Virus record (IMG/VR): IMGVR_UViG_2698536450_000021
Location: 1 to 34,493 of that record
Length of the DNA stretch: 34,493 nt
Reading direction: 5' to 3' (one strand)
Source of the DNA: a virus
Lineage: Duplodnaviria > Heunggongvirae > Uroviricota > Caudoviricetes
Shown here in pieces: positions 1 through 34,493 of this stretch (the stretch's first letter is position 1; each line of letters starts with the position of its first letter). The position numbers and the translations under genes were made by a program. The notes below the pieces were generated by a model. That model had not been told where the DNA came from. It was given only the letters and a program-made list of their open reading frames with translations, and did not search any database.

Positions 1-234
1 ATGCGTAATATTGAAACCCTCTCGACTAAAACCGGACCGGATGACGCAGGACTTAATATTTTACTGACAGAGGCTCGTCTGGAAGAACGTCGGGCAAGGG
101 CTGAGGCAATGGCTGCCCGCCTTGATAGCCTTGCGTGTCATATCACATCCCGCCAGCTAAACCACGTCGAAGCAGCAGAACTGCTGCGTGTGACTGCTGA
201 AGCAATCCAGAACGAAGCGCAGGAGGTCCACTAA
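1..234 (+). CDS. hypothetical early-region phage protein (77 aa; window begins at its first ATG, true 5' end uncertain)
   Basis: ORF with stop at 232-234 overlapping the next start (TAATG); no motif recognised. Confidence 0.35.
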   Translation: MRNIETLSTKTGPDDAGLNILLTEARLEERRARAEAMAARLDSLACHITSRQLNHVEAAELLRVTAEAIQNEAQEVH

Positions 235-461
235 TGGCTGATGCAATGGATCTCGTACAGCAGCGCGTTGAAGAAGAACGCCAGCGCCATATCCGTGCTG
301 CCCGTACCAAAACGCCGGGCGTGTCCCGCGTACTTTGCATTGAATGTGAAGCGCCAATTCCGCCAGCACGACGCCGCGCCATTCCGGGTGTGCAGCTTTG
401 CATTACCTGTCAGGAAATCGCAGAGCTGAAAGGCAAGCACTACAACGGAGGTGCTGTATGA
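234..461 (+). CDS. TraR/DksA-family C4 zinc-finger protein
   Basis: 75 aa with CIEC...(17 aa)...CITC spacing typical of the TraR/DksA C4 finger; stop overlaps next start (ATGA). Confidence 0.75.
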
Positions 462-760
462 CAAGGGCAGTGCGTATCCATCAATTAAAAATTGCACCTA
501 AGTATTTCAACGCTGTGGTTGCAGGTCAAAAGACGGCTGAACTTCGTAAAGACGATCGTGGCTATAAAGTTGGTGATGTTCTTTCTCTTTGCGAATGGAA
601 GCATGCTGTATTTACGGGTAGGGAATGGGCCGCTGTTATCTCTCATGTGCTTCCGGCTAATGACGTCATGGCAGTTTCAGAAAAATGGGTGATGCTATCA
701 ATTCGCCCATTAACCCCATTAGAAGCTTTAGGATATGTTATTGCAGGAGGTGCTGTATGA
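458..760 (+). CDS. DUF3850/ASCH-like (PUA-fold) small protein
   Basis: ATG at 458 preceded by GGAGG. The N-terminal block [35 protein letters not shown] matches the DUF3850/ASCH pattern as I remember it. The longer track ORF from 398 is an upstream in-frame extension. Confidence 0.6.
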
Positions 761-1614
761 GCACCATCCTGAAATGGGCGGGAAATAAAACCGCCATTAT
801 GTTCGAACTGAAAAAACACCTTCCTGCTGGCCCGCGACTGGTTGAACCTTTCGCGGGTTCCTGTGCTGTGATGATGGAGACGGATTACCCCAGCTATCTG
901 GTTGCGGATATTAATCCTGATTTAATCAACCTCTATAAAAAGGTTGCCGCTGATTGTGAATCGTTTATATCTCGCGCCAGAGCTTTATTTGAGGAAGCAA
1001 ACAGGGAGGTGGCTTATTACAACATAAGGCAGGAGTTTAATTACTCCACTGAAATTACTGATTTCATGAAAGCGGTATATTTCCTGTATCTCAATCGTCA
1101 TGGTTACCGTGGATTATGTCGCTATAACAAGAGCGGGCATTTCAACATTCCGTACGGTAATTATAAAAATCCGTATTTCCCTGAAAAAGAAATTCGCGCA
1201 TTTGCAGAGAAAGCCCAGCGTGCAACGTTTATCTGCGCAAGCTTTGATGAAACGCTGGCGATGCTGCAGGTGGGGGATGTGGTGTATTGCGATCCGCCGT
1301 ATGACGGTACGTTTTCCGGCTATCACACTGATGGTTTCACTGAAGATGACCAGTATCACCTGGCATCCGTTCTTGAACATCGGTCATCAGAAGGACATCC
1401 GGTCATTGTTTCTAACAGTGATACATCCCTGATCCGTTCGCTGTATCGCAATTTTACTCACCACTACATCAAGGCAAAACGCAGCATCGGTGTAGCAGCT
1501 GGTGAGAGTAAATCTTCAACAGAAATCATCGCTGTTTCCGGGCCGCGCTGCTGGGTGGGATTTGATCCTTCGCGTGGCGTGGATAGTTCTGCCGTGTACG
1601 GAGTGCGTGCATGA
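757..1614 (+). CDS. DNA N6-adenine methyltransferase (Dam-like)
   Basis: N-terminal ILKWAGNK motif and catalytic DPPY (1291-1302); ATG at 757 after GGAGG; stop overlaps the start of gene A (ATGA). Track ORF 685-1614 is an upstream extension. Confidence 0.85.
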
Positions 1615-4025
1615 GCCATGCTGATATGAACAACTGCAGCGGCTTTAACGAGGTCGCCGCAGCATTCTCATGGAACAGCCCGAAAAAGGCCATTAACCCT
1701 TATCTGGACCCGGCGGAAGTTGCGCCGGTTTCTGTGCTTTCAAACCTGATCACTCTGTACGCTACCGATAACGAGCAGGAACAACTGCGCCGCGAGGCTC
1801 TGAGTGATCAGGTATGGGAGCGTTATTTCTTTAATGAATCACGTGATCCTGTCCAGCGCGAAATGGAGCAGGATAAGCTCATTAGCCGGGCAAAGCTGGC
1901 GCATGAGCAGCAGCGTTTTAATCCGGGCATGGTCATCCTGGCGGACGTTAACGCCCAGCCTTCCCATATCAGCAAGCCGCTGATGCAACGTATTGAATAC
2001 TTCAGCAGCCTGGGCAGGCCAAAGGCTTATTCCCGCTATTTGCGTGAGACGATTAAGCCATGTCTGGAACGACTGGAGCATGTACGCGACAGTCAGCTAT
2101 CCACTTCTTTTCGCTTTATGGCAAGCCATGAAGGGCTGGACGGTCTGCTGATCCTGCCTGAAATGAGTCAGGATCAGGTGAAACGCCTGTCCACCCTGGT
2201 AGCTGCGCATATGAGCATGTGCCTTGATGCCGCTTGTGGCGATTTGTATGCCACCGATGACGTTAAGCCAGAAGAAATCCGCAAGACATGGGAAAAGGTG
2301 GCGGCGGAAACCCTGCGACTGGATGTCATACCACCTGCGTTTGAGCAACTCCGCCGGAAAAGAAACCGCCGTAAACCCGTGCCCTATGAACTCATTCCGG
2401 GGTCGCTGGCGCGTATGCTGTGCGCCGACTGGTGGTATCGGAAATTGTGGAAGATGCGTTGCGAATGGCGGGAAGAGCAGTTGCGTGCTGTTTGCCTGGT
2501 CAGCAAAAAAGCATCTCCCTATGTCAGCTATGAAGCCGTGATGCATAAACGTGAGCAGCGCCGTAAGTCGCTGGAGTTTTTCCGTTCTCATGAACTGGTG
2601 AACGAAGACGGCGACACGCTGGACATGGAGGATGTGGTAAACGCCAGCAGCAGCAACCCTGCGCATCGCCGCAATGAGATGATGGCCTGTGTTAAAGGTC
2701 TGGAGCTTATCGCGGAAATGCGCGGTGACTGCGCCGTTTTCTACACCATCACCTGTCCGTCACGTTTCCATTCCACGCTAAATAACGGCAGGCCCAACCC
2801 GACCTGGACAAATGCGACGGTAAGACAAAGCAGTGATTATCTGGTCGGCATGTTTGCTGCATTTCGTAAGGCGATGCACAAAGCCGGGTTGCGCTGGTAT
2901 GGCGTGCGGGTGGCTGAGCCGCATCATGACGGCACAGTTCACTGGCACCTGTTGTGTTTCATGCGCAAAAAAGACCGCCGCGCCATTACTGCATTGTTGC
3001 GTAAGTTTGCTATCCGTGAAGACCGCGAGGAGCTGGGTAATAACACGGGGCCACGCTTTAAGTCTGAGCTGATAAACCCGCGCAAAGGAACGCCGACTAG
3101 CTACATCGCGAAATACATCAGTAAGAACATTGACGGGCGTGGTCTGGCTGGCGAGATCAGCAAGGAAACGGGTAAATCTCTGCGTGATAACGCTGAATAC
3201 GTTAATGCCTGGGCGTCTCTGCATCGTGTTCAGCAATTCCGCTTCTTTGGCATTCCGGGGCGTCAGGCTTACCGTGAACTGCGATTGCTGGCTGGTCAGG
3301 CGGCAAGGCAACAGGGTGACAAAAAAGCAGGTGCGCCGGTACTGGATAACCCGCGCCTTGATGCCATTCTGGCTGCAGCTGATGCTGGTTGTTTTGCCAC
3401 CTACATCATGAAGCAGGGCGGCGTACTGGTTCCCCGTAAATATCACCTCATCAGAACCGCTTATGAAATCAACGAAGAGCCGACCGCCTATGGCGATCAC
3501 GGCATTCGTATTTATGGCATCTGGTCACCCATTGCAGAGGGCAAAATCTGCACTCATGCCGTGAAGTGGAAAATGGTTCGTAAGGCCGTTGACGTTCAGG
3601 AGGCGGCAGCCGACCAGGGCGCTTGCGCCCCTTGGACTCGTGGCAATAACTGTCCCCTTGCTGAAAATTTGAACCAACAGGAGAAAGATAAATCAGCTGA
3701 TGGGGACACCAGAACGGATATTACCCGCATGGATGACAAGGAGTTGCACGATTATCTGCATAGTATGAGCAAAAAAGAGCGCCGGGAACTGGCAGCAAGG
3801 TTACGCCTGGTTAAGCCGAAACGGCGTAAAGACTACAAACAGCGAATTACAGATCATCAGCGACAGCAGCTCGTCTATGAACTGAAGTCCAGAGGATTTG
3901 ATGGCAGCGAGAAAGAGGTCGATTTACTCCTTCGCGGTGGCAGTATTCCGTCAGGAGCAGGCCTGCGTATCTTCTATCGGAACCAGCGTTTGCAGGAAGA
4001 TGATAAGTGGAGAAACCTGTATTAA
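1611..4025 (+). CDS. replication initiation endonuclease, P2 gpA / 186 A family (rolling-circle nickase)
   Basis: 804-aa ORF carrying the conserved tyrosine block [12 protein letters not shown]; position upstream of the cos/late region matches P2/186 organisation. Confidence 0.88.
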
Positions 4026-4117
4026 TTACGCGGGTTAACAATTCGTGCTCTTAATAATACCAGGCATATCAGGCTGATGAACGTAAAAAAACGTTTTACA
4101 TCAGTAAGATTATTATA

Positions 4118-4152
4118 TACTGTAAATATAAACAGTGGTTATATTTACAGTA
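4118..4152 (+). promoter_or_regulatory. LexA (SOS) box TACTGTAAATATAAACAGTG (4118-4137), overlapped by a weaker half-matching box (4133-4152), in the promoter region of the small-ORF/DinI-like operon
   Basis: CTGT-N8-ACAG core at 4120-4135 with an AT-rich spacer; 14-bp perfect inverted arms 4118-4131 / 4139-4152; TTTACA -35-like hexamer at 4095-4100; AGGAGG RBS then ATG at 4178. Confidence 0.6.
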
Positions 4153-4177
4153 TTGCTTTGGTGTCATAGGAGGAAAG

Positions 4178-4366
4178 ATGCAGGACTATTTTTTGGAGTC
4201 TTTGAAGCTCCAGCGCATTGATTTTTTTCTTAAGCTTGTAGCGGCTAGTGAGTGTAGTGATGAAGAGAAGGGGCTGGCTCTGCAGTGGGTTTCTGAACTG
4301 ACAGATGAACTCATGGCAAAAATCAGAACCCACGAATACAACCGCTCAATGGATGTCATCAGCTGA
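4178..4366 (+). CDS. small hypothetical protein (62 aa), first gene of the putative SOS-controlled operon
   Basis: ORF with strong RBS (AGGAGG 4169-4174) directly downstream of the LexA box; no recognisable domain. Confidence 0.45.
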   Translation: MQDYFLESLKLQRIDFFLKLVAASECSDEEKGLALQWVSELTDELMAKIRTHEYNRSMDVIS

Positions 4367-4376
4367 GGTGACTTTT

Positions 4377-4610
4377 ATGCGCATTGAAATAATGATCGAT
4401 AAAGAGCAGAAGATTAGCCAGTCTACACTGGACGCCCTTGAATCCGAGCTTTACCGCAATCTGCGCCCCCTGTATCCCAAAACGGTAATTCGTATTCGCA
4501 AAGGTAGCTCTAACGGTGTGGAACTGACCGGACTGCAACTGGACGAAGAAAGAAAACAAGTGATGAAAATTATGCAGAAGGTGTGGGAAGACGACAGCTG
4601 GCTGCATTAA
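4377..4610 (+). CDS. DinI-like protein (phage Tum/DinI family)
   Basis: 77 aa; MRIE...DALESEL...KIMQKVWEDDSW aligns by eye along its length with E. coli DinI. ATG at 4377; the track ORF from 4305 is an upstream extension. Confidence 0.75.
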   Translation: MRIEIMIDKEQKISQSTLDALESELYRNLRPLYPKTVIRIRKGSSNGVELTGLQLDEERKQVMKIMQKVWEDDSWLH

Positions 4611-4745
4611 GAAACGTTGCTGGCGTCTGAACTTGTTTCTGGCGTCAGCAAGGTTGAACAACGAGCCCTTGCGAGGCGTTAGCTCTGTAGTGCATGTCTA
4701 TGCCGCATGAGATCGCATGATCGTTTGAGGATCGTTTTTGCTAAG

Positions 4746-4770
4746 GCCCGCCAGAACTGGCGGGCTTTTG
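4746..4770 (+). terminator. rho-independent terminator after the DinI-like operon
   Basis: GCCCGCCAG / CTGGCGGGC 9-bp perfect stem followed by TTTT. Confidence 0.55.
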
Positions 4771-4814
4771 CGTAGATCATGCACCTGCATGAAAACCACT
4801 ACATAAAGCGGGCA

Positions 4815-4833
4815 GGCGTGGCGGGGATACGAG
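4815..4833. other. cos-like sequence (possible cohesive-end site) GGCGTGGCGGGGATACGAG
   Basis: First 12-13 nt resemble the P2/186 cohesive-end motif GGCG(A/T)GGCGGGGA as I recall it, followed by a GCGCGCT run. Recalled from memory, not verified. Confidence 0.3.
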
Positions 4834-4885
4834 CGCGCGCTATCACGTAAAATAGGCAAAATACTTCTGGAAAACAGAAAGTTGA

Positions 4886-6832
<1,947 letters not shown>

Positions 6833-6836
6833 TGAA

Positions 6837-6871
6837 CAGCCCTAACGTTATGAATGCTAAGGCTGATTTTT
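6837..6871 (+). terminator. possible terminator downstream of the RT gene
   Basis: Imperfect hairpin CAGCC...GGCTG (6837-6865) followed by ATTTTT. Confidence 0.35.
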
Positions 6872-6873
6872 CG

Positions 6874-7902
6874 TTAAAATTTATATGGTTTGAATTGTAA
6901 TATATTATCTTCAAGCCATTTATTTAATTCCTGCATCCTTTTCTGTAAGGGTATTAATTCGTTCCTCACAAACACTAAACTCGCTTTTTCCACATCCCCA
7001 AACCCCCCGACATTATTTGGCATAATCCCCATCATTTGCGGTGGCACACGGTGCGCTGCCATCATGTCATCGCGGCTGACATTTTTGATATTCAGAAACT
7101 CATCCTTCGCCGCCACTTCTGACAACGGGATAATCTGAAGCCCGTCCTTTTTACCGTTAGGCGAGTACATAAACAGGTTACGGAAGTTACCAGGACCTTT
7201 GGCGCTTTTCATCGCATTGCGGAGGTTGTTCACATCCTCCTGGTTCTGCGCTGCATCGGTCATGTACATGATGAAGCCTGCATGACTGCCGTTAATGTAA
7301 TACTTGCGGCGGAACAGCGTGGCGGACTCGTTGAGCAGAGCTGACGGAATGGCAGAAAGATAACCGGGCAGGCCGTAGATCTCCTGGTTGATGTCCGGTT
7401 CCATCAGATGAAAAATGTTGCCTTTCGTGAACTGATACGGCTGCGTAGTCATGCCGTATTGCACAAACCAGTAGGTATCAAGGTCTAACCCGCGTCGGGT
7501 GTATTTTGCCAGTGCAGGCTCAAGGGCGATAACTTCACCGAAGCGGTTCGTGCGTTTCTCCAGGTAGGCGTTACCAAAAACCAGATAGTCCTGTACAAAA
7601 CGCGAAAAAGCCTGCTGGCTGAGCAGCGGGTGAGGGATGTAGGTGCTGGTCAGAATGTTGCACTTCACTGCAATCGGTGAGCTGTGATGCACGGCGGCGC
7701 GGAAGGTTCGCGCCAGTCCGTCGAAACTCACAGGCGGCTCGTACCAACGATCCATCTGTACGCATTCCACATAGTCCAGCAGTTCGCGGCGGTCCAGAAC
7801 AGGAACGGGATCACCGAAGCTGAATGCTTCGGCTGAAGTCTGGCTTTTATGCTGGATCTGTTTCGTCGACGCAGCGCGGTTCTTCTTACTCTTTCCCATC
7901 AA
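6874..7902 (-). CDS. portal protein (P2 gpQ-like)
   Basis: 342-aa ORF recognised as P2-family portal; start overlaps the terminase stop. Confidence 0.88.
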   Translation of the reverse strand: MMGKSKKNRAASTKQIQHKSQTSAEAFSFGDPVPVLDRRELLDYVECVQMDRWYEPPVSFDGLARTFRAAVHHSSPIAVKCNILTSTYIPHPLLSQQAFSRFVQDYLVFGNAYLEKRTNRFGEVIALEPALAKYTRRGLDLDTYWFVQYGMTTQPYQFTKGNIFHLMEPDINQEIYGLPGYLSAIPSALLNESATLFRRKYYINGSHAGFIMYMTDAAQNQEDVNNLRNAMKSAKGPGNFRNLFMYSPNGKKDGLQIIPLSEVAAKDEFLNIKNVSRDDMMAAHRVPPQMMGIMPNNVGGFGDVEKASLVFVRNELIPLQKRMQELNKWLEDNILQFKPYKF

Positions 7903-9665
7903 AAAATCTCCACAATATTGCTGGTATTGGCGGACTCGCCCTGCAGCGGTTCGTTAAACAGTGCGTGCATTGTTGCCCAGGCCAGATCGGCATGGCTGGC
8001 TTCTTCGCTGCGGCTGGCTTCATAGGTCGGGCGGTTGCCACTGGCAGTGGTAGCGCGACGGATTGCCATAAATGACTGCGCAATGTCGGTGTGCCCGGCG
8101 TCAAACTCCAGACGGCGGTGGCTGATAATGTCGTAGGCCTTGAGTACCAGGGCGTTTTTAACGTTGGGGTTATAGACAAACTCCCTGACGGCAGGAAAAA
8201 ACGCTTTCACGTTCTCGTAAACCCCGTGACCGACGCCGGTCGAGTCGATACCGATATAGGTCACGTTATACTGTTCGGTCAGTTTTTTGATGGCGTCAGC
8301 CTGGGCGCGGAAGTCCATCCCGCGCCACTGGTGACGCTCAAGAATGCGGAACTTACCACCCGGCACGGCTGGCGGAGCCACCACCACGCATCCGGCACTG
8401 TCGCCGTTCTGCGTACCTTTTGCCGGGTCATAACCGATCCACACTTCGCGCCAGCCAAACGGGTGCAGGGCCAGTGCATGAAAGTCGGTCCAGACTTCCC
8501 AGCTGTCCACCATGCACGCCTGCAGTTCGCTGAGCGGGAACACGGACGCGAGATCGTCCACGAACTCGCACATCAGCAGGTTCTGGTATTCGTCCGGGCT
8601 GTACTCCATGCGCAGCTGGTCGAGGTCGAACAGGTTACAGCCGCCGCGCACCGCATCTTCCACGGTGACTATCTGGCGGTATTGCCCGTCTGCGCACAGC
8701 AGGCCGGGGGCCAGATTGCTGTGGGACAGGTCGATGTCCACCTTGTCAGCTTTGTTGCGTCCACGGTTGAACAGCGCACCGGACCAGAACGGATAAGCAC
8801 TGTGGGTCAGGCTGGATGGCGTGGAAAAATAGGTTTGTCGCCATTTCTTGTGAATAGCCATCCCGGAAGCCACTTTGCGCAGCTCCTGGAATTTCGGTAT
8901 CCAGAAATATTCATCCAGATACAGGTTGCCGTGATAACTCTGGGCCGTGCGGGCATTGGTGCCGAGGAAGTAAAGCGTGGCTCCGTTAGGAAGCACCATC
9001 GGATCGCCTTTTAGCTCCACCTCGACTTCTTTGGCGAAGTCGATGATGTATTGTTTAAAGACGTGGGCCTGAGCCTTACTGGCAGAAAGGAAAATCTGGT
9101 TACGTCCGGTAAGCAGGGCGTCAATCAGGGCTTCACGGGCAAAATAGAAGGTCGCGCCGATCTGGCGAGACTTCAGCAGGTTGCGGATGCGGTTGGTTTT
9201 TCCGGCTTCCCACCAGTGGCGCTGGTAGTTGAACATGGAGGAATGGAAGATTTCTTCCAGCTTCTCAATCTGCTCATCGGTGAAAACATTCTTTTCCGGC
9301 TGACGGCGCGGGCCTTTGTTGCGGTTGGCGACGTTAGGGTTTAAGTCGGCTTCGTTGCCGCCATTGTTAAATTTGCCGATCCGCGCGTGGCGCTCCGACT
9401 GGCGCGCCAGCAGGTCAATCTCTTTGAAATCTTTCCCTTCTTTGTGCTCCTTCATGATGAGCTGGCAGTAGCGTGCGGCGGTGGTGAGCTGCATCTGATC
9501 CAGCGGCCCATAGTCACCCCACTTGTCGCGTTTTTTCCAGCTGTGAACGGTTGCAACTTTCTCGCCCAGCATTTCAGCAATGCGGGCTACGCGGTATCCC
9601 TGAAAGTACAGCAGCATGGCCTGCCGACGGGGATCGAGATCTGCGGGTGTCAGTGTGGTGTTCAT
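7899..9665 (-). CDS. terminase large (ATPase) subunit (P2 gpP-like)
   Basis: 588-aa ORF transcribed divergently from the capsid operon, as in P2. Confidence 0.88.
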   Translation of the reverse strand: MNTTLTPADLDPRRQAMLLYFQGYRVARIAEMLGEKVATVHSWKKRDKWGDYGPLDQMQLTTAARYCQLIMKEHKEGKDFKEIDLLARQSERHARIGKFNNGGNEADLNPNVANRNKGPRRQPEKNVFTDEQIEKLEEIFHSSMFNYQRHWWEAGKTNRIRNLLKSRQIGATFYFAREALIDALLTGRNQIFLSASKAQAHVFKQYIIDFAKEVEVELKGDPMVLPNGATLYFLGTNARTAQSYHGNLYLDEYFWIPKFQELRKVASGMAIHKKWRQTYFSTPSSLTHSAYPFWSGALFNRGRNKADKVDIDLSHSNLAPGLLCADGQYRQIVTVEDAVRGGCNLFDLDQLRMEYSPDEYQNLLMCEFVDDLASVFPLSELQACMVDSWEVWTDFHALALHPFGWREVWIGYDPAKGTQNGDSAGCVVVAPPAVPGGKFRILERHQWRGMDFRAQADAIKKLTEQYNVTYIGIDSTGVGHGVYENVKAFFPAVREFVYNPNVKNALVLKAYDIISHRRLEFDAGHTDIAQSFMAIRRATTASGNRPTYEASRSEEASHADLAWATMHALFNEPLQGESANTSNIVEIF

Positions 9666-9711
9666 GGCACAAACCTACAGTCTTGAATGAAGGCTTTCCC
9701 CGCCTGCGGTT

Positions 9712-9729
9712 TGTGTGGTTGTCGGTACA
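9712..9729. promoter_or_regulatory. Ogr-type late-promoter activator dyad TGT-N12-ACA in the P/O divergent intergenic region
   Basis: TGTGTGGTTGTCGGTACA, 79 bp upstream of the O start. Confidence 0.45.
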
Positions 9730-9807
9730 AATACCGCGCATTGTTTCACTGCCCTCATCACCGCAACCATAAGGCTCCAGTAAGTTTTTTCTAACGGAGC
9801 ACGGCTC

Positions 9808-10641
9808 ATGACAGTGAAAGCAAAGCGTTTTCGCATCGGGGTGGAAGGTGCCACCACCGACGGACGCGAAATCCAGCGTGAATGGCTGGAACAGATGGCA
9901 GCCAGCTACAACCCCGCAGTGTATACCGCGCTGATTAACCTTGAGCACATCAAGTCTTATCTGCCGGACAGCACCTTTAACCGCTACGGCAAGGTGACGG
10001 CGCTGTTTGCTGAAGAAATCACGGAAGGCCCGCTGGCAGGCAAGATGGCGCTGTATGCCGACGTTGAGCCAACGGAGTCCCTGGTGGAGCTGGTGAAAAA
10101 AGGCCAGAAATTATTCACCTCTATGGAAGTCAGCCCGAAGTTCGCTGATACGGGCAAAGCCTACCTGGTTGGCCTGGCTGCCACTGATGATCCAGCCAGT
10201 CTGGGTACGGAAATGCTGACATTCAGCGCCAGTGCAGCCCATAACCCGTTGGCAAACCGCAAGCAGAATCCCGCCAATCTTTTTACCGCTGCAGAGGAAA
10301 CGGTGATCGAACTGGAAGAAGTCCAGGATGACAAACCGTCCCTGTTTGCCCGCGTCACGGCGCTGTTCACCAAAAAAGAGCAGTCAGACGATGCCCGGTT
10401 CTCTGATGTGCATAAGGCCGTGGAGCTGGTCGCCACTGAGCAGCAGAACCTGAGCACACGCACCGAAAAATCCCTGGCTGAACAGGAAGAACGCCTGTCT
10501 GAGCTGGAGACTGCTCTGCAGGAGCAGCAAACCGCCTTTAAAGAACTGGTGAATAAGCTGAGTCATGAAGACAGCCGCCAGGACTACCGCCAGCGTGCAA
10601 CAGGCGGTAACGCCCCCGCTGACACTCTGACCAATTGCTGA
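9808..10641 (+). CDS. capsid scaffolding protein (P2 gpO-like)
   Basis: N-terminal FRIGVEGATTDGREI block matches gpO; position before the major capsid gene. Confidence 0.85.
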   Translation: MTVKAKRFRIGVEGATTDGREIQREWLEQMAASYNPAVYTALINLEHIKSYLPDSTFNRYGKVTALFAEEITEGPLAGKMALYADVEPTESLVELVKKGQKLFTSMEVSPKFADTGKAYLVGLAATDDPASLGTEMLTFSASAAHNPLANRKQNPANLFTAAEETVIELEEVQDDKPSLFARVTALFTKKEQSDDARFSDVHKAVELVATEQQNLSTRTEKSLAEQEERLSELETALQEQQTAFKELVNKLSHEDSRQDYRQRATGGNAPADTLTNC

Positions 10642-10657
10642 TGGAGCACAAAACCTG

Positions 10658-11716
10658 ATGAAGAAGAATACCCGCTTTGCTTTTAACGCTTACCTGCAGC
10701 AGCTGGCGCGTCTGAACGGTGTGGCAGTTGAAGAACTGTCCAGCAAGTTCACCGTGGAGCCGTCTGTACAGCAGACGCTGGAAGACCAGATCCAGCAGTC
10801 CGCCGCTTTCCTGACGCTGATTAACGTCACGCCAGTGACTGAGCAGTCCGGTCAGCTGCTGGGGTTGGGTGTTGGTAGCACCATTGCCGGAACCACTGAC
10901 ACCACCGCGAAAGAGCGTGAACCTGTCGATCCTACGCTGATGGTCGATGTTGAATACAAATGCGAGCAGACCAACTTTGACACGGTACTGACCTACGCGA
11001 AGCTGGACCTGTGGGCGAAGTTTCAGGATTTCCAGGTGCGTATCCGTGACGCCATCGTGAAACGTCAGGCACTGGACCGCATCATGATCGGCTTTAACGG
11101 CGTGAAGCGTGCGAAAACCTCCAACCGTAGCGAAAACCCGCTGCTGCAGGATGTGAATAAAGGCTGGCTGCAGAAAATCCGTGAGGATGCACCGGATCAC
11201 GTCATGGGCAGCACCACCACGGGTGGTGAAACCACACCGGGTGCGGTGAAAGTCGGGAAAGGTGGCGAATATGCCAACCTGGACGCCGTAGTGATGGATG
11301 CCGTCAATGAGCTTATCGACGTGGTTTACCAGGACGATGACGATCTGGTGGTGATTTGCGGGCGTGAACTGCTGTCTGACAAGTATTTCCCGCTGGTCAA
11401 CAAAGAGCAGGAAAACAGTGAAAAACTGGCTGCCGATATGATCATCAGTCAGAAACGCATGGGGGGCCTGCAGGCCGTGCGTGCGCCGTTCTTCCCGCCG
11501 AATGCGCTGCTGATCACCCGTCTGGATAACCTGTCCATCTACTGGCAGGAAGACACCTGCCGCCGTTCAGTTATTGACAACCCGAAACGTGACCGGATTG
11601 AAAACTTTGAATCTGTTAACGAAGCCTATGTGGTTGAGGACTACCGCTGCGCCGCACTGGTGGAAAACATCCAGATTGGCGACTTCAGCGCCGCCGCAGC
11701 AGAAACCGGAGCGTAA
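10658..11716 (+). CDS. major capsid protein (P2 gpN-like)
   Basis: 352 aa, extensive by-eye identity to P2 gpN (TRFAFNAYL..., FTVEPSVQQTL..., IISQKRMGGLQAVR...). Confidence 0.9.
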   Translation: MKKNTRFAFNAYLQQLARLNGVAVEELSSKFTVEPSVQQTLEDQIQQSAAFLTLINVTPVTEQSGQLLGLGVGSTIAGTTDTTAKEREPVDPTLMVDVEYKCEQTNFDTVLTYAKLDLWAKFQDFQVRIRDAIVKRQALDRIMIGFNGVKRAKTSNRSENPLLQDVNKGWLQKIREDAPDHVMGSTTTGGETTPGAVKVGKGGEYANLDAVVMDAVNELIDVVYQDDDDLVVICGRELLSDKYFPLVNKEQENSEKLAADMIISQKRMGGLQAVRAPFFPPNALLITRLDNLSIYWQEDTCRRSVIDNPKRDRIENFESVNEAYVVEDYRCAALVENIQIGDFSAAAAETGA

Positions 11717-11719
11717 TCC

Positions 11720-20478: not shown

Positions 20479-21137
20479 GCTTCCATAAGGATTATAAAAT
20501 GTCGAGCATAATATACTACAGCTCTATAAATAATGCATTTTACCCTGAGCATTTGAAACAAGAATATATTAAATCTAATTCTTTTCCAGCAGATGCAAAA
20601 CCCGTTAAATATTCTGTTTTCGAAGAATTTGCACTTAAACCAGCACCAGAAGGAAAATACAGGTGCGTTGGTGAAGATGGAATGCCATCATGGGCAGATA
20701 TTCCACCACCAACACATGAGGAACAGATTGCCGCAGCCGAATTGAAAAAGCAGCAATTGATTAACCAGGTCAACGAATACATGAACAGTAAACAATGGCC
20801 CGGTAAAGCGGCTATTGGTCGTCTGAAAGGTGAGGAACTGGCGCAATATAATTTGTGGCTGGATTATCTGGACGCACTGGAACTGGTTGATACCTCCAGT
20901 GCTCCAGATATTGAATGGCCTACGCCTCCGGCAGTTCAGGCCAGATGACATCCGGCGCGGTGCTGGTATCTGTTGCCGTCACCGCGTCAATGTAATCCAG
21001 CACGGCGTTAAGTCGGGTGTTTTCTGTCTGCGTCAGCTTCCGCCCGGCCTGTAATTTCAGTTGAATCAGACTGATAGAAGCCATTGCAGCATCAATCAGC
21101 GACTGGCGCTGTGCTTCTGCCGCTTCTACTGCGGCGC
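20140..21137. repeat. 998-bp perfect inverted repeat, left arm (variable H cassette A + Tfa-A + inverted 3' fragment of Tfa-B); partner at 22704-23701
   Basis: Paired coordinates sum to 43841; identical ORF translations appear on opposite strands in the track (e.g. 20475-20948 + and 22893-23366 -). Confidence 0.9.
20499..20948 (+). CDS. tail fibre assembly chaperone, Tfa-A (P2 gpG / Mu U-like)
   Basis: ATG at 20499 after AAGGA; conserved C-terminal Tfa block; follows the fibre gene. Confidence 0.8.
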   Translation: MSSIIYYSSINNAFYPEHLKQEYIKSNSFPADAKPVKYSVFEEFALKPAPEGKYRCVGEDGMPSWADIPPPTHEEQIAAAELKKQQLINQVNEYMNSKQWPGKAAIGRLKGEELAQYNLWLDYLDALELVDTSSAPDIEWPTPPAVQAR

Positions 21138-21138
21138 A

Positions 21139-21821
21139 TGCTGATTACCAGCAGTACGGACAATATCACCCTGAAAATCGACCCTGCTGTAGTGCTGGCA
21201 ACCCGTAAATACGTGGATGATGAAGTCCTGGAATTAAAGCTGTATGTGGATGACCAGATGAGAAACCACATTGCCGCACAAGATCCTCATACCCAGTATG
21301 CGCAGAAACATAATCCGACATTTACCGGAGAACCAAAAGCGCCGACGCCTGCAGCAGGAAATAACACCACGCGGATTGCGACCACTGAGTTTGTTCAGGC
21401 CGCTATTACTGCTCTGATTAACGGTGCGCCAGCCACGCTGGACACACTGAAAGAAATTGCCGCAGCCATTAACAATGACCCGAAATTCAGTACCACCATT
21501 AACAATGCGCTGGCACTAAAAGCGCCGCTGTCGAGTCCGGCACTCACCGGAACGCCAACAGCACCTACTGCGGCGCAGTCGGTCAACAATACACAGATTG
21601 CCACTACGGCTTTTGTGAAATCGGCGATTGCAGGAATGGTGGGTTCTGCACCTGCGGCACTGGATACACTGAACGAACTGGCGGCGGCACTGGGGAATGA
21701 TCCGAACTTTGCCACGACAATGCTTAATGCGCTGGCAGGTAAACAACCGCTGGACAATACGCTTACCAATTTGAGCGGAAAGGATGTATCTGGTCTTCTC
21801 ACATACCTTGGTTTGGGAGAA
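21139..21821. repeat. 683-bp direct repeat, copy 2 (truncated duplicate of the H middle region, ending in crossover site 3)
   Basis: Identical to 19457-20139; junction with the upstream inverted-repeat arm at 21131-21143. Confidence 0.85.
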
Positions 21822-22319
21822 GGTTCGGCATTACCCGTTGGTGTGCCTGTTCCGTGGCCTTCCGCCACTCCGCCAACAGGCTGGCTGAAATGCAACGGTG
21901 CAGCATTTTCTGCTGAAGAATACCCGGAACTGGCAAAGGCTTACCCGACAAATAAATTGCCTGATTTACGTGGTGAGTTTATTCGTGGCTGGGATGACGG
22001 ACGTGGTATGGATACGGGGAGGGCAATATTATCAGCTCAGGGCGATGCCATACGTAATATCTATGGTGAGTTCAGAACTGTAAACACTGAAAATTATTCA
22101 ATATGGGAAACAGCAGGCTCGTTTAAGGGGGCCATAGTGCCATTGAGTCCCTCTACAAACAATAGTTATTTCTCCTTAACCAGAAGTATGGTGACAGAAA
22201 GAGCAGACGGCGCTGTTTACCCAAAAGTGATTGGCCTTGATGCTTCAAGAATTGTTCCAACTGCAAACGAAAATCGACCCCGTAACATTGCCTTTAATTA
22301 TATCGTGAGGGCTGCCTGA
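21139..22319 (+). CDS. promoterless alternative tail-fibre cassette: duplicated H middle segment fused to a distinct C-terminal domain (cassette B)
   Basis: In-frame continuation through site 3 into a different C-terminus (GSALPVGVPVPWPSATPPTGWLKCNGAAFSAEEYPELA...), a collar/receptor-binding-type tail-fibre end; lacks the H N-terminus, so probably silent in this configuration. Confidence 0.55.
21796..21821. repeat. gix/hix-like crossover site 3 (identical to site 1, direct orientation)
   Basis: Same 26 bp as 20114-20139; sequence diverges from the H copy immediately after it (variable cassette B). Confidence 0.6.
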
Positions 22320-22921
22320 TGGAGAAAGCTATATTAAATAAGGAACTCATCGCCACAAAGGCGGGAGATATTACCGTTTATAATTATGATGGTGAAACGC
22401 GGGAATATATTTCTACATCAACTGAATATCTTGCTGTTGGCGTCGGTATCCCGGCATGTTCTTGTTTAGATGCGCCAGTTACACATAAAGCTGGTTATGC
22501 TATCTGCCGCTCAGCAGATTTTAACTCATGGGAATATGTGCCAGACCATCGCGGTGAAATTGTCTATAACACCGAAACGGGAGATGCCAAAGAAATCACA
22601 GCACCAGGCGACTATCCCGAAAAAACAACCACTCTCGCACCGTTAACGCCATACGATAAATGGGATGGTGAGAAATGGGTGACCGATACTGAGGCACAGC
22701 ATAGCGCCGCAGTAGAAGCGGCAGAAGCACAGCGCCAGTCGCTGATTGATGCTGCAATGGCTTCTATCAGTCTGATTCAACTGAAATTACAGGCCGGGCG
22801 GAAGCTGACGCAGACAGAAAACACCCGACTTAACGCCGTGCTGGATTACATTGACGCGGTGACGGCAACAGATACCAGCACCGCGCCGGATGTCATCTGG
22901 CCTGAACTGCCGGAGGCGTAG
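22319..22921 (+). CDS. tail fibre assembly chaperone, Tfa-B (paired with cassette B)
   Basis: 200 aa, C-terminal block TAPDVIWPELPEA similar to Tfa-A; 3' end overlaps the inverted Tfa-A' gene convergently by 29 bp. Confidence 0.8.
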   Translation: MEKAILNKELIATKAGDITVYNYDGETREYISTSTEYLAVGVGIPACSCLDAPVTHKAGYAICRSADFNSWEYVPDHRGEIVYNTETGDAKEITAPGDYPEKTTTLAPLTPYDKWDGEKWVTDTEAQHSAAVEAAEAQRQSLIDAAMASISLIQLKLQAGRKLTQTENTRLNAVLDYIDAVTATDTSTAPDVIWPELPEA

Positions 22922-23342
22922 GCCATTCAATATCTGGAGCACTGGAGGTATCAACCAGTTCCAGTGCGTCCAGATAATCCAGCCACAAATTATATTGCGC
23001 CAGTTCCTCACCTTTCAGACGACCAATAGCCGCTTTACCGGGCCATTGTTTACTGTTCATGTATTCGTTGACCTGGTTAATCAATTGCTGCTTTTTCAAT
23101 TCGGCTGCGGCAATCTGTTCCTCATGTGTTGGTGGTGGAATATCTGCCCATGATGGCATTCCATCTTCACCAACGCACCTGTATTTTCCTTCTGGTGCTG
23201 GTTTAAGTGCAAATTCTTCGAAAACAGAATATTTAACGGGTTTTGCATCTGCTGGAAAAGAATTAGATTTAATATATTCTTGTTTCAAATGCTCAGGGTA
23301 AAATGCATTATTTATAGAGCTGTAGTATATTATGCTCGACAT
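22893..23342 (-). CDS. tail fibre assembly chaperone, Tfa-A' (identical inverted copy of Tfa-A)
   Basis: Track ORF 22893-23366 (-) translates identically to 20475-20948 (+). Confidence 0.8.
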   Translation of the reverse strand: MSSIIYYSSINNAFYPEHLKQEYIKSNSFPADAKPVKYSVFEEFALKPAPEGKYRCVGEDGMPSWADIPPPTHEEQIAAAELKKQQLINQVNEYMNSKQWPGKAAIGRLKGEELAQYNLWLDYLDALELVDTSSAPDIEWPTPPAVQAR

Positions 23343-23362
23343 TTTATAATCCTTATGGAAGC

Positions 23363-23701
23363 TCAATATCCCAGTACCAGAAAATCACCTGTTTCAGTTG
23401 CGGCTGAAGTTGATATAGTCCTTGCAGCACAAATGGCCTTTAATTCTGTTTTTGTTAGTTCGGACACTCCCCAGGAATTAATACCTATTGGGCCTGTGGA
23501 TACTGCGGTTTTTTCAGCAATAAATGCCATAAATGCAGAATTTGGAAAAGCAATAGGATAACTTCCTGTTGCAACACCAGTTTTACTATCAGAAGGTCCG
23601 ATTCTTCCCCATTGGATAATAAAAGACTTCCCCTCTATAACAGGGATTTTTATCCAGCCAGATGATGATAAAGAGCCACTAATCGCAGGCAATTTGGCCG
23701 C
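23363..23701 (-). CDS. inverted copy of variable tail-fibre C-terminal cassette A (start-less cassette that would be fused to H after inversion)
   Basis: Track ORF 23363-23755 (-) translates to the same C-terminal 113 aa as H (AAKLPAISGSL...FLVLGY). Confidence 0.7.
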   Translation of the reverse strand, partial: AAKLPAISGSLSSSGWIKIPVIEGKSFIIQWGRIGPSDSKTGVATGSYPIAFPNSAFMAFIAEKTAVSTGPIGINSWGVSELTKTELKAICAARTISTSAATETGDFLVLGY

Positions 23702-23727
23702 TTCTCCCAAACCAACGTTTAAGAAAA
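23702..23727. repeat. gix/hix-like crossover site 2 (inverted relative to sites 1 and 3)
   Basis: TTCTCCCAAACC AA CGTTTAAGAAAA; its inner half-site is the reverse complement of the inner half of site 1; lies 55 bp upstream of the invertase start. Confidence 0.55.
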
Positions 23728-23782
23728 TGCAGCGATTACGACTAACTGGCATCATCCCCGGTTTTTATTCAGGGGATTGATC

Positions 23783-24349
23783 ATGCTTATTGGCTATGTA
23801 CGCGTGTCAACAAATGACCAGAACACCGATTTGCAACGTAATGCACTGAACTGCGCGGGATGTGAGCGGATTTTTGAGGACAAAATCAGTGGCACTAAGT
23901 CCGACAGACCGGGGCTTAAAAAACTGCTCAGGACACTATCGGCAGGTGACACACTGGTTGTCTGGAAGCTGGACAGGTTGGGGCGCAGTATGCGGCATCT
24001 CGTTACGCTGATAGAAGATCTGCGCCAGCGTGGCGTGAATTTCCGAAGCCTGACTGACAGTATTGATACCAGTACCTCAATGGGCCGTTTCTTTTTTCAT
24101 GTCATGGGGGCCCTGGCTGAAATGGAACGCGAACTGATAGTTGAACGTACCAGGGCAGGGCTGGCTGCAGCTCGCGCCAAAGGCAGAGTAGGTGGACGCC
24201 GTCCTAAGTTGACTACCGAACAGTGGGCACAGATTGGACGTTTACTCGAGGCCGGAGAATCAAGACAGCGTATTGCACTGATTTTTGATGTGGGCGTTTC
24301 TACCATTTATAGAAAATTTCCGGCGAATGAGAACAATGAATCGCCCTGA
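23783..24349 (+). CDS. serine-recombinase DNA invertase (Gin/Pin/Cin/Hin family)
   Basis: MLIGYVRVSTNDQNTDLQRNAL... with catalytic Ser in the YVRVS motif and a C-terminal HTH; near-collinear by eye with Gin/Pin. Confidence 0.9.
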   Translation: MLIGYVRVSTNDQNTDLQRNALNCAGCERIFEDKISGTKSDRPGLKKLLRTLSAGDTLVVWKLDRLGRSMRHLVTLIEDLRQRGVNFRSLTDSIDTSTSMGRFFFHVMGALAEMERELIVERTRAGLAAARAKGRVGGRRPKLTTEQWAQIGRLLEAGESRQRIALIFDVGVSTIYRKFPANENNESP

Positions 24350-24397
24350 GTCAGCATTATTTTGATTTTTCCTGTAAGCGGACAAATACCGTTATTT

Positions 24398-24415
24398 TGT
24401 GTGAATAACGACACA
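24398..24415. promoter_or_regulatory. Ogr-type late-promoter dyad TGT-N12-ACA upstream of the tail sheath operon
   Basis: TGTGTGAATAACGACACA, 77 bp upstream of the FI start. Confidence 0.45.
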
Positions 24416-24491
24416 ACTGCGCTTAGCTGTTTGTCAGGCACAATCACTTCAACATAGGGCGAAGCCTAATCCAATCAGGAGGTTCGCCACT

Positions 24492-25664
24492 ATGGCTCAG
24501 GATTACCACCACGGAGTGCGCGTTGTTGAAGTCAACGAAGGCACCCGATCCATTACCACGGTGAGCACCGCCATCGTGGGTATGGTCTGCACGGGCGATG
24601 ATGCCGATGCAAAAATGTTTCCTCTTAATAAACCCGTGCTGATCACTGATGTGCTGACTGCCAGCGGTAAAGCGGGTGAGTCCGGTACGCTGGCCCGTTC
24701 GCTGGACGCCATCGCTGACCAGGCAAAACCCGTGACCGTTGTTGTGCGTGTGCCGCAGGGTGAAACGGAAGAAGAAACCACGACCAATATCATCGGAGCA
24801 GTGACCGCTGAAGGTAAAAAAACAGGCATGAAAGCCCTGTTATCTGCCCAGTCACAGCTCGGCGTTAAACCGCGCATTCTCGGCGTGCCAGGTCACGATA
24901 ACAAAGCCGTTGCTACTGAGTTGCTGAGTGTGGCGCAAAGCCTGCGTGGGTTTGCTTACCTGTCAGCGTATGGCTGCAAGACGGTGCAGGAGGCGATCAC
25001 TTACCGTGAAAACTTCAGCCAGCGCGAAGGAATGCTGATCTGGCCCGACTTTACTGGCTGGGACACGGTGCTGAATGCCGAAGCAACGGCATATGCCACC
25101 GCCCGTGCGCTTGGTCTGCGCGCAAAAATTGACGAGCAGACCGGATGGCACAAAAGCCTGTCCAATGTGGGCGTTAACGGTGTCACCGGAATTTCTGCTG
25201 ATGTGTTCTGGGATCTGCAGGACACGGCAACCGATGCTGGACTGCTGAACCAGAACGACGTCACCACCCTTATCCGCAAAGACGGTTTCCGCTTCTGGGG
25301 TTCCCGCTGCCTGAGTGATGACCCGCTCTTTGCCTTCGAAAACTACACCCGCACGGCGCAGGTGCTGATGGACACGATGGCAGAAGCACACATGTGGGCG
25401 GTGGATAAACCGCTTAACCCGTCGCTGGCCCGGGACATTATCGAAGGTATCCGCGCCAAAATGCGCAGCCTGGTCAGTCAGGGCTATCTCATTGGTGGCG
25501 ATTGCTGGCTGGATGAGTCGGTGAACGACAAAGACACTCTGAAAGCCGGAAAACTCACCATCGATTACGACTACACGCCAGTGCCACCACTTGAAAACCT
25601 GATGCTGCGTCAGCGCATCACCGATCAGTACCTGGTGAATTTCGCCAGCCAGGTCAGCGCGTAA
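24492..25664 (+). CDS. contractile tail sheath protein (P2 gpFI-like)
   Basis: 390 aa; size and position after the tail-fibre genes match FI. Confidence 0.88.
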
Positions 25665-25673
25665 GGGGACAAC

Positions 25674-26189
25674 ATGGCTTTACCACGTAAATTAAAACAC
25701 CTGAACCTGTTTAACGACGGGAATAACTGGCAGGGGATCGTTGAGTCGCTGACGCTGCCGAAATTCACCCGCAAATATGAGAAGTATCGCGGCGGCGGAA
25801 TGCCGGGTGCAGTGGATGTGGATCTGGGGCTTGATGACAGTGCGCTGGACACAGAATTTTCCATTGGTGGTACTGAACTGCTGCTGTTTAAACAGATGGG
25901 CAAAGCCACGGTGGATGGCATCCAGTTGCGCTTTACCGGCTCTATCCAGCGTGATGATACCGGGGAAGTGCAGGCCGTGGAGCTTGTGGTGCGTGGACGT
26001 CACAAAGAAGTGGATTCCGGCGAGTGGAAGACGGGCGAAAGCAACACCACCAAAGTGACCAGTACCAACAGCTACGCGAAGCTGACTATCAATGGTGAGG
26101 TGCTCTATGAAGTGGACCTTATCAACATGGTGGAAATTGTGGACGGTGTGGACTTGATGGAAGCGCACCGCAACGCCCTCGGCCTCTGA
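25674..26189 (+). CDS. tail tube protein (P2 gpFII-like)
   Basis: 171 aa directly after the sheath gene. Confidence 0.88.
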   Translation: MALPRKLKHLNLFNDGNNWQGIVESLTLPKFTRKYEKYRGGGMPGAVDVDLGLDDSALDTEFSIGGTELLLFKQMGKATVDGIQLRFTGSIQRDDTGEVQAVELVVRGRHKEVDSGEWKTGESNTTKVTSTNSYAKLTINGEVLYEVDLINMVEIVDGVDLMEAHRNALGL

Positions 26190-26243
26190 TGTATCTGAAC
26201 GGCGCGGAATGCCGCGCCAGAACCCAATTTACAGGACAGCAAA

Positions 26244-26546
26244 ATGAGCGATAAGCAGACTGAAAAGACCATTCTACTGGATACCCCCATCATGCGTGGT
26301 AAAACAGAAATTACCGAAATTGTGCTGCGTAAACCGCAGTCCGGTGCGCTGCGCGGTACACGCCTGCAGGCCATTATGGATATGGATGTGAACGCGATGA
26401 TGACCGTGATCCCCCGCATCTCCAGCCCGGCGCTGACTGCACAGGAAATTGCAGAGATGGACCCGGCAGATCTCACTGCCATGTCGGTTGAGGTTGTCAC
26501 TTTTTTGTTGAAGAAGTCGGTGCTTGCCGGTTTACCGACAGCCTGA
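26244..26546 (+). CDS. tail assembly chaperone E (P2 gpE-like)
   Basis: 100-aa ORF before the tape-measure gene, containing a slippery heptamer near its 3' end. Confidence 0.8.
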   Translation: MSDKQTEKTILLDTPIMRGKTEITEIVLRKPQSGALRGTRLQAIMDMDVNAMMTVIPRISSPALTAQEIAEMDPADLTAMSVEVVTFLLKKSVLAGLPTA

Positions 26547-26680
26547 CGGTTGACGATCTGGTGGCAGATATCGCCACCATTTTTCACTGGCCGCCATCCG
26601 TTACTGACGTTATGCCGCTGACCGAAGTGCTGGAATGGCGGTATAAAGCGATTCAGAGAAGCGGGGCTAACGATGAGTGA
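26244..26680 (+). CDS. E+E' frameshift-extended tail chaperone (programmed -1 frameshift at T TTT TTG, 26501-26507)
   Basis: Slippery heptamer in the 0 frame of E; the -1 frame stays open to TGA at 26678-26680, overlapping the tape-measure start, as in P2 E/E'. Confidence 0.6.
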
Positions 26681-29600
26681 TAATAACCTGCGCCTGCAGG
26701 TCATTCTTAATGCGGTTGACAAACTCACCCGCCCATTCCGTGCTGCACAGGCCAGTTCGAAAGAGCTGGCTGGCGCAATTCAGAATACCCGAAACAGCCT
26801 CAAAGAATTGAATAAGCAGGCTGGCAGAATTGATGAATTTCGCAAGACGCGCTCGCAACTAGCCATAACAGCCAACAACCTGAACGCAGCCCGCGAAGAG
26901 GCGGCAAAACTCGCCACACAATTTGCTGCCACTAACAGGCCAACCGCCGCGCAGGCAAAGTTATTCAGTCAGGCCAAAACACGAGTACAGGAACTTCAGC
27001 AGACCTATAACGGCTTGTTGGGGGCGGTCCAGAGACAACGTCAGGCACTTAAAGAATCAGGGATTGATACCAGACAACTCAGTAGTGCCCAGCGAGAACT
27101 TAAGAAAAATGCTGAAGAAACAAGGCAGGCACTGGAGGGCCAGCAAAAAGCACTTAAACGTCTGGGTGAGCAACAGGCACGGATGAACGCTGCCAGAGAA
27201 CAATACTCAAGACGGCTTGAAGTGCGCGATCGCATCGCAGGAGCCGGAGCCACTACCACGGCTGCAGGGCTGGCAATGGGTGCGCCAGTGATGGCGGCAG
27301 TAAAAAGCTATACCAGCATGGAAGATGCCATGAAAGGTGTGGCAAAGCAGGTCAATGGTCTGCGTGACGATAATGGCAACCGCACTGCACGTTTTTATGA
27401 AATGCAGGATGCCATCAAGGCTGCCAGCGAACAGTTGCCGATGGAAAACGGTGCGGTGGACTTCGCTGCACTGGTTGAAGGTGGTGCGCGCATGAACGTC
27501 GCAAACCCTGACGACAGTTGGGAAGACCAGAAACGTGACCTGCTGGCCTTCGCCAGTACGGCAGCAAAGGCGGCAACAGCCTTTGAGCTGCCAGCGGATG
27601 AACTGTCAGAAAGTCTGGGGAAAATCGCCCAGCTCTACAAAATACCTACCCGCAATATTGAACAGCTCGGCGATGCGCTGAACTATCTGGATGATAACGC
27701 CATGTCGAAAGGGGCGGACATCATTGATGTGATGCAACGTCTGGGCGGTGTGGCTGACCGTCTGGATTATCGTAAAGCGGCGGCACTGGGTTCCACCTTT
27801 CTGACACTGGGTGCTGCGCCGGAGGTTGCAGCCAGTGCAGCAAACGCGATGGTGCGTGAATTGTCCATTGCCACCATGCAAAGCAAGAGTTTCTTTGAAG
27901 GGATGAATCTGCTGAAACTCAATCCTGAAGTGATTGAAAAGCAGATGACGAAGGATGCGATGGGAACTATCCAGCGTGTGCTGGAGAAGGTGAACGCACT
28001 GCCGCAGGACAAGCGTCTGTCTGCCATGACCATGTTGTTTGGTAAAGAGTTTGGTGATGATGCAGCGAAACTGGCGAACAACCTTCCGGAACTGCAGCGC
28101 CAGCTAAAACTGACAGCGGGCAATGATGCGCTCGGTTCCATGCAGAAAGAATCCGACATCAACAAAGACTCACTTTCCGCTCAGTGGTTGCTGGTCAAAA
28201 CCGGAGCGCAGAACACCTTCAGCAGCCTGGGCGAAACGCTGCGCCAGCCGCTGATGGATATTCTGTACACGGTGAAAAGCATTACGGGGGCGTTGCGCCG
28301 CTGGGTGGAAGCTAACCCGGAACTGACAGGCACACTGATGAAAGTAGCGGCTGTTGTGGCTGCGGTTACCGTAGGCCTCGGCACCTTAGCGGTGGCGCTG
28401 GCTGCAGTGCTGGGGCCGCTGGCAGTGATCCGTCTGGGATTCTCTGTGCTGGGTATCAAAACGTTACCTTCCGTTACGGCAGCAGTAACTCGAACCAGCA
28501 ACGCGTTGTCCTGGCTGGCTGGCGCTCCACTGGCACTGCTGCGACGCGGGCTTGCTTCATCGGGCAACGCCGCAGGTTTACTTACTGCGCCGTTGTCGTC
28601 TTTGCGCCGCACGGCATCACTGACGGGAAATGTCCTGAAAACTGTAGCAGGTGCGCCAGTTGCACTTTTGCGGTCTGGATTATCCGGTTTACGTGCTGTT
28701 GCTGTGATGTTTATGAATCCTCTGGCGGTACTGCGCGGTGGACTGGCCGCCGCAGGCTCGGTGCTGCGAGTACTGGCATCTGGTCCACTGGCGATGCTGC
28801 GCGTTGCCCTGTATGCCGTATCTGGTCTGTTAGGTGCTCTGCTCAGTCCGATAGGTCTTGTGGTTACTGCACTGGCGGGCGTGGCGCTGGTTGTCTGGAA
28901 ATACTGGCAACCCATCACCGCATTTCTCGGTGGCGTGGTGGAAGGATTCAAAGCGGCGGCAGGTTCCGTCAGTGAAGCATTCGAACCGCTTAAGCCCGTG
29001 TTCCAGTGGATTGGCGACAAAGTACAGGCGCTGTGGGACTGGTTTACTGATCTGCTGACGCCTGTTAAGTCGACCTCTGCCGAACTGCAGAGTGCAGCGG
29101 CAATGGGGCGACGATTCGGGGAGGCACTGGCGGAAGGGCTGAATATGGTCATGCATCCGCTGGACTCCCTGAAATCCGGCGTTTCCTGGTTGCTTGATAA
29201 ACTCGGCATTGTCAGTAAAGAGGCTGCAAAGGCGAAACTGCCGGAAAGCGTGACGCGTCAGCAACCTGCGACGGTGAATGCAGACGGTAAAGTGATGATG
29301 CCATCGGGTGGTTTTCCGTCATGGGGATATGGCTTTGCGGGGATGTATGACAGCGGCGGCTATATCCCGCGCGGGCAGTTCGGCATTGTCGGTGAAAACG
29401 GGCCTGAAATTGTCAACGGTCCGGCAAACGTGACCAGCCGGAGAAATACAGCTGCACTGGCTGCGGTTGTCGCCGGAATGATGGGCGTTGCTGCCGCGCC
29501 AGCAGAGCTTCCACCGTTACATCCTTTGGCGCTTCCCGCGAAAGGCGGCGAAGCGATGGTGAGTCGCGCAGCTACAGTGCCGCCCGTTCACCGGATTGAG

Positions 29601-29750
29601 GCACCGACGCAGATCATCATCCAGACGCAGCCAGGACAAAGTGCGCAGGATATTGCGCGGGAGGTGGCACGCCAGCTTGATGAACGTGAACGCAGGCTGA
29701 AGGCAAAAGCCAGGAGTAACTACAGCGATCAGGGGGGATACGACGCATGA
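26673..29750 (+). CDS. tail tape measure protein (P2 gpT-like)
   Basis: 1025 aa; coiled-coil N-terminal half and Gly/Ala-rich repetitive hydrophobic middle region. Confidence 0.9.
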   Translation: MSDNNLRLQVILNAVDKLTRPFRAAQASSKELAGAIQNTRNSLKELNKQAGRIDEFRKTRSQLAITANNLNAAREEAAKLATQFAATNRPTAAQAKLFSQAKTRVQELQQTYNGLLGAVQRQRQALKESGIDTRQLSSAQRELKKNAEETRQALEGQQKALKRLGEQQARMNAAREQYSRRLEVRDRIAGAGATTTAAGLAMGAPVMAAVKSYTSMEDAMKGVAKQVNGLRDDNGNRTARFYEMQDAIKAASEQLPMENGAVDFAALVEGGARMNVANPDDSWEDQKRDLLAFASTAAKAATAFELPADELSESLGKIAQLYKIPTRNIEQLGDALNYLDDNAMSKGADIIDVMQRLGGVADRLDYRKAAALGSTFLTLGAAPEVAASAANAMVRELSIATMQSKSFFEGMNLLKLNPEVIEKQMTKDAMGTIQRVLEKVNALPQDKRLSAMTMLFGKEFGDDAAKLANNLPELQRQLKLTAGNDALGSMQKESDINKDSLSAQWLLVKTGAQNTFSSLGETLRQPLMDILYTVKSITGALRRWVEANPELTGTLMKVAAVVAAVTVGLGTLAVALAAVLGPLAVIRLGFSVLGIKTLPSVTAAVTRTSNALSWLAGAPLALLRRGLASSGNAAGLLTAPLSSLRRTASLTGNVLKTVAGAPVALLRSGLSGLRAVAVMFMNPLAVLRGGLAAAGSVLRVLASGPLAMLRVALYAVSGLLGALLSPIGLVVTALAGVALVVWKYWQPITAFLGGVVEGFKAAAGSVSEAFEPLKPVFQWIGDKVQALWDWFTDLLTPVKSTSAELQSAAAMGRRFGEALAEGLNMVMHPLDSLKSGVSWLLDKLGIVSKEAAKAKLPESVTRQQPATVNADGKVMMPSGGFPSWGYGFAGMYDSGGYIPRGQFGIVGENGPEIVNGPANVTSRRNTAALAAVVAGMMGVAAAPAELPPLHPLALPAKGGEAMVSRAATVPPVHRIEAPTQIIIQTQPGQSAQDIAREVARQLDERERRLKAKARSNYSDQGGYDA

Positions 29751-30232
29751 TGATGGTGCTGGGATTGTACGTGTTTATGCTGCGCACCGTGCCGTATCAG
29801 GAGCTGCAGTATCAACGCAGCTGGCGACATGCGGCAAACAGCCGGGTAAACCGACGTCCGTCCACGCAGTTTCTGGGACCGGACAACGACATGCTGACGC
29901 TTTCCGGTGTTCTTATGCCGGAGATAACAGGTGGCAGGCTGTCGTTGCTGGCACTGGAGCAGATGGCAGAACAGGGGAAAGCATGGCCCCTGATTGAAGG
30001 CAGCGGCACGATTTATGGCATGTATGTGATTGAGGGACTGAATCAGACTAAAACGGAGTTTTTCCGCGACGGTATGCCGCGCCGGATTGAATTCACCCTG
30101 TCGCTCAAACGGGTGGATGAATCCCTGTCCGATATGTTCGGTGATCTCAGTGTGCAACTGAATAATCTGCAGGAAACGGCAACATCTGCCTTAAGCGATA
30201 TAAGTAAAACGGTGGGAGGGCTGCTGTCGTGA
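29747..30232 (+). CDS. tail protein U (P2 gpU-like)
   Basis: 161 aa after the tape-measure gene; start overlaps the T stop. Confidence 0.85.
   Translation: MMMVLGLYVFMLRTVPYQELQYQRSWRHAANSRVNRRPSTQFLGPDNDMLTLSGVLMPEITGGRLSLLALEQMAEQGKAWPLIEGSGTIYGMYVIEGLNQTKTEFFRDGMPRRIEFTLSLKRVDESLSDMFGDLSVQLNNLQETATSALSDISKTVGGLLS

Positions 30233-34493: not shown

Follow-up and report, generated by a model that had tools for sequence, protein, structure and literature searches.

Translational coupling through overlapping stop and start codons (ATGA or TGATG), with the Shine-Dalgarno (SD) sequence lying in the upstream ORF, is found in the trp and gal operons and in many phage operons. The modular theory of phage evolution, with its boundary or 'linker' sequences, is said to have been set out by Susskind & Botstein 1978 and Botstein 1980, and boundary sequences of lambdoid phages were reportedly described by Clark et al. 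2001. Phage morons were reportedly described by Juhala et al. 2000 and Hendrix et al. 2000. Deletions between short direct repeats, by slipped mispairing or in a RecA-independent way, were reportedly studied by Albertini et al. 1982, Bi & Liu 1994 and Lovett 2004. We have analyzed a locus that can be compared with all of these. It lies at the start of a stretch of 34,493 nucleotides from a virus of the Caudoviricetes (IMG/VR record IMGVR_UViG_2698536450_000021), here called the window, and its features are the following.

1..234, + strand: DUF2732 gene, P2 orf80-like (Pfam PF10809, E 6e-29)
232-236, + strand: TAATG, the TAA of DUF2732 overlapping the ATG of TraR (from the sequence)
234..461, + strand: TraR/DksA-type C4 zinc-finger gene, 75 aa, ending in NGGAV (Pfam PF01258, E 3e-11)
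447..461, + strand: connector copy 1, GGAGGTGCTGTATGA, the sole copy in relatives without ASCH
458..760, + strand: DUF3850/ASCH-fold gene, 100 aa, ending in AGGAV (Pfam, match to PDB 3IUW, AF2 model)
462..760, + strand: optional 299-bp module, a 284-bp unique body plus one connector (BLAST, alignments with relatives)
746..760, + strand: connector copy 2, GGAGGTGCTGTATGA, holding the Dam SD, the Dam ATG (757-759) and the overlapping ASCH TGA (758-760)
757..1614, + strand: Dam, D12-class N6-adenine DNA methyltransferase, 285 aa (Pfam PF02086, E 3e-76)
1600..1614, + strand: Dam/gpA junction, GGAGTGCGTGCATGA, a different, non-J connector type (junction comparison)
1611..4025, + strand: replication initiator/nickase gpA, homolog of P2 gene A, 804 aa (Pfam PF05840, E 1e-127)

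A string search of the window found GGAGGTGCTGTATGA at 447-461 and at 746-760 on the + strand, 299 bp from start to start; the original prediction had placed exact copies at both positions, and both are exact. Its further claim, that each copy holds a ribosome-binding site, the ATG of the downstream gene and the overlapping TGA of the upstream one, is confirmed in the sequence. Copy 1 consists of the final four TraR codons and the TraR stop, and we read it as an extended SD (GGAGGTG) followed by the spacer CTGT and the ASCH ATG (458-460), which the TraR TGA (459-461) overlaps; the ASCH ORF runs from this ATG to a TGA at 758-760. At both 458-461 and 757-760 the stop and start overlap, and the GGAGGTG, inside the upstream ORF, ends 4 nt before the ATG. 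Since the end of each gene holds the 15-mer, TraR and the 100-aa ASCH protein both end in G-G-A-V. The four junctions, TAATG at 232-236 (DUF2732/TraR) and ATGA at 458-461, 757-760 and 1611-1614, agree with the overlaps by which the TraR-like, ASCH-like, Dam and A genes had been described as chained, and coupled translation along them is predicted. The Dam translation carries the DPPY motif (VYCDPPYD) and falls in the MethyltransfD12 family.

In the same way as in trp and gal, putative SD sequences lie in the last upstream codons, the ATG lies over the TGA and four or five genes appear to be chained. The window differs from those operons in reusing the same 15-nt connector verbatim at two consecutive junctions, while its P2-like relatives repeat a degenerate connector at up to four junctions and unrelated P2-like proteins receive from it the same Gly-Gly-Ala/Val-x tail. 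An exact 15-mer repeat alone is not rare here, since four other exact direct repeats of 15-16 nt are found at unrelated places in the 34-kb window. What makes this pair non-random is that the copies stand in the same register at consecutive start/stop overlaps, and that they mark the exact limits of a 299-bp presence/absence difference. A third near-match to the 15-mer at 26096 (13/15) was set aside as chance, being inside a 171-aa ORF and away from any junction, and an Rfam scan of positions 1-8000 gave no match at gathering score.

We propose, with a probability of about 0.7 for the explanation as a whole, that the 15-mer would serve P2-like (Peduoviridae) prophages as the standard translational-coupling connector in one part of their early operon, the genes from the TraR-like one through Dam, and that ASCH would be an optional 299-bp module between two copies of it. 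As the same connector stands at both of its ends, the module can be present or absent with no change to the end of TraR (NGGAV), to the ribosome-binding site and start of Dam or to the ATGA overlaps. The two copies would descend from an old duplication or from a microhomology-mediated join at the TraR/Dam junction, and would stay alike through selection on the SD, the spacing and the stop/start overlap. In Escherichia coli, ASCH would be an old polymorphism moved by ordinary homologous recombination in the flanks. This is ordinary modular phage evolution, a clean example with no new mechanism and no new kind of element. The locus shows how small accessory genes can join or leave a tightly coupled phage operon while the coding and translation signals of their neighbours stay intact. 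It also defines the variable TraR-to-gpA segment of P2-like prophages and places a DUF3850 protein in a DNA-modification context.

The module is defined by relatives with and without the gene. A megablast of positions 1-1900 against deposited phage genomes returned about 45 records with two-piece matches that span 1,601 bp, 299 short. When Salmonella phage RE2010 and Escherichia phage Cartapus are aligned to the window, what they lack is the module, no more and no less, and one GGAGGTGCTGTATGA joins TraR to Dam. The ASCH-lacking relatives show a flank identity of about 96%, lack exactly 299 bp and hold a single 15-mer; the gap measures 15 bp without the module and 314 bp with it. Among 5,426 complete E. 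coli genomes the region was found in 1,239, with the ASCH insert in 77 of these and absent from about 1,160; every one of the ASCH- E. coli matches listed is short by 299 bp. In a Dam-anchored sample of IMG/VR contigs, 10 of 79 loci had the insert. Related prophages without ASCH had been expected to keep a single 15-mer, and they do, in the approximately 45 phage genomes and in approximately 1,160 of the 1,239 E. coli genomes. These comparisons support ASCH as an optional module whose limits are the two 15-mers. Its register is ambiguous, as any 299-bp frame from 447-745 through 462-760 gives the same difference.

Like a moron, ASCH is an addition between two genes that stand side by side in close relatives, and its G+C (0.43-0.46) is below that of the TraR gene (0.55-0.61); the downstream Dam is similarly low. 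Unlike a moron, it lacks a promoter or terminator of its own that stands out from chance (in 1-2000, such signals are as frequent as expected from shuffling, and none flanks ASCH on the + strand) and looks like a coupled link of the early operon. The locus also resembles integron cassettes in having promoter-less single-gene units head to tail in one operon and in variable number. However, no attC-like imperfect inverted repeat was found at the cassette end and no integrase in the operon, and the shared element here is a 15-nt sequence that is both coding and ribosome-binding site.

A direct repeat around a discrete 284-bp body, together with empty sites that hold one copy, is also what a small transposable or site-specific element would leave if it carried ASCH and duplicated a 15-bp target. 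We consider such an origin extremely improbable. The body has no terminal inverted repeats, no transposase or integrase lies nearby, promoter and terminator signals do not exceed the shuffled expectation, and the repeat is a functional ribosome-binding site and start-stop overlap. Moreover, the same gene position is occupied in phages whose ASCH is just 58-79% identical, and the diverged lineages have no lineage-specific matched repeats. A transposon or MITE was rejected on the same absence of terminal inverted repeats, transposase, promoter and terminator, and ASCH was found solely at this operon position in P2-like loci.

The 15-mer is one instance of a family-wide connector motif, GGNGGTGCNNNATGA, composed of an extended SD, a spacer and ATGA. 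An extended SD and ATGA at fixed spacing account for about 11 of its 15 positions, and an unrelated coupled junction in the window, GGAGGCCCGGTATGA at 17218, matches it at 11/15. As a strong SD plus ATGA at fixed spacing gives 9-11/15 matches between unrelated junctions, common descent of the two copies is something that we infer. We surveyed 80 species-level loci anchored on TraR with the motif GGNGGNG[CT]NNNATGA. It was present at 13/20 TraR/Dam junctions, at TraR/ASCH (4/5) and ASCH/Dam (5/5), and at three of five junctions both for TraR/exonuclease and for exonuclease/next gene. None of the 74 junctions into gpA had it, nor did any of the 28 after Dam. Of the junctions leading to accessory genes, 33/89 had this J-type motif; they lie around TraR, ASCH, Exo, orf61, orf134 and orf201. 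Two loci (L052 and L087) hold four connectors in series, TraR/Exo/orf61/ASCH/Dam, and each of those connector-ended proteins terminates in GGA plus one residue. A second indel, of Exo + orf61 (763 bp), is also bounded by J-like copies. The presence of the motif at these junctions, the four-connector series and the second indel on J-like copies indicate that the optional genes found between TraR and Dam have the 15-mer as their standard connector.

Could the identity of the two copies have come from function alone? Under pure functional convergence, the shared needs for SD, spacing and ATGA would produce it, and neither a duplication nor a recombination event at the junction would be involved. 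GGAGGTG pairs over its full length with the 3' end of 16S rRNA, positions 8-11 alone are free of SD or ATGA constraint, and the 11/15 match of the unrelated coupled junction points in the same direction. So does the comparison among lineages given below, in which left and right copies are no more alike within than between genomes; going by the right-junction profile, about 1% of lineages should match the left consensus exactly, and the comparison covered 13. Against this, the J-type motif, including the non-SD C8 and the in-frame Gly-Gly-Ala/Val, is confined to the TraR-to-Dam junctions, whereas the equally coupled Dam/gpA and X/gpA junctions do not have it (33/89 vs 0/74), and J-like copies form the exact ends of two independent indels. 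Most of the identity, not all of it, is explained by convergence of two ribosome-binding sites, and as the whole account we regard convergence as quite unlikely.

A point against the proposed explanation concerns copy 2. In long-form ASCH genes (109 aa, Quadragintavirus phages), GGCGGCGT codes for S-G-G-V/A where the short form ends, and for this reason part of copy 2 may have belonged to ASCH from the start, as coding sequence, instead of being a duplicate of the TraR tail. It may have joined the TraR/Dam junction through microhomology.

As in the boundary or linker sequences of other phages, a short sequence here borders various interchangeable genes and is conserved across related phages, and presence/absence differences end on it. 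The difference from linkers of the lambdoid type is that the connector is itself a ribosome-binding site and a start-stop overlap, and selection for expression explains its conservation for that reason. A wider role is conceivable, in which GGNGGTGCNNNATGA would also serve as a recombination linker: P2-like phages would stack and swap promoter-less coupled accessory genes before Dam, as a recombinase-free cassette array for DNA modification or counter-defence, with ASCH acting as a reader or eraser of modified bases together with Dam. We consider this reading very unlikely. The accessory genes that it names are ASCH, a DnaQ-like exonuclease and small ORFs.

The TraR-ASCH-Dam arrangement is old and widespread. 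With the ASCH protein as query, about 70 P2-like viral contigs of this order were found, their ASCH being 58-98% identical to that of the window, and the named homologs come from prophages of Enterobacterales (Escherichia, Salmonella, Citrobacter, Enterobacter, Cronobacter, Klebsiella, Lelliottia, Mixta and others). The order is also that of Yersinia phage MLG42, at 75.6% nucleotide identity; between the class of the window and that of MLG42 the amino acid identities are 88% for TraR, 79% for ASCH and 74% for Dam. The exact 15-mer repeat is present in 41/42 loci of the window's own class. In lineages outside that class the two junctions match at 8-13 of 15 positions, as in MLG42 (GGAGGTGCAGTATGA and GGGGGAGCTATATGA) or in locus L075 (GGAGGTGCTGTATGA and GGTGGTGCGGTATGA). 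Over 13 lineages the identity of left and right connectors averaged 11.2/15 within genomes and 11.25/15 between genomes (permutation p = 0.6). Because copies within a genome are no more alike than copies from different genomes, there is no sign of lineage-specific target duplication or homogenisation, and we have discarded lineage-specific duplication and concerted evolution on these values. The 15/15 identity in the window is the upper tail of a constrained motif.

The original prediction had described ASCH as a cassette inserted by recombination at a conserved junction. Of this, the optional module bounded by 15-mers holds. A recent discrete insertion does not, given how old and widespread TraR-ASCH-Dam is, with ASCH at 58-98% identity and junctions at 8-13/15 elsewhere. 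The recombination at the junction is not supported as worded either, as joints are not enriched there and about 11/15 positions are explained by the extended SD and ATGA. The module is neither a recent nor a site-specific insertion.

We have examined the population pattern in the E. coli clade with 98 unique flank haplotypes, of which 35 have ASCH and 63 lack it. The state of ASCH takes 10-20 changes on the flank trees of these haplotypes, against about 29 with shuffled labels. Linkage between this state and SNPs is strongest at -76 and +23 (r2 0.35) and drops to about 0.04 at distances above 200 bp. In some pairs one flank is identical right to the junction, and the other begins to differ within 20-59 bp of it. 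Flank-discordant haplotype pairs are no commoner at the junction than at control points inside Dam, and the junction was rejected as a recombination hotspot on this absence of enrichment; here too the connector differs from linkers, with mosaic joints not enriched at it relative to the interior of Dam. The connector is unchanged in 60/63, 35/35 and 34/35 unique haplotypes (copy 2 being unchanged in 34/35 unique ASCH+ haplotypes), and the ASCH+ alleles have 27 variable sites in the 314 bp of module and both connectors, of which one falls in a connector. Purifying selection on the 15-mer within the clade was tried as a candidate and dropped, variation being too low overall for a significant result.

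Exact direct repeats at a short distance are reportedly a classical substrate of deletion, as in the lacI deletion hotspots and the studies of Lovett and of Bi & Liu. An ancestral ASCH could have been lost repeatedly and precisely by slipped-strand or RecA-independent recombination between the 15-bp repeats, leaving one connector and an intact operon. The likeness is clear, with two exact 15-bp repeats 299 bp apart and alleles that lack one repeat and the intervening DNA. The 10-20 changes on the flank trees are compatible with such losses, the similar divergence of TraR, ASCH and Dam is consistent with an old ASCH in the block, and the lineages with degenerate repeats (MLG42-like L048-L059) all retain ASCH. 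The difference from known repeat-mediated deletions is that no recent deletion derivative was found. None of the 98 haplotypes presents a +/-150-bp haplotype common to ASCH+ and ASCH- alleles, and the most similar pair of opposite ASCH state has 15 differences over 1,887 bp; a recent deletion was rejected on this minimum of 15 differences, no pair having matching flanks, and neither a gain nor a loss of the gene was caught in these comparisons. The variant connector GGAGGTACTGTATGA is found in an ASCH- allele (L177) and in an ASCH+ allele (L030), whose flanks are unrelated. The measurable linkage of ASCH state to nearby SNPs, up to r2 0.35, also goes against recurrent loss. Since linkage decays within about 200 bp, recombination accounts for the scatter of ASCH state on the trees. 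We judge recurrent deletion unlikely; slippage between the repeats is possible, yet unneeded. The pattern is most simply read as a presence/absence polymorphism of long standing that pervasive homologous recombination has reassorted.

The assignment of the module's ORF to DUF3850/ASCH is supported. The ORF scored 84.4 bits against PF12961 (DUF3850; cutoff 22.9), above the curated threshold, and 24.7 bits against PF04266 (ASCH; cutoff 21.2). The closest solved structure is 3IUW of Enterococcus faecalis, a DUF3850 protein (E 7e-9 from the single sequence, 2e-17 when a profile was used). An AlphaFold2 model with 30 homologs as input reached pLDDT 89 and pTM 0.80, and Foldseek gave 3IUW as its best match (E 2e-9, TM 0.90, rmsd 1.3 A), followed by ZmASCH, YqfB, PH0355 and TTHA0113 and, weakly, by YTH domains; YqfB and ZmASCH had E values of about 1e-4 to 1e-3. 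Model and matches agree on a PUA-like beta-barrel, the fold common to the ASCH superfamily (3IUW, E. coli YqfB, Thermus thermophilus TTHA0113 and Zymomonas mobilis ZmASCH). Compared to the characterised ASCH enzymes, to which its identity is 12-14% (12% to YqfB), the protein has an extra C-terminal helix and the GGAV tail, within a stretch of ten final residues of lower model confidence.

The ASCH octapeptide GxKxxExR corresponds to G23, K25, E28 and R30, each at least 90% conserved in the 30 homologs. It aligns with AGRKTITIR of YqfB, an N4-acetylcytidine amidohydrolase, that is G-x-K21-x-x-T24-x-R26; the octapeptide is common to both proteins, with E28 in the window protein where YqfB has T24. 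In characterised ac4C deacetylases, the Lys and the Glu/Thr of the octapeptide are catalytic (bioRxiv 10.64898/2026.02.27.708502). From fold and motif, the protein would bind a flipped-out modified base in nucleic acid and may hydrolyse an N4-acyl group like the enzymes of the YqfB type. It would act as an accessory early function within a DNA-modification gene cluster. PADLOC gave no match of the protein to any known defence family, and in the literature we found no DUF3850 protein with an experimentally assigned role or activity. A DUF3850 protein that retains the catalytic Lys/Glu motif of ASCH amidohydrolases is a testable lead for a family widespread in phages.

A functional pairing with Dam had also been suggested, and the adjacency behind this suggestion is real: in 12 of 15 lineages the gene right after ASCH is a D12 Dam, and this holds with other upstream neighbours of ASCH, be they an exonuclease (ESSI2_ev040/ev129), orf61 (L052/L087) or orf201 (L124). 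If ASCH read, edited or regulated Dam-dependent N6-methyladenine, or otherwise required Dam, its upstream position and the coupling would be explained. However, each gene occurs without the other. ASCH stands before a PAPS reductase in L093, before gpA in L123 and before DUF5405 in L126 and L247, and Dam is without ASCH in about 94% of the E. coli genomes that carry the region; nor is ASCH enriched among Dam loci in the 80 species-level loci (5 with Dam vs 3 without). In Gram-positive phages, DUF3850 genes have no methyltransferase within 2.5 kb (loci L077-L085), and a universal link between DUF3850 and methyltransferases was discarded on these loci.

The gene context and the literature lend the pairing some further weight. 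The TraR-to-gpA segment is a DNA-modification gene cluster, containing two kinds of D12 methyltransferase, C5 methyltransferases, PAPS-reductase-domain proteins and an RNase_T-type exonuclease. For ASCH domains, a reader role for 6mA has been predicted (Iyer et al. 2016, as cited in PMC11037411), whereas the activities demonstrated in the literature on ASCH domains are limited to N4-acylcytosine hydrolysis and RNase. ParB-CTPase-DUF3850 fusions are enriched in phages, and the fusion partners of the phage ParB-CTPase are either DUF3850 or methyltransferases (bioRxiv 10.1101/2025.10.10.680097). We put the pair forward as a hypothesis only, possible and on balance doubtful. In a Mu-like phage, a DUF3850 gene lies two genes away from an N6_N4 methyltransferase, which is in keeping with the pairing. 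The same DUF3850 gene is also near a Tad2-like gene.

In two of the relatives' loci, L052 (1721-2791) and L087, the genes coding for TraR, an RNase_T/DnaQ-like exonuclease, a 61-aa ORF, ASCH and Dam are joined by four successive connectors of the window's type (Shine-Dalgarno sequence, spacer and ATG overlapping the upstream TGA). Relative to L048, the exonuclease and 61-aa ORF constitute a 763-bp indel with an 18-nt imperfect repeat at its limits. At window positions 26096-26110, TGAGGTGCTCTATGA shares 13 of its 15 bases with the connector. It is interior to a 171-aa ORF (25674-26189) and not at a gene junction; we rejected it as a further connector and consider it a chance match.

The TraR-gpA segments of loci L086-L165 (TraR at 4001-4225) carry 0-4 accessory genes each, their contents including D12 and C5 DNA methyltransferases, DUF5405 and PAPS-reductase-domain proteins of 322-430 aa. 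A 276-aa protein family of this segment (L105, L114 and L120) had no Pfam match. In L121 (~4225-5100) the Dam gene located 3' of TraR is a probable pseudogene, apparently in pieces of 109, 66 and 117 aa.

In L076 (IMGVR_UViG_643348545_000015, 2501-3577) the ASCH gene is interrupted by a ~780-bp insertion coding for IS1-like InsA/InsB ORFs, and both 15-mer connectors are retained. In L067 (~2795-2824) the ASCH-Dam overlap reads ATGG instead of ATGA; the ASCH stop codon is gone and four extra codons reach into Dam, the protein ending in …GGAEWLPF. A distant gene of the family was found in a Mu-like phage (GemA, Mor):

L246, 4001-5945 (JGI 3300064364): DUF3850 gene, after Mor

A Tad2-like gene lies downstream of it within 2 kb, as does an N6_N4 DNA methyltransferase.

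Two other regions of the window carry features of note:

4178-4366 and 4305-4610: small ORFs between gpA and the reverse transcriptase
4892-6832, +: large ORF, matching a Toprim fusion of retron-type reverse transcriptase (PADLOC RT-Toprim_I-C, E 2e-217)
19078-20478 and 21084-22319: two tail-fibre-sized ORFs, each containing one repeat copy

The reverse transcriptase ORF lies a short way 3' of gpA. An Rfam scan of window 1-8000 gave no family at gathering score, msr/msd included. The repeat is an exact direct one of 684 bp (19457-20140 and 21139-21822), and each tail-fibre-sized ORF is followed by an ORF of 157-200 aa; the region looks like a tail-fibre/chaperone cassette in duplicate.

Follow-up and report, generated by a model that had tools for sequence, protein, structure and literature searches.

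The region directly downstream of replication gene A in this 34,493-nucleotide stretch of viral DNA (hereafter, the window) is very probably an operon for the SOS induction of a prophage of the Fels-2/186 type, in which a LexA-repressed promoter controls two small genes encoding the antirepressor TumA and the DinI-like protein TumB. The module as such is already known: it has been described for Fels-2 and PSP3 and tested genetically in DuoHS, a prophage of E. coli HS, and its mechanism is established. Two points are added by the present analysis, namely the profile evidence that ties an unannotated family of 62-amino-acid (62-aa) proteins to Tum of phage 186 and the colicin-type double LexA operator of the Fels-2 group, as opposed to the single box found in 186 and PSP3. 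The finding accounts for the link between DNA damage and a prophage that carries a retron, and nothing fundamental changes.

Genomic Context of the Operon

The window is a prophage of the Fels-2/186 type (Peduoviridae; P2/186/Fels-2-type), and its main features are listed in Table 1. The tum-type module is located directly 3' of gene A and ahead of the cos/packaging end, an order that is also found in 186, PSP3, and Fels-2. The immunity region (int, cI, apl, and cII) is situated ahead of position 1 and is not part of the window. Positions 31387-34206 constitute the right end of the prophage; the integration site is the same as that of DuoHS, which resides between rcdA and ybjL. The gene for a Dam-type methylase that precedes gene A is also present in DuoHS and in the E. 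coli phage 813R9.

Table 1. Features of the SOS induction operon and of the surrounding prophage (window positions)
Feature	Positions	Strand	Remarks
DUF2732 gene and TraR/DksA zinc-finger gene			Close to the window start
D12-class N6-adenine (Dam-type) DNA methyltransferase gene	685-1614	+	Directly 5' of, and overlapping, replication gene A
Replication gene A (gpA)	1611-4025		Pfam Phage_GPA, E 1e-127
Putative -35 hexamer TTTACA	4095-4100	+	Equivalent to that of 186 p95; 5/6 match to TTGACA; 17 nt 5' of TACTGT
Putative -10 hexamer TACTGT	4118-4123		First six bases of LexA box 1
LexA box 1, TACTGTAAATATAAACAGTG	4118-4137		17/20 match to the consensus
LexA box 2, CAGTGGTTATATTTACAGTA	4133-4152		Shares 5 nt with box 1, at an offset of 15 nt
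Shine-Dalgarno sequence of tumA, AGGAGG	4168-4173	+	4 nt 5' of the tumA start codon (ATG, 4178); unchanged in relatives
tumA-type gene (ORF1)	4178-4366	+	62 aa; predicted antirepressor acting on prophage CI
Shine-Dalgarno sequence of tumB, GAGGTG	4365-4370	+	Overlaps the tumA stop codon; 6 nt 5' of the ATG at 4377
tumB-type gene (ORF2)	4377-4610	+	77 aa; DinI family
Strong RNA hairpin, no U-tract	4617-4651	+	Just 3' of tumB; shared with 813R9
Likely intrinsic terminator of the SOS operon	4743-4769	+	GC-rich stem followed by TTTT
13-nt inverted repeat	4904-4916 and 5022-5034		Flanks the presumed msr-msd region
Retron reverse transcriptase gene	5072-6832	+	586 aa; PADLOC RT-Toprim_I-C, E 4e-217
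Portal and terminase genes	from 6874	-	
ogr	31387-31638		End of the late genes
Host ybjL	31874-33559	-	After ogr
Host ybjM	33829-34206		After ybjL

LexA Boxes and the SOS Promoter

The initial annotation proposed a near-consensus SOS box overlapping the promoter of a two-gene unit whose second product is DinI-like and which is related to 186 tum. All of these elements are borne out, except that the promoter remains a putative one, called by comparison with relatives. In particular, the 34.5-kb window contains CTGT-N8-ACAG only once, in TACTGTAAATATAAACAGTG (box 1), which is also its sole near-consensus LexA box. Taken alone, the 16-mer motif is not rare, as 0.45 occurrences are expected per window by chance; when 20-mers with up to three mismatches to the LexA consensus were considered, none of 100 dinucleotide-preserving shuffles reached the level of box 1. 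Moreover, a position matrix derived from E. coli SOS boxes was used to score every 20-mer of the window. This matrix fails to reproduce published absolute heterology indices, so its values were used as relative ranks only, and in that ranking box 1 is the top-scoring site of the window, with a heterology index of ~4.4 against 11.5 for the next unrelated site. With the same matrix, 30 shuffled windows yielded a best score of 7.4 (mean, 11.3). Box 1 is clearly non-random.

A second LexA box (box 2), which the initial annotation had missed, overlaps the first. It is the second-best LexA-like site of the window (7.9-8.7 on the same relative scale), and its score lies inside the range of chromosomal SOS boxes once colicin sites are omitted from the matrix. 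By itself, this score is no better than that of the best chance site among the 30 shuffles; box 2 is accepted because its conservation and the precedent of colicin operators support it, and not because of its score. An alignment was made of five promoter regions, namely that of the window and those of Fels-2, 813R9, Yersinia MLG42, and Klebsiella phi4.1; in this part, MLG42 and phi4.1 are only ~80% identical to the window. The half-sites of both boxes are invariant across relatives and the AT-rich spacers vary (for box 2, this refers to Fels-2, DuoHS, MLG42, and phi4.1), and box 2 is placed exactly 15 nt downstream of box 1 in the window, in these four prophages and phages, and in two Col plasmids. 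813R9, otherwise a 98%-identical relative, is a natural single-box variant: its box 1 is intact and its box 2 has decayed to CAGTGGTTATGCGTACAGTA (L003, positions 2634-2653), with a score above 11.

The putative promoter has the layout of 186 p95, which is annotated as TTCACA, an 18-nt spacer, and TACTGT, with one half of the LexA box, the first, serving as the -10 element; TTTACA and TACTGT of the window are separated by 17 nt. The -35 hexamer TTTACA is invariant in all five aligned regions. A generic promoter scan made no call at this site because the -10 element matches TATAAT at three of six positions only, and the SOS promoter is inferred from analogy and conservation. At the level of sequence, a LexA operator lies over the putative promoter of the unit, and LexA would be expected to occupy both boxes.

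The Operator Resembles Those of Colicin Genes

When the 71-nt operator region was compared with plasmids by blastn, hundreds of small mobilizable plasmids were matched; in the two that were inspected, the match is located just 5' of genes for colicin-like pore formers. Window positions 4112-4159 are 82-86% identical to these Col plasmids over ~48 nt (L008, 1501-1549, and L009, 1501-1550; E down to 6e-6). Like the ColE1-type colicin operators, the operator of the window consists of two 20-nt boxes with a 15-nt offset and a 5-nt overlap, CAGTG (GCTGTATATAAAAACAGTGGTTATATATACAGCA in the plasmid and ACTGTAAATATAAACAGTGGTTATATTTACAGTA in the window), and both boxes score within the range of genuine sites. 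The overlapping boxes of colicin operators are bound by two LexA dimers, which results in very tight repression with no detectable basal expression (PMC2994835). Colicin operators control a toxin, whereas the operator of the window controls an antirepressor. In contrast to the window, PSP3 and 186 each have a single near-perfect LexA box.

The similarity between the two kinds of operator extends in part beyond the bases constrained by LexA, e.g., to TGTCA.AG..GG ahead of the start codon. The resemblance may reflect either convergence or shared ancestry, and acquisition from Col-plasmid promoters is conceivable because the similarity runs slightly past the LexA-constrained bases. It is a tentative suggestion, less probable than its opposite, that the Fels-2 group uses a colicin-style pair of individually weaker boxes, perhaps derived from Col plasmids, and that this arrangement confers an induction logic of its own. 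If this suggestion is true, the double-box operator could lower spontaneous induction and make the response later, higher in threshold, and all-or-none; dual-box and single-box designs could set different induction thresholds among P2-like prophages. No description of a difference between double and single boxes at tum promoters was found in the searchable literature, though Bunny et al. (2002) may cover it.

TumA Belongs to a Family Related to the Antirepressor Half of 186 Tum

Tum of phage 186 is a LexA-controlled antirepressor that keeps CI off its operator (PMC3121763; PMC7708051), and biochemical evidence for the sequestration of CI by Tum is attributed to Shearwin et al. (1998) in PMC3121763 and PMC7708051. 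When both ORFs were compared with 186 Tum, as had been proposed, ORF2 aligned by BLASTP, whereas ORF1 did so by profile methods only: BLASTP gave no pairwise alignment of ORF1 with 186 Tum, of ORF1 with TumA of PSP3, or of PSP3 TumA with 186 Tum. The homology of ORF1 to Tum rests on profile methods for this reason. In an hhalign comparison, a profile of 27 diverse ORF1-family sequences was set against one of 10 sequences related to the N-terminal 70 residues of 186 Tum, and residues 2-48 of ORF1 aligned without gaps with residues 2-48 of the N-terminal half of Tum (probability 96.1%, E 3.1e-9); across these residues, some members of the ORF1 family are, by eye, ~37% identical to 186 Tum. Independent support comes from the PHROGs collection, where ORF1 falls into phrog_698, with further matches to phrog_8554 and phrog_1993; the same three groups are matched by 186 Tum (phrog_1993, 1e-22; phrog_8554, 1.4e-11; and phrog_698, 2.4e-5 over residues 7-44), and PSP3 TumA belongs to phrog_1993. 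As judged from these profiles, ORF1 and the antirepressor half of 186 Tum are homologous, though diverged.

The family is large and of uniform size. In a database clustered at 90%, 484 clusters are related to ORF1, nearly all of them ~62 aa in length or longer through N-terminal miscalls, and clustering at 50% leaves 66 representatives with identities down to ~36%. The genera concerned include Escherichia, Salmonella, Klebsiella, Enterobacter, Pectobacterium, and others, and the 62-aa length is kept across Enterobacterales. An AlphaFold model of ORF1 (mean pLDDT, 85.7) predicts a two-helix hairpin with helices at residues 2-22 and 28-61, and Cys26, which is near-invariant in the family, lies in the predicted loop. 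When this model was used for a fold search of the PDB, all matches were generic helical hairpins with E >0.001, which is uninformative on function; a profile search of PDB sequences was also empty. The family thus presents an annotation gap, as it is listed as 'unknown function' in PHROGs and as 'hypothetical protein' by PGAP (RefSeq WP_001154431.1); one UniRef entry is labelled 'Levan regulatory protein'. In practical terms, the 62-aa family can safely be named TumA-type antirepressor. A literature search on TumA/TumB found nothing relevant.

The closest approach, short of bench work, to a direct test of the mechanism suggested by the initial annotation is provided by the genetics of DuoHS, taken as a proxy for the window prophage. 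Its gene ECHS_RS04495, which encodes a 62-aa 'hypothetical protein', is 98% identical to ORF1 and is followed by the DinI-like gene ECHS_RS04500; from the promoter to tumB, the DNA of the window and of DuoHS is 97% identical. Ortiz de Ora et al. (2025; PMC12055606) defined ECHS_RS04495 as the tum gene of DuoHS, and it was shown that either an in-frame deletion of tum or a lexA(Ind-) mutation abolishes induction of this prophage by mitomycin C (PMC12055606). The tum locus of DuoHS and the genes STM2728 and STM2726.1 of Fels-2 represent essentially the same element as that of the window, sharing both LexA boxes, the 10-nt spacer, the frame relation of the two genes, and the attachment site next to ybjL; the differences amount to two substitutions within the box 2 spacer and to the cargo 3' of tumB, where the window has a retron, Fels-2 an orf97-like gene, and DuoHS other hypothetical genes. 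The locus was matched in 1281 of 5426 complete E. coli genomes, i.e., about a quarter, and 636 of the matches cover at least 80% of the query.

It might be argued that the operon is instead an SOS-induced accessory ('moron') unit whose DinI-like protein modulates host RecA and the SOS response only, that ORF1 has an unrelated function, and that the prophage is induced by another route. ORF1 has no family in Pfam or PADLOC, its annotation in PGAP and PHROGs says nothing of an antirepressor, and CI lies outside the window, hence there is no cognate partner to show. Taken together, these propositions are nevertheless improbable, given the profile homology of ORF1 to the antirepressor half of Tum, the phenotype of the 98%-identical DuoHS gene, and a synteny that is the same as in 186. 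TumA is preferred here as the antirepressor of the operon.

TumB Is a Member of the DinI Family

The DinI-like nature of the second product is confirmed: ORF2 matches the Pfam family DinI (PF06183) over all profile positions (1-63 of 63) with E 6.6e-23 and 81.3 bits, well over the curated cut-off of 24.2. ORF2 also aligns with residues 71-145 of 186 Tum at 41% identity and without gaps (E 3e-24), matches the E. coli DinI structure (PDB 1GHH) with E 2.7e-6, and belongs to phrog_189. Thus, the unit as a whole is related to Tum, with ORF2 corresponding to the DinI-like C-terminal half and ORF1, at the profile level, to the N-terminal half. Like E. coli DinI, TumB matches the family over its full length; unlike DinI, it is phage-borne and shares an operon with an antirepressor, and its effect on RecA is a prediction. 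TumB most likely acts on RecA filaments and modulates the SOS signal, rather than acting on CI.

Two Genes Rather than One Broken Gene

The two ORFs are as initially described, in different frames and 10 nt apart, and it was left open at that stage whether they form a genuine two-gene arrangement or a frameshifted tum. Only the first of these possibilities has stood: a real tumA/tumB arrangement is present. Strong purifying selection acts on both ORFs (dN/dS ~0.08); among the window, MLG42, and phi4.1, dN/dS is 0.08 for ORF1 and 0.03-0.08 for ORF2, with dS values of ~0.7-1.6. The two parts are not joined in one polypeptide as in the 146-aa Tum of 186, and, with two ORFs that have their own Shine-Dalgarno sequences, the element is the split tumA/tumB variant of PSP3 and Fels-2 and not the fused form. 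A split of tum in two in Fels-2 and PSP3 was reported by Lemire et al. (2011; PMC3121763), who cite a personal communication from G. E. Christie. Moreover, the relatives of the N-terminal half of 186 Tum are mostly short stand-alone proteins, which makes the fusion seen in 186 appear exceptional.

A single 186-like tum gene that was recently frameshifted would make the module a pseudogene and leave a prophage that is no longer SOS-inducible. Such a history could be read from the fact that 186 Tum carries the same halves in the same order in one chain, that ORF1 and ORF2 sum to about the length of Tum, and that the ORF2 frame has no stop in the 25 codons that precede the ATG. It is largely refuted by conservation, dN/dS, and the genetics of DuoHS, and has hardly any probability left: a 62-aa length is kept in hundreds of sequences from many genera, selection acts on both ORFs, ORF2 has its own Shine-Dalgarno sequence and ATG, the N-terminal half of 186 Tum is related mainly to stand-alone proteins, deletion of the 62-aa gene alone abolishes induction of DuoHS, and the split is known from other prophages.

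The relative frame of the two genes is +1 with a 10-nt spacer in the window, Fels-2, and DuoHS, 0 with a 12-nt spacer in MLG42, 0 with a 3-nt spacer in PSP3, and +2 with an 11-nt spacer in phi4.1, which argues against a fusion by programmed frameshifting or readthrough. An additional Tum-like fusion protein made by a programmed +1 frameshift (at the A-run 4318-4322) or, in relatives, by stop codon readthrough finds some encouragement in the ORF2 frame being open from 4302, which overlaps the last 65 nt of ORF1 and includes the AAAAA run, and in the in-frame genes of PSP3 and MLG42 with one stop codon between them, but it is equally implausible and was rejected, since no one recoding mechanism suits all relatives, the open overlap is only 31 nt in phi4.1 and zero in MLG42, and an open stretch of 25 codons is not unusual by chance.

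Proposed Mechanism of Induction

With tumA and tumB taken as separate genes, the operon would function as follows. In an undamaged cell, one or two LexA dimers would be bound to the boxes at 4118-4152, covering the -10 element together with the probable site of transcription start, and the promoter would be silent. Upon DNA damage, activated RecA would promote the self-cleavage of LexA, and the operon would be transcribed. TumA, a predicted two-helix hairpin, would then bind the prophage CI protein and keep it off its operators, so that the lytic promoter would fire and the prophage would be induced; direct binding of CI by TumA in the window phage is proposed here by analogy with 186 Tum. TumB would be translated separately and would probably tune RecA activity.

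This assignment of roles can be compared with the way in which PSP3 and the Fels-2 group have diverged. Conservation of TumB between the two is high (dN 0.04-0.14), which is consistent with a host target, whereas TumA is unalignable, which is consistent with co-variation with the immunity repressor. Such a mosaic pattern fits a division of labour between TumA and TumB.

Comparison with 186 and PSP3

The p95-tum region of 186 resembles the window in that a LexA-repressed promoter follows gene A and an antirepressor module precedes a DinI-like module. In 186, both modules are fused in one protein, whereas in the window they are encoded by separate ORFs. The 186 record also contains a separate 77-aa DinI-like product that starts at an internal GTG and is annotated as modulating SOS induction. 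In 186, tum is followed by orf97, which is absent in the window.

PSP3 is closer to the window in its organization: it shares the two-gene split, the gene order, the position after gene A, a LexA box over the promoter, and a closely related TumB. Its record describes tumA as 'similar to 5' end 186 tum; UV induction of prophage' and tumB as 'similar to dinI and 3' end of 186 tum', and the antirepressor activity of PSP3 resides in the upstream gene (PMC3121763). However, PSP3 TumA represents another sub-family (phrog_1993, as against phrog_698 in the window) that cannot be aligned with ORF1 by BLASTP, and the PSP3 genes are in frame, with TAG and 3 nt between them, whereas those of the window are not.

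Downstream Region and Cargo

Two RNA structures lie 3' of tumB. The position of the first hairpin is occupied in Fels-2 by the orf97-like gene. The stretch 4605-4800 folds with z = -4.9, and from conservation and folding, the stem at 4743-4769 is likely to be the terminator of the SOS operon; a generic terminator scan missed it. A block that includes this terminator (4693-4841) is common to the window, 813R9, and Fels-2, and the cargo differs beyond it. The junction with the cargo follows directly after GAGCGCGCGC, at ~4841, past which a retron is found in the window, a protein with a Hypoth_Ymh domain in 813R9, and STM2723.1 in Fels-2.

The interval from tum to the portal gene is the known cargo and defence hotspot of P2-like phages. 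In the window, an Ec67/Eco2-type retron (4842-6832) lies directly 3' of the SOS operon. The mechanically called retron ORF (4892-6832, 646 aa) begins too early. A search of positions 4000-7200 against Rfam gave no match, retron RNA included. According to PMC6868368, which refers to Dodd and Egan (1996), retron Ec67 replaced DNA between a terminator and cos of a 186-related prophage, and the placement of the retron in the window matches that description of Ec67.

Follow-up and report, generated by a model that had tools for sequence, protein, structure and literature searches.

The stretch of DNA described here, which we call the window throughout (34,493 nucleotides, taken at its full length), holds a Fels-2/186-like P2-family prophage that is integrated beside ybjL in Escherichia coli. 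Its genes and landmarks, away from the packaging site itself, are listed below.

685-1614: Dam methylase (ORF and Pfam)
1611-4025: replication protein gpA (ORF and Pfam)
4377-4610, plus strand: DinI/Tum-like SOS-modulator gene, the last of the early/SOS operon before cos (Pfam DinI, E = 6.6e-23)
6874-7899, minus strand: portal gene, a gpQ/W homologue (Pfam Phage_portal; stop codon at 6874-6876)
7899-9665, minus strand: terminase large subunit, a gpP homologue, full length at 588 aa (Pfam Terminase_6N, Terminase_6C and Terminase_5)
9808-12370: scaffold, major capsid and terminase small subunit (ORFs and Pfam)
11720-12370, plus strand: terminase small subunit, a gpM homologue, full length at 216 aa (Pfam Phage_term_smal, E = 2e-40)
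15633-16568, minus strand: FRG-domain protein (Pfam FRG; PADLOC candidate defense family PDC-S15, E = 8.5e-32)
19078-24349: tail-fiber region, with two tail-fiber ORFs and a tail-fiber assembly gene
22893-23755: reverse-strand ORFs in the tail-fiber region
23777-24349: serine invertase (Resolvase and HTH_7)
31421-31640: Ogr-like zinc-finger ORF
31700-31780: hairpin and probable prophage end (attR), between ogr and the host genes

The genes for both terminase subunits, the portal, the scaffold and the capsid are all full length. The DinI/Tum-like gene occupies the place of tum in 186 and of DinI in Fels-2, and the order gpA, DinI, terminator, cos, cargo (where there is any), portal and terminase is that of 186, P2, Fels-2 and others. 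With cargo between cos and portal, the same order is also found in Fels-2, vB_EcoM-813R9, Klebsiella phage ST512-KPC3phi13.2 and Escherichia phage 500465-1. The interval between DinI and cos (4611-4689) is a second variable slot, filled by an ORF of 225-243 aa in Fels-2, 186 and the ST512 phage and by none in the window. Farther along, the FRG-domain gene lies antisense among late tail and morphogenesis genes and marks a second cargo site of the prophage, and the tail-fiber region is probably an invertible host-range segment. The prophage ends near 31.7 kb, where the host genes ybjL (31874-33559, minus strand) and ybjM begin. PMC7826664 gives the Ec67 element as 34 kb flanked by 26-bp repeats, a description that the layout of ogr, attR and ybjL fits.

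Between the early operon and the portal gene lies the packaging site, the cos of the prophage. Its parts are given with offsets counted from the top-strand nick.

4690-4840, plus strand: whole conserved cos block (-125 to +26), 151 bp, from the IMG/VR conservation profile
4691-4718, plus strand: three GCAT(G) repeats (-124, -111, -101), their position kept in P2, P4, 186 and the Fels-2 type
4745-4769, plus strand: rho-independent terminator of the DinI operon (GGCCCGCCAG-AACT-CTGGCGGGC, then TTTT), found by folding, inside the cos block
4786-4840, plus strand: 55-bp cos core (-29 to +26), the block common to P2 and its satellite P4
4815-4833, plus strand: 19-nt cohesive end, in register with the annotated ends of 186, P2, EtG and SEN8

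The cohesive end reads GGCGTGGCGGGGATACGAG on the plus strand and occurs once in the window; CGCGCGCT follows directly at 4834-4841, with CGCGCGC adjoining the 19-mer on its 3' side. A preliminary description of this DNA had picked out the 19-mer at just this place, and had likened it to the P2/186 cohesive-end region. The P2/186 sequences it gave were accurate: the ends annotated at positions 1-19 of their respective records are GGCGTGGCGGGGAAAGCAT for 186 and GGCGAGGCGGGGAAAGCAC for P2. The window sequence is identical to the former at 15/19 positions and to the latter at 14/19. Its first 13 nucleotides are those of 186, from which it departs at positions 14, 16, 17 and 19; P2 adds a mismatch at position 5. 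The conserved 5' part of P2-family cos ends, GG(C/T)G(A/T)GGCGGGG, is present, and the 13-mer GGCGWGGCGGGGA is a single copy when both strands of the 34.5-kb window are scanned (0.09 chance matches are expected in the window at one mismatch or fewer). A scan of the window with the P2/186 19-mer consensus gave no match at three mismatches or fewer, because the variant carries four to five differences, all of those from 186 lying in positions 14-19.

It is the flanks, not the 19-mer alone, that prove the site to be a cos. We circularized the genomes of 186, P2 and P4 and took the top-strand nick as the common anchor of the alignment. About 45 nucleotides upstream and seven downstream of the 19-mer fall in register with all three phages, without a gap either upstream of the nick (a stretch that includes TGCATgAAAACC and runs up to the nick with ATAAAGcGGGCA) or downstream of it (the 19-mer, then CGCGCGC). 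BLAST agrees: the annotated cos region of phage Cartapus is matched at E = 8e-24, and positions 1-26 of SEN8 at E = 4.5e-8. The 19-mer itself lines up with the ends annotated for 186, P2 and EtG, as well as with the cos of SEN8 (1-19), in a register that predicts nicks at 4814/4815 on the top strand and at 4833/4834 on the bottom, leaving a 19-nt 5' overhang. Alignment thus found cos homology at the very place where the preliminary description had looked for it, flanks included.

How far does the site extend? P2 and P4 are near-identical exactly from -29 to +26 and unrelated outside, and this common block coincides with the 55-bp cos core of Ziermann & Calendar 1990, as quoted in PMC5694545. 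Over this core (4786-4840), identity to the window is 55/55 in Fels-2, 54/55 in SEN8, 44/55 in 186, 43/55 in P4 and 42/55 in P2; Cartapus is identical at 55/55 to 4787-4841. To see beyond the core we scanned IMG/VR with the exact 36-mer covering -10 to +26, the window 19-mer included, and found it in at least 119 viral contigs. Among the matches listed, 116 contigs had enough flank for a conservation profile; their selection by the 36-mer forces conservation from -10 to +26, and only the flanks are informative. From -125 to -11 these 116 listed contigs are mostly conserved at 0.9 or above, and conservation falls to about 0.4 at -126 and again at +27, where it equals background. These limits define the cos block as 4690-4840. 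In this block the window has other than the majority base at only five positions, all of them polymorphic, where its own base is found in 21-38% of the listed loci; compared with those loci it has no private substitution anywhere from -125 to +26. Of the 15 E. coli genomes with an Ec67-family retron in the slot, 13 part from the window upstream of 4689, at the -126 edge of the block.

The architecture of this block is that of P2, 186 and P4 throughout: it has GCAT repeats near -124, -111 and -101, a core that spans -29 to +26, GGCG(A/T)GGCGGGGA at +1 to +13 and GCGCGC at +21 to +26, and it too has the early right-end genes on one side and the portal gene on the other. P2, P4 and 186 have TGCAT at -124/-123, -111 and -101, and at these offsets the window reads TGCAT, CGCAT and CGCAT, the kept spacing making the repeats candidate terminase-recognition (binding) elements. 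The sequence between the repeats and the core differs among the P2, P4/186 and Fels-2 groups. It is here that the terminator of the DinI operon lies, in the position of t95b of 186 (fold of 4735-4815: -33.5 kcal/mol, z = -4.6). What sets the window apart from P2 and 186 is the second half of the cohesive end, with TACGAG at positions 14-19 where those phages have AAGCA(C/T), and position +20, which is C as in P4 and T in P2 and 186.

That divergent half had been taken in the preliminary description as a possible sign of a defective cos, a suspicion that does not survive comparison with other phages: the same 19-mer is the cos of SEN8 and lies in that of Cartapus, besides being carried by the IMG/VR contigs counted above. 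Together with CGCGCGC it is identical in Fels-2, 813R9 and ST512-KPC3phi13.2. The record of Salmonella phage SEN8, a phage propagated from a plaque, begins with the exact window 19-mer, and its authors annotate precisely these nucleotides as cos (PMC5427200). Cartapus, a prophage of E. coli LF82 that yields some 3.3e5 encapsidated genomes per mL (PMC9928086), has the 19-mer within its annotated cos region. Both records call it a 'putative cos site', an annotation made by homology. The variant is common to Fels-2, SEN8, Cartapus and many Klebsiella and Salmonella prophages. Even the distant Ralstonia phage phiRSA1, whose ends are quoted as GGTGAGGCGGGGTCCAAC in PMC5694545, keeps a 5' half of about 12 nucleotides and varies in the 3' half. 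Judged by these sequences, a conserved 5' part joined to a variable 3' part is a family trait of the cohesive end, and the TACGAG half is the standard Fels-2-type sequence, not damage. One relative does differ in its record. Escherichia phage 500465-1 (NC_049342; about 4195-4213 of locus L005) has a 1-nt deletion within its cohesive end (GGCGTG-CGGGGATACGAG); in the same record the CDSs of portal and terminase are split and IS fragments occur, so that it represents either a degraded prophage or a low-quality assembly.

Immediately beyond the cos block comes the cargo, a retron, whose features are as follows.

4847-4864 (+33 to +50), plus strand: GTAAAATAGGCAAAATAC, a possible ancestral-spacer relic (15/18 match to empty sites)
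4865-4893, plus strand: putative retron promoter (-35 TTCTGG at 4865-4870, 17-nt spacer, -10 TGATAT at 4888-4893), read from the sequence
4904-5034, plus strand: Ec67 msr-msd non-coding RNA, with inverted repeats a1 (4904-4916) and a2 (5022-5034)
5072-6832, plus strand: RT-Toprim fusion of retron Ec67 (Eco2), type I-C, 586 aa (PADLOC RT-Toprim_I-C; Pfam RVT_1)
6837-6871, no strand assigned: hairpin (CAGCC...GGCTG) with a T-run, folding on both strands, in the 41-bp gap before the portal stop

The retron is a single-protein system in which the RT carries a Toprim domain at its C terminus. PADLOC matches RT-Toprim_I-C over residues 2-583 at E = 4e-217, the reverse transcriptase (RT) gene closing with TAA at 6830-6832, and the locus is 99.9% identical in a complete E. 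coli genome, where PGAP names the product 'retron Ec67 family RNA-directed DNA polymerase/endonuclease'. PGAP starts the protein at an upstream ATG within msd, which gives 626 aa (20353-22233 of L013, equivalent to window 4952-6832); the published RT of 586 aa corresponds to the ATG at 5072. The same length, 586 residues, is recorded for RT-Eco2 in PMC6868368. The segment 4900-5040 folds at -59.3 kcal/mol (z = -4.9) into a 13-bp closing stem with internal hairpins. An Rfam search of 4500-7200 returned no retron or other meaningful RNA family, its two matches (E = 0.16 and 0.91) being chance. Nor did a consensus scan for promoters and terminators flag the putative promoter at 4865-4893: its hits were no more numerous than in shuffled sequence, and it missed both the DinI-operon terminator and the hairpin between RT and portal, which were found by folding. 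The product associated with retron Ec67/Eco2 is a 67-nt msDNA. Anti-phage defense activity of Eco2 is reported in the abstracts of PMC12916289 and PMC12405507. The arrangement of cos, retron and portal recurs at about 99% identity in 14 complete E. coli genomes, and a 15th has a retron that is 74% identical.

Retrons are one kind of cargo among many at this place. In relatives the slot holds a TIR protein (500465-1), a 565-aa ORF (Fels-2), Hypoth_Ymh (813R9), Abi (Klebsiella phages including ST512-KPC3phi13.2), a hypothetical protein with an HNH endonuclease (SEN8), or a DUF4145 protein (Cartapus). The IMG/VR matches tell the same story at larger scale. Right after +26, 94 distinct 40-mers occur among the listed loci (at least 119), and for the matches listed the distance from +26 to the portal stop runs from 149 to 3527 bp (median 1543), compared with 2033 bp in the window. 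Ten of the listed matches are 'empty' sites, with a spacer of 149-181 bp that contains a GC-rich terminator, and nine encode an RT: two are identical to Ec67, one is 54% identical to it, and six are at about 30% identity. Three of these last six were classified, as retron types II-A (an NDT effector with RT, the Ec86 architecture), I-A and IX, which brings the types seen in the slot among the matches listed to four (I-C, II-A, I-A and IX). In the 54%-identical locus (L090, IMG/VR 3300013942_000011), the RT-Toprim lies about 270-2020 nt after cos and is broken into two ORFs (223 and 307 aa), which may mean a pseudogene or a sequencing error. The listed loci, all of which were drawn by a 36-mer that includes helper-type bases at -10 to -1, yielded no homologue of P4 Psu, and no P4-like satellite with a TACGAG-type cos was seen among the IMG/VR matches listed. 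What the loci have in common is a pair of conserved flanks, cos and portal, with unrelated and interchangeable genes between them, which is what defines a hotspot. Such a cargo hotspot at cos was reportedly suggested earlier, by Dodd & Egan in 1996 and by Nakayama et al. in 1999. The region between gpA and gpQ beside cos has since been described as a P2 defense hotspot with retrons among its cargo (Rousset et al. 2022, Cell Host Microbe, PMC9122126), and the variable cargo of the window occupies the same interval. P2 itself carries its cargo (old and tin) on the other side of cos; in the window, by contrast, the cargo lies toward the portal, and the side between DinI and cos is without any.

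Most of these relatives have unrelated sequence from +27 onward, which means that the DNA beyond +27 is dispensable for cos; and since all family-conserved cos sequence lies upstream of +27, the DNA from there to the portal was free to vary and became a cargo slot. This matters for the alternative that 4815-4833 is a true cos homologue that no longer functions, the retron replacement or the altered 3' half having crippled packaging and left a cryptic prophage. The loss of the ancestral spacer and terminator after +50 speaks for it, as do the four to five departures from the experimentally defined ends of P2 and 186, but the lost DNA is of the dispensable kind, and the departures are those of Fels-2 (19-mer and 55-bp core alike) and of Cartapus (4787-4841, 55/55). 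SEN8 and Cartapus, moreover, are made as virions, the window has no change of its own from -125 to +26, its terminase and head genes are intact, and an arrangement about 99% identical in 14 complete E. coli genomes fits continued spread. We regard a non-functional cos as quite unlikely, and keep to the reading of a functional-type site.

The junctions of the cassette say something about how it came to be there. Most cargo cassettes diverge at +27, right where the 55-bp core ends. The empty sites have GT(G/A)AAATGG(T/C)(G/C)AAAATCC at +33 to +50, and all Ec67 loci compared (the window and two IMG/VR contigs) have GTAAAATAGGCAAAATAC in the same register. This A-rich motif is common to empty spacers (GTGAAATGGTGAAAATCC) and is found in part in SEN8 and 186; most cargo loci lack it. 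By its position and likeness, GTAAAATAGGCAAAATAC may be left over from the ancestral spacer, or else be an accessory element that cos can do without, a role that the motif could have in empty and Ec67 sites alike. Because the Ec67 loci keep it, the left junction of the Ec67 cassette probably falls at about 4864/4865, the point at which a plausible -35 hexamer begins.

On the right, a gap of 41 bp (6833-6873) separates the convergent stop codons of RT (6830-6832) and portal (6874-6876). The preliminary description had counted it correctly and had argued that it could not hold a cos; the window has no other cos-like sequence. The hairpin at 6837-6871 within this gap folds at -12.3 and -14.1 kcal/mol on its two strands (z = -2.5 and -3.5), and is a probable terminator for RT that possibly serves the portal operon too. 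It shows no similarity to the terminators of empty sites, and the terminator that follows +50 in the empty-site spacer is absent from the window. None of the relatives aligned extends upstream of the portal stop into the gap. The end of the portal gene is itself unusual, with a GC content of 0.26-0.28 at 6850-6950 as against about 0.5 further in, and an identity to relatives of 68-76% over 6874-6990; in longer alignments of the portal gene the closest relatives reach 87-92%. A diverged stretch over the last 100 or so nucleotides (6874 to about 6960), as AT-rich in character as the retron, indicates that the right junction lies inside the portal 3' end, which by its composition appears to be part of the exchanged segment. 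We considered whether such an end might be specific to the retron and rejected the idea: other, non-retron loci have AT-rich and diverged portal 3' ends as well, which makes this a general property of the slot. From these sequences, cassettes seem to be exchanged together with their own portal C-terminal 30 or so codons. One might go further and picture recombination proceeding from the terminase-cut left end, with the portal 3' end as second homology arm, so that cassette and portal C terminus travel together and cos cleavage itself creates the hotspot; we hold this fuller scheme to be doubtful.

The preliminary description had the retron inserted between cos and the late operon. The location stands, borne out by flank alignment and gene order; the word 'inserted' does not, for a spacer of 149-181 bp and its terminator are gone, and the retron replaces them. 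A comparison of the two junction zones (4830-4880 on the left, 6820-6970 on the right) found no target-site duplication or terminal repeats, the longest direct word being 6 nt, no better than in shuffles, and the longest inverted one 7 nt. The missing duplication argues for recombinational replacement over transposition, and we rejected a transposition-like insertion on that ground. It also weighs on the proposal that the retron is a self-mobile element, directed to cos-adjacent DNA by its own RT/endonuclease in a form of retrotransposition, rather than passive recombined cargo. The original description was titled to present Ec67 as 'a potential transposable element' (as cited in PMC7826664), and the presence of several unrelated retron types in one slot among the listed IMG/VR matches might be read the same way; but the slot takes TIR, Abi, Hypoth_Ymh, DUF4145 and HNH cargo too, and the right junction appears to lie in a diverged portal stretch, as expected for recombination between related phages. 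Self-mobility is very improbable. As for a chance GC-rich match with the real cos elsewhere in the prophage, there is scarcely any room for it: an identity of only 15/19 to 186 and the empty consensus scan at three mismatches or fewer are outweighed by a 13-mer unique in the window, flanks that keep register with many P2-family phages for more than 150 bp, the canonical position (after the terminator of the DinI operon and before the portal 3' end), and the want of any other candidate, the RT-portal gap being too small, and the alignments refute it.

The best explanation, in which we have high confidence, is that 4815-4833 is the cohesive end of a functional-type cos of the Fels-2/186-like P2 family, and that the retron is cargo replacing a spacer. 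By analogy with P2 and 186, the gpM and gpP terminase would recognize 4690-4840 on replicated circular DNA and would nick the top strand ahead of 4815 and the bottom strand beyond 4833, generating 19-nt 5' cohesive ends. That would leave the retron at the left extremity of the virion chromosome, and lysogeny would carry it into new hosts. The prophage is predicted to be competent for packaging.

None of this is a new arrangement. The order of cos, retron and portal has been known since 1996 and was generalized in 2022. As cited in PMC6868368, PMC7826664 and PMC5694545, the earlier study (Dodd & Egan, Virology 1996) found that in a 186-related prophage the DNA from cos to a terminator had been replaced by retrons, Ec67 and Ec86 being the two described. 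Their Ec67 prophage shares with the window the 586-aa RT-Toprim and the msr-msd, a Dam methylase gene upstream of gpA, the neighboring ybjL/ybjM, and a retron that follows directly on cos, ahead of the packaging genes, and replaces a spacer of about 180 bp; as far as the citing papers describe it, there is no substantive difference between the two. The terminator that formed their boundary may be the hairpin at 6837-6871.

An arrangement published in 1996 makes the finding correct but ordinary. Its value lies in placing the packaging site of this prophage at 4690-4840, a correct annotation and little beyond. The conservation limits of -125 to +26 could help in the design of cos plasmids, or in spotting the site in P2-like prophages that lack annotation. 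The IMG/VR survey recovers the published cargo and defense hotspot for one cos type, with several retron types in it. And with a normal Fels-2-type cos beside it, the retron could spread by lysogeny in a genome that would be packageable.

Follow-up and report, generated by a model that had tools for sequence, protein, structure and literature searches.

Why should a prophage with an intact tail-fibre gene carry, a little further downstream, a second fibre tip with a chaperone of its own and only part of a fibre gene in front of it? The question is raised by positions 21822-22921 of the window, by which we mean the whole stretch of viral DNA analysed here (34,493 nucleotides) and whose gene content is that of the late region of a P2-like prophage of E. 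coli with a retron-Ec67-type gene. We suggest, with a probability of roughly 0.9, that these positions are one of the two 3' cassettes of a Pin-type invertible fibre segment, and that the third recombination site and the truncated copy of fibre gene H that accompany them are artefacts of scaffolding. Most likely, the real locus has two sites and one 1.9-kb segment, both orientations of which were present in the culture that was sequenced. Cassette B would then most likely be phase-variable rather than permanently silent, being silent only in that fraction of cells in which the segment joins the other tip, tip A, to H (A-on, as opposed to B-on).

The cassette itself is well defined. Position 21822 is base 1 of the first codon of tip B and position 22921 is the final base of the TfaB stop codon, with the two frames meeting at 22319, where the TfaB start codon overlaps the tip B stop; directly upstream, the cassette adjoins a 26-bp crossover site (21796-21821). 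Translation of tip B gives GSALPVGVPVPWPSATPPTGWLKCNGAAFSAEEYPELA...NYIVRAA* over 165 codons with no internal stop, and both ORFs are full length and free of inactivating mutations. A domain search placed a Phage Tail Collar domain (PF07484, E=2.9e-15) in tip B and assigned TfaB to Caudo_TAP, the family of lambda Tfa, Mu U and e14 TfaE, its gene lying directly 3' of its tip; we infer that TfaB folds tip B. When tip B was searched by sequence against solved structures, residues 4-163 matched a short tail fiber (9cuy, E=3.4e-25) and the N-terminal 60-80 residues matched chains of T4 gp37 (2xgf) and gp12; the same search returned no useful match for TfaB or tip A. The nearest matches of tip B are Salmonella phage MET_P1_103_31 (96%), the HK97 Stf tip (67%) and 9cuy. 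As sequence similarities, the matches of tip B to PF07484, of TfaB to PF02413 and of the cassette to known fibres are far above chance.

Cassette B is also not peculiar to this prophage. The annotated fibre C-termini of E. coli LH13-b and EcE.CRE.COL are identical to tip B (100% over 165 aa), and the chaperones beside these identical tips are 98.5-99% identical to TfaB, so that the pair is found together on both P2-type and e14/Mu-type constant parts. In LH13-b, tip B stands without a single difference, next to a TfaB of 98.5% identity, on an e14/Mu-type baseplate module, and the cassette is thus, on this distribution, a mobile unit common to different phage types.

What surrounds the cassette (Table 1) has the make-up of a switch of the Gin/Cin/Pin/Hin type. 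The segment encloses two opposed 3' parts of the fibre gene, each with a tfa gene, and leaves the constant 5' part outside; two inverted, imperfectly palindromic sites of about 26 bp with the same 2-bp core bound the segment; a serine recombinase with a Resolvase domain and a C-terminal HTH stands beside it; and both orientations appear to occur, in other loci and in the scaffold itself. The domain order read along the window is H, Tfa, Tfa(-), tip(-), Resolvase+HTH_7, and the TfaA(-)/tip A(-) layout is likewise annotated in EH09-18-41, MB19 and LH13-b. Protein H has a P2-type N-terminal domain (PF12571 at 1-150) and PF21882 at 381-466, and the exact 466-aa protein is carried by many public contigs with canonical A-on loci. 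The inner half of the left site, together with its core, is the published e14 P-segment repeat TTGGTTTGGGAGAAGG (PMC12529663). The invertase (PF00239, Resolvase, E=2.4e-52; HTH_7, PF02796, E=1.5e-15), whose catalytic serine is visible in its GYVRVSTNDQ motif, is 84% identical to K-12 PinE and 99.5% identical to the EH09-18-41 recombinase. Given the high identity to pinE, a Fis-dependent recombinational enhancer is likely to lie in the 5' part of the invertase gene. A scan for promoters and terminators around the locus returned fewer promoter-like sites than shuffled sequence. An earlier note on this DNA, made from its letters alone, had proposed that 21822-22921 holds a different tail-fibre tip with its own chaperone and that recombination can fuse this second tip to the constant part of H. 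Both proposals stand, the former in the intact 165-aa Collar tip and 200-aa Caudo_TAP chaperone and the latter, as a site-specific inversion that exchanges tips A and B on H, in the sites, the invertase and the layout of relatives.

Table 1. Features of the fibre locus, in window coordinates; contig ends and joint as proposed in the text.
Feature	Positions	Strand	Remarks
Baseplate genes V, W, J, I	16654-19081		
Fibre gene H as scaffolded, 466 aa	19078-20478	+	codons 1-354 constant, 355-466 tip A (Gp53-like_C); A-on isomer, putative contig 1
Left crossover site	20114-20139	+	outer half TTCTCACATACC, 2-bp core TT, inner half GGTTTGGGAGAA
Putative end of contig 1, segment in A-on orientation (tip A, TfaA 20475/20499-20948, antisense TfaB 3' end)	20126-21137	+	second showing of the DNA at 22704-23715
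Putative scaffold joint	21138		'A' in the window, 'N' in GCA_001285885.1 CYDG01000028.1
Putative start of contig 2, H codons 127-354 and crossover site	21139-21822	+	second showing of the DNA at 19457-20140
Cassette B, alternative fibre tip, 165 aa	21822-22319	+	Collar domain, then variable distal part, conserved C-terminal ...RPRNIAFNYIVRAA
TfaB, putative tail-fibre assembly chaperone for tip B, 200 aa	22319-22921	+	Caudo_TAP, PF02413, E=5.6e-32
TfaA (22893-23366) and tip A ORF (23363-23755)	22893-23755	-	unexpressed orientation of the B-on isomer
Right crossover site	23702-23727	+	TTCTCCCAAACC AA CGTTTAAGAAAA; inverted relative to the left site
Serine DNA invertase	23777-24349	+	likely start ATG 23783 (188 aa); catalytic motif GYVRVSTNDQ

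The difficulty lies in what the window places between H and cassette B. Taken literally, it is a locus in which one inversion cannot express B, two inversions or a deletion of 1,682 bp being needed. The motif TTGGTTTGGGAGAA, consisting of the 2-bp core and the inner half-site, is present in exactly three copies, at 20126 (+), 21808 (+) and 23702-23715 (-), each embedded in a 26-bp site, and two of the three lie within an exact repeat of 684 nt, in which 19457-20140 recurs in direct orientation, 100% identical, as 21139-21822. In addition, 20126-21137 is a perfect 1,012-nt reverse complement of 22704-23715 that ends one base before the joint, and position 21138 is the sole base between the end of this inverted repeat and the start of the direct one, the whole order being X-Y / X-B-U-Y'-invertase. 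Tip B is thus preceded in frame by 684 nt, corresponding to 228 codons of H (127-354), and the 411-codon ORF that results (21084-22319, H'-B) is without only H codons 1-126, which go missing exactly at the joint.

These observations change how the cassette is to be understood. The earlier note had placed B behind a bare third site, where in fact 684 nt of in-frame H sequence precede it; its statement that B lacks the N-terminus of H is correct for codons 1-126 and fails for codons 127-354, the gap between the two falling at the scaffold joint. Its image of a detached, silent cassette that must be recombined onto H is, on our reading, to be given up, as the detachment is a contig joint at 21138, a base that is an N in the public contig of Table 1.

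The evidence for a joint comes from public assemblies. An exact look-up of the TfaB protein in them led to L017 (GCA_001285885.1 CYDG01000028.1), which is colinear with positions 17319-27921 of the window over 10,603 nt and has a single difference, an N in place of the A at 21138. That the A is this N rendered as a base is the simplest account; the called base is a counterpoint to an artefact insofar as there may be a version of the assembly in which this base was called. N gaps are what scaffolders put between the contigs that they join, gap-filling programs lengthen contig ends with any reads that fit, and false joins can result from either (PMC5320598). In the sister assembly L015 (GCA_001284925.1 CYDD01000029.1), whose contig is of almost equal length, the same flanks enclose a different pseudo-duplication at the fibre locus: part of the segment stands there in one direction, and the complete segment follows in the opposite one. 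Its one N stands exactly at this joint; rightward of the N, the sequence starts exactly at the crossover core, the point where the A-on and B-on isomer sequences part ways. An N is present in only two of the 23 loci fetched, L017 and L015, at the joint in both. The joint, GCGGCGC-A-TGCTGATT, was also considered as the microhomology junction of an illegitimate tandem duplication; this reading was rejected on account of the N in the public contig, the apparent microhomology having hung on one arbitrary base.

It would be possible to take the repeats at face value, as the product of a 1,682-bp tandem duplication in an A-on cell and one later inversion, which would give three sites and four isomers. 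Such a duplication is very unlikely in our judgement, since it would have to have occurred twice independently, each time at an ambiguous base, to account both for the N in an otherwise identical public contig and for the differing joint, again an N, in the sister assembly. The called base in the window and the open H'-B frame are what one would expect of a real duplication, and a three-repeat, four-variant inversion system is indeed known in a P2-like prophage of EPEC (PMC4272514). However, a search of 5,426 complete E. coli genomes did not turn up the joint, their locus being the canonical one of 3.8 kb, and of about 25 related loci that were inspected all are canonical except the two scaffolds containing an N, which alone show the duplicated layout. 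Spelled with 'A', the joint had no exact match among GTDB representatives, IMG/VR or JGI metagenomes, a result of little weight given that the N version would be missed too; exact look-ups of the 411-aa and 393-aa H'-B ORFs were likewise empty, as follows from the N at the joint, the ORF called in L017 being one of 402 aa that spans the N. A simulated three-site system, which applies only if the duplication exists, does form a coherent set of four isomers: three would have tip A on full-length H, and the fourth, which has tip B in that place, would take two successive inversions or a deletion of the repeat (1,682 bp) to reach, the B of the window being fused to a 5'-truncated H.

Thus, we favour the artefact over the duplication, and the site copy at 21796-21821 is most likely the same physical site as 20114-20139. 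For the same reason the locus does not belong with multi-site systems (shufflon-like; Min of p15B, the EPEC three-repeat locus), which have at least three physically distinct sites: the third site here lies in the exact 684-nt repeat that starts one base after the scaffold N, and canonical relatives have two sites.

Loci in both orientations are recognizable elsewhere. With its repeat collapsed and the invertible segment turned over, the window aligns without gaps to a natural A-on locus, L010 (GCA_045072665.1), at 99.88% identity over 13.4 kb, and the natural B-on loci L014 and L023 are 99.5-100% identical to the window; with the A-on loci L010, L012 and L013 included alongside these two, the range is 99.4-100%. 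Both isomers of this prophage type exist in nature. Collapsing the repeat also yields a predicted H-B fusion of 519 aa, which has 96% identity over its whole length with WP_024235284.1, a P2-type H of 519 aa in EcE.CRE.COL, and shares its tip exactly (100%); the chaperone encoded downstream of that H (WP_060564996.1) is 99% identical to TfaB, the difference being that the EcE.CRE.COL locus has lost its invertase gene and is fixed B-on.

Could cassette B nevertheless be a relic, decayed or silenced for good, with no expression at all? Nothing in the window speaks for this, the only hints in its direction being relatives in which the switch itself is crippled: the A-on relative L011 (GCA_040813075.1) has an IS1 at 8348-9116 in its silent TfaB, and the B-on relative L006 (EcE.CRE.COL) is missing the invertase gene (4229-4507), so that both are presumably locked. 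Both ORFs of the cassette, however, are 100% and 99% identical to complete annotated proteins from genomes in which B is fused to H, and the H-B junction (query 21622-22022) is matched at no less than 80% coverage in 429 RefSeq complete E. coli genomes, a count not normalised for allele frequency. Neither of the two findings that the earlier note had named as fatal to its proposal, inactivating mutations in B or B never being joined to H, was made: the ORFs are intact, and H-B is joined in other genomes. We give the relic next to no credence.

Further support comes from the way in which assemblies of this locus break. RefSeq E. coli Z1323HEC0475 carries a prophage that differs from the window by 15 substitutions in 19 kb, with no indels (99.9% identity). 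Position 1 of its chromosome (NZ_CP148326.1) is exactly the left crossover core, and position 1 of a 42-kb 'plasmid' (NZ_CP148327.1), which contains prophage tail genes and the chromosomal gene ybjL, is exactly the right core. The interior of the invertible segment has been deposited as a further circular 'plasmid' of 1,878 bp, pZ1323HEC0475-5 (NZ_CP148330.1, our locus L003). A 'complete' genome has therefore been split at both cores, which is the effect that mixed orientations have on assemblies.

The same mixture of H-A and H-B junction reads in one read set, with assemblies broken at the sites, would also arise if a strain had two copies of the prophage in separate parts of its chromosome, one permanently A-on and the other permanently B-on, that were collapsed and strung together with no inversion at all. 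This explanation has, we think, an even smaller chance of being right than the duplication. Single, colinear flanks are seen in the window as in L017 and L015; neither site is damaged, and the invertase gene, also intact, is 99.5% identical to those of other loci; and the same breakage is seen in an unrelated strain. Inversion of segments of this kind has, moreover, been detected experimentally and is the simpler explanation.

Taken together, a Pin-type switch and two joined contigs could account for the window as follows. The constant part of H (codons 1-354) would end in a 26-bp crossover site, followed by an invertible segment of about 1.9 kb holding tip B and TfaB in one direction and, opposed to them, TfaA and tip A; beyond the segment would lie the other crossover site, in inverted orientation, and after it the gene of the serine invertase. 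The invertase would exchange strands at the 2-bp core of both sites and flip the segment, so that H would be completed either by tip B (519 aa, followed by TfaB) or by tip A (466 aa, followed by TfaA), and induced particles would carry one of two receptor specificities. In the assembly, a contig from A-on cells ending at 21137 would have been set beside a B-on contig starting at 21139 inside H, with a one-base gap at 21138. A point against this account is that the ends of these contigs (21137 and, in the coordinates of the first H copy, 19457) are not at branch points of the graph. This might be explained by gap-filling from both sides: contig 1 would have ended at the left site and been extended by about 1 kb with A-on reads, and contig 2 would have begun at tip B and been extended by about 0.68 kb leftward into H with B-on reads. 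That the contig carrying B represents the B-on isomer is indicated by its beginning at H codon 127 and reading straight through into B. Since this mode of breakage points to both orientations coexisting in the culture, inversion is probably active in the strain of this prophage.

The closest known system is the P segment of e14 in K-12 (stfP/tfaP, tfaE/stfE, pinE), which has the same arrangement of constant part, site, two opposed tip and Tfa cassettes, site and serine invertase. Previous work has shown that the e14 P-segment repeats are inverted by PinE and PinQ (PMC12529663). TfaB is 91% identical to TfaE, and the invertase stands at the 84% identity to PinE given above. Tip B and StfE are 58% identical, sharing the Collar N-terminus and the C-terminal RPRNIAFNYIVRAA and differing in the central, presumably receptor-contacting, part; an e14-like element in LH13-b carries the identical tip B. 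The two systems also differ in their setting: the segment in the window is attached to a P2-type H (PF12571), and those morphogenesis and lysis genes of its P2-like prophage that the window covers all seem intact, whereas in e14 the segment is attached to a short StfP constant part in a defective element.

The G segment of Mu (S/U, S'/U', Gin) and the C segment of P1 (Cin) follow the same logic, inversion swapping the 3' end of the fibre together with an assembly gene, although their constant parts and tip alleles are different. Inversion of Mu G and P1 C changes the host range of the phage; for the prophage described here, such a change would be expected only by analogy. The proposed mechanism as a whole, including the strand exchange, the swap of the 3' end of H with its chaperone and the two specificities, is modelled on Mu G, P1 C and e14 P, and by the same analogy the two tips may bind different receptors. 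P2-like prophages of EPEC E2348/69 likewise have an invertase-driven fibre switch (Goldberg et al. 2014, PMC4272514). Both orientations were found there to coexist in clonal cultures, as seen in sequencing reads, and PCR confirmed the four variants of the complex locus (PMC4272514). The culture behind the window was presumably in a mixed-orientation state of this kind. The difference is that one EPEC locus truly has three repeats, four variants and three tips, whereas the three sites of the window are only apparent.

Some further features of the prophage deserve mention. Sheath, tube and tape-measure genes lie downstream of the H/switch region. A DNA adenine methylase gene (757-1614, +) precedes the replication endonuclease gene in the early region, according to the annotation of the near-identical RefSeq prophage. 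Between a replication gene and the portal gene there is a low-GC insert (30-36%) at 4892/4952-6832 (+), whose protein is annotated as a retron Ec67 family reverse transcriptase/endonuclease in the RefSeq prophage of 99.9% identity, which would make this a retron-carrying P2-like phage; Rfam gave no match of the insert to an msr/msd RNA family at gathering score. A protein of 311 aa with an FRG domain (15633-16568, -) is encoded between tail gene S and baseplate gene V, and in L012 a DUF2971 protein occupies this position; with a different gene there, the position seems to be a variable cargo slot. The RybB sRNA (31716-31794, -; Rfam 105 bits) and ybjL (31874-33559, -) are chromosomal, so the right end of the prophage should lie before about 31.7 kb, beyond which the window runs into the host chromosome.

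How the two orientations are distributed among lysogens is a separate matter. The H-A junction (query 19940-20340) was present in draft assemblies and in none of the RefSeq complete E. coli genomes, again as a count not normalised for allele frequency. The figures of 429 and 0 are not used here as evidence of bias, the B count being inflated by the first 200 nt, which are conserved across B-type tips; a real orientation bias between H-B and H-A is possible. It would be tempting to go further and to suppose that the orientation of the switch does not drift but is held by selection in lysogens, with cassette B perhaps acting also as a defence determinant. We regard this idea as highly speculative and very probably wrong. 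It draws on the finding that the homologous e14 tip system, once inverted, encodes a chimeric fibre whose presence keeps phage T2 from adsorbing (PMC12529663). Should H-B and TfaB, expressed at a low level from P2-like prophages, protect the host likewise, cassette B would be a determinant of defence as well as of host range.

In summary, cassette B with TfaB is an already known feature, the exact proteins of which are annotated in other E. coli genomes, and an invertase-driven choice between two fibre tips is textbook biology. It would be a mistake to treat the window as a system with three sites or a duplication, and any finding built on its three sites, on its second, partial H or on its duplicated copies of tip A and TfaA shares the artefact of the joint. 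More generally, invertible fibre segments corrupt public assemblies in a recognizable manner, leaving pseudo-duplications joined by an N and, in a RefSeq genome deposited as 'complete', a 1.9-kb 'plasmid'.
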